From a virus (taxonomy: Duplodnaviria; Caudoviricetes), in the IMG/VR virus record IMGVR_UViG_3300042381_000848, positions 1,023 to 65,022 of that record: DNA of 64,000 nt, one strand, 5' to 3'. A program made the position numbers and the translations under genes. This document shows positions 1-64,000 of the stretch, one piece after another. Position 1 is the stretch's first letter. Every line of letters starts with the position of its first letter. The notes under the pieces were generated by a model. That model was not told the DNA's origin. It saw only the letters and a program-made list of their open reading frames with translations, and did not search any database.

Positions 1-555
1 ACGTAAGATTGATTCAATGATTGAATTGATATCTTCGTCAATTTCATCCGTTACTGGTTCTTCTGCTGGCATTTCTTGTTCGTTATATGCACCTTCTCCG
101 TACATACCTTCATTTTCCATACCATCCATTGGTTCTTCCAAATCTCTTAAAATTTCTTCAAGATTAAGATCATCTTCTTCAGCTTCCATTTCTGGTTCAG
201 CACCGACTTCCATTTCTGGTTCAGCACCGACTTCCATTTCTTCTTCACCGCCTAACATACCTGTTAAGTCATAATCACCATCATCGTTGAAATCTAATCC
301 AACATTTACTGAATCTGGGAATTCACCCATTTCCATTCCCGCTTCGTCTTCCATTCCTGGTTCTGCTTCTGCATCCAAGTCCATGTTAACATCCATTTCT
401 TCGTCTTCTAATTCTTCTCGTAATTTAGCCGATAGCATGCCTTCAAGTCTAGGAGCAAATGCTTCCTGTAATGCAAGTTTTGCGTTTGCTAATGCCGTTT
501 CTTTAACTGCTTTAGCATCAGCGATTGCTTGTTTTAGCAAATCTGATTTTGCCAT
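1..555 (-). CDS. Prohead core/scaffold protein (partial, runs off the window; missing from the ORF track)
   Basis: ATG at 555: MAKSDLLKQAIADAKAVKETALANAKLALQEAFAPRLEGMLSAKLREE, then a very acidic tract; AAGGAG upstream; follows portal and protease genes. Confidence 0.75.
   Translation of the reverse strand, partial: MAKSDLLKQAIADAKAVKETALANAKLALQEAFAPRLEGMLSAKLREELEDEEMDVNMDLDAEAEPGMEDEAGMEMGEFPDSVNVGLDFNDDGDYDLTGMLGGEEEMEVGAEPEMEVGAEPEMEAEEDDLNLEEILRDLEEPMDGMENEGMYGEGAYNEQEMPAEEPVTDEIDEDINSIIESILR
183..241. repeat. 24-bp in-frame tandem repeat (about 2.5 copies) in the scaffold gene
   Basis: cttccatttctggttcagcaccga at 183 and 207, partial at 231. Confidence 0.9.
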
Positions 556-663
556 ACTTGTTCTCCTTAAATTTTGTTTTTTTGGAAATAAGATTATTTG
601 TGAATCTTAATAAGAATATAAAATTGTGTAACGCTATATAAGATAGGATAGCGTATTCTAAGA

Positions 664-671
664 ATAAATAT
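664..671 (-). promoter_or_regulatory. Putative late promoter ATATTTAT (example of about 20 copies)
   Basis: Plus-strand ATAAATAT upstream of minus-strand genes at 664, 4217, 6076, 9904, 11970, 14599, 21513, 23715, 25725, 31270, 34122, 36453, 38609, 43085, 45693, 46502, 49208, 51961, 53465; flips to ATATTTAT at 39729 before the plus-strand gene at 39774. Confidence 0.75.
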
Positions 672-688
672 AAGCAAAAATAAAAAAC

Positions 689-723
689 CAGTAAAAAAGC
701 CCTAACTTTTTAGGCTAGGGCTT
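689..723 (-). terminator. Intrinsic terminator after bS21
   Basis: Minus strand AAGCCCTAGC-CTAAAAA-GTTAGGGCTT then TTTTACTG. Confidence 0.8.
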
Positions 724-743
724 AATTATCGTAAATAAATTAT

Positions 744-989
744 TTAATCTCGATGCAAATCTCGTACATATTGAATATATCGGGCTGCACTTAATTCTTT
801 TCTACGTTTAGCACTAGGCTTTATAAAAGTTTTATTATCTTTAATTTTTTCTAAAACTCCTGATGATTTTACTTTGCGTTTGAAAAATTTCATAGCGTGT
901 GCAAAATCTTCTCTAGATGTTCCTGCTACTTTAACTGCCGTAGCGTGACCTGGAATAATTGCCTGGTGTTGTTTCTGTTTTTTACTCAT
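744..989 (-). CDS. rpsU: Phage-encoded ribosomal protein bS21
   Basis: 81 aa, basic; VKV..EDFAHAMKFFKRKVKSSGVLEKIK...FIKPSAKRR bS21 signature with a Bacteroidota-like YIQ tail. Confidence 0.9.
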   Translation of the reverse strand: MSKKQKQHQAIIPGHATAVKVAGTSREDFAHAMKFFKRKVKSSGVLEKIKDNKTFIKPSAKRRKELSAARYIQYVRDLHRD

Positions 990-999
990 ATAATTGTTT

Positions 1000-1533
1000 T
1001 TAAATTTTTCTTAAAGGACGTTTGGTTTGCATTTGTGGTTCTGGTAATTCTTGTGCTGGGTTTGCTTCACCCCTTACTTTAAATTTGAATGCAGCCAATT
1101 CTAAGCGTTGTGCAAAATAACCTTGAATTCGTTGTGCATCTTTTTCTGGATCTTCTCCCAATCTAAAATAGAAATATCCATTCTTACCACTTTTAGATAC
1201 AGTACGTTTAATTATAGTAAATCCTTTCTTTTCAGCCCATTGTTTAATATCATCAGAAACAGACTGTGCTTGTGCCGGATCTTTAATTGCATATACTATT
1301 CCGCCTTGATATTCATCAATACCATTAACTAGTTTAGCTTCATCAACAAGTTCTTCTTCAATGTGAATTCTGCCTTTTGTAGTTTGCAAAATACTTTGAG
1401 CTGCTTTAACTTTATTTGGATCGGCTGCATCTTTCGGTGATAACACAACATCTTTACTAGGATCTAATTTAGCTGTTGCTTGTTCTGGCATCGCGAAAAA
1501 TTCTCGATATAATTTTTTAAATGTACTCATCAT
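1000..1533 (-). CDS. Hypothetical head-module protein
   Basis: 177 aa ORF in the head cluster; AAAGGT upstream. Confidence 0.6.
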   Translation of the reverse strand: MMSTFKKLYREFFAMPEQATAKLDPSKDVVLSPKDAADPNKVKAAQSILQTTKGRIHIEEELVDEAKLVNGIDEYQGGIVYAIKDPAQAQSVSDDIKQWAEKKGFTIIKRTVSKSGKNGYFYFRLGEDPEKDAQRIQGYFAQRLELAAFKFKVRGEANPAQELPEPQMQTKRPLRKI

Positions 1534-1541
1534 ACTTACCT

Positions 1542-1573
1542 TTAATATATAAAATTATTTGATAACATCCAAA
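1542..1573 (-). promoter_or_regulatory. Putative middle promoter TT(G/T)GA-~19 nt-TA(T)AT(T/A) (example)
   Basis: Same layout near 1542-1573, 18689-18722, 18843-18873, 38214-38247, 39671-39706, 41408-41440, 44655-44687, 49521-49555, 63276-63308, mostly before replication, repair or regulatory genes. Confidence 0.6.
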
Positions 1574-1990
1574 TTATTGAACATCATAATATTTGCTTAA
1601 TCCTTCTCTAATATCTTCGCATGCAGCTTCCATTCTGCGTTCATGGATCATTACTTCACTTGCACTTTTTTGCATTTCTTTTAACGCCATTTCTATTAGT
1701 TTCTGATGTCTACCATATGCAACTTTTTCTACTACATCATCATCTGATTCACTTATCATTCTATTTGCAGTTTCAACTATTTTGCTTATTCCCTCAACTG
1801 CTTCTTGTAAACGTTGACCTCTTGCCTTAACTGTTTCTGACATTGCAGAAAATGAATTTAATGCTTCAGCAAATGCTCGTTTATCATCAACTGACACTGG
1901 TTCTTGTTGTCCGCTGAAAACTGTTTTTTTAGGTTCTGCTTGTTCGCCTAACCAAAGATTTCTTACTATTTCTAAATTACTTTTTTTCAT
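1574..1990 (-). CDS. Hypothetical coiled-coil head-module protein
   Basis: Probable start at 1990 (MKKSNL, AGGA upstream), directly after the protease stop. Confidence 0.6.
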   Translation of the reverse strand: MKKSNLEIVRNLWLGEQAEPKKTVFSGQQEPVSVDDKRAFAEALNSFSAMSETVKARGQRLQEAVEGISKIVETANRMISESDDDVVEKVAYGRHQKLIEMALKEMQKSASEVMIHERRMEAACEDIREGLSKYYDVQ

Positions 1991-1991
1991 A

Positions 1992-2621
1992 TTATATCCT
2001 ACATTTTCCGTCTTCACATAAAATTGATGTAATAATACTATTTACACCATTATATTTATTTTTTGCTATATTGTTACTAGTTGATTCGTTCATGTTCGTA
2101 GGCCGCATAAAAGCCCCATGTGTCGATGGATTTGAAACAAAGTCCCAACATATTAATTCAAAGTCTTCTTGTACTTCAACTACACCCTCACTACGCAATT
2201 CTTTAACTGAACCCATTCCTCTACTAGAAATACCCAATGTAATCCCAGCTTTAAACAATGATTTCAATATATTGCCAGATGGTGTATCTAGTATTTGTAC
2301 TGCACCTAATAAATCATCACCATTCCACCATATTTTTAAAACATTGTGCGAGACATTGTTCAAATTAACTACAGATGATTCTGGATGATCTAATTCTCCT
2401 AATGCTCTATGTTGATCAATATATTCTCGTTGATATCGTTGACATTCGCGCATTAGGATATTTTTTGGATAAACTCTACCATTTTGATTTTTAGCTCCAG
2501 CACGTTGCAATACTCCTTGAACTACAACACCGCCTGGAATTCCATATGCGGCGCCTGATTGTTCAGTTAATGAACCCATTGGCTTAAATGGTATATATTC
2601 GACTATTAATTGCTTTGACAT
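1992..2621 (-). CDS. Prohead core protease (T4 gp21-like)
   Basis: NQNGRVYP, ALGELDHP, VSH, GISSRGMGS, DFVSNPS motifs; AGGAG RBS. Confidence 0.95.
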   Translation of the reverse strand: MSKQLIVEYIPFKPMGSLTEQSGAAYGIPGGVVVQGVLQRAGAKNQNGRVYPKNILMRECQRYQREYIDQHRALGELDHPESSVVNLNNVSHNVLKIWWNGDDLLGAVQILDTPSGNILKSLFKAGITLGISSRGMGSVKELRSEGVVEVQEDFELICWDFVSNPSTHGAFMRPTNMNESTSNNIAKNKYNGVNSIITSILCEDGKCRI

Positions 2622-2623
2622 AT

Positions 2624-3343
2624 TTACTCTCCTAATGCTCTTACACGTTCTGATATCTTAATTAATCGTTCTGATATTTTATTCAATGCCTTTGAAGTCG
2701 ATGGGTCATAATTTGATGATGTAACCCCTGATTCTGTTTTTAAGCGTGAATTGTAACTTACTAATGTTTCTATTTCGCGGAGCTTCATTGCAATTTCTTG
2801 AATTGTTTGTTTTACTTTACTTGACGGTTTTATATCACCTTTCTTAAAGGTACGATATGATTCTATAAGTTGTTCATATTTCGAATCTACCGTTTCACCT
2901 AATATATCAGCTAATGGTCGTACCGGCTTAATTGGAGGTTGATTTGTTTTTTTTGCTTGACTAGGTGTATCAGTCAAATCAATTGATGGATACTTCATAG
3001 GACGATTATACCATTTTTTATCATCGCCAGCAAATGGAAATTTATCCATAAATTCTTCTTCTTCCGATTCAGGACGCTGATATTCGCCTGGTTTATATGT
3101 TGGAGAAGTGTTAATTCCTTCTTTGACACGTTTCATTCCTAATACTTCAACTGTATCATCATCTGCATTTGCAAATGCATTTGGCGTCATATATGCACCA
3201 GCACCAGCTGAAGTTGAAATTTCGTCTAATTCTAATTCTTCATTAGGTAAATGATTTACATGATTCGCGAGATCATCGATGATATCATTTGTTTTATCAA
3301 CAGCTTCAAATGCTTCTTCTATTTGTTGTAAGAATGATTTCAT
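2624..3343 (-). CDS. Hypothetical head/internal protein
   Basis: 239 aa acidic ORF, overlaps the upstream gene stop; several L/I-x-E sites. Confidence 0.6.
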   Translation of the reverse strand: MKSFLQQIEEAFEAVDKTNDIIDDLANHVNHLPNEELELDEISTSAGAGAYMTPNAFANADDDTVEVLGMKRVKEGINTSPTYKPGEYQRPESEEEEFMDKFPFAGDDKKWYNRPMKYPSIDLTDTPSQAKKTNQPPIKPVRPLADILGETVDSKYEQLIESYRTFKKGDIKPSSKVKQTIQEIAMKLREIETLVSYNSRLKTESGVTSSNYDPSTSKALNKISERLIKISERVRALGE

Positions 3344-4194
3344 TTATGTATCTCATTTAATTCATCAACTAAATCCATATATCTCATTAAATTTAATATA
3401 TGTGATTCTTTTAATTTTTTTATTGTTTCTACATTGCAAAGCATTTCTGATAGTTTTTCAACTTTAATCTTAACAACTTTATCATCAATAGTTTTAGCAT
3501 GTTCTGCTAATTTTATTTTGATTGTTGGAATTATTTTTTGTACATATTCTCTGAGTGCTTCAGTATCATTAACATGAGTAATATACTTGTTTAATAATTG
3601 TTTTTGTGATTCTGATAATACGTTTGAATACGCAGTATTAAATTTATCAACAAGTATTTTATATGTTAATAGTCTTACATCTTTATCTTGTTTAGAAAAT
3701 GATTCCATAACTAAATCTCGTTGTTCAACTAATTTAGGTTTTGGCATTGCATGTTCAAGCAAAACGGTTTTGCATTGCATCAATTGTTTTGGGTTATCAG
3801 TCTCATCATATTCAAACAACATGTAAATTGATGCTAATTCTTTATAGTTATTAACATGTATCTTTGACATATTTTCAAAAATAAAATTTTCTGAAATTTC
3901 TTTAACTAGATTATACTTTTGACGATTCAGTGTAGTATGATTTAATTTTTTATGAGCATCTTTAACCGTACGAATAAAATCTAATGCTCGTGCTTCTGAT
4001 TTATGATGTTCTTTTATCAAAGCATTGTATAATTGCAATTCTTTAGATAGCTCCGTATTTCTACCGAAATATTTTTTAATAATATCAATAGTTATTGACT
4101 TGTCCGATGTTAATGTTTCAGAAGTTAATTTTCGTACTAGCATTTCAAAAAGAATGCCGGTATTTTTATACTTTGAATGTTTTAATTTTTTCAT
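3340..4194 (-). CDS. Hypothetical helical protein of the head module
   Basis: 284 aa, MKKLKHSKYKNTGILFE start, late motif upstream, between portal and protease. Confidence 0.6.
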   Translation of the reverse strand: MKKLKHSKYKNTGILFEMLVRKLTSETLTSDKSITIDIIKKYFGRNTELSKELQLYNALIKEHHKSEARALDFIRTVKDAHKKLNHTTLNRQKYNLVKEISENFIFENMSKIHVNNYKELASIYMLFEYDETDNPKQLMQCKTVLLEHAMPKPKLVEQRDLVMESFSKQDKDVRLLTYKILVDKFNTAYSNVLSESQKQLLNKYITHVNDTEALREYVQKIIPTIKIKLAEHAKTIDDKVVKIKVEKLSEMLCNVETIKKLKESHILNLMRYMDLVDELNEIHK

Positions 4195-4225
4195 ATCAAT
4201 ACGATACTTTTTTTAAATAAATATG

Positions 4226-6061
4226 TTATAAAATATTATTCTCATCTAATAATGTACCAGCATCTGAATTTGGTTGTTCTCCAGGTAGCATCGATTCGGA
4301 AATAATCTTAGCTGAGGTTTTATTTTTTGATTTTTTCATTATTTTTAACACATTTTCATGAGCCAAATCTAATTTGCGTGATCTACGCGGATCTGGTAAA
4401 AAAGCTGATTTTTGATTTGTAGCATCAAATGCTTGATCAATTTCTTTTTTACCCGTTGGATCCCATCCGAATGCATTCTTATGTTGTCCAAATTTAATTC
4501 CTTCTTTTGGACGACCACCTTTATCTTTATCTTCTACTTCGTCTGAACTCATATGCATTGATGCTAAATCATGAGGTGTACCATATGACACTCCTGTTAC
4601 AGCTGGATCATTACCTTCTTGTTCAAGTTGATTTTGACGGAAGCGCAATTTCAAATCTTCAATAACATTAACGCGTTCAGCTAGCCATTGTTCTTCTGAC
4701 ATATTAAATATGAATTCATATATGTATTTATCTGATACTAATTTTGAATCTTTCATTGATGTTGCTAATGTCATTTTTTCTGTCATTAATGCAACTTTTT
4801 GTTGATCATATACAATAGACGGTGCTGTTAATTCTAATTCAAATCCAACTAAATCGTCATCTTCAAATCCTTGTGCATATAAATGTACAATTGCTATTTT
4901 ATATAATTCAGACGTAACAATTTTTTGAATACGTTCAATTGTTCTAGCAAAACGAATATCCATTGATGCTAATGTAGTTTTACCTTCAACTGCTTCTGCA
5001 TATCCTAAAAATGGTTTAGGAATTTTAAGAGCAGCCATCATTTTATCTTTAACGTAATTGATATCATCAATACCCGTAAATGTCATACCCGGTAATGTGT
5101 CAATTGATGTAGATGACTGTCCTCCTCGTACTGGCAAATAATAATCTTCTAACATGTTGTTTAGATTAAACTTTAAATTGTAATTACCAGTTTGTGCATC
5201 AACGTGTGGAATTTTTTTCATTTTATTGATAACTTGTTCCATGAAAGTATCAACTTCATTTGGCGGAATATTACCAATATCAATTTTAAAAATACGTTTT
5301 TCAGGTGCGCGCATTATTCTGTGAATAAGCATTGCATCCTCTAACATTGTAAGTTTTTGAAATTCTTTACGTGCACCTTCTAACATTGATTTACCATATG
5401 GTAAAAAGTTAGAATCAGATAACATTCGGAAATGTGCTACCTCAAATACATCATACATTAATCCAGGACTAGATGCATGGCGAAATTTGATTTTATAATC
5501 ACCCGTATCTTCTGCAAATTCTTCCCAACGTTCTACTTCGTAACTTGAAAAGGGACGAGCATTAATTACACCTAATTCATTTGCAATATCTAATTTTAAA
5601 AAGAAATCACCATACTTAGTCATGTTTCTAATCCATGGCCAAAGATTGAATTCGATATTTAATACATCATAAAATAAATTATAAAGTATTTTTTGTATGT
5701 GAGTTTTGTTTGTTTTGATAGTTAACATATCGCCGAATTGATCTGCAAGAGTTGATTCGTCTGCATATATGTCAAGTGCTGCACTTATAATTGGATCTTT
5801 ATCCATCATTTCGTAATCAGTGTATAACTGCATACGATTTTGGTGCATATAATAATTTGAATCATACCCACCCATACCACCTACACGATGGCGATTTGAA
5901 CCATGTAAACGAGTATATCGGTCAGCAACTTTTGTTTGATTTAGATTTCCCGTTGACTGTAAACGGTTAGTATCTACAACTTTAAGTTGATCTTTTCCAT
6001 ATACACGTACGATGACGTTTGTAGCAAATAGATTTTGTAATCGTTTTCTTAATGATGCCAT
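4226..6061 (-). CDS. Portal protein (T4 gp20-like)
   Basis: LEDAMLIHRIMRAPEKRIFKIDIGN, EDYYLPVRGG, IDTLPG motifs. Confidence 0.95.
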   Translation of the reverse strand: MASLRKRLQNLFATNVIVRVYGKDQLKVVDTNRLQSTGNLNQTKVADRYTRLHGSNRHRVGGMGGYDSNYYMHQNRMQLYTDYEMMDKDPIISAALDIYADESTLADQFGDMLTIKTNKTHIQKILYNLFYDVLNIEFNLWPWIRNMTKYGDFFLKLDIANELGVINARPFSSYEVERWEEFAEDTGDYKIKFRHASSPGLMYDVFEVAHFRMLSDSNFLPYGKSMLEGARKEFQKLTMLEDAMLIHRIMRAPEKRIFKIDIGNIPPNEVDTFMEQVINKMKKIPHVDAQTGNYNLKFNLNNMLEDYYLPVRGGQSSTSIDTLPGMTFTGIDDINYVKDKMMAALKIPKPFLGYAEAVEGKTTLASMDIRFARTIERIQKIVTSELYKIAIVHLYAQGFEDDDLVGFELELTAPSIVYDQQKVALMTEKMTLATSMKDSKLVSDKYIYEFIFNMSEEQWLAERVNVIEDLKLRFRQNQLEQEGNDPAVTGVSYGTPHDLASMHMSSDEVEDKDKGGRPKEGIKFGQHKNAFGWDPTGKKEIDQAFDATNQKSAFLPDPRRSRKLDLAHENVLKIMKKSKNKTSAKIISESMLPGEQPNSDAGTLLDENNIL

Positions 6062-6108
6062 ATAATATTTTTATTATAAATATAACTAATTTAAGAACCA
6101 CCGGTGAT

Positions 6109-7686
6109 TTATAACAACCAAGTTAAACTTTCGTCGTCTGCTCCGTTATTCCATGACCAACCCGTATCTTGTCGGCGTTGATTGTTTGTGTATATAACTG
6201 GTTCTGTTTTTGAAAAATGTGATAATGCACGTTTACTTAATTCAATGCCTTGTTGACGCAATTTAAGTGATGTATCTCGCAACCATAGCCCTATACAAAA
6301 TGCCATAACAAGGTCATCATTATAACCACTTTGTGATTGAGCTTTACCATTCAACCAAATAAATACAAACAATTCTTGAATTAAACGTTTAGATCTAATT
6401 ATAGGAGTTCGTTCACGCATATACATTTCTAGTGCTGATATCATTAATGGGCGTGTACGAGTTGTTGTTGATACTCCAGGAACCATTTGGCTCTTATCTT
6501 TCATATCATAACCTTTTTTCAATTGTACATCGGCATCTGTATATCCATCATCTTTATATGTATAAAATAAATTTTGGTAGCCTCTATCTAATGCTGGTTG
6601 AATTGCAGCCCAACCAATGTTTGCATTTTCTATTGCTAGCAATGCATTATTCCATTCTGTTGCAACAGTTACTAACATGTTACCAAATTCATTAGGAGGA
6701 ATTTTTCCTTTGTATTCTGCTACTTGTCTTACATCTAATGTATCTATAACATGAAACGTTGACCAGTCACCGCCATCACCCCGCGCAACGTCAGCAATTA
6801 CCATATAGTCACGTGCGTAATCTGGATATTCCCAAATCCAATATGCGTTATCATATCCTCGTTTTTCTATAGGGTCGCTACATTTTTCTTCAAATTCCAA
6901 CAATATAGCACCGTCAATTACAGTGTGACCAGATGAAACGAAATCGCAATCACATTCTTGAGCAGCACCTCGTTCGCCTAATAATTGTGTTTGTTGATCG
7001 CGCCATGGTTGGTCTCGTTCTGGATGAACTGTCCAATGTAGTTTGATTGTATGAAATCCGTTGATTGCAGCTTCTGCATCTGCCCATGTTTGATGAAACC
7101 AATTACCTACACCGTTAGGAGTTGATAATACTATAGCTCCCCCACCCGTTGATAGTGTTGCTTGTGATGCTATCCATATTTCTTCAATGTTACGAATAAA
7201 TGCAGCTTCATCTATAATAAGCAATGATAATGCCTCAGAACGTGCACCGGTTGTAGCAGATGATACTGCCTTTATTTGTGAGCCATTTTTAAATTTAAGA
7301 GATAATTTGTTATCAGCTTCAATAGTTCCTTTCAACCAACTAGGTAAATTGTCATGCATTACTCGCACTTTAGTTACCAAGTTTTTTGCTACTTCTTGCG
7401 TTGTTGCAATAACAAGTACGTTGAAGTCTTCTTTGAACAACATGCTCCATAGTGCAAATCCAGCGGACAATGTTGAGATACCCAACTGTCTTGATTTCAA
7501 TATAACACTATATCTGTTATCACGTAATTCAGTTAATGAATCTTCCTGAAATGGAAATAAATTAAATTTAATCTTTCCTTTTTTAGGATGTTGTATATAA
7601 CAATATTGTCTCATAAAAAACACAGGATCTTTAGCACACATTTGATATTGTTGCTGAATGATCTGTTTTATGTTTGGTTGAGACAT
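6109..7686 (-). CDS. terL: Terminase large subunit (T4 gp17-like)
   Basis: KSRQLGIST Walker A, LLIIDEAAF Walker B, STPNG, RNase H-type ADVARG...DDLVMA nuclease domain. Confidence 0.95.
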   Translation of the reverse strand: MSQPNIKQIIQQQYQMCAKDPVFFMRQYCYIQHPKKGKIKFNLFPFQEDSLTELRDNRYSVILKSRQLGISTLSAGFALWSMLFKEDFNVLVIATTQEVAKNLVTKVRVMHDNLPSWLKGTIEADNKLSLKFKNGSQIKAVSSATTGARSEALSLLIIDEAAFIRNIEEIWIASQATLSTGGGAIVLSTPNGVGNWFHQTWADAEAAINGFHTIKLHWTVHPERDQPWRDQQTQLLGERGAAQECDCDFVSSGHTVIDGAILLEFEEKCSDPIEKRGYDNAYWIWEYPDYARDYMVIADVARGDGGDWSTFHVIDTLDVRQVAEYKGKIPPNEFGNMLVTVATEWNNALLAIENANIGWAAIQPALDRGYQNLFYTYKDDGYTDADVQLKKGYDMKDKSQMVPGVSTTTRTRPLMISALEMYMRERTPIIRSKRLIQELFVFIWLNGKAQSQSGYNDDLVMAFCIGLWLRDTSLKLRQQGIELSKRALSHFSKTEPVIYTNNQRRQDTGWSWNNGADDESLTWLL

Positions 7687-7687
7687 A

Positions 7688-8068
7688 TTATTTTGTTAAT
7701 TCGTTGATTAATATTCCAGAGCCTATAGAAGTTATAATTCCTAAACCAAACCATATGTTTTTATTATCATACCATTTGGCTTGCAATCTTTTTTCGCGTT
7801 CAACATATAAATCAATATTTTTTTGTAACAAGCTAACTTGTTGTTTTTGCAATTCAATTTGAACTGAATCTAAATACATGACAGATTGTTGTTTTTTAAT
7901 TATCTGTTGTTGCTTTGAAATTATTTCAATGTTGATATCATCTACTTTCCAAAGTGAATCAATTGTATTTGAAATATCAATTAGTTCTTGTTCTGTAAAA
8001 CATGTATCTGGAATTGATTGCGTATATGCATAAAATGGAAATGCTAGTATAACTAATAGATATTTCAT
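7688..8068 (-). CDS. Signal-peptide protein with coiled coil and C-terminal TM (spanin-like)
   Basis: MKYLLVILAFPFYAYT|Q signal, Gln-rich coil, hydrophobic C-terminus; overlaps its partner gene. Confidence 0.5.
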   Translation of the reverse strand: MKYLLVILAFPFYAYTQSIPDTCFTEQELIDISNTIDSLWKVDDINIEIISKQQQIIKKQQSVMYLDSVQIELQKQQVSLLQKNIDLYVEREKRLQAKWYDNKNIWFGLGIITSIGSGILINELTK

Positions 8069-8400
8069 TTTTTCTTTCTCTTGTTAGTTTTGCTTAAGAT
8101 ATTTTCTTTAGTTTGTTTTGCCGTTTTAGGCGTTTCAATACTAATTGCTTGTTTTTTATCTTGCAATGTATCAACTTCATTAACTAATTCTTTAATATCC
8201 TGTTTAACTTCCTTTTTTTGATTTTCAATTGCTTCTACTTTACCAGATATAACATCTGCTTGTTGTTTGTTATCATCAAGTTTTTTATCTGATTTTGCAA
8301 TTTGTTTATCATTTAATTTTTTATTAACTGCAACTCCAATTCCGAAAGCTGCTAGTATTGAGCCTATTATAATTGCCCAATATTTTTTAATTGTTTTCAT
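8065..8400 (-). CDS. N-terminal TM coiled-coil protein (i-spanin-like)
   Basis: YWAIIIGSILAAFGIGVAV TM then a Lys/Gln coiled coil; probable start MKTIKK at 8400. Confidence 0.5.
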   Translation of the reverse strand: MKTIKKYWAIIIGSILAAFGIGVAVNKKLNDKQIAKSDKKLDDNKQQADVISGKVEAIENQKKEVKQDIKELVNEVDTLQDKKQAISIETPKTAKQTKENILSKTNKRKKK

Positions 8401-9034
8401 TGTTTTCTCCATTTAATTTTTGTAAAAATTGTTCTTTAAATTGTGCAAAACTTTTTTCGATTTTGTCTTCAAATTCTTCCGGTGTCATTCTTGCAGCATA
8501 TGATTCAGTTTCGCCATCGCCATTAAGTACAAATTTGGAAGCTTCTGTATATGTATTTTTTAACATTATAACATCTTGTTCTGCATCTCGTAACCATGCT
8601 ATAGCGTTCTCTCGAATTTTATTATGAGCATATTCATCGAATGTACCATCTTTTTTCATTTGATGTTCCATTTCAATTACGCAGTCAAAACACATACCAT
8701 GAATCTTTCTCATTTTTTCATCAAGTTGATTTGCTTGATAACATGTACATGTTTCTTTTTGACATTTTGGAAATGCTCGGAGTTCATCTCGTATTTCTTG
8801 AAATAGATCAGAATTTTTAGTTTTCCGAATTCGGAATCCTTCTTTTTGTTCTATAACATATACATTGCCATGTATATCGGTTTCTTCCCACACTTCACCT
8901 ACTTCATGCCGCTGAGCTTTTTTAGCTGTTGCTTCTGCATCTGAAAAGCCTGTTGCTTTTCTTGTTTGGAATTTGTGTGTGCCGTCAATCATTTGTTGTA
9001 CGGCTTTGATGTTTTGTAACTTGTTATTTGTCAT
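8387..9034 (-). CDS. Hypothetical protein with Cys cluster (putative zinc binding)
   Basis: CQKETCTC...HGMCFDC. Confidence 0.6.
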   Translation of the reverse strand: MTNNKLQNIKAVQQMIDGTHKFQTRKATGFSDAEATAKKAQRHEVGEVWEETDIHGNVYVIEQKEGFRIRKTKNSDLFQEIRDELRAFPKCQKETCTCYQANQLDEKMRKIHGMCFDCVIEMEHQMKKDGTFDEYAHNKIRENAIAWLRDAEQDVIMLKNTYTEASKFVLNGDGETESYAARMTPEEFEDKIEKSFAQFKEQFLQKLNGENNENN

Positions 9035-9041
9035 ATATTAT

Positions 9042-9881
9042 TTATTTTTCCGTTGTATCATTATTAGGCCGTGTCGGTTTTATTTTAGCCAATCTACGTA
9101 AAATCATAATTTTAGCTAACTTTAAATCTTTAACATCTAGATTACCTAATGCTTTTGCTAATGGATCAAAACCTGTATCAACTAAGCTATTTGGACCTGT
9201 TTGATCAGATAACATTTCTTCCCAATATTTCAAAGCAATTTTTTGTTTAGCAATTTTTTCTTGAGCTTTTGCTTCCGGGGTATCTGTTGTTTCTGCAGGA
9301 GTTGTCGGCGCAGCGGGTGGTGCTTCTGGTGCAGGTGCTGCAGCATTTGGATCTGCAGACGGTGTTGCCATTAGATCAGGTGCAGGTGCTGCAGCATTTG
9401 GATCTGCAGACGGTGTTGCCATTAGATCAGGTGCAGGTGCTGCAGCATTTGGATCTAACTCTTCCGCATCTTTATCTTCTTGTTCAATTAATTGCTTAAC
9501 AATCGTACGACGAACATATTCTCTAACTAAACGTTCTTTTTGTTCTCTAGTTAAATTTTCTACTTTATCTTTAATATCTAAGAAATCTTTTTCTTCGTTA
9601 TCTTGACGTTTTTTAAGAATTTTTGCGGCATGTTTTGCATCATATTCACCATCTTCTAAATCTTTGTATAAACGATCATCAGCATTATACTTAACATCGT
9701 ATGTACCATCATCTTGAACTGTTTTATCAGTTTTACGTAATACATTGCTTTGTTTTTCTTTTGTAGAATATGGATTAAGTTTTCCATCTTTATCATCTAC
9801 TGTATAATCTTTAAGATCTTTTCTAGATTTATATTTTGTATTTTCTGGTTTCTTGTATTTGCTTTTGTGTTTTTCAGCCAT
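9042..9881 (-). CDS. Hypothetical late protein with Pro/Ala repeat
   Basis: 279 aa, late motif upstream, DPNAAAPAPDLMATPSA repeats. Confidence 0.6.
   Translation of the reverse strand: MAEKHKSKYKKPENTKYKSRKDLKDYTVDDKDGKLNPYSTKEKQSNVLRKTDKTVQDDGTYDVKYNADDRLYKDLEDGEYDAKHAAKILKKRQDNEEKDFLDIKDKVENLTREQKERLVREYVRRTIVKQLIEQEDKDAEELDPNAAAPAPDLMATPSADPNAAAPAPDLMATPSADPNAAAPAPEAPPAAPTTPAETTDTPEAKAQEKIAKQKIALKYWEEMLSDQTGPNSLVDTGFDPLAKALGNLDVKDLKLAKIMILRRLAKIKPTRPNNDTTEK
9328..9456. repeat. 51-bp in-frame tandem repeat, about 2.5 copies
   Basis: Identical units start at 9328, 9379 and 9430. Confidence 0.9.
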
Positions 9882-9930
9882 CGGTTAATCCTATTTTTCT
9901 TTTATAAATATAAATATCATATCAATTAAA

Positions 9931-11955
9931 TCATCGCGCGTATTTTAATACTCCTAGTATTTGATTGACAGGTGCGAATGCTCCGGTTAGCTTATAAGTA
10001 TTGCCGCCGTAAACAAATACTACTCCTTCTGATGGAACAATTGCTTCAAAGCCGCCTAATCGTTGTATACGCTTTAATTCATGTTCTAATTTCTTGATAC
10101 TGTTAATATCATTAGTTGTTTGCAATTCTCTAATTAGTTCTGATAAATCTCGTTTTAATTCTTGAACTGATTTAGATGGGTTTGCTGCTAAAAAGTTTTG
10201 AGCATTTTGTAATACGACTGCACCTAAGCGTAAAAATATGCTTTCAAATGGTTCCAAATTTTGTTTGTAATACGTTTTAAAATCTTTTTTATCAAATTCA
10301 GTTACCCAATTTGCAAAGTCCGGATTATCAATTAGTTTTTTAACTGCCACAATACTTGTTGATTTATCAAAGAATGCCCATCGATTAATTAATAAAGACA
10401 ATAGGTTATCCGGAATTTCATATCCGACTGCTTGAGCTTTTTCTCGTATTACATCCGCCCACCACGCCTTATGATAATCAGAAACTAAATCTGTATCTTT
10501 TAAATTATAACGATCTTTAAGTTGATCAACTTCATTAAAGAATGCAGCTTGTTGATCTTCAAAATTTTCTAATCTTCCTATTTTAATACGTTGAGGTGGA
10601 ATAAAAGAAAATGTTTTTTGTAAATGAGCATTAGCATCTTGTATAATGCTTTGCAATACTCCACCGCCTGTTAAATCAGTTTCAACTGTATTACCTGTTT
10701 CATCATATTCAACTAAATTGTGAAATTGTAATACAGCTACGTCATATGAAATAACATTTTTAGTTGCTGGATAAATAATTTCCATGTTAGCAAATACTCG
10801 TCCGTTTTTAAAAATTCCATTTAATATTTGTGGATTAACACGCGTAAATGCTTCAGCTAAATCTTCTGCAGCATTTCCAAATGCATCTGATATAGGACCT
10901 CTACCTCCAAATTTATCTTGTATTTCTTGTACTGACATTGGATTAATTACAGTACCTTTATTTCTAGCAAATCCAATTTGACCATCTTTAAATGTTACTT
11001 GAATATTTTGACCATCAGTTTTTTCTGTTACTGCTGCTTCTATATCTAAACGACCACCTAACGATCTAGCAATAATTTCTTTGACATCACCGAATGACAA
11101 TGAATGATCATCATATGGATGTGCCATATGTCCTGCCGCTCCACCTTCTTTAATTATTTGAATTGCTTCAGTTAAAGGAACGCCGGCAACTGTTTTTTCA
11201 AAATCGGCAAAATCATATACAAATGGACGTCCGAAACTTGAATCTAAAAACTTTTTTAATTTAGCAATTTTATGTTTATGTTTTTCTGCCGTTTTAGGAT
11301 CCATATATCCTTCAATCAATTCGGCAATATCTTCTTGTAAATTTTTAGTCCACCATTCTTTTGAAAATACTGACTCTTGTAAACCCGTTAAAATTTGCCA
11401 TGCATTTTTTATGTCAGCTTCATCATGATTTGGATATGACTTTCGAAACGCGGTATAATCGTTTTTCATTAAATTTAATCGAACTGTGGATGCTGATATT
11501 GGTTGTCCGGTAAGTAGTGTTAATGGTTCTACATTGATATTTAGTTCGGTAGCATCTACACCTGCAGGAATTGTACGTCCTTTCTTGTCACCTATAGTTT
11601 TATATTTATCTACATTAGGAACAAACGTTTTTGCTCGTACATAATCATCGCCTTTAGATGAAGCAGCCATGGCAAATCGACCTTGTGTATCTTCCGGCAA
11701 GTTAAACAAATATTCGTATGCTGCTGTAATAGGAGAATTAAATTCCGTAGGTTGGATTATGATATTTGGATTGCGATTAATTAGATTGAACATTTCAATT
11801 GTTTTTTCCCTAGTAATACCATCTCGTGGCATTGGACCAATTAAAAGAATTACTTTGTCAGTATCAGGGTGTTCCGCATAACGTTCTGCTAATGCCAAAT
11901 GCGCGCCCGTTAATGGTTTAAATCCTCCCGGGAATAACGTTGTTATTTTATTCAT
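9931..11955 (-). CDS. Two-domain nucleotidyltransferase: cytidylyltransferase-like (HUP) N-terminus plus KxDG ligase-type C-terminus
   Basis: FPGGFKPLTGAH and ISASTVR; GHMAHPYD, TEKTDGQN, EGVVF...YKLTG. Confidence 0.65.
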   Translation of the reverse strand: MNKITTLFPGGFKPLTGAHLALAERYAEHPDTDKVILLIGPMPRDGITREKTIEMFNLINRNPNIIIQPTEFNSPITAAYEYLFNLPEDTQGRFAMAASSKGDDYVRAKTFVPNVDKYKTIGDKKGRTIPAGVDATELNINVEPLTLLTGQPISASTVRLNLMKNDYTAFRKSYPNHDEADIKNAWQILTGLQESVFSKEWWTKNLQEDIAELIEGYMDPKTAEKHKHKIAKLKKFLDSSFGRPFVYDFADFEKTVAGVPLTEAIQIIKEGGAAGHMAHPYDDHSLSFGDVKEIIARSLGGRLDIEAAVTEKTDGQNIQVTFKDGQIGFARNKGTVINPMSVQEIQDKFGGRGPISDAFGNAAEDLAEAFTRVNPQILNGIFKNGRVFANMEIIYPATKNVISYDVAVLQFHNLVEYDETGNTVETDLTGGGVLQSIIQDANAHLQKTFSFIPPQRIKIGRLENFEDQQAAFFNEVDQLKDRYNLKDTDLVSDYHKAWWADVIREKAQAVGYEIPDNLLSLLINRWAFFDKSTSIVAVKKLIDNPDFANWVTEFDKKDFKTYYKQNLEPFESIFLRLGAVVLQNAQNFLAANPSKSVQELKRDLSELIRELQTTNDINSIKKLEHELKRIQRLGGFEAIVPSEGVVFVYGGNTYKLTGAFAPVNQILGVLKYAR

Positions 11956-11978
11956 TTATTTTCTTTTATATAAATATG

Positions 11979-14579
11979 TTATGATATAGTACCTAATGTT
12001 CTAGCTGTTTCTACGGTAAAATCTCCTATCGTTGCAGTAACACCAGATGACGAAACTGCTACTTGAATTTTTACAAATTGGCCATTTTCAAAGTTTGTAG
12101 CAAAGCTCCCGGATAATTGGGCTTTTGCGTTTAATCCAGCTGTAAATGACGGATTTGCAGTTGTAAATGTTTGCGATAGTGCGTAATCATATGCAGTATA
12201 TGTATTGAACCCAGTAATTCCAGCAATGCCTATATACGTTTTAATTGTTCCAGGACCACCGGAAATTCTGAATGATCCTAACACTTGTATTACAGTTTCG
12301 CCAGGTCTTAAATATGTAACAAATGCAGAGCCAACATTTGTTAATACACCGCTAGTATTCCATGAACCTATTTCGTTATGTAAATGCCTTCCTAAATTTT
12401 TACCATCAGCAAATCCGGTGGATGTATTTAACATTGTTATTCCACCACTGATCGCAGTAAATGCAGATGCTGTTACTGATCCGTTTGAATTTAAAACAAA
12501 TCCACTTGAAGAAATTTCTAAATTTCCATTACTGCCGCTGATAAATGTAGTATCAGGATCACCGAAAAAGAAATTTTTAGTTGCAATATAAATTTCATCA
12601 TCTGCTGTTGAATATCTAAAATAACTGGAAGTATTCAAATAAAGTTCCAATCCAACGCCACTGTATGGAACTCCGCCTTTTGTATTTTGTCCTTGCAATG
12701 CAGAACCACTCCATAATAAAAATCCTGGGAATCCTGAATCAAATCCTTCATAACCTAATGATCTAACAAAACCAGAATTTGAATATCCACTTATTGCAAT
12801 ACCTGATTCTAGAGAGTCTGCAACATACAATGATCCGGTGAGCATTGAATAATCACCATCAATATATCTATTACCGCCTTTCCAAGTATTATCATAAAGA
12901 TATGAGGTTTGTTTGCTAACAACTCCATCAACATTATAATATTCTACTTTAAATGAAATTTGATTGTTTGCCTTATGGGGTGTTTCTATAATAGATCGGA
13001 TTCTAGTATAATTAGGAGAATATCCAGCATCATTATCCGTAGTTGTTCGTACATCGGCAATTTGCCATTGTCCTGCCTCTACTACAAATAGCAATGCTGC
13101 AGTACCATCATAATTGCTTTCAAAATTAAATACAACGTCATCAAATCGTTGTGAATCTGAAGTTACTTCTAATTCGCCAATGCGTTTACCTAATGTTCTT
13201 GGTAGTTCTTGATTGAAATAATCTGTAGGATCAAATGCTACAGCACTTCCAGAAATATAAACTGCTAAGCGCGGATTAAGTCCTGATGTGTCTCGTGTTC
13301 CTAATGCATCAATTGTAACTTTATATGATGATGTTGCAATAAATACGCCGTTATATGCAGATTTATTTTGTACTACTAATACTGCATTTCTTGCGGAAAT
13401 ATCAGTTACACTAGTAATATTCATTGCATTATTCAATGATGATGTCAACCATGCAAGTGTCGGAGGTGTTCCTGTTGTTCTACCAGTATAAGTAAATCCG
13501 TCCCAATATGTATCAATAATACTTTGCGATGTAAATATACCAATGCCTTGATCGGGAAACAATGATGCCGTGCTAGTTACAAATATTTCTGTTTCTTCAA
13601 GTTCAACATCATTAACTAATTCCCACGTGCCAACTGTACCTTTATTGTTCGTATATACTTTAATACGAGATACATCACCGGTTGCTGGCTCTAATCCGTT
13701 AATTTGCAGTAACGCAAATGATTGTGAATTTTCTGTTGCAACATATGTCGGTGTTGCTTCATATGTTAATGAAAATGAAGAAGCGGCAAATTCCGTATAA
13801 GTATGAGGAAAAATACTTTGGCTACTATAAACCGTATACTCTTCGTCTAACAAAGCAGTAGTGTCAGATAATATCTTTTTTATTGTACTAGTATAAGGTG
13901 CGGAGACCACTGCATAATTAGGAGTAGGAGTTGGATTCTGTGGAGATGAAACTGTAATTGTTCCTGTTTTCATATCTCCCGTAAATTTACCTCCCACCAG
14001 TTCTACTGCAGGTGTTCCGTTAAGTGAAAAATAACGTACTGCCCCCGTTGTATAAGTAGGAAATTGTTGACTGCTTGAATATATTCTATCAAGTTGCACA
14101 CCTACTTGTTCTGAAACTGTAACTTGTGGTAATTTTGAAAATATAATTTCAGAAACATTTGATACATTTGGATTAACCGGTACGGTTCTTGACCATCTAA
14201 TATTAGGTCGACCTTGCCATTGTGTTGGAACGGTTTGACCATTTATAACTTGTGCTTCAGCTACTAGTGTTATTGTGCAATCACCTGGTGATGATTCTGA
14301 ATAAACGTAAATTGCAATTACACGAGATTTGTCTTCGTCAATATAATCTATAACTTCCGTATAAACCGGATCGCCATTATAATCTAATACTTCAATATTC
14401 AATACGCCGCCAACACGTAAATTTGTAGGATGACCTCGAAGTTTAAATAAATTTTTACCAGCAGTTAATCTAGTAGGAAATTCAGTTATTTGAAAATAGT
14501 CCGGTGATGTTAATGATGTATCTTGAAAATAAACCGGAATGTATTCTAAACCTTTATATACAGCTTCTTTGCGTTTCAT
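11979..14579 (-). CDS. Putative tail fibre/virion structural protein
   Basis: 866 aa, Ser/Thr/Gly-rich and beta-like, late motif upstream. Confidence 0.55.
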   Translation of the reverse strand: MKRKEAVYKGLEYIPVYFQDTSLTSPDYFQITEFPTRLTAGKNLFKLRGHPTNLRVGGVLNIEVLDYNGDPVYTEVIDYIDEDKSRVIAIYVYSESSPGDCTITLVAEAQVINGQTVPTQWQGRPNIRWSRTVPVNPNVSNVSEIIFSKLPQVTVSEQVGVQLDRIYSSSQQFPTYTTGAVRYFSLNGTPAVELVGGKFTGDMKTGTITVSSPQNPTPTPNYAVVSAPYTSTIKKILSDTTALLDEEYTVYSSQSIFPHTYTEFAASSFSLTYEATPTYVATENSQSFALLQINGLEPATGDVSRIKVYTNNKGTVGTWELVNDVELEETEIFVTSTASLFPDQGIGIFTSQSIIDTYWDGFTYTGRTTGTPPTLAWLTSSLNNAMNITSVTDISARNAVLVVQNKSAYNGVFIATSSYKVTIDALGTRDTSGLNPRLAVYISGSAVAFDPTDYFNQELPRTLGKRIGELEVTSDSQRFDDVVFNFESNYDGTAALLFVVEAGQWQIADVRTTTDNDAGYSPNYTRIRSIIETPHKANNQISFKVEYYNVDGVVSKQTSYLYDNTWKGGNRYIDGDYSMLTGSLYVADSLESGIAISGYSNSGFVRSLGYEGFDSGFPGFLLWSGSALQGQNTKGGVPYSGVGLELYLNTSSYFRYSTADDEIYIATKNFFFGDPDTTFISGSNGNLEISSSGFVLNSNGSVTASAFTAISGGITMLNTSTGFADGKNLGRHLHNEIGSWNTSGVLTNVGSAFVTYLRPGETVIQVLGSFRISGGPGTIKTYIGIAGITGFNTYTAYDYALSQTFTTANPSFTAGLNAKAQLSGSFATNFENGQFVKIQVAVSSSGVTATIGDFTVETARTLGTIS

Positions 14580-14605
14580 TGCGTTTGATATCTTTTATAT
14601 AAATA

Positions 14606-17600
14606 TCAAACATGATTAATCTTGCTGTATCCTTGTAATTTATTTACTTCAATTAAATTGTCAACCATATCGCGCATTGAATCAACGTGTGAAATGATTA
14701 TAGAAAAATCAAATTTGGTACGAAAATAATCAAATAGATTTACTACTGATGAAATATGTTCTGAATCTAAACTTCCCCAGCCCTCATCGATTGCTATAAA
14801 ATTAGGACGTGGTAATGCAGACACATTGATAAGTGCTATGCGGATTGCTAAACTAGAAATAAAACGTTCCATGCCCGATGTTAATTCTAATGGCCAAAAA
14901 TTTTCTTCATCATAAATAATGTAACCATTAATATTTTTACCATCGGTATTCATTACCATGTTAAAATTTACAATTTGATTGAGTACATTGTTTATTTCAG
15001 CTTCTATTTTAGGAAGAGCTTTTGTAATTAATTCATATGGAATGCCATCTCGTTTAACTGATTCTAAATAATAACCATATGCTTTATATTCTGTTTCAAG
15101 TTGTTGATAACGTTCTAGTTGTTCTAATGCCGTTGCTTTTTGCGTTTTTGCTACTTCAATTGCCCCGTAATTATTTTTAATTTGAGTCTGAATTGTTTTG
15201 ATTTGTTCTGATATATTTGCAATTTGCTTTTTGCAAGATTCAATTTCACCATCAATGGTTTGATTGTGTTTAATTGCTGTTTCATTTTGACGAAATGATT
15301 CTTGTCGTTCAACCGTTGTTTCTAATTCAGATTCACGTGTTTGCAAATCACTTTCTAAGATTTGAAGTTGCAATTCATTGCGTTCTTTTGTAATTGACTT
15401 TGTTGCAATAGTATTACGTAACGCGTTAAGTTGTTCTGTTTGTTCAAATACTGGTTTTAATATTTCCAATTCATTGTTTAACATTACAATTTTTTCTTTT
15501 AAAGAATCTAATACGTTTCTATCTTGGTCAATTGTATTTTGAGCTTCGATTGCATTTTGTACGAAAACGTTAGATGTACAGTATTGACATTGCGGATCAT
15601 ATTCATGGTCGGCAAGGTGATTAATTTTTTCTTGTTTTGCATTTACTATTTCCTGTTGTTGGCGTAATTTTTGTAAAAGTGTATTGACTGAATGTTCTTT
15701 TGCAGAATATTGTTTCGTTTGTTCTGTTATAGTTGGTATGTCAAATTGAGCTAACGTTGATTTATGTTCGCTGATAGTTGCAATCAAAGATTCTAAATCA
15801 AATTCCGCAGTTTCAATGTCTGTTTGAATTGATTCAATATGTTCAATCAATGTTGCTTCTTGTTTTTTTAATTCTTCAATATCCGGGCCATTATAAGATG
15901 TTGGCAATTTTGTTTCAATAAATGTAACAATTTGTTCTTGAAGTGTATTACGTAGATCTTGCAATACATCTTCTTCGGTTTCCAATGCCGTAATTGTTTC
16001 TTGGTTGTCAGTAATGATGTTATCAGAATTAATAATAATTTCAGCAAAATCCGTTTTCTTGTAATCTTTTAAACGACCTGCAGTTTCTTTTATTTCATCT
16101 GCTGCAAGTTGATAAAGTTGTTCAAATACCGTAATATCTAAAAATTGTGAAAGCAAATCTTTGCGTTCTTTTTGAGACTTTTCAATAAAGTTATTGTTAT
16201 CTGCTTGAAGTGAAAATGCCGTTAAAATAAAATCATCATATGTGCCTAGGTAGCGACGTATACTTTTATTTGTATCACTTCGCTCTTCTCCGTTTAAATT
16301 TTCTGACTCTGTATAAAAATCAACATCAACTTTAACGTGTGTCTCTTTCTTTTTATTTTGAGTACCTCGACGTTCAATTGTATATATGATTCCATTCATT
16401 TCAAATTTGAATAAGCCTCGGAACCATGTTTTTTTGTTGTTTAAAATTTCATTTGCTTTGCCTGTTTTGCTACACTTATCAAATATAGTATAAGTTATTG
16501 CATCAAGCAAGCTTGACTTACCAGTAGTATTTGCTGCAAATAATCCGCAGACATCGGATAGATTTTCAAAATTTAATGTGTTGCCTTCGCCATATGAAAA
16601 CATGTTATCAAATTCAAATGATATAGGATGCCATGTCGTATGGCGAATTGATTCAACTGCAGGTAGCTTAGAATTAATTGTGCGATTAATATGTCTAATT
16701 GCATCTACTTCTTCTGCTGTTGCTTGAGGAAAATGAGAATCAATATGATCTGATAACAATGTATTTTGATATTCTACGTCTCTAACATTGCCAATTGCCA
16801 AACTAGATGATGCCGAAGTTGATGCATGATCAATTGTACGTTGAATTGTTATGTCTTGTACATTGTACTTTTTACGTATTGTTGCAATTAGTTTTTTCAT
16901 TCCTGCTGCACTAGTACCATTAAATTTGATTCTGATGCGAGGTTTATTTGGCATACGGTGTGGATGTGTAACTACTTTATCTCCTTGAGTTTCTAAAGTA
17001 ACATAACCGTAGTCATTTTCAATTTGTGCAAATTCAGCACTTCGATTAGCAACATCCCATACAAGTATTCCATGGTCTAATGCTTCTCCGTGATTTTGTT
17101 GAATAAGCGATCCGGGATATGCAATTGTACGAGCATCATCTAAAAATTGTGCTGGTTTATGAATATCTCCTAGCAATGTAATATCATGTCCTGCAAATAA
17201 TTCTGTAGTAACATGTTCATTTGATATTTGATAACCTATATCAGTCTTAGCCGTATTAACAGCACCATGATGCATTGCTATTTTATATGTAGCATCAAAT
17301 TGATTGGCTCGAATATAATCTGCAGGTGTTTTATCAACAGCCATATGATTCCAAACACATCCGCCTAATTCAAAAAGTCCGTTATCTTTTATAAAATGTA
17401 TATTGTGATTTTGAATAACATCAAGTACTGGACTAACAGCATCTACCCGGTGCATATTGTTTAGATTCATGTCATGGTTACCTAAAATAACAACGGTAGG
17501 TATTTTGAATCCATTAAAGAAATCAACTAGCATTTGAACTAGTTCTGGTGACATATCCAATTTGCTATGAACAATATCGCCTGTTACGACTGCAACACTA

Positions 17601-17752
17601 TTTCCTGTACAATGTGTTTCTATGTAGTTAAACAAATTTTCAAATACTTGTCGGTATTCGGTATGTCGTTTAAGAGTTCGAATGTGTATATCTGAAACAT
17701 GAAATATTTTATCAATAGTTTCAATTCCAATGTCTATTTTTTTTATGTCCAT
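14606..17752 (-). CDS. Fused Mre11/SbcD nuclease and Rad50/SbcC ATPase (T4 gp47-gp46-like)
   Basis: SDIH, GDIVH, GNHD, GDIH phosphoesterase motifs; NTTGKSS Walker A, CQYC zinc hook, TSGME signature, IDEGWGSLD, ISH. Confidence 0.9.
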   Translation of the reverse strand: MDIKKIDIGIETIDKIFHVSDIHIRTLKRHTEYRQVFENLFNYIETHCTGNSVAVVTGDIVHSKLDMSPELVQMLVDFFNGFKIPTVVILGNHDMNLNNMHRVDAVSPVLDVIQNHNIHFIKDNGLFELGGCVWNHMAVDKTPADYIRANQFDATYKIAMHHGAVNTAKTDIGYQISNEHVTTELFAGHDITLLGDIHKPAQFLDDARTIAYPGSLIQQNHGEALDHGILVWDVANRSAEFAQIENDYGYVTLETQGDKVVTHPHRMPNKPRIRIKFNGTSAAGMKKLIATIRKKYNVQDITIQRTIDHASTSASSSLAIGNVRDVEYQNTLLSDHIDSHFPQATAEEVDAIRHINRTINSKLPAVESIRHTTWHPISFEFDNMFSYGEGNTLNFENLSDVCGLFAANTTGKSSLLDAITYTIFDKCSKTGKANEILNNKKTWFRGLFKFEMNGIIYTIERRGTQNKKKETHVKVDVDFYTESENLNGEERSDTNKSIRRYLGTYDDFILTAFSLQADNNNFIEKSQKERKDLLSQFLDITVFEQLYQLAADEIKETAGRLKDYKKTDFAEIIINSDNIITDNQETITALETEEDVLQDLRNTLQEQIVTFIETKLPTSYNGPDIEELKKQEATLIEHIESIQTDIETAEFDLESLIATISEHKSTLAQFDIPTITEQTKQYSAKEHSVNTLLQKLRQQQEIVNAKQEKINHLADHEYDPQCQYCTSNVFVQNAIEAQNTIDQDRNVLDSLKEKIVMLNNELEILKPVFEQTEQLNALRNTIATKSITKERNELQLQILESDLQTRESELETTVERQESFRQNETAIKHNQTIDGEIESCKKQIANISEQIKTIQTQIKNNYGAIEVAKTQKATALEQLERYQQLETEYKAYGYYLESVKRDGIPYELITKALPKIEAEINNVLNQIVNFNMVMNTDGKNINGYIIYDEENFWPLELTSGMERFISSLAIRIALINVSALPRPNFIAIDEGWGSLDSEHISSVVNLFDYFRTKFDFSIIISHVDSMRDMVDNLIEVNKLQGYSKINHV

Positions 17753-18687
17753 AATAATCCCATTCTAAGCTCCATTATTCGCTCAAAGGTTAAAATATCA
17801 GTATTTTCTAAAATTTCTGCAATCTGTTGAAATCCTAATTCCGATGCATCTGCATCTTGCAATTCAACAAAGTATACATTGAGACCTTCACCCATAAATT
17901 TTTCAGCTATTACTAATGCATTTTTCAAAGCATCTGAATCCAAACATATGTAAATGTCTTTAACGCGTTCTTCTATAATTTTTGTTTGTAGTGCAGGTTG
18001 AATTATTTTACCAAATAATGGAATTGCATTTCGTTTAACAGCAATTGCATCAAATGAACCTTCACATAATATGATCGGCTCAGACCAATTAATTAACATT
18101 TCAAATCCAATTATATCTTTTGAAATTTTTGGATTCTTGTGTTTAAATTTATCTGCCTTATAATAAGCTCGACTAACAAAATAATTTAATTGACCGTCTC
18201 GATCATAACTAGGAATAATTATTTTTCCGGAATATTCTCCAGATTCACAATATCCTATTCTGTATTTTAAAATATCAAAAACCGTTACACCTCTATTTGT
18301 TAAGTAGTGACTTGCATTGCGATAATCAGGTGTATTTTTTTTAATCCAAAGTGGTGCATATTCTGCAGGCAATTGAATTGTTTGATTGGTTTTGATTTCT
18401 TTGGTAGAAGTTCGATATCTACTAGATTCAATTATACGATTGAGTTGTTCTACACGTTCTTTAGGTAAATTCAATTGTCTGAATAACGTATGAATGCTTT
18501 TACCTTTTTTATCCGTAATCCAACAATGCCAAGTATAATTTCCGTTTTCATCCGGAGTAGAACGAATTTCTAATTTTGGTTTATGATGTGATGTAAATGG
18601 AGAAAAGAATGTAATATTACCACCAGATGTAGGTTTACCTTTACCTAATATAGATTCTAGTAATTGTAATAACTTAAGGTTCTCCAT
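17743..18687 (-). CDS. DNA primase (DnaG/TOPRIM type)
   Basis: YLTNRG, IIIP, CEGSFDA, CLDSDA motifs. Confidence 0.85.
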   Translation of the reverse strand: MENLKLLQLLESILGKGKPTSGGNITFFSPFTSHHKPKLEIRSTPDENGNYTWHCWITDKKGKSIHTLFRQLNLPKERVEQLNRIIESSRYRTSTKEIKTNQTIQLPAEYAPLWIKKNTPDYRNASHYLTNRGVTVFDILKYRIGYCESGEYSGKIIIPSYDRDGQLNYFVSRAYYKADKFKHKNPKISKDIIGFEMLINWSEPIILCEGSFDAIAVKRNAIPLFGKIIQPALQTKIIEERVKDIYICLDSDALKNALVIAEKFMGEGLNVYFVELQDADASELGFQQIAEILENTDILTFERIMELRMGLLWT

Positions 18688-18873
18688 ATTAATATAATAG
18701 TAAAATTATGTAATGATTCCAATTAATAATTAATATAATAATATTATATGTTTGACACATACATTACATTTCTGATCAAACGATCGAATCAATAAAGAAT
18801 GATTCAATCTATTAATAAAATAAATTTCATTAATATTTCAAGAATATATTAAAAATATTTTTAAAATCAAACC

Positions 18874-19356
18874 TTATTCAAAGAAACGTTTAACATTTAT
18901 TGGACTTTCACCGGATTTCACACATTCCGATAACCATTCTTCAGGAATATCTTTCTTAGCAACTTGATTAATTCCTAATTTTAATGCATATTCAGCATAT
19001 GTAGTTTTGCTAACTTTTGATAATCGTTGATTAGGATTTTGAAATACCATTCTTATATCGACACCAGGATTAGATGCTAGAACATGTTTCATTTTAGTAC
19101 GATCGGCAGTAGTCCAACGTCCTTTTGTTTCAACGAACATGAATTGACCATTACGTTTAGTAAATACAAAGTCCGGCGTATATTTTGCTTTACGCTCAGG
19201 TACTATATAATGTATGATTTCTGTTTCATATTTCAAATCATATGCAGTAGTTTTTATCCAATCTGCAACTGTATGTTCTAGTCCAGATTTATATCCGTAT
19301 TTAAGTGCCGTAGCTCGTTTTGAGTTGCCGGAGCTGTGAAAATGATTTTTTGCCAT
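18874..19356 (-). CDS. T7 endonuclease I-like Holliday junction resolvase
   Basis: YKSGLE...YTPDF...VETKGRW..ADRTK...DIRMVFQ. Confidence 0.85.
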   Translation of the reverse strand: MAKNHFHSSGNSKRATALKYGYKSGLEHTVADWIKTTAYDLKYETEIIHYIVPERKAKYTPDFVFTKRNGQFMFVETKGRWTTADRTKMKHVLASNPGVDIRMVFQNPNQRLSKVSKTTYAEYALKLGINQVAKKDIPEEWLSECVKSGESPINVKRFFE

Positions 19357-19372
19357 AACTTGTTATTAATTT

Positions 19373-21493
19373 TTAATTACCATATTTGTCTATAGTAGGA
19401 AACCAAAAACCGTCGACGGTTGCTAAATCTCCTTTAGACCTTTTTACTGCTGCCTGTAAACAAGCTAAAAAACTAGATCCGGTTATATTAAAAGTTTTTT
19501 TATTAGGACTCCTTAGTTCTATTGGCTCCATTGCCATTTGTTTCAGTGAAGGTTCCTTTCCGGCTAGCAATATTTCTACCTTCATTTTTTTTCCACCATC
19601 TGTCCAACCTGATCCAACACCTCGTACTATTACAAAATCTTTTACCTCACTTATGCCAACGAGTATCGATCCATATACATTAGCCATTAAATTATACACT
19701 TTAAGCATTAATGTTCCATCATCACGAAGATGTAAAAAAGCTTTCGCATCTGGCATCCAATCTCTACTTATACCAATTTCGCGATCAATATACCAAACTT
19801 TTAATTTTGCATCCCATCGTAATTTTGCTTTTAATTCTTTTGCAACATTTTCAATACCTCTTCGATATGGTTTATCCGTTGTTACTTTTAATGATTTATT
19901 CGGAGTTGTTGTTGTAGTTTTAGCAGGTTCTTTTTTTGGTGTTACTGTAGGTTTAGGTGCAGTCTTAACAGCGGGTGTTGTTGATTTTACTGCCGGAGTT
20001 GTTGATTTAGGTACTTCTTTTTTTATAGGTTGATTTACTGTTACTGTGTTAGCCGCTTCATAATCAAAGCCAGATAAATCTTGCTCTAGAAGTATCGATT
20101 TTAAAGAAAATACTGATTCCGTTTTTAATGGTGCTGTTAATTTTTCGATTAACTGAGGTAATATTTCATCAGTATCTCCAAGTTTATAACCTTTATTTAA
20201 TGCACGTATTACTGCTTTTGACTTATCGCCCCATTTACCATCAATTGGTTTGTTCAAAGAAGCCCATGTTTTAACAGCTGGTACGTCTTTAAATGTAGGT
20301 ACTACTTTTTGCATAATCAATTGTTGAAATGCTTCTGCTACCCAATTTATATCAGTCAAATTTGTGTTACCTATCAATTGTTGTTTACGTATTTTTTGCT
20401 CTAATTTAACACCTGGATTTTTAGGATCATCATATTGACTAGTATATGTTAAAACTACATCACCGGTTAGTTGATTTGCATCTTGTTCTTTACCACTAAA
20501 AAATGTGTCTAAATCAGTCGTTATTGGTTGTTTATCATTGATTTGTTTTACTAAACGATCATATTGTTCTTTTGTTATTCGCCGGAATTTTGTATAGCCT
20601 TTATATTTTGTATCTAAAGGCGTTGTTTCATCAATGAATTCGAATTCTGTTAAATCTCGAAACATTTCTTTTTCAAATTGAAGCCACTCCGGTGTTTTAT
20701 CAACATACCGTGCATTTGACCATAATCCATTGATTTCTGAAACTACAACATCATTAGCAGTAGTATGCTGTTTTATATCAGTTTTTGGATCAAATGTATC
20801 TTTTAGTTTAAATAATAGTATTGATCCGATTCTAGCCTGAACAAATGTATCGCCTGGTTTAAATTTAGATTCTGCAGTTTTTTCTTTCGTGTCTGATGAA
20901 CTACCACCTCCGTTGTCTTTTTTAACAACTACTATCTTCTCGTCTCCGCTAGGTACGTCAGCAATTGTATTATTAAGTATGTCATTGATTTGTTTGATTA
21001 ATGAAGCACCTGTAAAATTATCTATAAATTTATCCGAAGCTGAAGTATTTATAACCGAAACAAAATCACTTACTTTGATAACATCACTACTACCAACTTT
21101 ACCTGATGACTTAGGTGGTGTTTTAAAGTAATCATCAATGTCTTGCCATTCTTGCTTTCCTTTATCAACATTTACTAGTTTTCGTTTGGGATAAATTAAT
21201 ACATCAGTTACCAGACGACGTTCTGAACCTTGTTTCCGATCATCACCTATTACATAATACCAATCGCCATTTGCAAATTTAGATGCAGGGCCATATTGTG
21301 TATTTTTAGGCGATGTTAAAACATACATGATATCTTGTTCAAAATTTGGCGGAGTTTCCTCATCACGAGTTGCTTTAAACTTGATACGAAATACACCTGC
21401 CATTAAATCTGCCGCTTTTGCTATTATAGCATTAGGTGACTTTTTTAATATATAATTTACATCTTCTGTTAATAGTTTTTTTAAACTGATCAT
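19373..21493 (-). CDS. Large late protein with N-terminal and internal LKxLLxE-type tags (putative internal head polyprotein)
   Basis: MISLKKLLTE|D start; internal FSLKSILLE|Q; PIDGKWGDKS resembles a peptidoglycan-binding motif. Confidence 0.5.
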   Translation of the reverse strand: MISLKKLLTEDVNYILKKSPNAIIAKAADLMAGVFRIKFKATRDEETPPNFEQDIMYVLTSPKNTQYGPASKFANGDWYYVIGDDRKQGSERRLVTDVLIYPKRKLVNVDKGKQEWQDIDDYFKTPPKSSGKVGSSDVIKVSDFVSVINTSASDKFIDNFTGASLIKQINDILNNTIADVPSGDEKIVVVKKDNGGGSSSDTKEKTAESKFKPGDTFVQARIGSILLFKLKDTFDPKTDIKQHTTANDVVVSEINGLWSNARYVDKTPEWLQFEKEMFRDLTEFEFIDETTPLDTKYKGYTKFRRITKEQYDRLVKQINDKQPITTDLDTFFSGKEQDANQLTGDVVLTYTSQYDDPKNPGVKLEQKIRKQQLIGNTNLTDINWVAEAFQQLIMQKVVPTFKDVPAVKTWASLNKPIDGKWGDKSKAVIRALNKGYKLGDTDEILPQLIEKLTAPLKTESVFSLKSILLEQDLSGFDYEAANTVTVNQPIKKEVPKSTTPAVKSTTPAVKTAPKPTVTPKKEPAKTTTTTPNKSLKVTTDKPYRRGIENVAKELKAKLRWDAKLKVWYIDREIGISRDWMPDAKAFLHLRDDGTLMLKVYNLMANVYGSILVGISEVKDFVIVRGVGSGWTDGGKKMKVEILLAGKEPSLKQMAMEPIELRSPNKKTFNITGSSFLACLQAAVKRSKGDLATVDGFWFPTIDKYGN

Positions 21494-21519
21494 TTTTTAA
21501 CCTTTATATATAATAAATA

Positions 21520-22065
21520 TCACCAATCTACTAATACGAGCTTGTTATTCCACAACATCATGTTCGATGAACTAAAATCTAAATCTAAATCAAAATCGGC
21601 AATACCTAATTTGTCTACATCTCTTTGCAATGCTCGAATAAAATTAACTAGTTTAACATCCATATTACGGGCTCCATCTGCATCTAAAAAATCAAATATT
21701 GAAACTTCACCTCCTTCTGATCTAGCAAATTGTTTGAATTGATCTGTGAATGCATCAATATTCATACGATCTGAATCTGGTAATATTTCTGCATTTGCCA
21801 TTATATACAATTGTTCTCGATCACTAATATAATATACCGGTATAAAACATGTAAATTCAGCTGACCGATTTACAATAATTGTAGCAACTTCAAATTCATC
21901 GCGTTCAGTGGTAATTTTAAAAACTTTATCTTCTCCATCAATCTCATAGACACGGCCATTATCACCTCCACCGATTAAACGAAATTGTTTGTTTTTTATT
22001 TTATCTAACAATCTAGTTTTTTCTGAGTCAGATAATTCTCGTAAAAGTTGTTTTAATCGTATCAT
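21520..22065 (-). CDS. Minimal protein-kinase-like protein
   Basis: IGGGDNGRVY Gly loop, VFKIT lysine, LDFSSSN catalytic loop, LVDW. Confidence 0.65.
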   Translation of the reverse strand: MIRLKQLLRELSDSEKTRLLDKIKNKQFRLIGGGDNGRVYEIDGEDKVFKITTERDEFEVATIIVNRSAEFTCFIPVYYISDREQLYIMANAEILPDSDRMNIDAFTDQFKQFARSEGGEVSIFDFLDADGARNMDVKLVNFIRALQRDVDKLGIADFDLDLDFSSSNMMLWNNKLVLVDW

Positions 22066-23690
22066 GCTATATTCTTATCTAAATCTATTCTTATTAAAAA
22101 ATTCATATCAACATCAGAACGTTTACGTATAGGTTGTGCTAATTTACCAATTGCCAATAATTGTCCGGCATCATCATATAATCCAATTGTTGTGATATAT
22201 GGTGCAAATGCACTACCGGTCACAAACGATTTAAATGTTTGATCATCATCTGCTGTTAATGATATATTAGATGACACATTGTAATCGCCAGCTGCAACTT
22301 TTGCTAATACTCCAAATTCATATATTGTTTTAGTACTTCTATATGATGCAGTATACGGCAAATTTAATATGTTATTAAATCTATAATCAGGTGTTGATAT
22401 TGTAACAACGCCTTGTTTAGCAAACACATTTCCGATATGATTTGTTTGCATAAAAGTTCCGCCGACAGGACGATTAGCTAATCTACCAATTTCCGTTGCA
22501 GTTAATGCTCGATTAAAAATACGTATTTCATCTAAATTACCTGTCATATTTGCATTTGATTCCCAACCGCCAATATATAATGGATCTGTATTATCAATAC
22601 GAGCTGATGCTGTAAATGGTGAAAGTGTATCAATTAACAAGTTATTAGTAGTAGACATATCCAAATTACCATCTATCCAAATTTCCATGGAACTACCACT
22701 TTTTTGACATACTACATGCACATGTGCAGTAGCATCAACTTCTATTGTAGATGTTAACTGTGATTTGAATGCCGTACTGCCAGCAATTGAAAATACAATA
22801 TAACTCGATGGACCTACTTCGATTTTAAATGGATATTGTGGAGTTAATGAACTTGAAGCTTTAGTCATAACCAATGTAGACTCACTTCCTGTATTTTCTG
22901 AAAATATAAAAAATGAAATTGCATAATTATGATTACGATCGTAATATCCATCAAGTTCTGTTTTTATATAACCGGTGCCATCAAACTGCGCAAGTAATCC
23001 ATAATTCTCATTCGCATTATCTAGATAAGTTATGCCTGGAATAAAATTTATATTTGCATATTCATATGTAATTTTAGATGTATCAAAATATTCATTGAAT
23101 CCCTCATAAAACTTAACACCTGACACGATTGAACTAGTATTATATGCTGCATTATATAAATTTCCATATCTATCAGAAGAAATATACAATGGCGTATTAC
23201 TAGAATATGAAGATGTTCCGTATGATGCAGATCCATACATACTACCACTAACATAACTTGCAGTCATTACAAATGATGCCGGTTTAATGCCTTCTCCTAC
23301 GCATACTTGAGGAAATGATAAAATGGATGCCGACTGATATAAAAACTTCTTAGTCCTGTTTAAATCGGTAGGACCATAGGTTTTCATCGGTTCCGATTTA
23401 TGTTTATAATATAAATGGTTGATAGAAAAATATGTAATAGTTTGCAATGATTCATCTACATTCTTTAAATCATTAAATGTTAAACTAGTACCTAATGCCG
23501 GCAACGTATTAATATCAGAATAAACAGCTTGCAAAGGCAATGCACTAGATGTAACACTACCTGAAATAACTGTCCATGATTTATATGTTTGAAATGGATT
23601 AACATTTACATCAGATGACTCAATCTTTTTAAAGACTGTTGGATATACACCTTTATATGTATCTTGATGTTGTATTTTTGATTCTGCCAT
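22062..23690 (-). CDS. Virion/baseplate protein with LamG-like domain
   Basis: LYIGGW...GNLDEIRIFNRALTATEI; C-terminal YITTIGLYDDAGQLLAIGKL shared with the neighbouring gene. Confidence 0.7.
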   Translation of the reverse strand: MAESKIQHQDTYKGVYPTVFKKIESSDVNVNPFQTYKSWTVISGSVTSSALPLQAVYSDINTLPALGTSLTFNDLKNVDESLQTITYFSINHLYYKHKSEPMKTYGPTDLNRTKKFLYQSASILSFPQVCVGEGIKPASFVMTASYVSGSMYGSASYGTSSYSSNTPLYISSDRYGNLYNAAYNTSSIVSGVKFYEGFNEYFDTSKITYEYANINFIPGITYLDNANENYGLLAQFDGTGYIKTELDGYYDRNHNYAISFFIFSENTGSESTLVMTKASSSLTPQYPFKIEVGPSSYIVFSIAGSTAFKSQLTSTIEVDATAHVHVVCQKSGSSMEIWIDGNLDMSTTNNLLIDTLSPFTASARIDNTDPLYIGGWESNANMTGNLDEIRIFNRALTATEIGRLANRPVGGTFMQTNHIGNVFAKQGVVTISTPDYRFNNILNLPYTASYRSTKTIYEFGVLAKVAAGDYNVSSNISLTADDDQTFKSFVTGSAFAPYITTIGLYDDAGQLLAIGKLAQPIRKRSDVDMNFLIRIDLDKNIA

Positions 23691-23693
23691 GAT

Positions 23694-23728
23694 TAGTAAA
23701 AACCCGTTATACTTATAAATATAACGGG
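23694..23728 (-). terminator. Intrinsic terminator that contains a late-promoter motif
   Basis: CCCGTTATA-TTTATAAG-TATAACGGG then TTTTTACTA. Confidence 0.65.
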
Positions 23729-23748
23729 CTCAAATTACTGTATATTTT

Positions 23749-25050
23749 TTAGTAGTCTAATTTGACTCTAATCAATGCTTCTCGTTGGAATGATTTCAAT
23801 AATGGTTTCGAAAGTTTTGCAACTGCTAATAATTCCTGTGAATCATTATATAAACCAACTGTTGTAATATATGTTTTTGGATCACCGATATATGTTGATT
23901 GTGCTACTTGTCCAACACTCCCCGTAACATACGAAGGATTATTAGAAAAATTATATTCCGCATTTTTTACCCTTACAAAATAATGTGTACTTGTTACTTT
24001 TTCTGAATTACGTGCTAAGAAACCATATGGATCATTGGTAGCTAAATTTGTTACCGTTGCAGATCCTGAAATTGAGTGGTACAATGCAAAATGATTATTA
24101 CCTTCAGAACTAGAACCTGTATTAGTTTGGAATCTCAATTTTTGATCTAACATTTTTCCATCTAATATCAATGTTCCATAATCTGGATAAACTAATCCAT
24201 AATAAACCGGTGCTGATGGATTAAATACACCTCCATTAATTGAACCAGAAACAATATTATAAACTTTTCCTGAATCGCCAACAGTTGCTGATGAAATTGA
24301 TGAATCATCAATCAATGTTATAATGGTAGATCCAGATGTTACAATACTACCCGTTGCATTAGTTGGCCTAGAACCAGATATAGTTTGTAATGGTAATTCA
24401 AAATTACCAGCATCTAAACGTTCTTTTAATCTGTTACGTTTAAAATTAACAACATAGATATAATCTGTACTTCCTGATCCAGCCGTTGTAAAACGTGTAT
24501 CTGTTGGAGATAACAATAATTGTCTATATTGTGAATAGATTGCTTTACTTGGAGAATCATTAAGTTGACCTTGTGAATCAGATCCACTTCCTAATGCATG
24601 ACCAAATGCCAATGAAAACTGTACTGCTGAACCCGTTTCTGTAGTAGCTTTGTGATATGTGTCAACATAATAACGTCGTTGCGATGTAGTTTGCGTTGAT
24701 GACGTAAAAAACGTTTCTAAACTAGCCATATTATCAGACCATAAACCTGCCGTAACAGTTTCAGTTTGATTTGAAATAATATCATTTGCAGTATCAAATT
24801 TGGTATACGTTCTACCATTTCTTGCTAAAATCTGTGTTTGTTGTTGTTCAGCAACCATTTGATTAGCAAGTTGTTGTGCCAATTGTCTAACTTGATCTGT
24901 TATTGCAGGAGTTGACGCAGCGACTGCATCGCGCGGAGCCGTTCCTGCTGCAGCAGTTGTACCTGTTAAATTAAGTCTAGGTACTCCCCCTTGTCGATCT
25001 TGTTGTTTTAACGCTTTAATGAAATTATTCATTTTCATATTTTTTTCCAT
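23749..25050 (-). CDS. Virion/baseplate structural protein
   Basis: C-terminal YITTVGLYNDSQELLAVAKLSKP paralogous to 22062-23690. Confidence 0.65.
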   Translation of the reverse strand: MEKNMKMNNFIKALKQQDRQGGVPRLNLTGTTAAAGTAPRDAVAASTPAITDQVRQLAQQLANQMVAEQQQTQILARNGRTYTKFDTANDIISNQTETVTAGLWSDNMASLETFFTSSTQTTSQRRYYVDTYHKATTETGSAVQFSLAFGHALGSGSDSQGQLNDSPSKAIYSQYRQLLLSPTDTRFTTAGSGSTDYIYVVNFKRNRLKERLDAGNFELPLQTISGSRPTNATGSIVTSGSTIITLIDDSSISSATVGDSGKVYNIVSGSINGGVFNPSAPVYYGLVYPDYGTLILDGKMLDQKLRFQTNTGSSSEGNNHFALYHSISGSATVTNLATNDPYGFLARNSEKVTSTHYFVRVKNAEYNFSNNPSYVTGSVGQVAQSTYIGDPKTYITTVGLYNDSQELLAVAKLSKPLLKSFQREALIRVKLDY

Positions 25051-25053
25051 ATA

Positions 25054-25704
25054 TTAAATAGTTGCAGTAGTTGCTTTTTTAACTGTTACAGTAATAGTAA
25101 CACTACCACCAGTCTCATTTCCAATCACAGTAACGGTAGCCGTTTTATCTTCAATCATTTGTGTTTTAGCAACAATGCGGAATTCAAATCCAGCAACTGC
25201 AACACTTTGTGCATCTTCATTATCACCAATAAAACGAGGTGTGGTTGGCATTGTTGAATTTTGTAATGCCCTAGTTACTTGAATATCTGCAACCGATGAA
25301 TCAGACAAAATAGCTGTATATCCTAAATTAGCATTCCCACCTTGAAAATTGCTTGTATTTGGTGCTACGATAGAACTATCACCTGGAGCAGCTAAAGTAA
25401 TTGAAGTATTTCCAACTGTTACAACCGGTATATTAGTTGTTTGTTTTGGCAATGTAATTAACTTGTATTTTAATGCTTGAGTTTCATCCGGAATTGCTTC
25501 TGTAACTGGCATATTTTCTATAATAGTACCATAATAATCAGTTCCTAGTGGATGATCTGGATTCCATAATGAATAATCAATTTCATCATCTCCTAGAGCA
25601 AATTGTGTAATTTTAAATGCATTACCACCTTTTGCTAGTAATTCTCGACCTTTTAATGTTAATATCGCGTCAATCGTTACGCTTGAATTATCTAAGTATC
25701 CCAT
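25054..25704 (-). CDS. Baseplate/tail structural protein
   Basis: AILTLKGRELLA...ITQFALGDDEIDY; late motif; baseplate cluster. Confidence 0.6.
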   Translation of the reverse strand: MGYLDNSSVTIDAILTLKGRELLAKGGNAFKITQFALGDDEIDYSLWNPDHPLGTDYYGTIIENMPVTEAIPDETQALKYKLITLPKQTTNIPVVTVGNTSITLAAPGDSSIVAPNTSNFQGGNANLGYTAILSDSSVADIQVTRALQNSTMPTTPRFIGDNEDAQSVAVAGFEFRIVAKTQMIEDKTATVTVIGNETGGSVTITVTVKKATTATI

Positions 25705-25746
25705 ATGTTTTAACCTTATTTCATATAAATATGTATAGTATAAAAT

Positions 25747-28700
25747 TTATACCAAAACAAAACTGCCTTGTTCGCCATTGTTTTGATATATTAATTGATT
25801 TGGATTTGCCGTTCGCCATTCTACCACCGGACCTCCATCTATCGTTTGTGTTGAATTTACATTAAATCCAGGTGACGTTAATTTTGCACCTGAGTATCTT
25901 TGATTATCAATACCTGTTGGTAAATAATCACTGAATTGCGATGGTGTATAATTTGTCGTAGAATTTATAATAATTTTATATTCAGTATATTCAGAAAACA
26001 CACTGCCAGTTATTGTAGGTCCAACTGCTTCACTTCTCCAATATGGGGTCGATGCAGTAATATATGTACTTCCAGATCTAATCAAATATTCATATGAATA
26101 TGTTGTTCCGTCATATTTTTTAGCTTGCGATGCCGTTAAATACATTTGCCACTGATCATCATCTTGTGCTGATATAGAAAGTATATCTCCATCTATTGCA
26201 CCTAAATATTGCAAGTAATCACCTGAGGCTACTGGTTGAGTTTGATCTATAAGTGCATAATAACTTGAATCATATTGTTTTAGTTTAGGTAATATTGTAT
26301 CTTTACTTCGTTCTAATACATTTGGTTGAATTACAATGCCGGTGGTTTTATCTGCACGTGCTGGTAATAATTGATCTAATTGTTTAAAAAATGATAAATC
26401 AAATAACGTAAACATTTTAATATACGAATTAATATCATTTCTATCCGCATATTTTTTCCAATATCCTTCCGCGGCTTGTATCAACCTAGGATATGATTTT
26501 GCCTCTACCTCACCTGGATCGCCAATATACTGATCTAACTCAGTAAATCCTAGTTGTGCAATGACATCTTCATCAATCATTGTCTGTGGAGAAAAATATA
26601 CTCCTAATTTTTTGCTATCTAACGGCGCTTTATCAAATTGACTACGTTCTGCTCTAGTTTTAACATCTAATGGAGCAATTAATTCATTTGATTCAATTCG
26701 TATTTTATTATCATCATATGTACCTGCTCCTAATGATATAGCATCATAATAATATGTTTCTTCAATTGAATCATATGGCGTTGCTAATGACCAATTTGTA
26801 AATGATGCAGATATATTGGAAGGAGCTGGTTGAACTCCAATTAAACTAGATGTTTGTGCATGATTTATTTTTTGCGTAAGTGGTAATCTAAATAATAATT
26901 CAGAATATGCATCTACGTTACCATCATATGCTGCAGGTGCTTTTACATGATTATCAAATGCAGAATCTTGCAAACTAGAAGACCATAATCTTAATTCTTG
27001 TAATTGTCCTACAAATCTACTACCACTAGTTGCACTTCCTAATATCACTGTTCCAACAGATGCAAAAGATGCAGTTGTTGATGCAGAAACTGCTGCTACA
27101 ATTTTTCCGTATTTAGATTTTTTTGCTATTAAATCTAAGTTAGTGCCATTTTTTCGTAATACAGCTGTAAGCCATTCATCATTATAAATTTCAATATTGG
27201 CTGAACTAGTACCATTTAATTGTAACGTTCCTTTATTACCACTAGTAAAATCAATTGTTACTACGTTTGAGCCTACTGTGAACAAGTTCATTGTACTAGG
27301 TATATATGGATTTGCTACAATATCATCTGTTCGGAAACGCAGTTCAACCGCATTAATCGGCGATGTGTAATTTACAGATACACTACCTGATATACTGCTA
27401 CTTAAATCTAATGCATAGTCAAAATTTAATTTTTCATATATTGGAGCTCTTTCCAATCTAGGTCCACCGTATTCATTGATTGATATCATTGATTGTGGAA
27501 TTCCATAACATGATAACAATGCTTGAACGCTTCGTTTTGTACCTTTAGATTTTAAAAGTAATGGTAAATTATTTACTATTCGTCTCCAAACGGCATAGGT
27601 CCTATCTTGAGCTGATAATGATGTTCCATTAATTGAATTAGATCCAGTTTGTGGAATTCCATTTTCATTAGTACCTAAAACATATGACCATAATTCTTGT
27701 TGTTGATTCCCATTAGTTAAATTCCATCCAAATTGTTTTGCTACAGTATATAACAATTCATTCGGCATACCTAATTTAGGATTTTCTTCACGCATATGAA
27801 TTCGATTCATATGATTGATATATGAATATATGATATCATAATGATGACCTAACATTCGTACGAATAATACCATTTGTGCATTATTAGAATCAAATCTAAT
27901 AAATTCCGGAAGCGAATATTCTAATGAATTCAAGTTAAATGAATCATATAATGACGAAGAATCTAATAATGAATTATACCATGTATTGAATTGACTACTA
28001 GTTACTGAATATAATGCGTATGGATATGTAGATGTAGATTTTGGTACTGGCTGTACGTAACTACCCGTTAGATCTGCATAAACTGCATTTTCTTTAGCAA
28101 TATCGAAAGTAGATAATTTAGATGCTGAATCATAATATAGATATTTTTCAAATCCATCAAATCCTCCAATTAAATTGGTTTGATACAATTTATATTCAGC
28201 CGAATTTGATTCTGCATTACTTCCTGATATTTGCGAGATTAATATACTTTGTGATGCATAATATTCTAAAAGTTGTAATTTATATTTAAAATTAGTTAAA
28301 CGTTCTGTTGCTGAGCTATAAAATATAAAATTATTAAAATCTGAATAATCAATATTCAATTGTGCGCCACTTAAACTACTGGAAAAATATGAATCAACAA
28401 TTTGTTGCGAAGTTTGAGTAGATGATCCTAATAATTCATTCCAATTTTTAAACCCAGTTTCTGATGATAAATTTAATACATTATTAGCTTGCCAATTTGG
28501 ATTAGATAGTGTGTTGTATTGTTTAGTAAATGATTTAGCAGTTATAGATATTTTATCTATATATGTATCTTTTTGTTCTTCAACAATCCAACATTTAAAA
28601 TCTATATCAATATCAGCAGATAATGGTTCTGCTAATTTAATGTATACATATTCTCCAATAACAACGCTATTAACAAACAATACACAGTTATTTCTACTAA

Positions 28701-29247
28701 AATTTAATAGATAATTTTTATAATATGTATCCGTAGTTTGTTTAACTGTTTGAATATATGATGTAATTTGTGTTAAAAATTGTGGATTATCTGCATCTAT
28801 AGCACGTAATCTTATTTCCGTACGATCTGGTGAAATTTCATCAATACGTAAATGTTGTAAATCGTAACTACCAATTAAATTTTTAAAAAAATTAATGGCA
28901 ATACGAAAAGTCCCGGAAGTTAATTTTAATTTATCAAATTCATTATATAAATTTATAGCTAATGGTTGTGCTGGAAATTGTATTAATGTATTTGTTTGTT
29001 TGTTGCGATATTCCGGTATTTTTGTTTCTAATTGAATTCGATGATTACCGGTAATCCATGTATCTCCGGCGTAAACATGCATCTCTACACGTTGCGATTC
29101 ATCTTGTTTATTTATTTCAGTATTAAAATAAATGGCTTCTTCAGCATCGAAACTAGCAAATTCCGTTTTACTACGAGATAAACGTTCTGCAGATATTGAA
29201 CCTGAAGCCGTTTGTATTTGTTCGATATTTTTATATTGTGTTAACAT
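25747..29247 (-). CDS. Large baseplate/tail protein
   Basis: 1166 aa; LLKSKGTKRSVQALLSCYG wedge-like motif and a LamG-like segment (GQLQELRLW). Confidence 0.65.
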   Translation of the reverse strand: MLTQYKNIEQIQTASGSISAERLSRSKTEFASFDAEEAIYFNTEINKQDESQRVEMHVYAGDTWITGNHRIQLETKIPEYRNKQTNTLIQFPAQPLAINLYNEFDKLKLTSGTFRIAINFFKNLIGSYDLQHLRIDEISPDRTEIRLRAIDADNPQFLTQITSYIQTVKQTTDTYYKNYLLNFSRNNCVLFVNSVVIGEYVYIKLAEPLSADIDIDFKCWIVEEQKDTYIDKISITAKSFTKQYNTLSNPNWQANNVLNLSSETGFKNWNELLGSSTQTSQQIVDSYFSSSLSGAQLNIDYSDFNNFIFYSSATERLTNFKYKLQLLEYYASQSILISQISGSNAESNSAEYKLYQTNLIGGFDGFEKYLYYDSASKLSTFDIAKENAVYADLTGSYVQPVPKSTSTYPYALYSVTSSQFNTWYNSLLDSSSLYDSFNLNSLEYSLPEFIRFDSNNAQMVLFVRMLGHHYDIIYSYINHMNRIHMREENPKLGMPNELLYTVAKQFGWNLTNGNQQQELWSYVLGTNENGIPQTGSNSINGTSLSAQDRTYAVWRRIVNNLPLLLKSKGTKRSVQALLSCYGIPQSMISINEYGGPRLERAPIYEKLNFDYALDLSSSISGSVSVNYTSPINAVELRFRTDDIVANPYIPSTMNLFTVGSNVVTIDFTSGNKGTLQLNGTSSANIEIYNDEWLTAVLRKNGTNLDLIAKKSKYGKIVAAVSASTTASFASVGTVILGSATSGSRFVGQLQELRLWSSSLQDSAFDNHVKAPAAYDGNVDAYSELLFRLPLTQKINHAQTSSLIGVQPAPSNISASFTNWSLATPYDSIEETYYYDAISLGAGTYDDNKIRIESNELIAPLDVKTRAERSQFDKAPLDSKKLGVYFSPQTMIDEDVIAQLGFTELDQYIGDPGEVEAKSYPRLIQAAEGYWKKYADRNDINSYIKMFTLFDLSFFKQLDQLLPARADKTTGIVIQPNVLERSKDTILPKLKQYDSSYYALIDQTQPVASGDYLQYLGAIDGDILSISAQDDDQWQMYLTASQAKKYDGTTYSYEYLIRSGSTYITASTPYWRSEAVGPTITGSVFSEYTEYKIIINSTTNYTPSQFSDYLPTGIDNQRYSGAKLTSPGFNVNSTQTIDGGPVVEWRTANPNQLIYQNNGEQGSFVLV

Positions 29248-30122
29248 TAGCTAATTTCTTGATTCCATTCATCTACATTTTTACTTGCATCTGTTATCGT
29301 CCAATATGATTGATCTGCTATAATAAAATGATATGCAGAATCATCATTTTGACCAGCAAATGCCCCAATACTCAAAGTATCGCCTATTTCAAATTCTTCA
29401 TTAGCAATCGTTATATCTAAATCTAAGTCTTGTATTTCATATTGATATATCGAACCAAATTCTGTTGGATTTGAAATTGAATTGTTAGCAAACGGACCTT
29501 TCCATTCTCGTATTAAACCCCCATCCGGTGAATTTAATATCAAAGAAAAATATGATGATCCATATCCGTTAACATCTGCTTGATATTTATGATTTAATTT
29601 AATCCTAAAACGAAGATCATTACCAGAATTTTTAATATCCTTAGTTATAAAATATCCATTTGTATTCTGCTGTGGTAATCCATCAACAACTTCATCCATT
29701 AAAATACCCGAATATCTTTGATTGCCATCTAGATTAGTATCACCCGTTACGATTCGTCTATCTTCAGATGGTTTATAACGTGCATATATTACATCTTGTG
29801 TAATGTCTAATTCTGGTAAAGTTAAATCTATATTAACATCTGCAGTTTCAATAACACGTGTTGTAGCAGGAAATTTAAAGTATTGAAATCTAGTATCTAA
29901 AACTTTAAGTACTGAACTCAATGTTATTCGCGTTGCAACTGGTTCAATAATAAGTAATGGATTTGTAGTCGAAGATTCTTGTAACATAACATTTCCAGCT
30001 TCATCTCTCGGAATAATATTAGTATCATTAGATGTTACAGTTAAATTTCCTTGATATTTTATTACCTGTTGAACTTTAACTGGATCTAATAATTTACTTA
30101 AATTTAATCTGGGTATAAACAT
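29247..30122 (-). CDS. Putative virion structural protein
   Basis: Stop/start-coupled within the baseplate operon. Confidence 0.55.
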   Translation of the reverse strand: MFIPRLNLSKLLDPVKVQQVIKYQGNLTVTSNDTNIIPRDEAGNVMLQESSTTNPLLIIEPVATRITLSSVLKVLDTRFQYFKFPATTRVIETADVNIDLTLPELDITQDVIYARYKPSEDRRIVTGDTNLDGNQRYSGILMDEVVDGLPQQNTNGYFITKDIKNSGNDLRFRIKLNHKYQADVNGYGSSYFSLILNSPDGGLIREWKGPFANNSISNPTEFGSIYQYEIQDLDLDITIANEEFEIGDTLSIGAFAGQNDDSAYHFIIADQSYWTITDASKNVDEWNQEIS

Positions 30123-31255
30123 TATCTAACTACTTTAAAATATACATCATCATCAATATACTGTTCCGTAAATCCATCTTTGATTTTGAATTGTAAACGA
30201 TAGTATCGCTCTGGCATAAACCCATTCATATCTATATAGATGTAATTACTAGTATTATCACAACTTACTCTAGTATAAATATCATCATACGGAATAATGA
30301 CTTCATCTGTAGCTGCATCTAATACAGTGTAATATGTAGTTGTAGGTAACCGTTTAACGGTTTGTGTTGGAAATAAATTTGTTGGTGACTTTTGCGGATA
30401 TTTGTCTCTAGTATAAATGCGTAGTTTAATTATTTCCGTATCTTTATATTCTGGTTTCAATTTTGTAAATACCGTATATGATTCTAAATCGGCAGCTGAT
30501 AATGATGATGAATATGATGTATCATCCCAATACATTGTCAATTTAGGTACATATATTGTATGGGTTTCCTTTCCAAAAAATTGTATAAACCCCGTTACTG
30601 TATCAGTTGCTTCATCGTTATTAGAAAATTTAAGTATGAATCCATTATTAGCAATCGATTGACTATTACTTCCACTAACCCAGTTTAAAATTAAACTAGA
30701 AACATCGATAGATAAATCGGTTGTTTGATATGAAAATGCTTGTGAACTAGAAAATGATGTGCTCCCGGTGCTATATAACCAACTTCCGCCAGCTCCAGAT
30801 CCAGAAACTCTAATGCCTGATGTGCCTAGGTCAATTTGTTGTGAGCTAGATATCCATAACGATCCAGATTGTGAGTCTAATGACCAAGATGTATATGGTG
30901 TTGCCCATTGTACTCCATTTGATATAATTGGGTTTGATGCTAAATATCCTGTACCATTAATCCATGGTTGTGCAACCATTTGCGCATCGATTGTATATTG
31001 AGTTGGTAAATTTTTTGCATAACTAGTGTATAATTGCAACACAAATTTACAAGAATTAATATTAGTAGAATATTTAGAAACTACATTAGTAATTTCAGAC
31101 ATATCAAATTTTACTAAAGCTCTAGATTTTTGTAATGAACTACCATCAGTTCCATAACGTTTTCCGATTTCTAGAATTTCATCTAAACCTGTATTTGTAG
31201 TTTCTAAGCCTTCATATACAGTAGCATCAGATTCGGGATAAAATATTCTAAACAT
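30122..31255 (-). CDS. Putative virion structural protein
   Basis: DATVY...NTGLDEILE...SRALVKFD beta-type domain; late motif upstream. Confidence 0.55.
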   Translation of the reverse strand: MFRIFYPESDATVYEGLETTNTGLDEILEIGKRYGTDGSSLQKSRALVKFDMSEITNVVSKYSTNINSCKFVLQLYTSYAKNLPTQYTIDAQMVAQPWINGTGYLASNPIISNGVQWATPYTSWSLDSQSGSLWISSSQQIDLGTSGIRVSGSGAGGSWLYSTGSTSFSSSQAFSYQTTDLSIDVSSLILNWVSGSNSQSIANNGFILKFSNNDEATDTVTGFIQFFGKETHTIYVPKLTMYWDDTSYSSSLSAADLESYTVFTKLKPEYKDTEIIKLRIYTRDKYPQKSPTNLFPTQTVKRLPTTTYYTVLDAATDEVIIPYDDIYTRVSCDNTSNYIYIDMNGFMPERYYRLQFKIKDGFTEQYIDDDVYFKVVR

Positions 31256-31284
31256 AATATACTTTTAGTATAAATATTCGAATC

Positions 31285-33168
31285 TTAATAACTTACCACT
31301 CTTCCGCGAATATCTTGATTAGGAAATTTCAATTCAAAAATACTAGGATCTAATGATGGATAAATTACTCCATTACGTGTTGATGTTTCTAAATTATAAA
31401 TATTACCAGAGTATCCGAAGTCAGTATCATATAAATTAAGAAACTTGACTCCTATAACATTCTGTACACCTTTTATATTAGCTAACGTAGTTAATATATC
31501 AGATTTAATTATTGGTTGATTTATTTGCCACTTATCAATATCAAATAAACTTCGAATTGCATTTGTACATTTTAACAACACTTCATTTGAATTAAAATTA
31601 GGCAACGTTGTTATTTCAAAATCAATACCTACATTGATTACAAATGCATCTTTAATATTTACAGCATCAGTTAATATTCTATAATAACCTAAATATGTTT
31701 TTAAATTTTCTTTAATTGCTTGATTACATGCAATTAATTGTTTAGTTTCATTAAATCCTAATACATACAAATTCATTGCTAACGGATTAGCAATTCTATT
31801 ATTTGTAGCATCTTGTTGTGATATTTGATCATCTGGAACTATATATGCTTTTGCTACACTGCCAAATTTTGCTGGCATAGAATATGATCGTATGATATAA
31901 TCTTCTTTAGTAACCAATCTATTTTGTGTTGCAAAATTAGACATTGCATTATTTTTAATATCAGTTAAGCTTTCTGAAGACTTGGCGCCAGTTGCTGGAT
32001 CTGGATTTGTAACTGCTACTGTTGTTTTAACAAAATTAACCATAGCTCCACTATTTGATGAATTAATATCATCATCATATGTGATACGGTCAACCGTTGT
32101 TAATGTATTTGCAGAAACATTTTCTGTTATACCATTCGAAACAACATATGTGATAGTTAATGTTGTATTTGATGGGGCTTGACCATATGTTCTAGTATAT
32201 AAAAAATTCGCCGGGTCAATATCAATATCAACAGTTCGTCTAACACCAGCAAGTCCATTTCCTACATTATCTGGATTAGGAACAATCTCCTCATCATTGT
32301 TATCAGAAATTCCAGCTCCGAATTGTAACTCCATTCTATTATCACTACGCAATTTAGTAACAAATCGTTTTGCTGTTTTTTTAAGTTTTAATAAACTAGG
32401 AGCGGCAGATCGATATTGAGCTAAGTCTGGATCATTTTCTAATAAATTAGGAACATCTTCAAATATTGTGTCTTGTGCTAAATATGGAACTTCATACCAA
32501 TTATCACCGTCTGTTTCAGTAACTGACACAATTTCTATAATATTTGTATCATTTAATAAAATTTTATCGTATGGAATGGGCGAATTGAATGTAAATGATT
32601 GAGTTTTTACTTCTCCGGAAACAGCCTTTACTTTTTTCTTTAATAAAAAATATGTAGGCGATTTAGTTGTCGGATCAACATCATATATAGTTACTTCTGT
32701 CGTATCATATGAAGATGAATATCTAAAATTAATTGAATCTAGTGTACGAAATATAGACGAATTACCAGATGCAGGTTTAACACGCATACCTGTTTGTATT
32801 GATAAAGCATAATTATAATCAGGTACGACAGCCGTTCCAGAGCCAATAGATGGAACAACGTGAAAAACGTCTAATGTAACATACGCTGGGGCTGCTGTTT
32901 TAGGTTTATATCCCAAAGCTTTAGCTAAATCATATATATTTGCTTGTTCAACAGCTTGATCTAAAAAAGATTCTCGTAAATTGCTATCAGCGTAAAAACT
33001 TAAAACATCCCCTACATATGATGATAATTCTACAAATAACATACCGGGAGATGCATCATTAAAATCTGTGTAAGTAGTTGGAAAATATTGTTTTGTAAAA
33101 TCAATCAAATTTTTCTTGAATTGTCCAAAATCTTTTCCAATATACGATATATCCTTTTTAGTTTCCAT
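31285..33168 (-). CDS. Baseplate wedge subunit (T4 gp6/gpJ-like)
   Basis: DFNDASPGMLFVELSSYVGDVLSFY, LGYKP, FATQNRLVTKEDY. Confidence 0.9.
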   Translation of the reverse strand: METKKDISYIGKDFGQFKKNLIDFTKQYFPTTYTDFNDASPGMLFVELSSYVGDVLSFYADSNLRESFLDQAVEQANIYDLAKALGYKPKTAAPAYVTLDVFHVVPSIGSGTAVVPDYNYALSIQTGMRVKPASGNSSIFRTLDSINFRYSSSYDTTEVTIYDVDPTTKSPTYFLLKKKVKAVSGEVKTQSFTFNSPIPYDKILLNDTNIIEIVSVTETDGDNWYEVPYLAQDTIFEDVPNLLENDPDLAQYRSAAPSLLKLKKTAKRFVTKLRSDNRMELQFGAGISDNNDEEIVPNPDNVGNGLAGVRRTVDIDIDPANFLYTRTYGQAPSNTTLTITYVVSNGITENVSANTLTTVDRITYDDDINSSNSGAMVNFVKTTVAVTNPDPATGAKSSESLTDIKNNAMSNFATQNRLVTKEDYIIRSYSMPAKFGSVAKAYIVPDDQISQQDATNNRIANPLAMNLYVLGFNETKQLIACNQAIKENLKTYLGYYRILTDAVNIKDAFVINVGIDFEITTLPNFNSNEVLLKCTNAIRSLFDIDKWQINQPIIKSDILTTLANIKGVQNVIGVKFLNLYDTDFGYSGNIYNLETSTRNGVIYPSLDPSIFELKFPNQDIRGRVVSY

Positions 33169-33173
33169 AATAT

Positions 33174-33620
33174 TTACTCAATTGTAATTACACCAGTTTC
33201 AGATGCGTTAATTTCTATAGTTTGTTCTCTAATTCCAGCACCTATACTAAATGTAATAAGTACTTTAATCGAGTTATTTAAGTTCGGGTCATCATCAGCT
33301 GTAAGTATATCAATTGATAATATATTAATATATGGCAACCAATTCGACGTAGCAGTTGTAATTACATCTTGTATATCAGATTTGATATCATCTGTATTTT
33401 GTTCAAATAATAGTAATTTTAAATTGCAACCAAAAGTATACCAATCTCCTGTTCTTTCTCCGGGAAATGTTGATAGTAGATTTTTAAAATTTTCAAGCGC
33501 TTGATTGTCGCCTGAATATAATGATCTAAAAACGCCATTATCAGCAAATGATAAACTTATACCATATGGGGTATCGCTATTTGTATTTACACTACTAGGT
33601 GGAACTATTACATATGACAT
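33174..33620 (-). CDS. Baseplate wedge subunit (T4 gp25/gpW-like)
   Basis: NLLSTFPGER...FGCNLKLLLFEQ...WLPYI. Confidence 0.85.
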   Translation of the reverse strand: MSYVIVPPSSVNTNSDTPYGISLSFADNGVFRSLYSGDNQALENFKNLLSTFPGERTGDWYTFGCNLKLLLFEQNTDDIKSDIQDVITTATSNWLPYINILSIDILTADDDPNLNNSIKVLITFSIGAGIREQTIEINASETGVITIE

Positions 33621-33623
33621 TAT

Positions 33624-34106
33624 CTACCTTTTTTTATTGGCCATGGCTTGCATTAATGCAGAATAATCACGAGTCATCGCTTTAGCAACAGCCGGATCTA
33701 CATCAAATGTCTTACCTGTTTCTGGATCATTCATTACTTGTGGTGCAGCTGGCATTTGTCCCGTACGCAGCATTCCAAAACCTTGCGCATCAGCTGATGA
33801 AAAACTCATATCTTCATAATTTTCATTCATCATGTCTGAAAAACTAGAGATAGATGGCGATCCTTCAATTAATGATGGGGTTTCATTTAAAATACTAGCA
33901 AATCCTGTTTTTTCAAATTGTACTTTGTTTTTTACTGGTGCTTCTGTTATTGGCTTTACTGTTGTACGACTAACTCGTACTGGAGATGATGATTTTATCT
34001 CGTTGATAGTAGATTGTAACCCTTCGCGAAGTATTTCAGTTAATTCTTCTTTGATAACATCACGTACGGCTATTTTAAGTGCTTTTATTAATGTTTTTGA
34101 ATCCAT
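33624..34106 (-). CDS. Hypothetical late protein
   Basis: 160 aa; AVRDVIKEEL, ILNET, MTRDYSALM; late motif upstream. Confidence 0.55.
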   Translation of the reverse strand: MDSKTLIKALKIAVRDVIKEELTEILREGLQSTINEIKSSSPVRVSRTTVKPITEAPVKNKVQFEKTGFASILNETPSLIEGSPSISSFSDMMNENYEDMSFSSADAQGFGMLRTGQMPAAPQVMNDPETGKTFDVDPAVAKAMTRDYSALMQAMANKKR

Positions 34107-34147
34107 ATGATAACTTTATTAATAAATATGAATGAATGTAAATTTGA

Positions 34148-34954
34148 TTAGATATTTGTACCAATACCCCAATCTAATTCAGTTTTAGGACCATATATTA
34201 GTTGGCTGGCTGTATCAATATAATAATCACCCGTATCTCCTATATCGGATATTGGTGGTTGCGTTCCGGAAAGAACTTTGCTAGGAGCTTCTTTTAAATT
34301 TTGTAATACGTTTAATTGTTCTGTTACTAGTTGTTCAATCAATGATAAACGAGAATTAATATCTTCATCAGATACATTTAATTCCGTATAAAATTGTGTA
34401 GGAACATCATCAGTATATTCTAAATTTAATAATGCATTGTTAATATCAGATGATACATCAAATATTTCAGTATTACAAATTGCAGATAATTTACGAATTG
34501 CTTTTGCTAATGATTGATTGATTCTAGCAAATTGTATGTTGATTGCAGAAACCATTCCTTGCAAGGATGAAACTGATGACTTGGCATTTTTACTTAAACT
34601 ATCAAACGTATTAATTAATTCGGTAACTGGACCTGCAGGCACACCTGGTATTGCAGGTATTGCAAGTTGTATTATTTTTAAAACGGATGCAACGGTTGAT
34701 ATCGTACCAATAACAGGTACAATTGAATTGATAGTATTAAGGCCTTGTTTAATTGTCTCGATCAAATCATTTAATGATTGCAATTTAATTTTAGCAGCTC
34801 GTACTCTAGGATCATTACACTGTATATCAGATGGTAATTGTAATACTTGATTAATAAATTTTTCCGATTCAGCAGATAAAGTATCGACTTGTTTCATTAA
34901 AACGGGTATTAACTGTTTTATTAAATTTACTGGTATCGTTGTTCCTATTGCCAT
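34148..34954 (-). CDS. Putative baseplate-associated protein
   Basis: Helical protein coupled to the spike gene; C-terminal GDTGDYYIDT..IYGPKT motif of the kind seen in fibre proteins. Confidence 0.5.
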   Translation of the reverse strand: MAIGTTIPVNLIKQLIPVLMKQVDTLSAESEKFINQVLQLPSDIQCNDPRVRAAKIKLQSLNDLIETIKQGLNTINSIVPVIGTISTVASVLKIIQLAIPAIPGVPAGPVTELINTFDSLSKNAKSSVSSLQGMVSAINIQFARINQSLAKAIRKLSAICNTEIFDVSSDINNALLNLEYTDDVPTQFYTELNVSDEDINSRLSLIEQLVTEQLNVLQNLKEAPSKVLSGTQPPISDIGDTGDYYIDTASQLIYGPKTELDWGIGTNI

Positions 34955-36003
34955 TATAATCTATAATTAGTTTTTTGATATTTGTCTGTCAATATATTGT
35001 CATTGGTCAATTCTTGAAACAAAGTTTCTGCATCAATTAAGGCATCATATAATGGAGTACAAATAACACCACTAGAATCAGCAAAACCTATTTTTATCAT
35101 GGAAACTATTTTTTGTAGTAAACTAACTACCGCTGTTGAATGAAGCATTGGTTCTTTATTAGAACGATCTGCTGCACCTAAATAAATTGTGGGTGCATTT
35201 ATTTCAATGCTTTGTTTGCCATCAACAATAACGGAATCTGTTTTTGATTTTAAAACAATCCTATCAGCAACACCGATTAATTGAGATCTATTAAATTTAG
35301 ATACTGCAATATCAGATGCAACTGGATTAGAAGTTGTTAAATTGTTTATTCGTTGAGTGCTAGTTAAATATAAAGAAGATGCATCAGATTCAATATTTTC
35401 CGTAACAAATTTTGTACTATAAGTTTTTTGATTTGATAATAGTATAATGGGTGCACCTGAATCACCTAGATAATTTGGTAGTGTATCAACTACTGCTTTT
35501 TTAGTATCAATTGAACTACCAAATCGAATACTATTTCCCCAACGACCTTCTACAATTACATCACCTTCATATGCCTGTAAAATCGGAACATCGGTTTCAA
35601 TAAACGTTTCGCCCGGTTTAGTATTAGTTAATCCAGATTTACTTAATCCTGTTAATAAGTTTGAATTTATATTAGAAGCCGGCGCTAATGTAGTTAAATA
35701 ATACCAAGCTGGTTGTAATTGTTCTATATTTGAATCTTCTCGATGTCCTTGAAAAATTAAAACCATTTCGCCAACCAATGGTATTTTTTTCGTATTAAGA
35801 TCAGCTGGTTTTATATTTCGTATTAATGGCGAATATGGATCTGGCGATACTACTTTACAATTAATTTCGTATATATGGTGTAATGATGAACCGCTTGTTT
35901 GTTGACTAGTTTGTTGTAACTTTGTGGTGTATGTTTCTGAATTTGCTACAGAAACTACTTCAGCAATATAAAATGATACTGGTATATCATATTCGTTAGT
36001 CAT
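34954..36003 (-). CDS. Baseplate spike/hub protein (gp5/gpV-like)
   Basis: PLVGEMVLI OB-fold segment, EGDVIVEGRWGNSIRFGS, beta-repeat C-terminal half; upstream of gp25/gp6. Confidence 0.7.
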   Translation of the reverse strand: MTNEYDIPVSFYIAEVVSVANSETYTTKLQQTSQQTSGSSLHHIYEINCKVVSPDPYSPLIRNIKPADLNTKKIPLVGEMVLIFQGHREDSNIEQLQPAWYYLTTLAPASNINSNLLTGLSKSGLTNTKPGETFIETDVPILQAYEGDVIVEGRWGNSIRFGSSIDTKKAVVDTLPNYLGDSGAPIILLSNQKTYSTKFVTENIESDASSLYLTSTQRINNLTTSNPVASDIAVSKFNRSQLIGVADRIVLKSKTDSVIVDGKQSIEINAPTIYLGAADRSNKEPMLHSTAVVSLLQKIVSMIKIGFADSSGVICTPLYDALIDAETLFQELTNDNILTDKYQKTNYRL

Positions 36004-36433
36004 TAGATCCTAATTTTTGTTTTGCTTGATTTATTTTGTTTTGCATTATTTGATCTTGTTGATCCAATTTTTGCAAATCTTCAATTTCATCAGTTAATTC
36101 AGTTTCCAATGTAGATTCCGCAATTCGAAGCAATTGCATCTTCTCTTCATCACTTAATAATGAATCAGATCCAGCAATAGTTTGTTTGGTAGAAATATAA
36201 CGTTGAACAATTGCAGTTAATTTAACGAGGTGATCGTCATTCTTAACTGCAACATCCAAATATTCTTTTATGAGAGGGACAATAATTGTAGCGTCGGATG
36301 CATTCCGTATTAATGGTTGCAACTGTGCTATCAATTGTGTAATTTGTCGGTCCTTCTTTTTGCTATTATGATATACATCAGACATCAAGTCCGCAAAAGA
36401 TGTACCTTTAAATAATTCTTCGTTTTTGTCCAT
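35996..36433 (-). CDS. Helical hypothetical late protein
   Basis: 145 aa ORF behind the late motif at 36453. Confidence 0.55.
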   Translation of the reverse strand: MDKNEELFKGTSFADLMSDVYHNSKKKDRQITQLIAQLQPLIRNASDATIIVPLIKEYLDVAVKNDDHLVKLTAIVQRYISTKQTIAGSDSLLSDEEKMQLLRIAESTLETELTDEIEDLQKLDQQDQIMQNKINQAKQKLGSND

Positions 36434-36459
36434 TTTGATTCATTTATATAATATAAATA

Positions 36460-37164
36460 TCAAAAAGGCAATTTTATGAAGTCTGTTTGTTCGTACTCTT
36501 TAAATTTTGCTTCATATATTTGTTTCAACGTTTTGATAACACGCGTAATATTGGTTGTTTCTAACCCCGTACGTTCGCGTATGTAAATATACAATGCTTT
36601 TTTATTAAAATCTTCGATATTAGCTCTAGTTTCAAAAATGTGAAGTATTGAATCAGCAACATGTATATCAACTGTACTATTAAATATATAGTTTAAATTG
36701 TGAAAACAATACTCAATATATGCATCCATGAAATACTGCAATGTTTCTCGCATTTCATCATTGTGAATTTCAGTCATTATATTGCGTTGTTCATCTACAT
36801 TGATAGTTTGAGTATCTTGTTTAAGTTTTGCATAAGCCTTTTGATTCTCAGCAATTAGATAATTAAACGATGTTCTTGTATAATATGAATACGCCTTACC
36901 TGCATCAGGATTAAACTTGTCTAATCTTGCTGTTAAGAATGTAACTAAATCAGTTTGTAAATCAGCAAAAGTTGAATCAATATACCCTGGCTTCATTTTA
37001 TTAATTAAATTTTCAGCTAATTTCATTAATGCAGGATAAATAAATCGACGATATATTTTTTCTCGTTTTACTGGATTATCAGACTTGTTATAAGCGATAA
37101 TAGCTATATCGGTTATTTTAGTAAAGTAATTGTTACTTGTTTTCTTCGCTCGTTTCGCCATCAA
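36460..37164 (-). CDS. Phage sigma factor, late type (gp55-like)
   Basis: Region 2-like DLQTDLVTFLTARLDKFNPDAGKAYSYYTRTSFNYLI; C-terminal helix-turn-helix-like segment. Confidence 0.65.
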   Translation of the reverse strand: MMAKRAKKTSNNYFTKITDIAIIAYNKSDNPVKREKIYRRFIYPALMKLAENLINKMKPGYIDSTFADLQTDLVTFLTARLDKFNPDAGKAYSYYTRTSFNYLIAENQKAYAKLKQDTQTINVDEQRNIMTEIHNDEMRETLQYFMDAYIEYCFHNLNYIFNSTVDIHVADSILHIFETRANIEDFNKKALYIYIRERTGLETTNITRVIKTLKQIYEAKFKEYEQTDFIKLPF

Positions 37165-37435
37165 ATTCCATTTTTAGTGTATCTATTACTTCTTTTAGTA
37201 AAGCAAACGTTGTTCCTGCTTCATCATCTTTTTCAAATGCACCTATTCGATCGAGTGTCTTCATTCTATCGTATGATTCATATATTCTAGAATACATGTA
37301 TATATTTGTCATTTCGACTGATTCATGATGATCGTCGCTATCTGCTAATAAACCTGCTAATATGTAAGCTCGATATGCAAAGTATCCAAATGCAATTGCA
37401 AATGCAATGGTTGTTATTGATAAAAATATTGTCAT
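37133..37435 (-). CDS. Small membrane-anchored protein
   Basis: N-terminal TM; FEKDDEAGTTF C-terminal motif. Confidence 0.55.
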   Translation of the reverse strand: MTIFLSITTIAFAIAFGYFAYRAYILAGLLADSDDHHESVEMTNIYMYSRIYESYDRMKTLDRIGAFEKDDEAGTTFALLKEVIDTLKMEFDGETSEENK

Positions 37436-38205
37436 TATTGAAATGCTTTAAAAATGTCGTTTAGTGATTGTTGTACTTCTGGATTATTTTCAGCTAAGTT
37501 TTTTAACCCATTACTTTTTTGAGTTTTACCTTTTTCTGAAACTACTACTGGTGTAGCATTTTTACCATTTCTCCAACGTTCAAATTCAATTGTAGATGCC
37601 ATATGATCTGCATGATGCAAAATAATAGGTAAATTTGTTTTCAATCTAGCTTGTGCGGATCTAGCAATAAAGTATGGCTTATTTGATTCATCATATAATC
37701 CATCATGAATCTTAATTGATTGGTATTCTGTCCAAGACATTTTTACATTGTATTCTTGTAACAACCAAATTGAAAGATCTGGTACCATTGTAAATGGAAT
37801 ATTTGAATTAGTTTTATAAAGTTTACCTTGATTCTTGCGATGCCAATCCGATGTTTCAATTTGATATACTTCATTGCCATCACCTGGAAACCCAGCCTTA
37901 CCTAAATCATGATGCATTGCAGCAAATAACATTTCTTCTTGCGAATATCCTGTCATATCAGCACCCATTGTGGTCCATGTATTATGTAAAGATACTGCAC
38001 AATCCATTACCCTAAGTACGTGATCAACATATCCTCCTGCAAATGCATTATGAAAATGTTCCATGGAAGAAGCTGGCATAAATACCATTCTATCTTCTAA
38101 TGCATCATACATTTTATTTAATGCATCTTTTCTTGTAGGAAATGACGTGTTGACTAAGCCACGATACCTTTCCCAATTTGATTTAATTTTTTCTGCTTCT
38201 ATCAT
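37435..38205 (-). CDS. HD-domain phosphohydrolase
   Basis: HNAFAGGYVDHV, HHDLGK, IHDG, LHHAD. Confidence 0.85.
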   Translation of the reverse strand: MIEAEKIKSNWERYRGLVNTSFPTRKDALNKMYDALEDRMVFMPASSMEHFHNAFAGGYVDHVLRVMDCAVSLHNTWTTMGADMTGYSQEEMLFAAMHHDLGKAGFPGDGNEVYQIETSDWHRKNQGKLYKTNSNIPFTMVPDLSIWLLQEYNVKMSWTEYQSIKIHDGLYDESNKPYFIARSAQARLKTNLPIILHHADHMASTIEFERWRNGKNATPVVVSEKGKTQKSNGLKNLAENNPEVQQSLNDIFKAFQ

Positions 38206-38228
38206 AACTTTTTATTTAATATATGTAA

Positions 38229-38390
38229 TTATTTGCGTAGTTCCAAGACTTGCCCATTTACGAGTTTAGATGTACATGTTGAACATGTAATTGCTGTTGC
38301 CTTATCATCAACTCTTTCACATATATAAGTGCAATATTTGCATTGCAATCTTTTGAAGCCTTTCGGCGTATAACTCTTTGTAATTTTCAT
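38229..38390 (-). CDS. 53-aa zinc-ribbon protein (not in ORF track)
   Basis: MKITKSY...CKYC...CSTC...ELRK. Confidence 0.65.
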   Translation of the reverse strand: MKITKSYTPKGFKRLQCKYCTYICERVDDKATAITCSTCTSKLVNGQVLELRK

Positions 38391-38391
38391 A

Positions 38392-38571
38392 TTATTCGCG
38401 TTCTACGTAATATATTGCTGATTCTATTTTTTTTAATGCTCGAGCTAAATTATCTAAAGTTGAATCTTTATCAATTTTACCTTCACTAATCATTCTACCT
38501 GTCATACGGATAATTTCTTTTGAATCTTCTAAATCATCTGTAACTTTGTTTTTGTACCGGTACTGTGCCAT
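38392..38571 (-). CDS. 59-aa hypothetical protein (not in ORF track)
   Basis: MAQYRYKNKVTDDLE...YYVERE; AAAAGGT leader; late motif at 38609. Confidence 0.65.
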   Translation of the reverse strand: MAQYRYKNKVTDDLEDSKEIIRMTGRMISEGKIDKDSTLDNLARALKKIESAIYYVERE

Positions 38572-38617
38572 GTTGTAACCTTTTATTATTTATTATTAAT
38601 ACTCATATATAAATATA

Positions 38618-39649
38618 TCATTGTAAAATTATTGCTGAATTATTTTCTTGGCAACATTGTACTCCGATATGCTGTAACGCTTGTTCTTTAGCCTTAGCCT
38701 CTACCTCGATATCTAATGCATCAACTGCATATGTATTAGGCAAACATGTAATAAAATCAGCATGTGCTTGTTCTCTAATCTTGGTAAATTCTTTGTATTG
38801 TTTATGAAAGGTAGGCCATTTCGGCAAATCTTCTATTGCAATATTGTGATGTTCAAACATTCTTTCTACCAAAATTTGAGACTCTCTACGACGAGATTCA
38901 CTATAATGGGTACATTGGGTTACATTGTGTATATCCCACGTCTCGCGTGCTAAAAAGAAGGCTTCGCGTTCGGATAAGTCACCTGTATTGAAAGTGTGAT
39001 GCCAATAATCAAATGTTATCGGAATCTGTGTAGGCACATGTAAATACTCATACAATTCTCGTACTGAATACATAGAAGCTTTGTCATCATTTTCAATAAC
39101 TAAACGTGCACGGCACGATTCTGATAAACGATAATAGTTATGCAACCATCTTGCAATAGTACCAGGCTTATCATTGTAAGTGGCACCTACATGGATGTTG
39201 ATAAGATTGTCAAAAGATGGTGCAAAGCCCATAAGGTCAAACAATTCGCTATGTCGTTCTAAACTAACAAGACTATTATCAACAACTACCGCATCGGGAC
39301 TACCTAGGATATGAAATGGCCCGGGATGCGTTGTAATGCGATGGCCATGCTGTTTTGCATAGTCACCTGCAGCTTGAAGATGCTGTGTAATTTCTTCAAT
39401 ACCAGGAAGATGATGCAACTCATAATGATTCCAACGTGGGAATAATTCTGAACCAATACGGAATAGACGTATACCATGTTGCTCGTTCCATTGCAGGATA
39501 GGCAATAAATCTTTTGCATTGGCAAGTGCAATGTCAGAAGCCAATTGTAAACCGCCAATCTTGAACTTGCGATCAATCATTGCTCTACCGGTTCGAATTC
39601 CTTGTGCTGATAGTTGCTGGTTGATACAGCAGTAACCGTAACGAATCAT
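38618..39649 (-). CDS. uvsE: UV-damage endonuclease (UvdE/UvsE)
   Basis: RYGYCCIN, IRLFRIGSELFP, HPGPF, IHVG, LVIENDDK, FDYWHH, HADFI, EAKAKE. Confidence 0.92.
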   Translation of the reverse strand: MIRYGYCCINQQLSAQGIRTGRAMIDRKFKIGGLQLASDIALANAKDLLPILQWNEQHGIRLFRIGSELFPRWNHYELHHLPGIEEITQHLQAAGDYAKQHGHRITTHPGPFHILGSPDAVVVDNSLVSLERHSELFDLMGFAPSFDNLINIHVGATYNDKPGTIARWLHNYYRLSESCRARLVIENDDKASMYSVRELYEYLHVPTQIPITFDYWHHTFNTGDLSEREAFFLARETWDIHNVTQCTHYSESRRRESQILVERMFEHHNIAIEDLPKWPTFHKQYKEFTKIREQAHADFITCLPNTYAVDALDIEVEAKAKEQALQHIGVQCCQENNSAIILQ

Positions 39650-39773
39650 ATGAATAAATTTAATGGATTATAATATATAATAAGAAATTTTTTGGAGAAA
39701 TCAAAATAATTGTTTTTTTTAGATACATATATTTATATAAAAGAAAAATAACCTAAAAAGGATACAAAACAAG

Positions 39774-40844
39774 ATGAAAAACATTTTAGCAGAAAATTTA
39801 CTTCGATTTGGAGTAAAGAATATTAATCACGTTGATAGAGCAGTTATACAACATTTATCAGAAATTGCACCTGGTGGGTCATCAATATCTCCAGAAGCAC
39901 AAGCACAAATAGATGCAATGATTGCTGCCACCATGGCGCCAGTTACGTCATTTATAAAAACAAATCCGATTACATTCATAACTCCAGGCGATCCATTAAC
40001 CGTTACAAGTGCAACGATAAGTTCAAATAAAGGAGACGTAAATGCAAATTATGATCTTAATGTACGATTGAATTCAACATTTACTCAAAATCCTATAGAT
40101 TTATCACTTAAAGGAGTAGAAGGTGCGACGCTGCAATTAAAAATCGGCGGAGGTAACCAATGGGGTGCAATTGATAAAATGAATGTTTATAAAGCTCTTA
40201 TATATACATGGGGCGCCGCAGGTGCTAAGGCAGTTGGGCTTGACAAATATATGATAGCAAACCATCCTACTACAAAACCATTGAATGATGCTGGTAAAAA
40301 TCCATTAGATCTAATTGTTAGTTTACTTAACATAGTAGTTAATAAATGGAAGTCAGGAAAAATGGCTACTTCGGAATCTAAAATTTACGAAATTGCACCA
40401 GCTGGAGGTACAATATCTCCAGACGCACAAGCAAACATGGATAAATTAGTTGCCGAAACGCAAGGTATAGTTTCAAAATATATTAATAGCTCATTGAAAC
40501 TAGATTTAAAAGGCGGAGGACCGATTGCAGTTCTTAAGGCAATAGTAAGAGGTAGAGCAGCAGGTGGTATAGCAGTTGACGTACAATGGAATATAAAAAA
40601 TGAAGGTGTGTATTATAGTCATTCATTTCCTATATCTTCAAAAGACGGAGTTAAACCTGCAGGGTATTACGGACTTGACGCAGCTGCCGGCAAAAGTTCT
40701 TTTGATACACAGTTTCCAAAATTCATAACACAGTATTTTCAAACCACCGGTGCTAATTATGAAGCATGTAAACAAGGTATATGGAATGGAATTTTAGCAG
40801 TTGCAGACAAATATACTAAATCAGGTGTAGCAACTAAAGGTTAA
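39774..40844 (+). CDS. Late protein with two internal paralogous repeats
   Basis: MKNILAE start; EIAPGGSSISPEAQA and EIAPAGGTISPDAQA; ATATTTAT and AAGGA upstream. Confidence 0.7.
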   Translation: MKNILAENLLRFGVKNINHVDRAVIQHLSEIAPGGSSISPEAQAQIDAMIAATMAPVTSFIKTNPITFITPGDPLTVTSATISSNKGDVNANYDLNVRLNSTFTQNPIDLSLKGVEGATLQLKIGGGNQWGAIDKMNVYKALIYTWGAAGAKAVGLDKYMIANHPTTKPLNDAGKNPLDLIVSLLNIVVNKWKSGKMATSESKIYEIAPAGGTISPDAQANMDKLVAETQGIVSKYINSSLKLDLKGGGPIAVLKAIVRGRAAGGIAVDVQWNIKNEGVYYSHSFPISSKDGVKPAGYYGLDAAAGKSSFDTQFPKFITQYFQTTGANYEACKQGIWNGILAVADKYTKSGVATKG

Positions 40845-40861
40845 TTTTTTACATAAAGTAG

Positions 40862-40887
40862 AAAAGCCCCCAAAAGGGGCTTTTTTT
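40862..40887. terminator. Bidirectional intrinsic terminator between convergent genes
   Basis: AAAAGCCCC-CAAAA-GGGGCTTTTTTT. Confidence 0.85.
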
Positions 40888-40903
40888 ATGTTCATTCATT
40901 CTG

Positions 40904-41368
40904 TCAATTGATACTAAATAAACCTGAGGTATTCTGAACCATTGTAACACCTTTACCGTCATTGCCTTCATAGTCAAACCAAGACATTAACAATTGTTCT
41001 TTACCAGGATTAAGATTTAATTCAACGGTAACAGGCAATGTAACAACTTTACCGTTTTTTTCTACACCTTCATCATTATATGTTAATACGGCAATTTTTG
41101 CTTTTTTATCATATTTTAAACTTGTAAATGATTTAGTTGCAATTATACCGTTAATATTATATGTTATGGTTTGCAAACCTAAATCAAATTCATATGTTGC
41201 ATTTACTGATTCAGATAATTCTACTTGAACAACGGCATTAAAAACATCTTTATATGACATTTTTCCGTGTGCTGCGGTATATGTAGATGTACTACCGATA
41301 AGAGATACTACTTGTGAAAAGCTTACTGTGCTAATCAACGTTGCTGCTGCTAAAAATAACTTTTTCAT
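40904..41368 (-). CDS. Secreted/periplasmic protein with Bacteroidota-type signal peptide
   Basis: MKKLFLAAATLISTVSFS|Q (Gln at +1). Confidence 0.7.
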   Translation of the reverse strand: MKKLFLAAATLISTVSFSQVVSLIGSTSTYTAAHGKMSYKDVFNAVVQVELSESVNATYEFDLGLQTITYNINGIIATKSFTSLKYDKKAKIAVLTYNDEGVEKNGKVVTLPVTVELNLNPGKEQLLMSWFDYEGNDGKGVTMVQNTSGLFSIN

Positions 41369-41457
41369 GGCTTTAAAATTTAATTGTTTAATTATTTAAT
41401 TATATATATAATATATAGAATATAAATTCAATATCCAACCTATAGGTAAACTTTTTT

Positions 41458-41901
41458 ATGATAAAATTAAAAAATTTAATAACTGAATCGAATCATATGG
41501 ATATGTCATATGATATAGGTCCTAGCTCTATCAATGGTAAAGGTGTAATTGCTATTAAAATGATTCCTGCAGGATGTAAGGGATTAGCACATATTCATTC
41601 CGGTGATTTTAACAAGTATGCATATAGTGACTTAGGATATTTTATTAATCATTCCGAAACACCTAATTGTGATATCATATCAACTAACAATCGCCGCTAT
41701 ATTCGAACATTGCAAGACTTACAACCCGACGAAGAACTTACATGTAATTATTGGAATGGGCCTAAAGACTTAGAACGACCAGATGCATTCCAAAAACCAG
41801 AACATGATGATTATGGTTTACGAAAAAGTTCTGGATGGAATATTAAACAGCTAACAACCGTTTCAGAACCATATATTAAATACGTTTTAACTAGAAATTA
41901 A
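41458..41901 (+). CDS. SET-domain methyltransferase
   Basis: SSINGKGVIA, FINHSETPNC, DEELTCNY; MIKLKNLITE tag. Confidence 0.85.
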   Translation: MIKLKNLITESNHMDMSYDIGPSSINGKGVIAIKMIPAGCKGLAHIHSGDFNKYAYSDLGYFINHSETPNCDIISTNNRRYIRTLQDLQPDEELTCNYWNGPKDLERPDAFQKPEHDDYGLRKSSGWNIKQLTTVSEPYIKYVLTRN

Positions 41902-42464
41902 TTCTTTTTTACAAATCCACTTAAAAAGTCTCGTTGCTTTTGGATTGCTGAATCAAGTTCAACATTTTTTCGTTTTTTTGTATGTTGTTGCTGCACTCCG
42001 TTATTGCTAGGCAGAACATCATTCTCCACGCCATTTGATCCGGCGGTGTTTGATTTAGTTTTTCTATTAGCGGCACTAGAAATGCGTCGCTTGCTTGAAT
42101 CACCGCTTCGGCCTTCATTGTTTGACCTTGGGGCGTCTCTAAAAATTTCTGTAGCATTAAGGGGTTGTGGCCCGGCGTCAATTCGTTTTGCAAGTTCATC
42201 ATTTCCATAAGTGGCTGTTTCTTCGAATAAGATGCATCCGATATGATAACTTGTTCGATACGTTTTGATTTGAATGCCGCACGGATACGTTGTACCCAAC
42301 GAAAGAACACTGTATTGAATGCCCCAACTAACTTTTTTATATTCTTTAACATAACCATATTTTTTTGCTCCTAACCATGTAAATAAAACAGGCTCTCCTT
42401 GTTTAAAGAGAGCCTTGTTAAATTGTTTTTCTATAGATTCTGGAACGTTAGATTTCTTTGCCAT
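41898..42464 (-). CDS. Hypothetical protein
   Basis: 188 aa; small beta-type N-terminus, disordered basic tail; AAAGGT leader. Confidence 0.55.
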   Translation of the reverse strand: MAKKSNVPESIEKQFNKALFKQGEPVLFTWLGAKKYGYVKEYKKVSWGIQYSVLSLGTTYPCGIQIKTYRTSYHIGCILFEETATYGNDELAKRIDAGPQPLNATEIFRDAPRSNNEGRSGDSSKRRISSAANRKTKSNTAGSNGVENDVLPSNNGVQQQHTKKRKNVELDSAIQKQRDFLSGFVKKN

Positions 42465-42470
42465 TTACCT

Positions 42471-42914
42471 TTAATTAAAACAAATACCACTAATTTGATC
42501 TACAATATAAAATACACGCATATAACGAGTTATTTTATCTTTACGAAACATTTTTTCTTGTTCCATGTCTCGTTGCAATATATATCCGGATTCCATGAAT
42601 CGATTAATTACATGACGCATTGCTCTCAAACTATTAGCTTCTATCATAATGATCTCATCATCAATCATTACATCAACACGATCGTGATTACTAGGAGTAA
42701 CAACATTATCCGTTGTATTCTTGTTGGTATCAGCTGTATTGTTGGTATCTTGTAATGAGTTATGAATTGCATTAAAGAACCCGGCTAGATCAATTCCAAC
42801 AGCTGCAGATGTATATAAATTAAACACATAATCCAATTGTTCTTGCGAAGATAATGTTTTAAAGTAGTTATATTCATCTTTAGAGACATTAATTGATTCG
42901 AATTTTGTTTTCAT
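42471..42914 (-). CDS. Hypothetical protein
   Basis: 147 aa ORF in operon. Confidence 0.55.
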   Translation of the reverse strand: MKTKFESINVSKDEYNYFKTLSSQEQLDYVFNLYTSAAVGIDLAGFFNAIHNSLQDTNNTADTNKNTTDNVVTPSNHDRVDVMIDDEIIMIEANSLRAMRHVINRFMESGYILQRDMEQEKMFRKDKITRYMRVFYIVDQISGICFN

Positions 42915-43077
42915 GGTCGTTCTCTGTTTTAATTACAAATAATGCATCAATTTCAGTTACAGGTAACCGTTTAAGTTGAGCAATTTGTTCTCGTGCTTCG
43001 TACAAACTCGTTGCCTTTACACGACCAATTGGTTCTTGTTTAGAATCTATTTTATATGCGTATGTATACGTATTCAT
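42889..43077 (-). CDS. Small hypothetical protein
   Basis: 62 aa, late motif at 43085. Confidence 0.55.
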   Translation of the reverse strand: MNTYTYAYKIDSKQEPIGRVKATSLYEAREQIAQLKRLPVTEIDALFVIKTENDHENKIRIN

Positions 43078-43082
43078 TATAC

Positions 43083-43469
43083 TTATAAATATAGTCCTAA
43101 TTCATAAGCTCGCATGCATGATGTCAAAGAATCTTGCAAAGTTTCTGATAATTTGCTAATTTCGTGTGGACGCAAATTCATTGAATATGTTTTAATATCA
43201 ATTGAAAATGTAGATTCAGCACCAGCATTATATGTATTATTCAAATGTTCTTGTACTGACTTTGAATACATGATTAAATCTTTATATTTCATCTTAATAC
43301 TAAGTCCTGCTATTTGCAAATGACCGATCGTGCAATTCATTGGATCTTCTTTAAATACTTCAGCTGACATTTTGTTTTGAAATACAAAATCAATATCTGC
43401 CCAAGTATCACCTAATTGTTTTCTTTTCTTGTCTGAAATACCCCATGGGTGGTTTACGCTTTTTATCAT
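43083..43469 (-). CDS. Hypothetical protein
   Basis: 128 aa ORF in a tightly packed operon. Confidence 0.55.
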   Translation of the reverse strand: MIKSVNHPWGISDKKRKQLGDTWADIDFVFQNKMSAEVFKEDPMNCTIGHLQIAGLSIKMKYKDLIMYSKSVQEHLNNTYNAGAESTFSIDIKTYSMNLRPHEISKLSETLQDSLTSCMRAYELGLYL

Positions 43470-43473
43470 AATT

Positions 43474-44136
43474 TTAAAATTTATAAATGTTTACTGTATA
43501 TACATCTTTCGAATAATTATTTCGAATTGTAACAAATTGATATTTCTCTATTAACATGTCCAACATTAAGCCAGGATGTACATAAAAGAAACCATCATGA
43601 TGTGTTGTATTAATAGGATTGAGTAAATTGAATGATACTGCTTGATTAGCTACTTTATATAAGATATCAATATCATCAAATAGTTTAGTTAAATCTTCAT
43701 TTTCTGTTTGGCAACGTCTTTGCGTAAATACGCCTGATGCTACTACCCAATCGTGTGGATTCAAATCAGCAGTTTCAAAAGCTCCAACGGTAACATCAGT
43801 TAAGCCCCATTTTTGTTCGCCTAACTGCGTCATTATAGGATTATGGTCTATGGCATTATACAATACAATATCATTGTTTAACGCAGCCATTTCGCGCGCT
43901 ACATCGTATAAATCACATCGTCCGGCGCCTATATCAAGTAAACTACCACCACTAAATCCAATCAACAAGTTCTGCATAAGGAAGCGTTGTTCAGATGTAG
44001 TATTATAACCAATTGGTAGCGGACTATACATCATATAATCCGCATCTGTTGGTTGTAATGCATCCCAACGCTCACTTTCACTCGACGGAGTTGTCAAATT
44101 TTGTAAAATATTGTCAAATGCTTCTTTTGTCTTCAT
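43474..44136 (-). CDS. Class I SAM-dependent methyltransferase
   Basis: LLDIGAGRCD motif I, AIDH, DWVVASGVF. Confidence 0.8.
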   Translation of the reverse strand: MKTKEAFDNILQNLTTPSSESERWDALQPTDADYMMYSPLPIGYNTTSEQRFLMQNLLIGFSGGSLLDIGAGRCDLYDVAREMAALNNDIVLYNAIDHNPIMTQLGEQKWGLTDVTVGAFETADLNPHDWVVASGVFTQRRCQTENEDLTKLFDDIDILYKVANQAVSFNLLNPINTTHHDGFFYVHPGLMLDMLIEKYQFVTIRNNYSKDVYTVNIYKF

Positions 44137-44414
44137 TAGTCAGCTTTAACAATTGGTAGTCTATCATTATCTAATAGTTCTTTATATGGTATCGTTGTTT
44201 GAATCAAACCTGATTTACATAACAAACTAGATAAATGCTTATTGATATATGTTCTACATGATGATTGCGTGTTAACCATAATAATTGCACTACGTGTTTC
44301 TAATAACACATCATACATTAGAACTTTGTTAATTATGTAACTATCTAAGATTACACCAACACAATTAGTACCTTCTTTGGTAATAATAACTGATTCGCCA
44401 CTTTTATATGACAT
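44136..44414 (-). CDS. Small hypothetical protein
   Basis: 92 aa, coupled to both neighbours. Confidence 0.5.
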   Translation of the reverse strand: MSYKSGESVIITKEGTNCVGVILDSYIINKVLMYDVLLETRSAIIMVNTQSSCRTYINKHLSSLLCKSGLIQTTIPYKELLDNDRLPIVKAD

Positions 44415-44623
44415 TATTCAATAATTTTAATGATTCGGTTCGATGTTACTGATTTTACTTCGAAGTCAAACATAACTCCTTTAAAGTCTTCAATAACCTT
44501 TGCTTCTGCTTCTGTAACTGATAACGCTTCAACTAAATACGTTTCAGTAATTCTTTTTTCTTTTACTCCTTTTGGAGTATCAATTGATTCGATCAATTGG
44601 ACTTTTGCTGTGTAATAACCCAT
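44414..44623 (-). CDS. DUF4494-like protein
   Basis: TETYLVEALSVTEAEAKV...FEVKSV, a Bacteroidota-type motif. Confidence 0.65.
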   Translation of the reverse strand: MGYYTAKVQLIESIDTPKGVKEKRITETYLVEALSVTEAEAKVIEDFKGVMFDFEVKSVTSNRIIKIIE

Positions 44624-44686
44624 TTTAAAAAAATTTTAATTAATAATTTATATATAAAATATATGAAATAAAACTATTAATTCCAA

Positions 44687-45487
44687 TTATTTATCATTTA
44701 AGATTTTCTTTAATTTTTTCTGATTGCGATGCATATCATATGACTTGGTAATCTGTTTAACATCTAAATCAAAATTGATCATCAAGTTATCTAAAATATC
44801 AGCAATCAATTTTTGCTTTTCAGAAACCGTACGTTTCTTTTTTGAAAATGTATCAATAATATTGTTTAAGTGCACAATAAATGTTCTAGGCAAATCTTTA
44901 AGAATACGTGACTGCTTAGTATATATTTCAGATTTATCGGTTTTTTCTGATAAAACTTTATATGTGATTAATGATGATTCTGTTAATAAATCACCGTAAC
45001 CCATTATCCATTCTGTTGGAGGTCCGGGAGGTGGAGGTGGTGGAGTACTTGATTCAGTACCACTATCTGTTGGTGCACCCGATGCTGCCGGAGCGGCTTC
45101 TGCCGCCGCTTCGTCTTCAGCACCCATACCTTTAATGTCATCTAATGACAATTTCAATTCAATTGTATAATCTGTATTACGACCGAAACCTGAATAAGGA
45201 ACGATATCGATAATACCGTCTTGGCGTAATTTAGCTAATATTTCAGGAGTACAATTCAAATCTTTTCCAGTTCTACTTAAAAATTCTTGTATACCTATTT
45301 CAGAAGGTGAATATAAGATTCCTAAATGATTGGTACCTCGGGCATCAAATTTGCCTAAGAACTTTTGTTCTGCTGGAGTAAACGATGAACCTTGATCGGA
45401 ACTAGGAGCATTATCTGTTTCTAGGTTTCCGGCTGCAGGAGCTCCTTGTTCTCGTAAACGCGACTTATATTGTACTACTTTTTTCAT
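44687..45487 (-). CDS. Hypothetical late protein
   Basis: 266 aa with an Ala/Pro linker. Confidence 0.55.
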   Translation of the reverse strand: MKKVVQYKSRLREQGAPAAGNLETDNAPSSDQGSSFTPAEQKFLGKFDARGTNHLGILYSPSEIGIQEFLSRTGKDLNCTPEILAKLRQDGIIDIVPYSGFGRNTDYTIELKLSLDDIKGMGAEDEAAAEAAPAASGAPTDSGTESSTPPPPPPGPPTEWIMGYGDLLTESSLITYKVLSEKTDKSEIYTKQSRILKDLPRTFIVHLNNIIDTFSKKKRTVSEKQKLIADILDNLMINFDLDVKQITKSYDMHRNQKKLKKILNDK

Positions 45488-45669
45488 ACAGCTTTAGATT
45501 CTGCTAATTGTGTTGAACGATATTTACTAGATAATTTTTTTAATTCATTAATTGATTTGCGAGCTCTAACGCCTGCTGCTTTAACTTGTTTGTTTTGAAA
45601 GCGATCGTGATTCTCTTTGAATGATAACCAGTGCTGTTCCATTTGATCGAAAAGTTCTTGTGATGTCAT
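45484..45669 (-). CDS. Histone H1-like (Hc1-type) small DNA-binding protein
   Basis: KAAGVRARKSINELKKL...R, resembling Bacteroidota Hc1-like proteins. Confidence 0.7.
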   Translation of the reverse strand: MTSQELFDQMEQHWLSFKENHDRFQNKQVKAAGVRARKSINELKKLSSKYRSTQLAESKAV

Positions 45670-45705
45670 GTTAACCTTTTATTTTATTTATTATAAATAT
45701 CCGCT

Positions 45706-45897
45706 TTACTTAAAACGGTCCATAAATACGTGTATATTTTGATTGATTACAGTTAATTTCGTATAATCTGTTAATTCTAAAACAATATCTGATCCTACTT
45801 GATATATTTGTTGTATATGATCAACGTTAATAAATTTTAAAACAGTTTCTTTGTTTTTATCTGTAGTATTAATTGGTATGAATCTTGCATTAGACAT
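45706..45897 (-). CDS. Small hypothetical protein
   Basis: 63 aa, FINVDHIQQI. Confidence 0.5.
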   Translation of the reverse strand: MSNARFIPINTTDKNKETVLKFINVDHIQQIYQVGSDIVLELTDYTKLTVINQNIHVFMDRFK

Positions 45898-46481
45898 TAG
45901 TCACCTGTCCACATACCACCTCGCCAATCTTGATTTTTGCTAGGAGATGTTCCTCCGCTGAAATTTGAAGATGTCGTAGGATTTGAATCAACTAATTCAT
46001 CATGGTTAATATCAATAACATGTGTCACTGACAAAATATGTGCAATTATATCTTTTGTTAAATTCTTAGTAGATGTTAAACCAGATTGTAATAATTTAAT
46101 TATTTGATTGGTTTTTAACTTTGGTCCAACACTTGCTTGATACCAAGCTTCAGCCGGTAATTTGCTAGCATTTTGTTGAATAAAGTTTGCTAATGCCGCG
46201 GGATTGATATTATCAGGTATGTCAAAACGTTTCAAGTCAAGTCTATTAGTAATTACATCTGGTAATTGCATCCATTCCGTATCAGAATACTCATCAGCAA
46301 AATCCGGGCCCATATCACCATCAACAGACATCAATGCAGCTTTACGTACATCTAATGTAAGATTTTTCCAAATTTCGTTTTCATTATATTCTTTAAGAAT
46401 TTTCTTGATTCTATTAGATTCTTCTTTAAATATTTTTCGGAAAGTTTCGCTGCTTTCTAAAAGTCGTTTAAATTGTGTCAT
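45897..46481 (-). CDS. Hypothetical late protein
   Basis: MTQFKRLLE|S tag; late motif at 46502. Confidence 0.55.
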   Translation of the reverse strand: MTQFKRLLESSETFRKIFKEESNRIKKILKEYNENEIWKNLTLDVRKAALMSVDGDMGPDFADEYSDTEWMQLPDVITNRLDLKRFDIPDNINPAALANFIQQNASKLPAEAWYQASVGPKLKTNQIIKLLQSGLTSTKNLTKDIIAHILSVTHVIDINHDELVDSNPTTSSNFSGGTSPSKNQDWRGGMWTGD

Positions 46482-46514
46482 ATCAATAATCTTTTTTTAT
46501 TATAAATATATGTA

Positions 46515-48530
46515 TCAACTTAAACGTGAACGTATTTCGCTTCCGATAGTGTTATAAATATCAGTATAAATATGTGCGTCTGTTTGATTTCCGATTGCAG
46601 TTGGTATAATAGTAACACCGTTTTTTGCAAAATATGAATAATATGTATCTACTGTTTGTTGACTTACTTTTACTAACGCACCGCCACGTGCCCAAGTAGC
46701 TTTTGGCCCATATGTGCCTTTAACTACAAAAAGCTTTGCATTTGGAAATTTAGCACGAAGTTGTTTAACTAATTCAGTTACAGTATTTGATGATGTTTTA
46801 TATATACCATTAGTACCAATACAAATAACTATATTTTTAACTTCTGGATCTTTTGCGGTATAAGGTTTTACATGATTATTTAATAATCCTTCTACAGTAA
46901 TTCCACTTTTCCATAAACCAGGAGCTGCTGTTATTCCTGCAGATCTTGCAACATTTGGTGTTAATGAATCACCAATTGCAATGCTTTTACCTAATGGTTT
47001 ATTAGTTGAAGTTAAATTGCTAGTTGCTGCTGTAGATGCTCCAACGCTACTTAAAATCCATCCAGCTTCGCGTCCTCTTCTAGATTTATTTGCAGATAAT
47101 GCAGCAACGGCATTTGCAACTTGCTTAGAATCTCCGGTCTGTGCAGCATCTATAACTGTTTTAGGTATTCTACCGTAATTATATGCAACGGACGTTAATG
47201 CAGCAATTGTTGCATTATTATATTTCGACGCAATCGAGCCTAATGATTTTTTAGTTAACGGAATAAATTCGGAATTTAATCTTCGTTTCAAATCTCGTTC
47301 AGCATCTTCTTCTGTAATTGTTATATTTGGTTTTACTGCTCTATTATTAGATAATGTTACAATAGAACCGTCGGGTTTTGTAATAGTACTACTACCATGG
47401 CCGATACGCCAATTGTTAACATCCCACATTGGAGTAAGAATCATGCCTTCTTCTTTTCTAAGTATTGCAGCTGTCTGTGTAGCAATATCATCTGAAAAAC
47501 TTGCTTTATAATCGCCAAATGCATTTACTGCACTAGATATAATATTTCCGAAATCTAATGATGATTTTGTTTCATCATTTTTATCGAATATATTCTTCAT
47601 AAAATCTGGCATTAATGAACCGAACATACCAGCCCATTTTGAAAATGCTCTCGCACCTGGTTTCAATATAGCACGTGCTGTATTTTCATCTATATATCCA
47701 GTAACAGGCATTTCATTAATTGTTTGAAATGTTTTTACAGCTTGAAGTGTCGAGTCTCCGAATGTTCCTGATTTAATTTCAGTAGCATCAATTGTATATT
47801 CTAAACTTGCTAAACGACGTTGTACAACTTGCAGATTAGGTGACTTATCTCCTTGTTTAAATGATTTAAGATCAGATGCTGCACCTTTTTGTTTTTTCTC
47901 ATCATCAGTTTTATCTAAAATTTTAGGATCTATTTTAGGATCTATTTCTGATAAATATTTTAGCCATTGTTTTGCAATTATTTGTTGTCCTTCTTCATTT
48001 AACAAGATTTTATTTTTTTGAAAAAATGTTTTATTGTCAGTTAATGTATAGGCATCAATATTAAAATCAGAAATTTGTTGAGTATTTACCCAATCTGCAA
48101 TTTCGGGTGTATTTGCATATTTTACATGACCATATGGTGCAAATTCTTTGGTTGGTGGAGAAATTGTAATAAAATTGCCGCCATTATCTTCAATTGCATT
48201 AAACATGACTTTTAAAACTTCAATTGCAGATACTTTATCATTAGGCACGGTATTGCTAAACATCAATGAAACTACATTATAGTTATTAGCAAGATTTGTT
48301 TGTAATAATGATAATAATTTAGTAATATCCCCTTCTGCTGTAGAAACAACATTCCCAGTAACTACACCTGAATTTAAAATATCATATGCATAACTAAAAC
48401 GAGAATGAGTATCGCCATCGCCTATAAATAAAACATTGAGTTTATCTTTTGGCTTAGATGTTGAATCGCTAGTTCTTTCTTTATCGAAATTAGTATCTTG
48501 TTCAAACAATAAATTTTGTAGTTGTATCAT
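46515..48530 (-). CDS. Modular peptidoglycan hydrolase: SGNH-like, PG-binding, GH24-like lysozyme, SGNH
   Basis: FIGDGDT; VQRRL..GTFGDSTLQAVKTFQ..VTG; EEGMILTPMWDVNNWRIGHG..AALTSVAYNYG..RRGRE; AIGDSLT..GTN..DAH. Confidence 0.75.
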   Translation of the reverse strand: MIQLQNLLFEQDTNFDKERTSDSTSKPKDKLNVLFIGDGDTHSRFSYAYDILNSGVVTGNVVSTAEGDITKLLSLLQTNLANNYNVVSLMFSNTVPNDKVSAIEVLKVMFNAIEDNGGNFITISPPTKEFAPYGHVKYANTPEIADWVNTQQISDFNIDAYTLTDNKTFFQKNKILLNEEGQQIIAKQWLKYLSEIDPKIDPKILDKTDDEKKQKGAASDLKSFKQGDKSPNLQVVQRRLASLEYTIDATEIKSGTFGDSTLQAVKTFQTINEMPVTGYIDENTARAILKPGARAFSKWAGMFGSLMPDFMKNIFDKNDETKSSLDFGNIISSAVNAFGDYKASFSDDIATQTAAILRKEEGMILTPMWDVNNWRIGHGSSTITKPDGSIVTLSNNRAVKPNITITEEDAERDLKRRLNSEFIPLTKKSLGSIASKYNNATIAALTSVAYNYGRIPKTVIDAAQTGDSKQVANAVAALSANKSRRGREAGWILSSVGASTAATSNLTSTNKPLGKSIAIGDSLTPNVARSAGITAAPGLWKSGITVEGLLNNHVKPYTAKDPEVKNIVICIGTNGIYKTSSNTVTELVKQLRAKFPNAKLFVVKGTYGPKATWARGGALVKVSQQTVDTYYSYFAKNGVTIIPTAIGNQTDAHIYTDIYNTIGSEIRSRLS

Positions 48531-48676
48531 CTTCCTTGACTCACATATGATTTAACGTAATTCTTACTAGTTTTGTTTTTACTAGATTTGCATTTAGCGT
48601 GCACCCCTGGTCTTTTAACTTTAGGCTTTGCAATATGTGTTCTATTAGTAGCTTGTTTTATTTTTGCTGCCGACAT
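48527..48676 (-). CDS. 49-aa highly basic protein (not in ORF track)
   Basis: MSAAKIKQATNRTHIAKPKVKRPGVHAKCKSSKNKTSKNYVKSYVSQGR; AAGGAG RBS; ATGA overlap with the next gene. Confidence 0.7.
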   Translation of the reverse strand: MSAAKIKQATNRTHIAKPKVKRPGVHAKCKSSKNKTSKNYVKSYVSQGR

Positions 48677-48684
48677 GATACTCC

Positions 48685-49188
48685 TTAAAAATAAGTTTGT
48701 TCAAAATATAATAATTCAAATTTGTTATTCGGATCTATTAACATAGCCGCATTTAATAAATCAGAATATTCAATTACAGATTCCGTTTGTCCGATACGAT
48801 ACTTTGTTAAGAAATCAAATGTATTGAGATCAGAAGTAAATAATTCTTTTGAATCTGCTGTGTATGATTCAAATAATGAATATTCTAATACATATGCTTT
48901 ATTGATAACATCAACTAAATCTACAAATGATACATTTGGTTTAATAGATGGTAATAAAGGCATTACGTTCCAATCTACCAAATACTTTTGTAGACCTTCA
49001 GCATGTTCTAATTCATTCGCAGCTTCTTGTTCAAAAAACTTAGCAGCCTTTAAATACCCAATACCTTGACACCAATTGGTTGCATTGCGATAAAAATAAT
49101 GTGCTGTATATTCATCACCTAATCTACTAGTTAACCTCTTAACTGATGAATCTGCTAATGTTTTAGGCGTTTTAATCGTTATACTCAT
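48685..49188 (-). CDS. Ferritin-like protein
   Basis: DEYTAHYFY...AKFFEQEAANELEHA...LE...Q..S..E four-helix pattern. Confidence 0.8.
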   Translation of the reverse strand: MSITIKTPKTLADSSVKRLTSRLGDEYTAHYFYRNATNWCQGIGYLKAAKFFEQEAANELEHAEGLQKYLVDWNVMPLLPSIKPNVSFVDLVDVINKAYVLEYSLFESYTADSKELFTSDLNTFDFLTKYRIGQTESVIEYSDLLNAAMLIDPNNKFELLYFEQTYF

Positions 49189-49220
49189 TGTTATCTTTCT
49201 TTTTTATATAAATATATGAA

Positions 49221-49250
49221 CAGTAAAAAAGCCCCTAATTAAAGGGGCTT
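49221..49250 (-). terminator. Intrinsic terminator
   Basis: AAGCCCCT-TTAATT-AGGGGCTT then TTTTACTG. Confidence 0.85.
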
Positions 49251-49266
49251 AAAAACTATTTAATAC

Positions 49267-49497
49267 TTAATCAAATGCATTTTCCATTCTTTGTGTCATT
49301 GGATTAACTTCTTGCTGAACATATTTAATAATGTTTTCGCTTTGAGTTACAATTGTTCCATGTTCGCCATGTGTTACAACTCCGCCATTTGGACTTGTTT
49401 TTAACTTCAAGATACCGTTGCCTAAATTAGTCACTTCTATTTTCTCAGATTCTAATTGGTGAGTGTTTGTACTCGGTTCTAAAACTACTTTTTGCAT
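49267..49497 (-). CDS. Small beta-rich protein (HGEH motif)
   Basis: THQL...VVTHGEHGTI...VQQEVNP; probable partner of the upstream gene. Confidence 0.6.
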   Translation of the reverse strand: MQKVVLEPSTNTHQLESEKIEVTNLGNGILKLKTSPNGGVVTHGEHGTIVTQSENIIKYVQQEVNPMTQRMENAFD

Positions 49498-49561
49498 ATA
49501 CTATAAATTAAAGGTTACATATTAATAATAAAAAAACTATTTTGGAATTCCAACCAAACTA

Positions 49562-50326
49562 TTAACTTTGTGCAGTTAATAATTCAAAATATTGGTCTTT
49601 GCTTAAAGACACCATCTGACCCCTAGGATCAACGTCTTGTGTTAATTCAACTAACAAAATATCGCCTTGACGCTTCAATTCTTTGATAAATGGAACTAAA
49701 TTCTCATGCACGAAAAATGTTCGGGCAATTGCTTCTAACGGATCGTCACTATATTGGCGGTCTATCCAAAGCCAATGTTCATTATTTGTAGTAGTGCACC
49801 AACAACGCACTGCAAATATGTTGTTTTGTAAATTTAATTTGCGTCCATCTACTTGATGAGTTTCAAAAATTACATCATATTCGTGATATCCTAAAAATTT
49901 GCCGGATTTAGAAAATTGTTTGTGTCTAACTGGCCTTCCTGCTGTAGCAATACGGGTATGACCTAACTCCTTAATCATATCAGATACTCGGATACTACTA
50001 AATATAACAGATTTCCAAAACCCCCAAGGACATTCAAATGCTTCTCGATATGTATAAGGCTCAACCATATCGTAATTTTCTAGAAAAAAGTCTAATAAGC
50101 TACAAACTGAAGCAAGAGTTTCATCATCAAATGTCCTTTTTACTTCATCAATGAAATGTGACTCGAATCTAGCCTTATTTGAGTATTTATTTTTCAAATA
50201 TCGTAAAAATAAAAATTTACCTATTGAAACTTGCTTGCTACTCCACCTTTCAGCTGGGGCAATTATATCATTTTTGTCTGTATCGAAAAATAATTGAGGA
50301 TAATTCTTAAAAAAATATACATTCAT
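49562..50326 (-). CDS. Hypothetical protein
   Basis: Probable start 50326 (MNVYFF); AVRCWCTTTNNEHWLWI..PLEAIARTF..RQGDI. Confidence 0.6.
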   Translation of the reverse strand: MNVYFFKNYPQLFFDTDKNDIIAPAERWSSKQVSIGKFLFLRYLKNKYSNKARFESHFIDEVKRTFDDETLASVCSLLDFFLENYDMVEPYTYREAFECPWGFWKSVIFSSIRVSDMIKELGHTRIATAGRPVRHKQFSKSGKFLGYHEYDVIFETHQVDGRKLNLQNNIFAVRCWCTTTNNEHWLWIDRQYSDDPLEAIARTFFVHENLVPFIKELKRQGDILLVELTQDVDPRGQMVSLSKDQYFELLTAQS

Positions 50327-50336
50327 AGCTAAAAAA

Positions 50337-50564
50337 TTAAAGGTTACAATATACGTGATCTTGTTGTGACTTTCCGTCTTTGCTGGTATATGCCCAAATG
50401 CCATATTGTTCGCCAGAAATAAACTTGCCTTGCCAAGCTAAACGACCCGATGGCCAATATCCTGTAAATTTACCTGTTTTTGCATGGGGAGAATCAGAAC
50501 TTCGTCCCGGCCATCCATATTCCAAAGCACGTTGTTGTGCTTGTCTTACTTCTAAATCCGTCAT
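50337..50564 (-). CDS. Small protein with MORN-variant-like repeat
   Basis: GKFTGYWPSGRLAWQGKFISGEQYGIWAYTSKDG; AAAATAAGAGA leader; early-like promoter near 50585-50640. Confidence 0.6.
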   Translation of the reverse strand: MTDLEVRQAQQRALEYGWPGRSSDSPHAKTGKFTGYWPSGRLAWQGKFISGEQYGIWAYTSKDGKSQQDHVYCNL

Positions 50565-50646
50565 TATCTCTTATTTTTAATTATACTATAAATATAAGGA
50601 ATAAATCAATATGATCCTAGCATTTTGGCAAAAAAGTTTCACAAAA

Positions 50647-50678
50647 CAGTAAAAAAGTGCAACATTGCTGCTGCACTC
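50647..50678 (-). terminator. Intrinsic terminator
   Basis: AGTGCAGCA-GCAA-TGTTGCACT then TTTTTACTG. Confidence 0.8.
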
Positions 50679-50721
50679 TATACGTTTACCTCAAAACGTA
50701 TTGCCTAAGGTAGCAGGCATT

Positions 50722-51315
50722 TTAAATGTTATCTTGCAATTCGTCAATTAAATCTGCGATTTTAACCAATTGTTTTAGTATTACACTTTTTTCTGAAGTT
50801 GGTACATCGGGATTAGTAGAAAGATCTTGCATTAAGCGGTCAACATGATCTTCAAGTTTCTCAACTATCTCAGAAACATCTCCATTGGATTCTCTAGAAG
50901 ATTTACCACCGCCATACATTTGTGAACTACGATCAAATTCTCGTTCTCCATATTCATTTACAGATTCTGATTTGATTGTGAATTTTGTATATTTAGTATT
51001 ATCAGCATCACTAGGACTATTTAATTTAGTTGCTCCTGCCGCGGCATGTCCATATACTGTTCCATCTTTTTTTGTTAGATGTGACTTTGCTCGAGCTTTA
51101 TTAATATAATTACCATATTTTGTAGAATCATTATCCGCAGCAGCCGATTTCATTGATTCTTTTTCGTTACCATCGCCATCTAAGTCTAAAAAATCCGGCT
51201 TAGCGCCTGAATTGGCTTCGTGTACTGCTATAGCATCCTTAAGGGTAGGCAAAGATCCATCTGCCTTACGATCCCACGCATAACCTTCTAAAAGTGCTTT
51301 TAATTTAATTGACAT
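50722..51315 (-). CDS. Late protein with tag and a calcium-loop-like motif
   Basis: MSIKLKALLE|G; DFLDLDGDGNEKESMK. Confidence 0.6.
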   Translation of the reverse strand: MSIKLKALLEGYAWDRKADGSLPTLKDAIAVHEANSGAKPDFLDLDGDGNEKESMKSAAADNDSTKYGNYINKARAKSHLTKKDGTVYGHAAAGATKLNSPSDADNTKYTKFTIKSESVNEYGEREFDRSSQMYGGGKSSRESNGDVSEIVEKLEDHVDRLMQDLSTNPDVPTSEKSVILKQLVKIADLIDELQDNI

Positions 51316-51337
51316 TTTATTTTTCCTTTGTTGTTTT

Positions 51338-51946
51338 TTATTTTATATCGGTTGATTCTAATAATGTATATGAAAATTTATTTCCATGTATTTTAGCCGC
51401 TTTTCTACATATCGACATAAATACATCAAAATCCTTTACACGTTTAAATACTTGACAGCCTTCACTCCAATTTTCAACCCAAGTAGAATCTGTACCAGAT
51501 TTGTGGATATTGATACCAAACATTCCAGTATCTTTAAGTACTTCATCAAACATCAAATCTTTATTACCATCTCTCCAAACGGTAACATTACCCAATCGTT
51601 GACAAAGTGCATCATATTTACCTTGATGTTTATCAATAGCCCAAACACCTCTATATTGTCCTGGAACTAAACGTGCAACACCTTTAGCATTATGATATTG
51701 TTGAACACCTTTCTTGCCTGGATCCGATGTTGCCATCCAGCAATAATATTGTAAAGCACCCTTTTCATCTTTAAAAGACAAAGTAAGTGCATCATCAAAA
51801 ACATTGGTTACTTTTTTATAGACTGCAGGAGCACAATTTCTTACGCCTACAATATTAACATCAAAGCCTTTGTTAGCATCATCATTAAACCATTTATAGT
51901 TTTTTGATTCAACTGCCGCTTTGATTTGTTCTCTAGTATAGCTCAT
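51338..51946 (-). CDS. Putative endolysin, L,D-transpeptidase (YkuD)-like Cys peptidase
   Basis: GINIH...WSEGCQV His/Cys motif; late motif at 51961. Confidence 0.55.
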   Translation of the reverse strand: MSYTREQIKAAVESKNYKWFNDDANKGFDVNIVGVRNCAPAVYKKVTNVFDDALTLSFKDEKGALQYYCWMATSDPGKKGVQQYHNAKGVARLVPGQYRGVWAIDKHQGKYDALCQRLGNVTVWRDGNKDLMFDEVLKDTGMFGINIHKSGTDSTWVENWSEGCQVFKRVKDFDVFMSICRKAAKIHGNKFSYTLLESTDIK

Positions 51947-52040
51947 ATTATTTCTTTAGAATAAATATAGTACGTTTGTAATTACTAGAACGTTAGTGCG
52001 TCCTTACAGGTCCGCACAGGCCATTTTCAACGCTGCACAT

Positions 52041-52562
52041 TTATGAAGGGCTCACACCTGTTGAATCTGCGTTGCTACGACGAACCAACCACAATTCATT
52101 TCTACGCTGCATTGTCATGTATCCTGCGGAAGCAATTCGTGCCCAATTGTCCTTAACAAATGCAGCATATAAACGAGTCTTTTGATATTCTTTGTCGGAA
52201 TCCGAATCAGCTCCACTTATGTTAACAGACTCAGGTGCATGATTTGCACAAAAATCTAGTATTGCTTCTCCGGCAGTACGTATGAGACGCAAATAGTTGA
52301 GTTGTCCGACAGCACCACTTTTTGTATGCGATGTAGTGCGACCAGCAGTCAGTGCATTTGGATTACGGGTAGGCATTGTAAATGCAAAATACCATTCATT
52401 GTTTTCGCCATGTACCATTACGAATTCAATGTTTGTGGAATCGGCTGTAACGTTGCATTTCCATCGATCGGTTGATCCCATTGTTTGCCACGCAAATTGG
52501 GTGGCATAAGGTTGAACGGAGCCAAAGGTAATTTCCGTTAATATGTTGTGTAATTTAATCAT
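52041..52562 (-). CDS. Tagged hypothetical protein, paralog 1
   Basis: MIKLHNILTE|ITFGSVQPYATQF; TAGEAILDFC...QKTRLY. Confidence 0.6.
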   Translation of the reverse strand: MIKLHNILTEITFGSVQPYATQFAWQTMGSTDRWKCNVTADSTNIEFVMVHGENNEWYFAFTMPTRNPNALTAGRTTSHTKSGAVGQLNYLRLIRTAGEAILDFCANHAPESVNISGADSDSDKEYQKTRLYAAFVKDNWARIASAGYMTMQRRNELWLVRRSNADSTGVSPS

Positions 52563-53197
52563 TATTCTATTCCCGTTGCATCATATCGATTGCGTGACAC
52601 TATGTATAGTTTTCCGTTACGATCGAGGATGCGATATCCAGCGGCTGCTAATTTGTCGGCATTGGCGTGAAGCAGACCGCGGTATATGCGAGTCTTTTGA
52701 AGATCCTTACCTGCTTCGGTGTCAAACCCGGTTACATCCACAGCTTCAGGTGCATATTGGCTGCAAAAGTCTAAAATTGCTTCCCCTGCTGTTTGCAGCA
52801 CCCGCAAATAAGACAATTGGCCAGTGACATCACTTTTTGCGTGTGAAACCGTAAACCCATGTCCACCAAATCCTGGCAATGCTATGACAAAGGAATATTC
52901 CTCTCCATCACGTGACCAATTGGATTCCATTGCAAACTCTACTAGTACGCTATCGCATTGCACCTGGGTATTATAGCCATCGTGTTTGCTGCGCCACACA
53001 AACTGGGTCGCATATGGGGCAATGCTCCCCAAAGTAATTTCGGCTAGCGGTTCCTTGGCGGGAGTATTGTCATGGCCGCAGCGATGACACATGTATACAT
53101 CTTTACCACCATCTGCAATCTTCCATGGCCATGAGCACTTATCACAGTGAATGCGATGCTTGGTAACCAATTCTAGCAAATGTTTTAGCCGTATCAT
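52562..53197 (-). CDS. Tagged hypothetical protein, paralog 2, with N-terminal zinc ribbon
   Basis: Probable start 53197 MIRLKHLLE; CDKC..CHRC; PLAE|ITLGSIAPYATQF. Confidence 0.6.
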   Translation of the reverse strand: MIRLKHLLELVTKHRIHCDKCSWPWKIADGGKDVYMCHRCGHDNTPAKEPLAEITLGSIAPYATQFVWRSKHDGYNTQVQCDSVLVEFAMESNWSRDGEEYSFVIALPGFGGHGFTVSHAKSDVTGQLSYLRVLQTAGEAILDFCSQYAPEAVDVTGFDTEAGKDLQKTRIYRGLLHANADKLAAAGYRILDRNGKLYIVSRNRYDATGIE

Positions 53198-53198
53198 G

Positions 53199-53447
53199 TT
53201 ATCCCCGACGAATGTCCGAATCACCATGCTCATATGGTATAGTAATTACATCACCCTCATTTTGACCGCCCTTAAGCTTAAATACATAGTCCTCATCCGC
53301 TGAATTGTATCCAACAAACAGTGCAGGTACCCAATCACCCCATTGATGATCATATACTTCATACGTTTTACCTTCGGTGAAATCGATTGATTGTGTTGCA
53401 TCTTCCGTTAAGAATCGACGCCATTTTCTTAAAGAAAATTGTTCCAT
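53199..53447 (-). CDS. Small tagged protein
   Basis: MEQFSLRKWRRFLTE|D; AAAGGA RBS; late motif at 53465. Confidence 0.55.
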   Translation of the reverse strand: MEQFSLRKWRRFLTEDATQSIDFTEGKTYEVYDHQWGDWVPALFVGYNSADEDYVFKLKGGQNEGDVITIPYEHGDSDIRRG

Positions 53448-53629
53448 GTTGTTCCTTTATATGAATAAATATACCTTGGCACTAGTACTTGCCCGTAATA
53501 CACGTATAAGATGCTAGGGAGGCCTATATCCTACATGGGAGGATTGTATGACACCGTCATTTCCAATAAAGAGCACCTATATAGCAAAAAAATTAGGCGC
53601 TCGGGAAAAATCCATATCACCATCCACTC

Positions 53630-53751
53630 CTAGATGGGGTATTCTACCCCCTTAACTAAACCCTCCCCCACCCCCCTGTTTCCGGGGGGGCATCCCCATG
53701 TTTTTAAGGGGGGCTATGGGGCAGTAAAATAGGGGGGCTACCTACCCCCCT
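53630..53751. other. Non-coding G-run/C-run island ending in the terminator of the early block
   Basis: Dense G and C homopolymer runs in an AT-rich genome; minus hairpin AGGGGGG-TAGGTAG-CCCCCCT then ATTTTACTG at 53722-53751. Confidence 0.7.
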
Positions 53752-53774
53752 TTACTCTTATATATACAATATGC

Positions 53775-54071
53775 TTATGAGGCTTCTTGTTGTCTTATGC
53801 GTTCTACTATTATATCTGTGGCTGCTACATTGTCTGGTGCTTGGAAGTCTGTCTGGATACCTAGGTTCCCCATCAATTGGTTTACTGTGTTCCATTGACT
53901 GCGTAGCATGCTAGTCCATTTAGAGTCTCTGCCATGATCTCTTTCGGCCTTCTTTAACTCTAAGAACATTGCGGCTTCTGTTAATTGGATCTTGCTAACC
54001 AGGCTAGCTTTTGTTAGTGGTGTCTTCTTAACACTTACTCTAGGGTCTCTCTCTTTTCTCATAGTCTTCAT
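53775..54071 (-). CDS. Early hypothetical protein
   Basis: Probable start 54071 (MKTMRK) after AATAAGAGAT leader and promoter repeat. Confidence 0.65.
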   Translation of the reverse strand: MKTMRKERDPRVSVKKTPLTKASLVSKIQLTEAAMFLELKKAERDHGRDSKWTSMLRSQWNTVNQLMGNLGIQTDFQAPDNVAATDIIVERIRQQEAS

Positions 54072-54131
54072 ATATCTCTTATTAATTATTATACTTAAAG
54101 ATAAGGAATTAATCAATAGGATCCTAATCTT

Positions 54132-54329
54132 TTAGCAACTTTTTTTCAACTTATTTATGCGCCTTGTGGCTGAGCCATCTTTATACATTACCGAGAATAC
54201 TACGTCATGAATCATCTCATCAAGTATAGTTTCTGCTACGAAGCCGCTGCATCCTTCTTTCATAAGCTCTTTTACAAACCGAATCGATGCTTCAATTAAT
54301 TGTTGTTCTGCTGTGAGTGTTGTTTCCAT
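54132..54329 (-). CDS. Early hypothetical protein
   Basis: Probable start 54329 (METTLT). Confidence 0.55.
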   Translation of the reverse strand: METTLTAEQQLIEASIRFVKELMKEGCSGFVAETILDEMIHDVVFSVMYKDGSATRRINKLKKSC

Positions 54330-54396
54330 ACAATGTTTTTTTACAGCAGAAATCCGACGCATTGCTACGCCGGATACCTTATATAAGGAGATGAGA

Positions 54397-55335
54397 CTAC
54401 ATTGCTATAATTTGCTCTGCTATCATCATCTTTGGATTGTCAAAGCCCATTGCACATATTCTGGCTGCTTTGATAAAGCTTCTGAGGTTAATCTCCAATC
54501 CGTCAAATTCCTCATTCAATTCCTTCATTAATGCTAATGCTTGTTGCTTAGCAGCAGTCGGGATGCGAGACTCCATTTTGTCAATCAATTGCTCCATTCG
54601 GGTAAACATTTGATCCGTTGTCAAATCAACATCTGCTACAAAGCTTCTGCTTCGGATTGCTTCATCTAAGCGGCTTTGACTAATATTGCTTATGAATATA
54701 ATTCTGCCTGTGAATTCAAAATGACGAGGTACTTCACTGCCAAACTCATCTTTAAGCGCTTTGCTTGTTATATAAGATATCTTGCGGGTGTCATAGCTGT
54801 CTAATGCTCCCTTAAGAATATTAACTGCATCATCATCTCTAAATACAGAGTCACAGTCATCCAACACAATAATCTTGTCACTGTTCTCATATAAGGTAAT
54901 AAACAAGCCGGCTGCCGTTGCTCTACCTTTGAAGTGAACAAAGTCATATGACTCTCTTAAGCCCATACCTTCTAAGGTACCTTTTACTAGGTGAGTCTTA
55001 CCCATTCCGGCACCTCCGGTAATTACTAGTGAGGGTTGAATGCCTTTGCCTACCATCTTTGTCAAGCGCTCAATATTGTCAAACATTGTCTGTGGATCCT
55101 GCTGCTGCTTAACTTGCATAAAGGACATTTTCTGTGGCTGCAGTGCTACTCCACTTTGTGCTGCTGGCATTCTAGTTACTCGGCCGTTAAACCCTACAAA
55201 CAATACTTCATTGTTCTTCTCAGCATTTAATAGCTGGATGTGTCTGATAACATCTTTTCCTGCAATCTCTCCGTTTGCAATGTTCTTTCCAAATAACTTT
55301 CCTTTGATTCTAACCGGTTTAAATACATTTGTCAT
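54397..55335 (-). CDS. AAA+/P-loop ATPase
   Basis: GGAGMGKT Walker A, VLDDCD Walker B, IFISN sensor, AIRSRS Arg finger. Confidence 0.85.
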   Translation of the reverse strand: MTNVFKPVRIKGKLFGKNIANGEIAGKDVIRHIQLLNAEKNNEVLFVGFNGRVTRMPAAQSGVALQPQKMSFMQVKQQQDPQTMFDNIERLTKMVGKGIQPSLVITGGAGMGKTHLVKGTLEGMGLRESYDFVHFKGRATAAGLFITLYENSDKIIVLDDCDSVFRDDDAVNILKGALDSYDTRKISYITSKALKDEFGSEVPRHFEFTGRIIFISNISQSRLDEAIRSRSFVADVDLTTDQMFTRMEQLIDKMESRIPTAAKQQALALMKELNEEFDGLEINLRSFIKAARICAMGFDNPKMMIAEQIIAM

Positions 55336-55444
55336 ACTCTCTCTTTTTTTTTGTTTTTAAATTTATAACTCTTAATTCCTATATATAAAGATAAGGTTTT
55401 TTATGTTAGGATCCTAATCTTTTGGTAACTTTTTTTGCTTTTTT

Positions 55445-55621
55445 TTAAACTTTTTTTATATTCGAATCCGATAAGGTATCAACATGAATCTCTTCAATTG
55501 CGGCCTGAATTGTATTCAATGCGTCACCAAATAGGTATTGCATATTATTGTTTACTACGAATACATGCATTGCAACTAGTAATGCATTGGCGTCTTGGAT
55601 TTCTTTTTGGGTTCTGGTCAT
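55445..55621 (-). CDS. 58-aa early protein (not in ORF track)
   Basis: MTRTQKEIQDANALL...; promoter repeat and AAAATAAGAGAT leader. Confidence 0.65.
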   Translation of the reverse strand: MTRTQKEIQDANALLVAMHVFVVNNNMQYLFGDALNTIQAAIEEIHVDTLSDSNIKKV

Positions 55622-55693
55622 ATCTCTTATTTTTTATTATACTTAAAGATAATGAATTTATTTCAATTAACCTAATCTTTTGCAAACTTTTTT

Positions 55694-55834
55694 TCAGAAA
55701 TGTTTCCGGATCAATTCTCTACTTTTTTTATATTGGGCTGCTGTAATATCGCCAAAGATCCTATGAGTCTCTAACATTTGTAATGCTGTGGACTTGGTTG
55801 GCGCTGTTTCAATCATTTCTTTGATTCTCTTCAT
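55694..55834 (-). CDS. 46-aa early protein (not in ORF track)
   Basis: MKRIKEMIETAPTK...RKHF; AAAAAGAGAT leader. Confidence 0.6.
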   Translation of the reverse strand: MKRIKEMIETAPTKSTALQMLETHRIFGDITAAQYKKSRELIRKHF

Positions 55835-55899
55835 ATCTCTTTTTACGTCCGCATGGGCCAACATTGCTGCTGACCCTGGGACTATATTGAGAGATATGT

Positions 55900-56328
55900 T
55901 TACTCTTCTTGTGCGGCTTCGTTGCCTGCTAATATGTCTCTTTGTAATTGCTCTGCTTCTGCTTGAGCCTCAATGAATCCGTCTGTCTCAGGTTCATCCT
56001 CTTCAATTACAAACTCTTCTAATGTCGCGGTGATGTGCTCCATCAATTCATTGGTGTCAAAGTCAACCCGGGTTAATTCAATTTGGTTGTTATAGCTAAG
56101 CTCAAACTCTGCTGAATCCAATTTGACTAAGTCATCACAATTGCGGTCCACGCACCTTTCAATTCTCATTGCAATGTCTTCTGCTAACTCTGCTGACATG
56201 CCCAACACTTTTTCGATGCGCACTTCTGGATCCAGGCCTTGGATTAATGCAATTACATTGTCGATTGATACTACTGAGGTTAGCGCCTTTGCTCCCTCTA
56301 ACTGCGCAATTAAATCTGCTTTTTTCAT
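55900..56328 (-). CDS. Acidic early hypothetical protein
   Basis: 142 aa; AAGAGAGAGT leader. Confidence 0.65.
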   Translation of the reverse strand: MKKADLIAQLEGAKALTSVVSIDNVIALIQGLDPEVRIEKVLGMSAELAEDIAMRIERCVDRNCDDLVKLDSAEFELSYNNQIELTRVDFDTNELMEHITATLEEFVIEEDEPETDGFIEAQAEAEQLQRDILAGNEAAQEE

Positions 56329-56449
56329 ACTCTCTCTTTTTGGTTTTTAAATTTTGGGACTATTCCCTTATTTCCTATATATAAAGATAAGGTTTTTATT
56401 TCAATTATCCTAATCTTTTGGTAACTTTTTTTACTTTTTTTTAACTATT

Positions 56450-56716
56450 TCATCTGCTTAGATCTGGAGCTGTTTCGATAGTTGCTGCGCCTAACTCTAC
56501 AATAATGCATTCTTCGCCATTACCATCAATAAACTCCTCTACTATATGGAATTTAAATTCAAGTATTTTTGCCATTCTGTTTAGACAATCCATTTCTTGT
56601 CCTGCAATGATTACACATTGGCCTAACTTCTCTCCGGTTGGTCCAGAGAATGAATTATTCAATTCTCCAATACAATCAACGATCCCTTCAAATTCCCTTT
56701 TAGTGCACTTTTTCAT
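56450..56716 (-). CDS. Early hypothetical protein
   Basis: 88 aa; AAAATAAGAGAGAAT leader. Confidence 0.65.
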   Translation of the reverse strand: MKKCTKREFEGIVDCIGELNNSFSGPTGEKLGQCVIIAGQEMDCLNRMAKILEFKFHIVEEFIDGNGEECIIVELGAATIETAPDLSR

Positions 56717-56801
56717 ATTCTCTCTTATTTTTTATTATACTTAAAGATAATGAATTTATTTCAATTATCCTAATCTTTTTGAAACTTTTTTCAAACTTTT
56801 T

Positions 56802-56888
56802 TTAGCTATATTGGCCGGAGTATATTACTGCGTGCACTGCTAAGGTTACTTGGGTTACCATTGCTTCGAATTCTTTTTCTGACATCAT
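56802..56888 (-). CDS. 28-aa early peptide
   Basis: MMSEKEFEAMVTQVTLAVHAVIYSGQYS; AATAAGAGAG leader. Confidence 0.5.
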   Translation of the reverse strand: MMSEKEFEAMVTQVTLAVHAVIYSGQYS

Positions 56889-56893
56889 CTCTC

Positions 56894-56983
56894 TTATTTT
56901 TTACGGGTTAAACACTTAAGGATCAAAAACACATTGAGTACTAAACTCAGGTAAACTAGGTTGCTTTCAAATTCTGATAACAT
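56894..56983 (-). CDS. 29-aa early membrane peptide
   Basis: MLSEFESNLVYLSLVLNVFLILKCLTRKK; AATAAGAG leader. Confidence 0.5.
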   Translation of the reverse strand: MLSEFESNLVYLSLVLNVFLILKCLTRKK

Positions 56984-56995
56984 TGCTCTTATTTT

Positions 56996-57148
56996 TTAAT
57001 TAAATGCTTTTCGAATTATTACTGCTGCGATTATCGATAATGATATTGCTATAATCATTCTTAATGCAATGTCATCTACCAGGATCTTTGCTGCTCCGGC
57101 TGCCATTAATATCAATGGTACGCCAATTAAAATTCTGTGTTCTTTCAT
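56996..57148 (-). CDS. 50-aa two-TM early protein
   Basis: MKEHRILIGVPLILMAAGAAKILVDDIALRMIIAISLSIIAAVIIRKAFN; AATAAGAGAT leader. Confidence 0.6.
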   Translation of the reverse strand: MKEHRILIGVPLILMAAGAAKILVDDIALRMIIAISLSIIAAVIIRKAFN

Positions 57149-57250
57149 ATCTCTTATTTTTTTAATTTAAACTCTTAGGGCCTTTCCCTAATTGCTATAC
57201 ATAAAGATAAGGAAAAAAAGAATGCGAACCTAATCTTTTGCAAACTTTTT

Positions 57251-57424
57251 TTAATTAATTTGTATTCCGAAATGTCTACACATACGATCTACATCAATTT
57301 GGATATCACCCTTCGCATCGAGGTTTTCTGCCAATGCTTCAATCAATTGCTCGGTTTTCGGAGACTTGGCTTCTCTACTTACAATTTTCAATTTTTCAAT
57401 AAACTCGCTTAACATCATTTTCAT
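57251..57424 (-). CDS. 57-aa early protein
   Basis: MKMMLSEFIEKLK...; promoter repeat and leader. Confidence 0.6.
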   Translation of the reverse strand: MKMMLSEFIEKLKIVSREAKSPKTEQLIEALAENLDAKGDIQIDVDRMCRHFGIQIN

Positions 57425-57508
57425 ATCTCTTATTTTTTATTATACTTAAAGATAATGAAAAAAAGAATGCGAACCTAATCTTTTGCAAACTTTTTTCCAA
57501 CTTTTTTA

Positions 57509-58249
57509 CTACAAGTATTGCTCCAATAATTTGATGCCTGGCATTGCCTGTAAGCCTTTCTCTGCCAATCTAACCAATTGACGTGCTCGCTCTCCGGTAA
57601 CACCTAACTCCTCAGCTATCTGCTCCATTGGCTTAGCATACTCATATCCAATGCCATAATTCATTGTTATTGCTAAGCGTTGCTTCTCAGGTAATTGGTT
57701 CAATGCTCTCTGCAAGTCAAACAACAAATCCGATTTATCTCTACCTGACTTGGTTGCTTCAGACTCTAAGAATCGATCCGCATATGTTTCTTTGTTGTCA
57801 TCATCGCCTACCGGAGTATGTATACTTTTAATATACTGTGGTTCGGTTGATGTCTTGTGGGATGGGATCCTAACGACACGGGATAAATCATTTAATGCCT
57901 TTTGTATCTCGGCTCTGATATACCATACTGCAAAGGTAATGAATTTGACACCTTTAGTGACATCGAACCTTTCAGCTGCTTCAAACAATCCTACATTGGC
58001 AAATCCAATAAGATCTTCTAGCTCTAAGCCCATTCCTTGATATTGACGAGCAACTTGGATAGCGAAGCGTAAATTGGTTTCTATTAACTTGTTGCGGGCT
58101 TGTATATCGCCTTTTACCATAGCCTCAGCTAATGCCTTCTGATCCGTAGCGGCTATGTTAGACGCTTTCTTAATCTCCTTAACATAGATCCTAGTACTTG
58201 TAACATCTGTAACAATTGCACCATTTCCAACATGAATTCTTTTTTTCAT
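57509..58249 (-). CDS. Sigma-70 family RNA polymerase sigma factor (early gene)
   Basis: Probable start 58249; LIETNLRFAIQVARQYQGMGLELEDLI, FDVTKGVKFITFAVWYIR, region 4 MEQIAEELGVTGERARQL. Confidence 0.92.
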   Translation of the reverse strand: MKKRIHVGNGAIVTDVTSTRIYVKEIKKASNIAATDQKALAEAMVKGDIQARNKLIETNLRFAIQVARQYQGMGLELEDLIGFANVGLFEAAERFDVTKGVKFITFAVWYIRAEIQKALNDLSRVVRIPSHKTSTEPQYIKSIHTPVGDDDNKETYADRFLESEATKSGRDKSDLLFDLQRALNQLPEKQRLAITMNYGIGYEYAKPMEQIAEELGVTGERARQLVRLAEKGLQAMPGIKLLEQYL

Positions 58250-58356
58250 TCTCTCTTTTTTAAATTTATAACTCTTAATTCCTATACATAAAGATAAGCA
58301 TTTTATCTTTCGGATCCTAATCTTTTGGTAACTTTTTTCCAACTTTTTTAGCCCGC

Positions 58357-58548
58357 TTATCTTACAAAGCGGGGATTCAATTTTGCCTTAGCTTCTTGCT
58401 CGGCTCTATATATTGCATTTCTTTCTGCTTGTGCCATTGCGGCTTTAACTACTGCGTTGACTTGTTGCGGCTTGCGCGCATCAATTGCAAATCTACCAAT
58501 TACCGCATCTTGCTGAAACTTTCCTGAATTCTTTTTTCCAATTGCCAT
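58357..58548 (-). CDS. Early basic hypothetical protein
   Basis: 63 aa; AAGAGAGAA leader. Confidence 0.6.
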   Translation of the reverse strand: MAIGKKNSGKFQQDAVIGRFAIDARKPQQVNAVVKAAMAQAERNAIYRAEQEAKAKLNPRFVR

Positions 58549-58643
58549 TTTCTCTCTTTTTTTAATTAAACTTATAACCCTTATTTCCTATATATAAAGA
58601 TAAGCATTTTTATGATAGGAACCTAATCTTTTTGAAACTTTTT

Positions 58644-58970
58644 TTAACTTTTTGCAAACTTTTTTCTTTGCTTAGCAATATGCCTTTCCACTACAAATAC
58701 AGAATCCTGCAAATCCAATCGGCCAATTCCACCGCCTAATGACAATACTCCATATTGGGTTACGTTACGTGACTTGCCACATTTAACAGTGACCCAACCT
58801 ATTCCATTTTCACCACTGCGGATAAAATACTCCCGGCCGGTAATGGTGTCGGTAATTTTGAATGTTTCCTGCTTTTCCCGTTTGGATCCAGGATTCTTAA
58901 CAATTTCAATATTGATGCCTGGAATTCCATATTCCAATGCTCCTTCCGTAAAAAACTTTTGTAAACTCAT
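58644..58970 (-). CDS. Early hypothetical protein
   Basis: 108 aa; AAGAGAGAAT leader. Confidence 0.6.
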   Translation of the reverse strand: MSLQKFFTEGALEYGIPGINIEIVKNPGSKREKQETFKITDTITGREYFIRSGENGIGWVTVKCGKSRNVTQYGVLSLGGGIGRLDLQDSVFVVERHIAKQRKKFAKS

Positions 58971-59053
58971 ATTCTCTCTTTTTAAATTAATACTTAAAGA
59001 TAAGCATTTTATTTCAAATAACCTAATCTTTTTGAAACTTTTTTTAAACTTTT

Positions 59054-59150
59054 TTATTCTGATTTAAAGGTTAATAAATTCAATTACTACTAATGGTTGC
59101 TCTTCATTTTCTGATTTTATTCTCATTTATTCTGATTTAAAGGTTAATAA
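59054..59150 (-). repeat. Two copies of the 24-bp junction TTATTAACCTTTAAATCAGAATAA around a 20-codon mini-ORF
   Basis: Copies at 59054-59077 and 59127-59150; related copies at 59697-59715 and 61781-61805. Confidence 0.85.
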
Positions 59151-59280
59151 TTTCTTGTGGAATGATTATTTTGTATCTGTAAGAAGTAGCTTCATCAATC
59201 ATATCATTCTTTTTAAAACCTTCTTTTGCAACCTCAACTTCCTCACAACTTGGATTCTTTACAAACCACCTGACTATTTT
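59137..59280 (-). pseudogene. 5'-truncated paralog fragment of gene 59958-60575
   Basis: WFVKNPSCEEVEV...YKIIIPQE with no ATG before the homologous block. Confidence 0.7.
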
Positions 59281-59282
59281 AT

Positions 59283-59447
59283 TTAATTTTCTAAATTCAT
59301 TTTTAATCTTAAACAATTTTCTTGAATGTAATTAAAATCAATTATATTATTATCTACTTTTGGATATACCACAAATTGTTTTAACTTGATATCGTATAAA
59401 ACGTCGGTTTTATTTATTTTTTTAACTTTCTTTAATTCTATATTCAT
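59283..59447 (-). CDS. 54-aa protein ending LKMNLEN (not in ORF track)
   Basis: MNIELKKVKK...CLRLKMNLEN; same C-terminus as 59958-60575. Confidence 0.55.
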   Translation of the reverse strand: MNIELKKVKKINKTDVLYDIKLKQFVVYPKVDNNIIDFNYIQENCLRLKMNLEN

Positions 59448-59500
59448 ATTCTACTTTTTATTTTTTTATTAATTTAATTTCTTATACAAACTTAAACAAT

Positions 59501-59695
59501 CTATTTTGATTTATTATTAGCAAATTGTTTAGCATAGTCATTTAAACAATAAATAGTGTGACAATTATCACAACCAACGTAAACAACACTTATTAATTCT
59601 TCAGTATCATCATCCATCTCTTCAACTAGGTTATATGTAAACATTTCTTTAGAGCCACAATTACCACAGATAATGTTCAATCTTGCATTTACCAT
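59501..59695 (-). CDS. Zinc-ribbon protein
   Basis: CGNC...CDNC. Confidence 0.65.
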   Translation of the reverse strand: MVNARLNIICGNCGSKEMFTYNLVEEMDDDTEELISVVYVGCDNCHTIYCLNDYAKQFANNKSK

Positions 59696-59696
59696 A

Positions 59697-59933
59697 TTAT
59701 TCTGATTTAAAGGTTTCGTTGTAGTATTGTTCAGGAGTTTTACTTCCCCCTATACATTCATCATTTACGCCATCATTATAAGCATCTTTTATTTGTTCTT
59801 CAAACATTTTGTTGGCTTGTTCGTATAATTTGTTTAATTCTTTTTCTAAAAATTGAATTTTTCCATTCATATTTGTTGATGAACCTTTAATACTATTCAT
59901 TTCATCAACTAACCATTCTACTGCTGTTTTCAT
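59697..59933 (-). CDS. Small hypothetical protein (MKTAVEWL...YYNETFKSE type)
   Basis: 78 aa; ends in the junction element. Confidence 0.65.
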   Translation of the reverse strand: MKTAVEWLVDEMNSIKGSSTNMNGKIQFLEKELNKLYEQANKMFEEQIKDAYNDGVNDECIGGSKTPEQYYNETFKSE

Positions 59934-59957
59934 ATTAATTTATTTTACTTTTTATTA

Positions 59958-60575
59958 CTAATTTTCTAAATTCATTTTTAAAATTCCAATATGTTTTTTA
60001 ATTTCATCTCTGTATTGTTTAGCGATCACATATGGTGCCGTGGTACAATTAAAATTATTTTCATTTATAAATTGTTTTACTCTGGTTTGTTCTTCTTCTA
60101 ACAGATTTATCTGTTTTTTAATTTCTTCGTTCATATTATTTATTTTATTTAATGTTTCTTGTTTAGGTGCTTCTTTTGGAATGATGATAAAATATTTACC
60201 ATAATAAGTAATACCCTTAATACCTTCATCTGCAAAATCTCTTGTAGTCTCAACTTCCTCACAACTTGGATTCTTAACAAACCACTCTAAGAACTCATCA
60301 TCAATAGCTTGTACACCATCTTTGATTAAGTCTTGGTCTGTTGTTAGGATTATTACATCTTGTTTAGAAGAATATTGAGATCCGCCTGAGTTATAAGGTT
60401 TATTTAAAAATTTATCTAAATACCATTGGTCAACTCCTTCTTTAATTTCTTCATCAGAAGTGATGTAGATGTTTTGGTTATTAACTCCATAAGATTCAAT
60501 ATCTAATTTAAGTTTTTCACCATCTTTATATAACATACTTGGTTTTTCTGTTGGTATAATGTGTATATTTTTCAT
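59958..60575 (-). CDS. Mosaic hypothetical protein
   Basis: MKNIHIIPTEKPS...ILTTDQDLIKDGVQAIDDEFLEWFVKNPSCEEV, with an extra C-terminal module. Confidence 0.65.
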   Translation of the reverse strand: MKNIHIIPTEKPSMLYKDGEKLKLDIESYGVNNQNIYITSDEEIKEGVDQWYLDKFLNKPYNSGGSQYSSKQDVIILTTDQDLIKDGVQAIDDEFLEWFVKNPSCEEVETTRDFADEGIKGITYYGKYFIIIPKEAPKQETLNKINNMNEEIKKQINLLEEEQTRVKQFINENNFNCTTAPYVIAKQYRDEIKKHIGILKMNLEN

Positions 60576-60579
60576 AATT

Positions 60580-60972
60580 TTATTTCTTTTTTACAATTTC
60601 AATTAGTTTTTCAAGACAAGCAAGTTCAGCTTCTTCGTAAGTTCCAACTTTAGGGTCTTTGTTAAACTCTTCCATTGTTCTTTGTTTAACATATTCTTTA
60701 CCTGACAAAGACATATCGTAAATGTGACAATCAAATTGTTTTATGTTGGGTCTGAATCCAATGAATCCTCTTAAATTATGATTTTCTCTAAACCATCTAA
60801 ATGCTTGTTGGAATAATGGTGCAACACATTCAGTTTTTCTAAATGGATTATTCTTTCTACTACTATCCATTGAAAAGTCATTTTCATCACCATAAAAAGC
60901 CAAACAAGGTTCATCAAATCCAAGTTGCTTCATCTTTAAAGCTAACTCATAAGGTACAAATTCTTTTTCCAT
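60580..60972 (-). CDS. Hypothetical protein
   Basis: MEKEFVPYELALKMKQLGFDEPC...QQAFRWFRE...TYEEAELACL. Confidence 0.65.
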   Translation of the reverse strand: MEKEFVPYELALKMKQLGFDEPCLAFYGDENDFSMDSSRKNNPFRKTECVAPLFQQAFRWFRENHNLRGFIGFRPNIKQFDCHIYDMSLSGKEYVKQRTMEEFNKDPKVGTYEEAELACLEKLIEIVKKK

Positions 60973-61061
60973 TTTTTCTTTTTTTTTAAATTTATATACT
61001 TAAAGATAAGCATTTTATTTCAATTATCCTAATTTTTCAGCAACTTTTTTCCTAAAGTTAT

Positions 61062-61250
61062 TCACAATTCATACAACTCATCGGAGTCATATAACTCAAA
61101 TTCTCCCGGAGCATTGCTTTCGGTAAAAGCTTCCTGGAACCCTTTGCCATCCTTAACCATGGCTAATGCTTCTTCTTCTGTCTCGGCTACTACTTCATAA
61201 TACTGTGTAATTACCGTTTTAATGCGCTCTTCAAATTTGAATACTTTCAT
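61062..61250 (-). CDS. Small acidic early protein
   Basis: YEVVAETEEEALAMV; AAAATAAGAG leader. Confidence 0.65.
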   Translation of the reverse strand: MKVFKFEERIKTVITQYYEVVAETEEEALAMVKDGKGFQEAFTESNAPGEFELYDSDELYEL

Positions 61251-61333
61251 AACTCTTATTTTTTTAATTAATATAAAGATAAGAAAAATAATGTTCGGAT
61301 CCTAATCTTTTAGCAACTTTTTTTGGAAAATGT

Positions 61334-61567
61334 TTATCTTTTATTTACCAGGAAGAATCTTTCAAACTCTTGGGCTGTATATTTAGTTGGCTTATCATCT
61401 GCATAATCAATATCATATCTAACTACATAGTTACCTTTCTTGGTAATCTTAAGCAAGGTGCCAAACATATCATTGCGGTTGACAACTTCATCTCCGGGTT
61501 TCACATTGCCGGCGGCTAGGTTTACTGCTTCCCAACTTCCTGCTAATAATCTTGCTGTTAAACTCAT
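61334..61567 (-). CDS. Small hypothetical protein
   Basis: 77 aa; VKPGDEVV SH3-like pattern. Confidence 0.55.
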   Translation of the reverse strand: MSLTARLLAGSWEAVNLAAGNVKPGDEVVNRNDMFGTLLKITKKGNYVVRYDIDYADDKPTKYTAQEFERFFLVNKR

Positions 61568-61578
61568 TTCGTTTGTTT

Positions 61579-61779
61579 TTAATGATTAAATATTTCTTGT
61601 TTCACTTCTTGCCAATAATCATTGGATAATTCATCAACTTGCTTTAATAACTCATTAACTGTTATCAATGCACATTGCTTAGCCGTACGGTAATGAATTA
61701 TAGAATGATCTCCTAGCTCTTGTTGTTTTATATTCATAAAGGATTCAATCATCTCTGCTGCTTTCTCTTTTGGTGTCAT
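61579..61779 (-). CDS. Small hypothetical protein (MTPKEKA...YWQEVKQEI type)
   Basis: 66 aa, preceded by the junction element. Confidence 0.6.
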   Translation of the reverse strand: MTPKEKAAEMIESFMNIKQQELGDHSIIHYRTAKQCALITVNELLKQVDELSNDYWQEVKQEIFNH

Positions 61780-61798
61780 CTTATTCTGATTTTAATAG

Positions 61799-61951
61799 TT
61801 AATAATTGGACCATCTAAAACTCTCACTGCCACATTTGCATCTAAAAGCTCGTGCCCATTTTTGCAATGTAAAATTATAAGTTCTTAAACTTGCTTTGCC
61901 ACAATTATAACAATTGCAACGTTTCTTTTCTGTTTGATGATTTTTTGACAT
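61799..61951 (-). CDS. 50-aa Cys-rich early protein (not in ORF track)
   Basis: MSKNHQTEKKRCNCYNCG...CKCG; promoter repeat and AATAAGAGAAT leader. Confidence 0.6.
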   Translation of the reverse strand: MSKNHQTEKKRCNCYNCGKASLRTYNFTLQKWARAFRCKCGSESFRWSNY

Positions 61952-62003
61952 ATTCTCTTATTTTTTTATCTTATATAAAGATAAGCATTTTTTTGTTCGG
62001 ATC

Positions 62004-62198
62004 CTAATTTTTTGCTAACTTTTTTTGCAAACTTTTCAACTTTGCTTTAAGTCTATTACGTTCTAACTTTCGAAAGTATTTGCCGTGATCATACGGAGTG
62101 CATCCGTTGGGCTGAGCAAAGGCACTAACCCATTTTGTGGTATCCGTCTTAAGGAATTCCAATCTTGCTTCAATAGCTTTAATTTGTTCTTGTATCAT
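62004..62198 (-). CDS. Early basic hypothetical protein
   Basis: 64 aa; AAGAGAGAAT leader. Confidence 0.6.
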   Translation of the reverse strand: MIQEQIKAIEARLEFLKTDTTKWVSAFAQPNGCTPYDHGKYFRKLERNRLKAKLKSLQKKLAKN

Positions 62199-62297
62199 AT
62201 TCTCTCTTTTTAATTATACTTAAAGATAAGCATTTTATTTCAATTAACCTAATCTTTTGGCAACTTTTTTCTAAAAGTTATTCACAATTTAGATTAA

Positions 62298-62549
62298 TTA
62301 TATAAATGACCAAAACCCGTCTGTAATCTTTCTCAATTTGACAAACTTTAAATGCCCGTCATTAAACCCGTCGGATTTACAACTACCAAATGACGTCATA
62401 TACCCGTTGCCATCCAATGCAACAATAATCTTTGCGGTATTAGTGCCAAATAATGCGGCTGCCGTCTCGGCATTGGATTGGGTAAACCAATTTGTTAAGC
62501 TGTCAAGCTTATTTCTTTTAACTCTTGCTGGAACTTTAATTTTTTGCAT
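62298..62549 (-). CDS. Early hypothetical protein
   Basis: 83 aa; AATAAGAGAT leader. Confidence 0.6.
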   Translation of the reverse strand: MQKIKVPARVKRNKLDSLTNWFTQSNAETAAALFGTNTAKIIVALDGNGYMTSFGSCKSDGFNDGHLKFVKLRKITDGFWSFI

Positions 62550-62641
62550 ATCTCTTATTATTTTTGCTTATATAAAGATAAGCATTTTTTTGTTCGAAAC
62601 CTAATCTTTTTGAAACTTTTTTAATAAAAGTTATTCACAAT

Positions 62642-62836
62642 TTATATAGGCTCGTAAATTTCAAAATTCAAATCTGCATATTTAGATTCTAAAAGTGCTA
62701 CTGAAAATACAAACCCTTTCGGATCCGTTAAAGTTGTATACCCGTTAGGGAGCATTTTTACTCGTCCTAACATTACTCTGTCAGTGCCGTTATTAACCCA
62801 CACTCGCTGCTTGTTCCTTAAATCTACTTTTTTCAT
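62642..62836 (-). CDS. Early hypothetical protein
   Basis: 64 aa; ATAAGAGAT leader. Confidence 0.6.
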   Translation of the reverse strand: MKKVDLRNKQRVWVNNGTDRVMLGRVKMLPNGYTTLTDPKGFVFSVALLESKYADLNFEIYEPI

Positions 62837-62950
62837 ATATCTCTTATAATTTTAATATACATAAAGATAAGCATTTTATTTCAATTATCCTAATTTATTT
62901 GGAGAAATGTTTGGAGAAGTTATTCACAAGTTATTCACAGCAAATTGTGA

Positions 62951-63104
62951 ATAAAAAAAGCACCCGGGAATAAGAGAGAAACCCGAGTGCCTATGCGACG
63001 CCTGGAAAATAAGAGAGTGAACCAGACGCTTTAATATGTGGGTGGGATCGCAATGAGTTGGTCCCACCATGTTACGAGGTTGAGCACTTAGGCTGCAATC
63101 CCTC
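62951..63104 (-). ncRNA. Candidate structured antisense sRNA (four hairpins; two loops complementary to early-gene leaders)
   Basis: Hairpin 62960-62990 loop UUUCUCUCUUAUU plus U7 tail; hairpin 62998-63029 loop UUCACUCUCUUAUUUU; three plus-strand A.C mismatches are G.U pairs on the minus strand. Confidence 0.7.
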
Positions 63105-63172
63105 TAATCCTGAAAGTCAAATACAACGGCAAATACGCCAACTACTAAAAATATAATGATCAAGGCATTCAT
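63104..63172 (-). CDS. 22-aa hydrophobic peptide
   Basis: MNALIIIFLVVGVFAVVFDFQD; ATGA overlap with the upstream peptide. Confidence 0.5.
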   Translation of the reverse strand: MNALIIIFLVVGVFAVVFDFQD

Positions 63173-63258
63173 AAACTCATTATGACAGCTACTGCTACTG
63201 CGCCCAACCAACCTGCTACTGCTAATATGATTAGCGTGGTATCAAATACTTTTTTCAT
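63169..63258 (-). CDS. 29-aa single-TM peptide
   Basis: MKKVFDTTLIILAVAGWLGAVAVAVIMSL; middle-type promoter at 63276-63308. Confidence 0.55.
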   Translation of the reverse strand: MKKVFDTTLIILAVAGWLGAVAVAVIMSL

Positions 63259-63349
63259 ATCTTCTTATTTACACTTATATTATATGAAATATACATGCGG
63301 AATCCAACCTAAAAGCAAAAAAAGTTTACTCGCTATAGCTAGTGATCTG

Positions 63350-63980
63350 AACTAAAACCGTTCTATAGGTCTAAAAATAGGGTGAGACTAAAAATAGGAC
63401 TAAAAATAACAAGGGTATTTTTTCTAAAAATAGCCTGATTTCGTCTAAATATAGGATGGGGAGGAGTGGATATCCCGGCTATTGCTCTAAAACCAGGACG
63501 CTCAATAGCTAGCAATCTAATAGCAATCAGCACTATACGCACTAAAAATAGGATACCAGGTTACGCTCTATATATACAAGAATGCATCTAAAAGCAAAAC
63601 CACTATATATAGAGACTAAATATAGATCAGCAATTGGACTAAAAATAAGACCACTCCTTCTAAAAATGAATCCGCAATTGGACTAAAAATAGATGGCATT
63701 TCGCCTAAAAATAGATGCTTCCCTAACCCGCGCCATTGAGTTCGTTTAAGAACATCTAGGCACGTATAAGGCCAAGTATCCAACAGGAAAGGGATATAGA
63801 GACTATGCCCCGGGAAAATAAGTAGGACCGGGAGGAATATATATAACCTGTCTTGCTGACAGCTACTAGACACTAAACTTGCCATTCCGTCTCGATATAA
63901 GACCAGTACTTATACGTGCAATGCTTCTAAAAATGGATTGGGGTGCGGGAGGTGCTAGACTCTGACTCGAAAATAGCGTA
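63350..63980 (+). repeat. Non-coding field of CTAAAAATAG (CTA-N4-TAG) motifs
   Basis: Exact at 63371, 63388, 63424, 63542, 63683, 63705; variants at 63400, 63445, 63603, 63616, 63639, 63660, 63927. Confidence 0.85.
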
Positions 63981-64000
63981 CCTAGTAACCTGGGTAAAGG

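What the first reader, a model, noticed from the sequence alone, without database searches (positions are those of the whole stretch)
62951..63104. Candidate multi-target antisense sRNA that silences the early regulon through its shared leader
Seen: on the minus strand two adjacent GC-rich stems with unrelated stem sequences carry near-identical large loops, UUCACUCUCUUAUUUU (63006-63021) and UUUCUCUCUUAUU (62969-62981); the last stem is followed by U7. Three stem positions are A.C on plus but G.U on minus, which points to the minus strand and to selection on RNA structure. The loops are antisense to the leader before about 19 early genes: 12-nt perfect matches at 56716 (AAUAAGAGAGAA) and 56888 (AAAAUAAGAGAG), 11 nt at 55621, 57148, 57424, 61951 and 50564, and shorter matches elsewhere including the phage sigma-70 gene. 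The RNA lies downstream of a middle-type promoter (63276-63308), not an early one. Known analogy: S. aureus RNAIII uses repeated loops to block ribosome-binding sites. Inference: early sigma, then middle promoter, then sRNA, then translational shut-off of early mRNAs including the sigma itself, an RNA feedback timer I do not recall being described in phages.
Basis: partly seen in the sequence, partly recalled or inferred. Interest (0 to 1): 0.92.

Follow-up and report, generated by a model that had tools for sequence, protein, structure and literature searches.

The report
Phage RNA with anti-leader loops
An uncultured freshwater phage and its relatives carry a conserved folded RNA whose exposed loops are the mirror image of the short tag in front of its early genes, so one RNA probably masks the start sites of that whole gene class, although nobody has yet shown that it is made or that it represses.

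Summary
Observation confirmed. On the minus (gene) strand, 62951-63104 folds into four hairpins. The last two carry 16- and 13-nt loops sharing CTCTCTTAT, followed by T7.

- **Conservation:** relatives keep the unit at the same place. 18 distinct hairpins from 12 sources keep the loop while 16 different stems stay paired (0 of 1000 shuffles as good). G-U pairs favour the gene strand.
- **Targets:** the loops are complementary (8 nt or more) to 22 gene-strand sites. 20 lie within 4 nt of start codons of early-region genes, including the phage sigma gene.
- **Co-variation:** lineages with altered leaders carry matching altered anti-leaders.
- **Databases:** no Rfam family matches.

Best reading: a trans-acting anti-leader RNA, the 3' part of a micro-ORF transcript driven by a separate promoter class, that masks early start regions. 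Expression, timing and repression are untested; the one RNA run gave no cover.

Closest in architecture are the cuckoo/CcsR RNAs; closest in role are T4 RegA/RegB.

This scan had already noted the same RNA family on another genome (e1-5660438) and like arrangements in other phage lineages.

The parts
63279..63307 (-). Promoter-like element TTGGAT (63307-63302), 17-nt spacer, TATAAT (63284-63279). I call this 'class M'; it is distinct from the early cassettes.
   Evidence: The same GGTTGGAT...TTTCATATAATATA element precedes the unit in L002, L003, L004, L005, L008, L009, L012, L014, L017, L021, L023 and L148. Further copies in the window lie at 41438 and 38247. The simple sigma-70 scan did not call it.
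63169..63258 (-). Micro-ORF 1: 29 aa, hydrophobic (one predicted membrane span), plus stop codon.
   Evidence: No Pfam family. L003 has a similar peptide. Other relatives keep a 25-30 aa hydrophobic ORF of different sequence at this place.
63104..63172 (-). Micro-ORF 2: 22 aa, hydrophobic. Its start overlaps the stop of micro-ORF 1 (ATGA).
   Evidence: Read directly from the sequence.
63076..63104 (-). Hairpin P1 (outer GAGG/CCTC stem around an inner stem). It begins at the stop codon of micro-ORF 2.
   Evidence: MFE and centroid. A counterpart is visible in L003, L004, L012, L005 and L017.
63041..63068 (-). Hairpin P2 (GGTGGGA...TCCCACC). This is a short form of a longer conserved hairpin in relatives.
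   Evidence: In relatives the outer stem changes with pairing kept, 5 of 6 predicted pairs have double changes.
62998..63029 (-). Hairpin Ha: 8-bp stem and a 16-nt anti-leader loop (63021-63006).
62958..62992 (-). Hairpin Hb: 11-bp stem and a 13-nt anti-leader loop (62981-62969). It doubles as the terminator stem.
62953..62959 (-). T7 tract after Hb.
62551..62559 (-). Leader site, 9 nt complementary to the loops, 1 nt before the ATG of an 83-aa ORF.
62200..62208 (-). Leader site, 9 nt, 1 nt before the ATG (64 aa).
   Evidence: -12.0 kcal/mol.
61954..61964 (-). Leader site, 11 nt, 2 nt before the ATG (50 aa).
61253..61262 (-). Leader site, 10 nt, 2 nt before the ATG (62 aa).
58972..58980 (-). 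Leader site, 9 nt, 1 nt before the ATG (108 aa).
58549..58558 (-). Leader site, 10 nt, abutting the ATG (63 aa).
   Evidence: -12.9.
58249..58257 (-). Leader site, 9 nt, overlapping the ATG of the phage sigma-70-family gene (246 aa from this ATG).
   Evidence: -12.0. Sigma identity. Relatives' sigma ORFs start at the equivalent ATG.
57426..57436 (-). Leader site, 11 nt, 1 nt before the ATG (57 aa).
57150..57160 (-). Leader site, 11 nt, 1 nt before the ATG (50 aa).
56986..56995 (-). Leader site, 10 nt, 2 nt before the ATG (29 aa).
56888..56900 (-). Leader site, 13 nt (matches of the two loops merged), overlapping the ATG (28 aa).
56718..56731 (-). Leader site, 14 nt (merged), 1 nt before the ATG (88 aa). 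Best predicted duplex.
   Evidence: -14.6 kcal/mol.
55623..55633 (-). Leader site, 11 nt, 1 nt before the ATG (58 aa).
54951..54959 (-). Leader site, 9 nt, 3 nt before the ATG (48 aa). It matches the A-containing variant of loop Ha.
54075..54083 (-). Leader site, 9 nt, 3 nt before the ATG (98 aa).
50567..50577 (-). Leader site, 11 nt, 2 nt before the ATG (75 aa). Most distal early cassette.

Best explanation
The element is the structured 3' part of a short transcript: promoter at 63307-63279, two hydrophobic micro-ORFs, four hairpins, then T7.

Its two large loops, and equivalent single-stranded or loop segments in related phages, act as seeds. [quoted passage not shown] Pairing covers the ribosome-binding region, and in some lineages the AUG itself. 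It therefore lowers initiation on the whole early class, including the phage sigma factor.

**Shown here**
- The fold and its conservation with co-varying stems.
- The strand.
- The complementarity and its restriction to early start sites.
- Lineage-specific matching of leader and anti-leader variants.
- A promoter class different from the early cassettes.

**Inferred**
- That the RNA is made.
- That it acts in trans.
- That the effect is repression.
- That its promoter needs the phage sigma, which would make the circuit a delayed negative feedback.
For: **1. Structure under selection.**
- 20 hairpin units (18 distinct) from the window and 11 loci have 16 distinct stems.
- Mean helix length is 8.5 bp, against 5.52 +/- 0.34 when the 3' halves are swapped (max 6.7; 0 of 1000).
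- In register, 85% of stem cells pair, against 63% shuffled (0 of 1000). Stem positions 3-8 each show 3-5 standard pair types.

**2. RNA strand.** Gene-strand stems average 8.5 bp with 19 G-U pairs. Opposite-strand stems average 6.2 bp with 7.

**3. Targets.**
- Window: 20 of 22 sites of 8 nt or more precede ATG-ORFs; 16 of 16 at 9 nt or more; 0 of 8 on the other strand.
- Across 12 sources: 153 of 179 gene-strand sites precede ATG-ORFs, against 2 of 40 on the other strand.
- 17 of 110 candidate starts have a duplex of -9 kcal/mol or better, and 16 of those lie in the early region. Shuffled loops give a mean of 4.2 (max 13; 0 of 200 reach 17). Mann-Whitney p = 1e-6.

**4. The anti-leader is kept in different structural contexts, which points to pairing rather than to a shape.**
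- 13-17 nt loops.
- A 29-nt loop in L016 that also covers the start codon.
- A single-stranded seed before a terminator in L026 and L156.

**5. Matching variants.**
- GATAGA leaders make up 7 of 17 in L028 and 0-2 elsewhere. The complementary loop variant occurs only in L028, and again in the metagenome relative L159.
- GAGAGT leaders make up 4-5 of 11-12 in L008-L011 and 2 or fewer elsewhere. The matching loop letter occurs only there and in the window.
- The L156 seed matches its AUAGAGAUAUG-type leaders.

**6. Copy number.** One copy per complete genome (G002, G003).

**7. These phages already mask the same leader by pairing in cis.** An anti-leader element after a stop codon is predicted to pair with the next gene's leader and ATG.

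**8. The tag is not a Shine-Dalgarno sequence.**
- The phage encodes bS21, whose only genome hit is a Flavobacterium MAG.
- bS21 phages of this kind are predicted to infect Bacteroidetes (PMC9723584, passages).
- Bacteroidetes ribosomes do not use SD pairing, and the 16S tail used as a control oligo there is not complementary to the tag (PMC7797042, passages).
Against: - **No expression evidence.** The single RNA run covers only 62600-62894 and not the RNA, and contigs cannot show strand or ends.
- **No general co-evolution signal.** Own loops against own leaders give a mean longest match of 8.24 nt, against 8.04 for foreign pairs. Own loops rank 1-9 of 12.
- **A counter-example.** L008-L011 keep the loop letters complementary to TAAGAG although only 0-1 of 11-12 of their leaders have it.
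- **Apparent absences.** L024 and L025 have the full upstream flank and an AAGAGA-type leader, but no clear anti-leader hairpin at the place.
- **Stoichiometry.** One RNA with two seeds would have to titrate some 20 abundant early mRNAs.
- **Topology.** Loops of 13-16 nt cannot form the full 11-14 bp duplex without strain.
- **Promoter.** The simple sigma-70 scan did not call it. Its dependence on the phage sigma is inference only. In L028/L159 the unit seems to lie behind a different promoter type.
Confidence: 0.55

Rival explanations
1. Protein-binding or titrating RNA. The conserved pyrimidine loops on variable stems are sites for a protein, such as ribosomal protein S1, a phage RNA-binding protein, or phage/host bS21. 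The RNA sequesters or recruits that protein, and the match to the leader is secondary.
For: An invariant loop on variable stems is also the signature of protein-binding hairpins. Extra conserved upstream domains with internal conserved letters have no explained role in pairing. The phage encodes bS21.
Against: The anti-leader is kept when the hairpin context is lost: single-stranded in L026 and L156, and a 29-nt loop in L016. Loop variants track leader variants. The complementarity extends to 11-14 nt.
Confidence: 0.12
2. Base-pairing RNA with a positive or neutral outcome. It binds early leaders to protect them from a nuclease, or to open cis-masked start sites by competing with the cis anti-leader elements. 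It would then raise or prolong early expression.
For: The complementarity evidence is the same. The RNA gene sits at the head of the early region. In L028/L159 it seems to have an early-like promoter.
Against: In L016, L026 and L156 the seed covers the AUG itself, which is hard to reconcile with activation. Both the loops and the cis elements are anti-leader, so the RNA cannot displace a cis mask by binding the mask.
Confidence: 0.1
3. A purely cis-acting 3' structure: a tandem terminator, stabiliser or insulator of the micro-ORF transcript. Alternatively, a mask acting only on the first early gene in read-through transcripts.
For: Hb plus T7 looks like a terminator. The first early gene starts 120-170 nt downstream. 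These phages do use cis anti-leader masks.
Against: Terminators do not need invariant 13-16 nt loops, and the terminator scan (loops of 3-8 nt) did not call these hairpins. Relatives with an ordinary small-loop terminator still keep one CU-loop hairpin upstream of it (L005, L014, L017, L023, L148). The loops match about 20 leaders, not one.
Confidence: 0.1
4. A plus-strand transcript or DNA-level element. The plus strand displays leader-like AATAAGAGAG in loops as a decoy. Alternatively, the inverted repeats act as DNA sites near the repeat field at 63330-64000.
For: The plus-strand hairpins would display leader copies. DNA repeats flank the unit on both sides.
Against: G-U pairs make the stems longer on the minus strand (8.5 against 6.2 bp; 19 against 7 G-U pairs). 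The T-tract and all genes are on the minus strand. The plus-strand fold is weaker.
Confidence: 0.03

Closest known systems
Cuckoo / CcsR RNAs of Alphaproteobacteria (PMC4615179 and PMC8034643; abstracts read)
   Same: Two to four adjacent hairpins, each loop carrying the same pyrimidine motif while the stems vary. [quoted passage not shown] Here there are two adjacent hairpins with a shared loop motif on unrelated stems, downstream of micro-ORFs.
   Different: The loop motif is different (CCUCCUCCC there). Those RNAs are chromosomal genes of Alphaproteobacteria downstream of a DUF1127 protein, whereas here the upstream peptides have no Pfam family. No Rfam model matched even at E up to 10. Here the carrier is a phage and the targets are its own early genes through a private non-SD tag.
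CU-rich multi-loop sRNAs of Firmicutes (LhrC, RsaE, S. aureus RNAIII). The biology is recalled, not read here.
   Same: Redundant pyrimidine-rich loops, including the terminator loop, pair with purine-rich ribosome-binding regions of several mRNAs.
   Different: Not a member. LhrC (RF00616) scores 18.9 bits against a gathering score of 110 (E 2.7), and 18.7 bits in L004. Those RNAs pair with true SD sequences of host genes.
T4 RegB endonuclease and RegA repressor (PMC3014915; passages read)
   Same: A phage-encoded general device that inactivates early mRNAs through a short motif in their translation initiation regions. RegB also acts on its own mRNA, as the RNA here would act on the sigma mRNA.
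   Different: Those are proteins that cleave at, or bind, initiation regions. Here the proposed effector is an RNA that pairs with the motif.
c4 antisense RNA of phages P1/P7 (recalled; only a search listing was seen)
   Same: A phage RNA whose loops pair with sites around a ribosome-binding region to block translation.
   Different: It has a single target operon (ant) in an immunity circuit of temperate phages. The Rfam search listed no such family at E up to 10.
Start-associated sequences of cluster K mycobacteriophages (PMC3203893; search listing only)
   Same: A conserved short sequence placed just before the start codons of a subset of phage genes.
   Different: I know of no matching antisense RNA reported for them, and I did not read the paper's text.

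Membership tests
Cuckoo / CcsR RNA family | 2-4 adjacent hairpins with the same loop motif and variable stems | tested here: met
   Two adjacent hairpins with a shared loop core. 16 distinct stems across 20 units.
Cuckoo / CcsR RNA family | Loop motif CCUCCUCCC (PMC4615179 abstract) | tested here: not met
   The loops read TTCACTCTCTTATTTT and TTTCTCTCTTATT.
Cuckoo / CcsR RNA family | Lies downstream of a DUF1127 (ccaF) gene in Alphaproteobacteria (PMC8034643 abstract) | tested here: not met
   The upstream ORFs are 29- and 22-aa hydrophobic peptides. The 29-aa one has no Pfam hit. The record is a virus contig.
LhrC (Rfam RF00616) | Covariance-model score at or above the gathering score (110 bits) | tested here: not met
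   18.9 bits, E 2.7; 18.7 bits in L004.
Any Rfam 15 family (including phage antisense RNAs) | Match at the gathering threshold | tested here: not met
   0 matches in the whole window. Only chance-level matches at E up to 10.
Intrinsic terminator | GC-rich stem, short loop (3-8 nt), T-tract | tested here: inconclusive
   Hb has an 11-bp stem and T7 but a 13-nt loop. The scan did not call it.
Trans-acting base-pairing sRNA (general kind) | Conserved unpaired seed complementary to the translation initiation regions of its targets | tested here: met
Trans-acting base-pairing sRNA (general kind) | Seed and target change together | tested here: inconclusive
   Matching variants occur in L028/L159, L008-L011, L026, L156 and L016. 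The own-versus-foreign matrix shows no general signal (8.24 against 8.04), and L008-L011 give one mismatch of pattern.
Trans-acting base-pairing sRNA (general kind) | The RNA is expressed as a discrete transcript | tested here: inconclusive
   The one RNA run (contigs) did not cover the RNA. A promoter-like element and a terminator-like end are present.
Trans-acting base-pairing sRNA (general kind) | Regulation of targets depends on pairing | not testable with these tools
   This needs reporters with loop mutants and compensatory mutants.

The most novel reading that the evidence does not exclude
The purine tag before the early genes is not a ribosome-binding signal. It is a private address label, in a host whose ribosomes ignore Shine-Dalgarno sequences. 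The phage tags every early mRNA, including that of its own sigma factor. One RNA made from sigma-dependent promoters, helped by cis copies of the same anti-tag after stop codons, can then switch the whole class off. This would be an all-RNA counterpart of T4 RegA/RegB wired as a delayed negative-feedback timer. The scan's notes on other phage lineages suggest it may be one instance of a widespread, undescribed way for phages to end the early phase.
Probability: 0.33. Interest if true: 0.88.

Novelty: new variant of a known kind. Interest (0 to 1): 0.72.

Why it matters
Temporal shut-off of early genes is a central step of lytic development. It is understood for only a few model phages, where proteins do the job (T4 RegA, RegB).

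- **Mechanism:** if this reading holds, a single small RNA reads a shared leader tag and controls about 20 genes at once.
- **Host context:** this would happen in phages of a phylum (Bacteroidota) whose translation initiation lacks Shine-Dalgarno pairing and whose RNA regulators are poorly known.
- **An old puzzle:** it offers a concrete, testable reason why phage gene classes carry identical leaders.
- **Practical use:** it gives a compact orthogonal tag-and-anti-tag pair that could be tested as a translational switch in Flavobacteria.

Tried and rejected
**Databases with no useful answer**
- Isolated-phage records hold no close relative. DNA search: 1 record with a 93-nt match. Protein search with the sigma factor: best 27-31% identity.
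- No tRNA or tmRNA in the window.

**Expression**
- Of 24 runs listed, one is RNA and holds 0.05 of the sampled words.
- Laid together with three DNA runs, its three contigs cover 62600-62894 only.
- This says nothing for or against expression of the RNA.

**Alignment-based structure tools**
- MAFFT left the hairpin units ungapped or gapped only at the ends (A1, A3). The stems were therefore out of register, and I did not use the count of structure pairs or build a covariance model.
- RNAalifold on a MAFFT alignment of 9 whole RNAs found only 6 pairs, all in P2.
- I computed the in-register pair table in Python instead.

**Co-evolution matrix**
- Own loops against own or foreign leaders showed no clear diagonal.

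**Pattern scans of viral contigs**
Only 6 of the loci I screened are true homologues, all on contigs already found through the sigma gene.
- The single-loop pattern gave 7 stretches, with one new homologue (L148) and two chance matches in coding-looking DNA (L147, L150).

**Metagenome scan**
- 80 loci were kept, of which 11 have 50% identity or more to the sigma factor.
- I examined 9 of the 11. I left out L157 and L160, which have the contig lengths of L024 and L029.
- I did not examine the 69 loci at 35% identity or less.

**Other checks**
- The simple promoter/terminator scan called neither the TTGGAT promoter nor the large-loop hairpins.
- The 48-aa frame at 62924-63070 is rejected as a gene. 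It lies across P2, Ha and Hb, whose stems change by paired substitutions and indels in relatives.
- The supplements of PMC9723584 (genome lists, host tables) were not available. They may show whether this clade is among that paper's bS21 phages.

Full report
**Setting.** The window is bases 1023-65022 of a 65-kb IMG/VR virus record estimated 39% complete.
- Nearly all long frames are on the minus strand.
- The record encodes a sigma-70-family protein at 57509-58249 (Sigma70_r2 and r4).
- It also encodes ribosomal protein bS21 at 744-989 (PF01165, 44.5 bits against a cut-off of 27).
- The only genome hit of the bS21 is a Flavobacterium MAG at 37% identity.
- Phages with bS21 next to structural genes have been predicted to infect Bacteroidetes (PMC9723584, passages).
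- No close relative exists among isolated phages.

On the minus strand, 63104-62953 folds into four hairpins followed by T7.
- The last two hairpins have unrelated stems of 8 and 11 bp.
- Their loops, 16 and 13 nt, share CTCTCTTAT at exactly the coordinates given.
- The minus strand folds better than the plus strand (z -2.87 against -1.79).
- The unit follows two overlapping hydrophobic micro-ORFs of 29 and 22 aa.
- A TTGGAT-17-TATAAT element lies at 63307-63279.

**It is a conserved RNA.** Searching viral contigs with the sigma protein gave 28 loci.
- 17 loci carry one or two hairpins with the same loop at the same place, upstream of the first early cassette.
- 4 more loci carry variants: L016, L021, L026 and L028.
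- 5 of the remaining 7 loci hold 4.3 kb or less upstream of the sigma gene, so the place may lie off the record.
- L024 and L025 have the full flank and no clear counterpart.
- Twenty units (18 distinct) show 16 different stems. Helices average 8.5 bp, against 5.5 when the 3' halves are exchanged (0 of 1000).
- In register, 85% of stem cells pair against 63% shuffled (0 of 1000), with several pair types at positions 3-8.
- G-U pairs make the stems longer on the gene strand (8.5 against 6.2 bp; 19 against 7 G-U pairs). This argues for an RNA of the gene strand rather than a DNA element.
- In two complete relatives the loop core occurs once on the gene strand.
- Rfam has nothing at gathering level. 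The best sub-threshold match, LhrC at 18.9 bits against 110, is a resemblance of architecture only.

**The loops are antisense to the early leader.**
- In the window, 22 gene-strand sites match the loops over 8 nt or more.
- 20 of them lie 0-4 nt before an ATG-ORF, all between 50.5 and 63.3 kb. At 9 nt or more it is 16 of 16. On the other strand it is 0 of 8.
- The sigma gene's start is among these sites.
- The sites follow a 45-bp promoter cassette present 17 times between 50.6 and 62.9 kb.
- The box of that cassette (TATCTTTA) resembles the TAnnTTTG -7 box of Flavobacterium sigma-A (PMC9723704, passages).
- Over 12 sources, 153 of 179 gene-strand sites precede ATG-ORFs, against 2 of 40 on the other strand.
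- Predicted duplexes of -9 kcal/mol or better occur at 17 of 110 candidate starts, 16 of them early. Shuffled loops reach at most 13 (0 of 200).
- The tag is not a Shine-Dalgarno sequence. It does not match the 16S tail quoted for F. johnsoniae, whose ribosomes do not use SD pairing (PMC7797042, passages).

**Evidence that pairing, not shape, is selected.**
- The anti-leader appears in three contexts: 13-17 nt loops; a 29-nt loop that also covers the start codon (L016); and a single-stranded seed before a terminator (L026, L156).
- Variant leaders have matching variant anti-leaders.
  - GATAGA-type leaders make up 7 of 17 in L028 and 0-2 elsewhere. The complementary loop is found only in L028 and its metagenome relative L159.
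  - GAGAGT-type leaders make up 4-5 of 11-12 in L008-L011, with the matching loop letter there.
- Against this, an own-versus-foreign comparison shows no general signal (8.24 against 8.04 nt).
- L008-L011 also keep loop letters for a leader form they hardly use.
- The same phages place an anti-leader element right after certain stop codons. There it is predicted to pair with the next gene's leader and ATG. Masking this leader by pairing is therefore already part of their repertoire.

**Timing.**
- The promoter before the unit differs from the early cassettes and is conserved in front of the unit in 12 relatives.
- Like elements precede non-early operons at 41438 and 38247.
- The sigma gene lies behind an early cassette. 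A sigma-dependent second class is therefore plausible, and it would make the circuit a delayed feedback. This is inference.
- The simple sigma-70 scan does not call the element.
- L028/L159 seem to use another promoter type.
- The only RNA run gave no cover of the RNA.

**Comparison and novelty.**
- The architecture is that of cuckoo/CcsR RNAs: adjacent hairpins, the same loop motif, variable stems, and a position in the 3' UTR of a small-protein gene (PMC4615179 and PMC8034643, abstracts). The loop motif, the upstream gene and the taxon all fail the membership test.
- The role resembles T4 RegB/RegA, which inactivate early mRNAs through their initiation regions (PMC3014915, passages).
- Two full-text searches and a 2025 review of phage sRNAs (searched for terms only) gave no phage RNA that controls a whole temporal class through a shared leader. 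This is not proof of absence.
- Earlier notes of this scan describe the same RNA family on another genome, and similar arrangements in other phage lineages. I took the cuckoo and c4 leads from them and checked the cuckoo abstracts myself.

**Verdict.** The RNA element is real and conserved. A trans-acting anti-leader regulator is the best-supported reading (0.55). Repression and the timer circuit remain to be shown.

Noticed in passing
window 55898-55889 pairing with 55840-55832 (minus strand); also L002, L003, L005, L007, L011, L013, L021: A 10-nt anti-leader plus anti-start element lies 1-2 nt after a stop codon. It is predicted to pair with the next gene's leader and ATG around a conserved GC-rich hairpin. 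This looks like start-site masking relieved by the terminating ribosome (translational coupling).
   Followed up: partly
L003:10334, L004:13157, L005:7595, L007:5950, L011:11521, L013:8048, L021:8311, L024:10736, L025:10734, L026:12484, L027:5084, L028:50: The same anti-leader element after a stop codon, but followed directly by a terminator hairpin. That is a seed-plus-terminator layout, as in 3'UTR-derived sRNAs. The window's counterpart after the 312-aa ATPase gene (about 54396-54340) has a CT-rich stretch of different sequence.
   Followed up: partly
window 63104-63258 (minus): Two overlapping hydrophobic micro-ORFs (29 and 22 aa) lie between the TTGGAT promoter and the RNA. Most relatives keep one 25-30 aa membrane-span-like ORF here, with little sequence conservation.
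   Followed up: partly
window 63330-64000; also the starts of the units in L016, L019, L020, L026, L028: A gene-poor field of CTATTTTTAG-like repeats lies directly upstream of the RNA unit, and it is conserved in position in relatives. Its function is unknown (binding-site array, origin or end-related).
   Followed up: no
window 62920-62954; L002, L004, L012, L014, L017, L023, L024, L025 just after the RNA: Two or three TGTGAATAA repeats (the reverse complement fits the DnaA-box consensus as recalled) follow the RNA's T-tract in the window and in many relatives.
   Followed up: no
L013:3107-3548: A 138-aa ORF sits immediately after the CU-loop hairpin, and the 3' half of the hairpin is repeated behind it. 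This looks like an insertion into or next to the RNA gene.
   Followed up: no
window 50.6-62.9 kb (17 copies), and L013, L025: The early cassette has two interchangeable upstream boxes (GATTAGGAT or TTGACACG) about 18-20 nt before TTATCTTTAAGTAT. The box resembles the Flavobacterium sigma-A -7 consensus TAnnTTTG, with A in place of the last G.
   Followed up: partly
L016:5690-5765: A tRNA-like 3' end lies between the TTGG-type promoter and the anti-leader RNA in this relative. I did not run a tRNA scan on it.
   Followed up: no
   Followed up: partly
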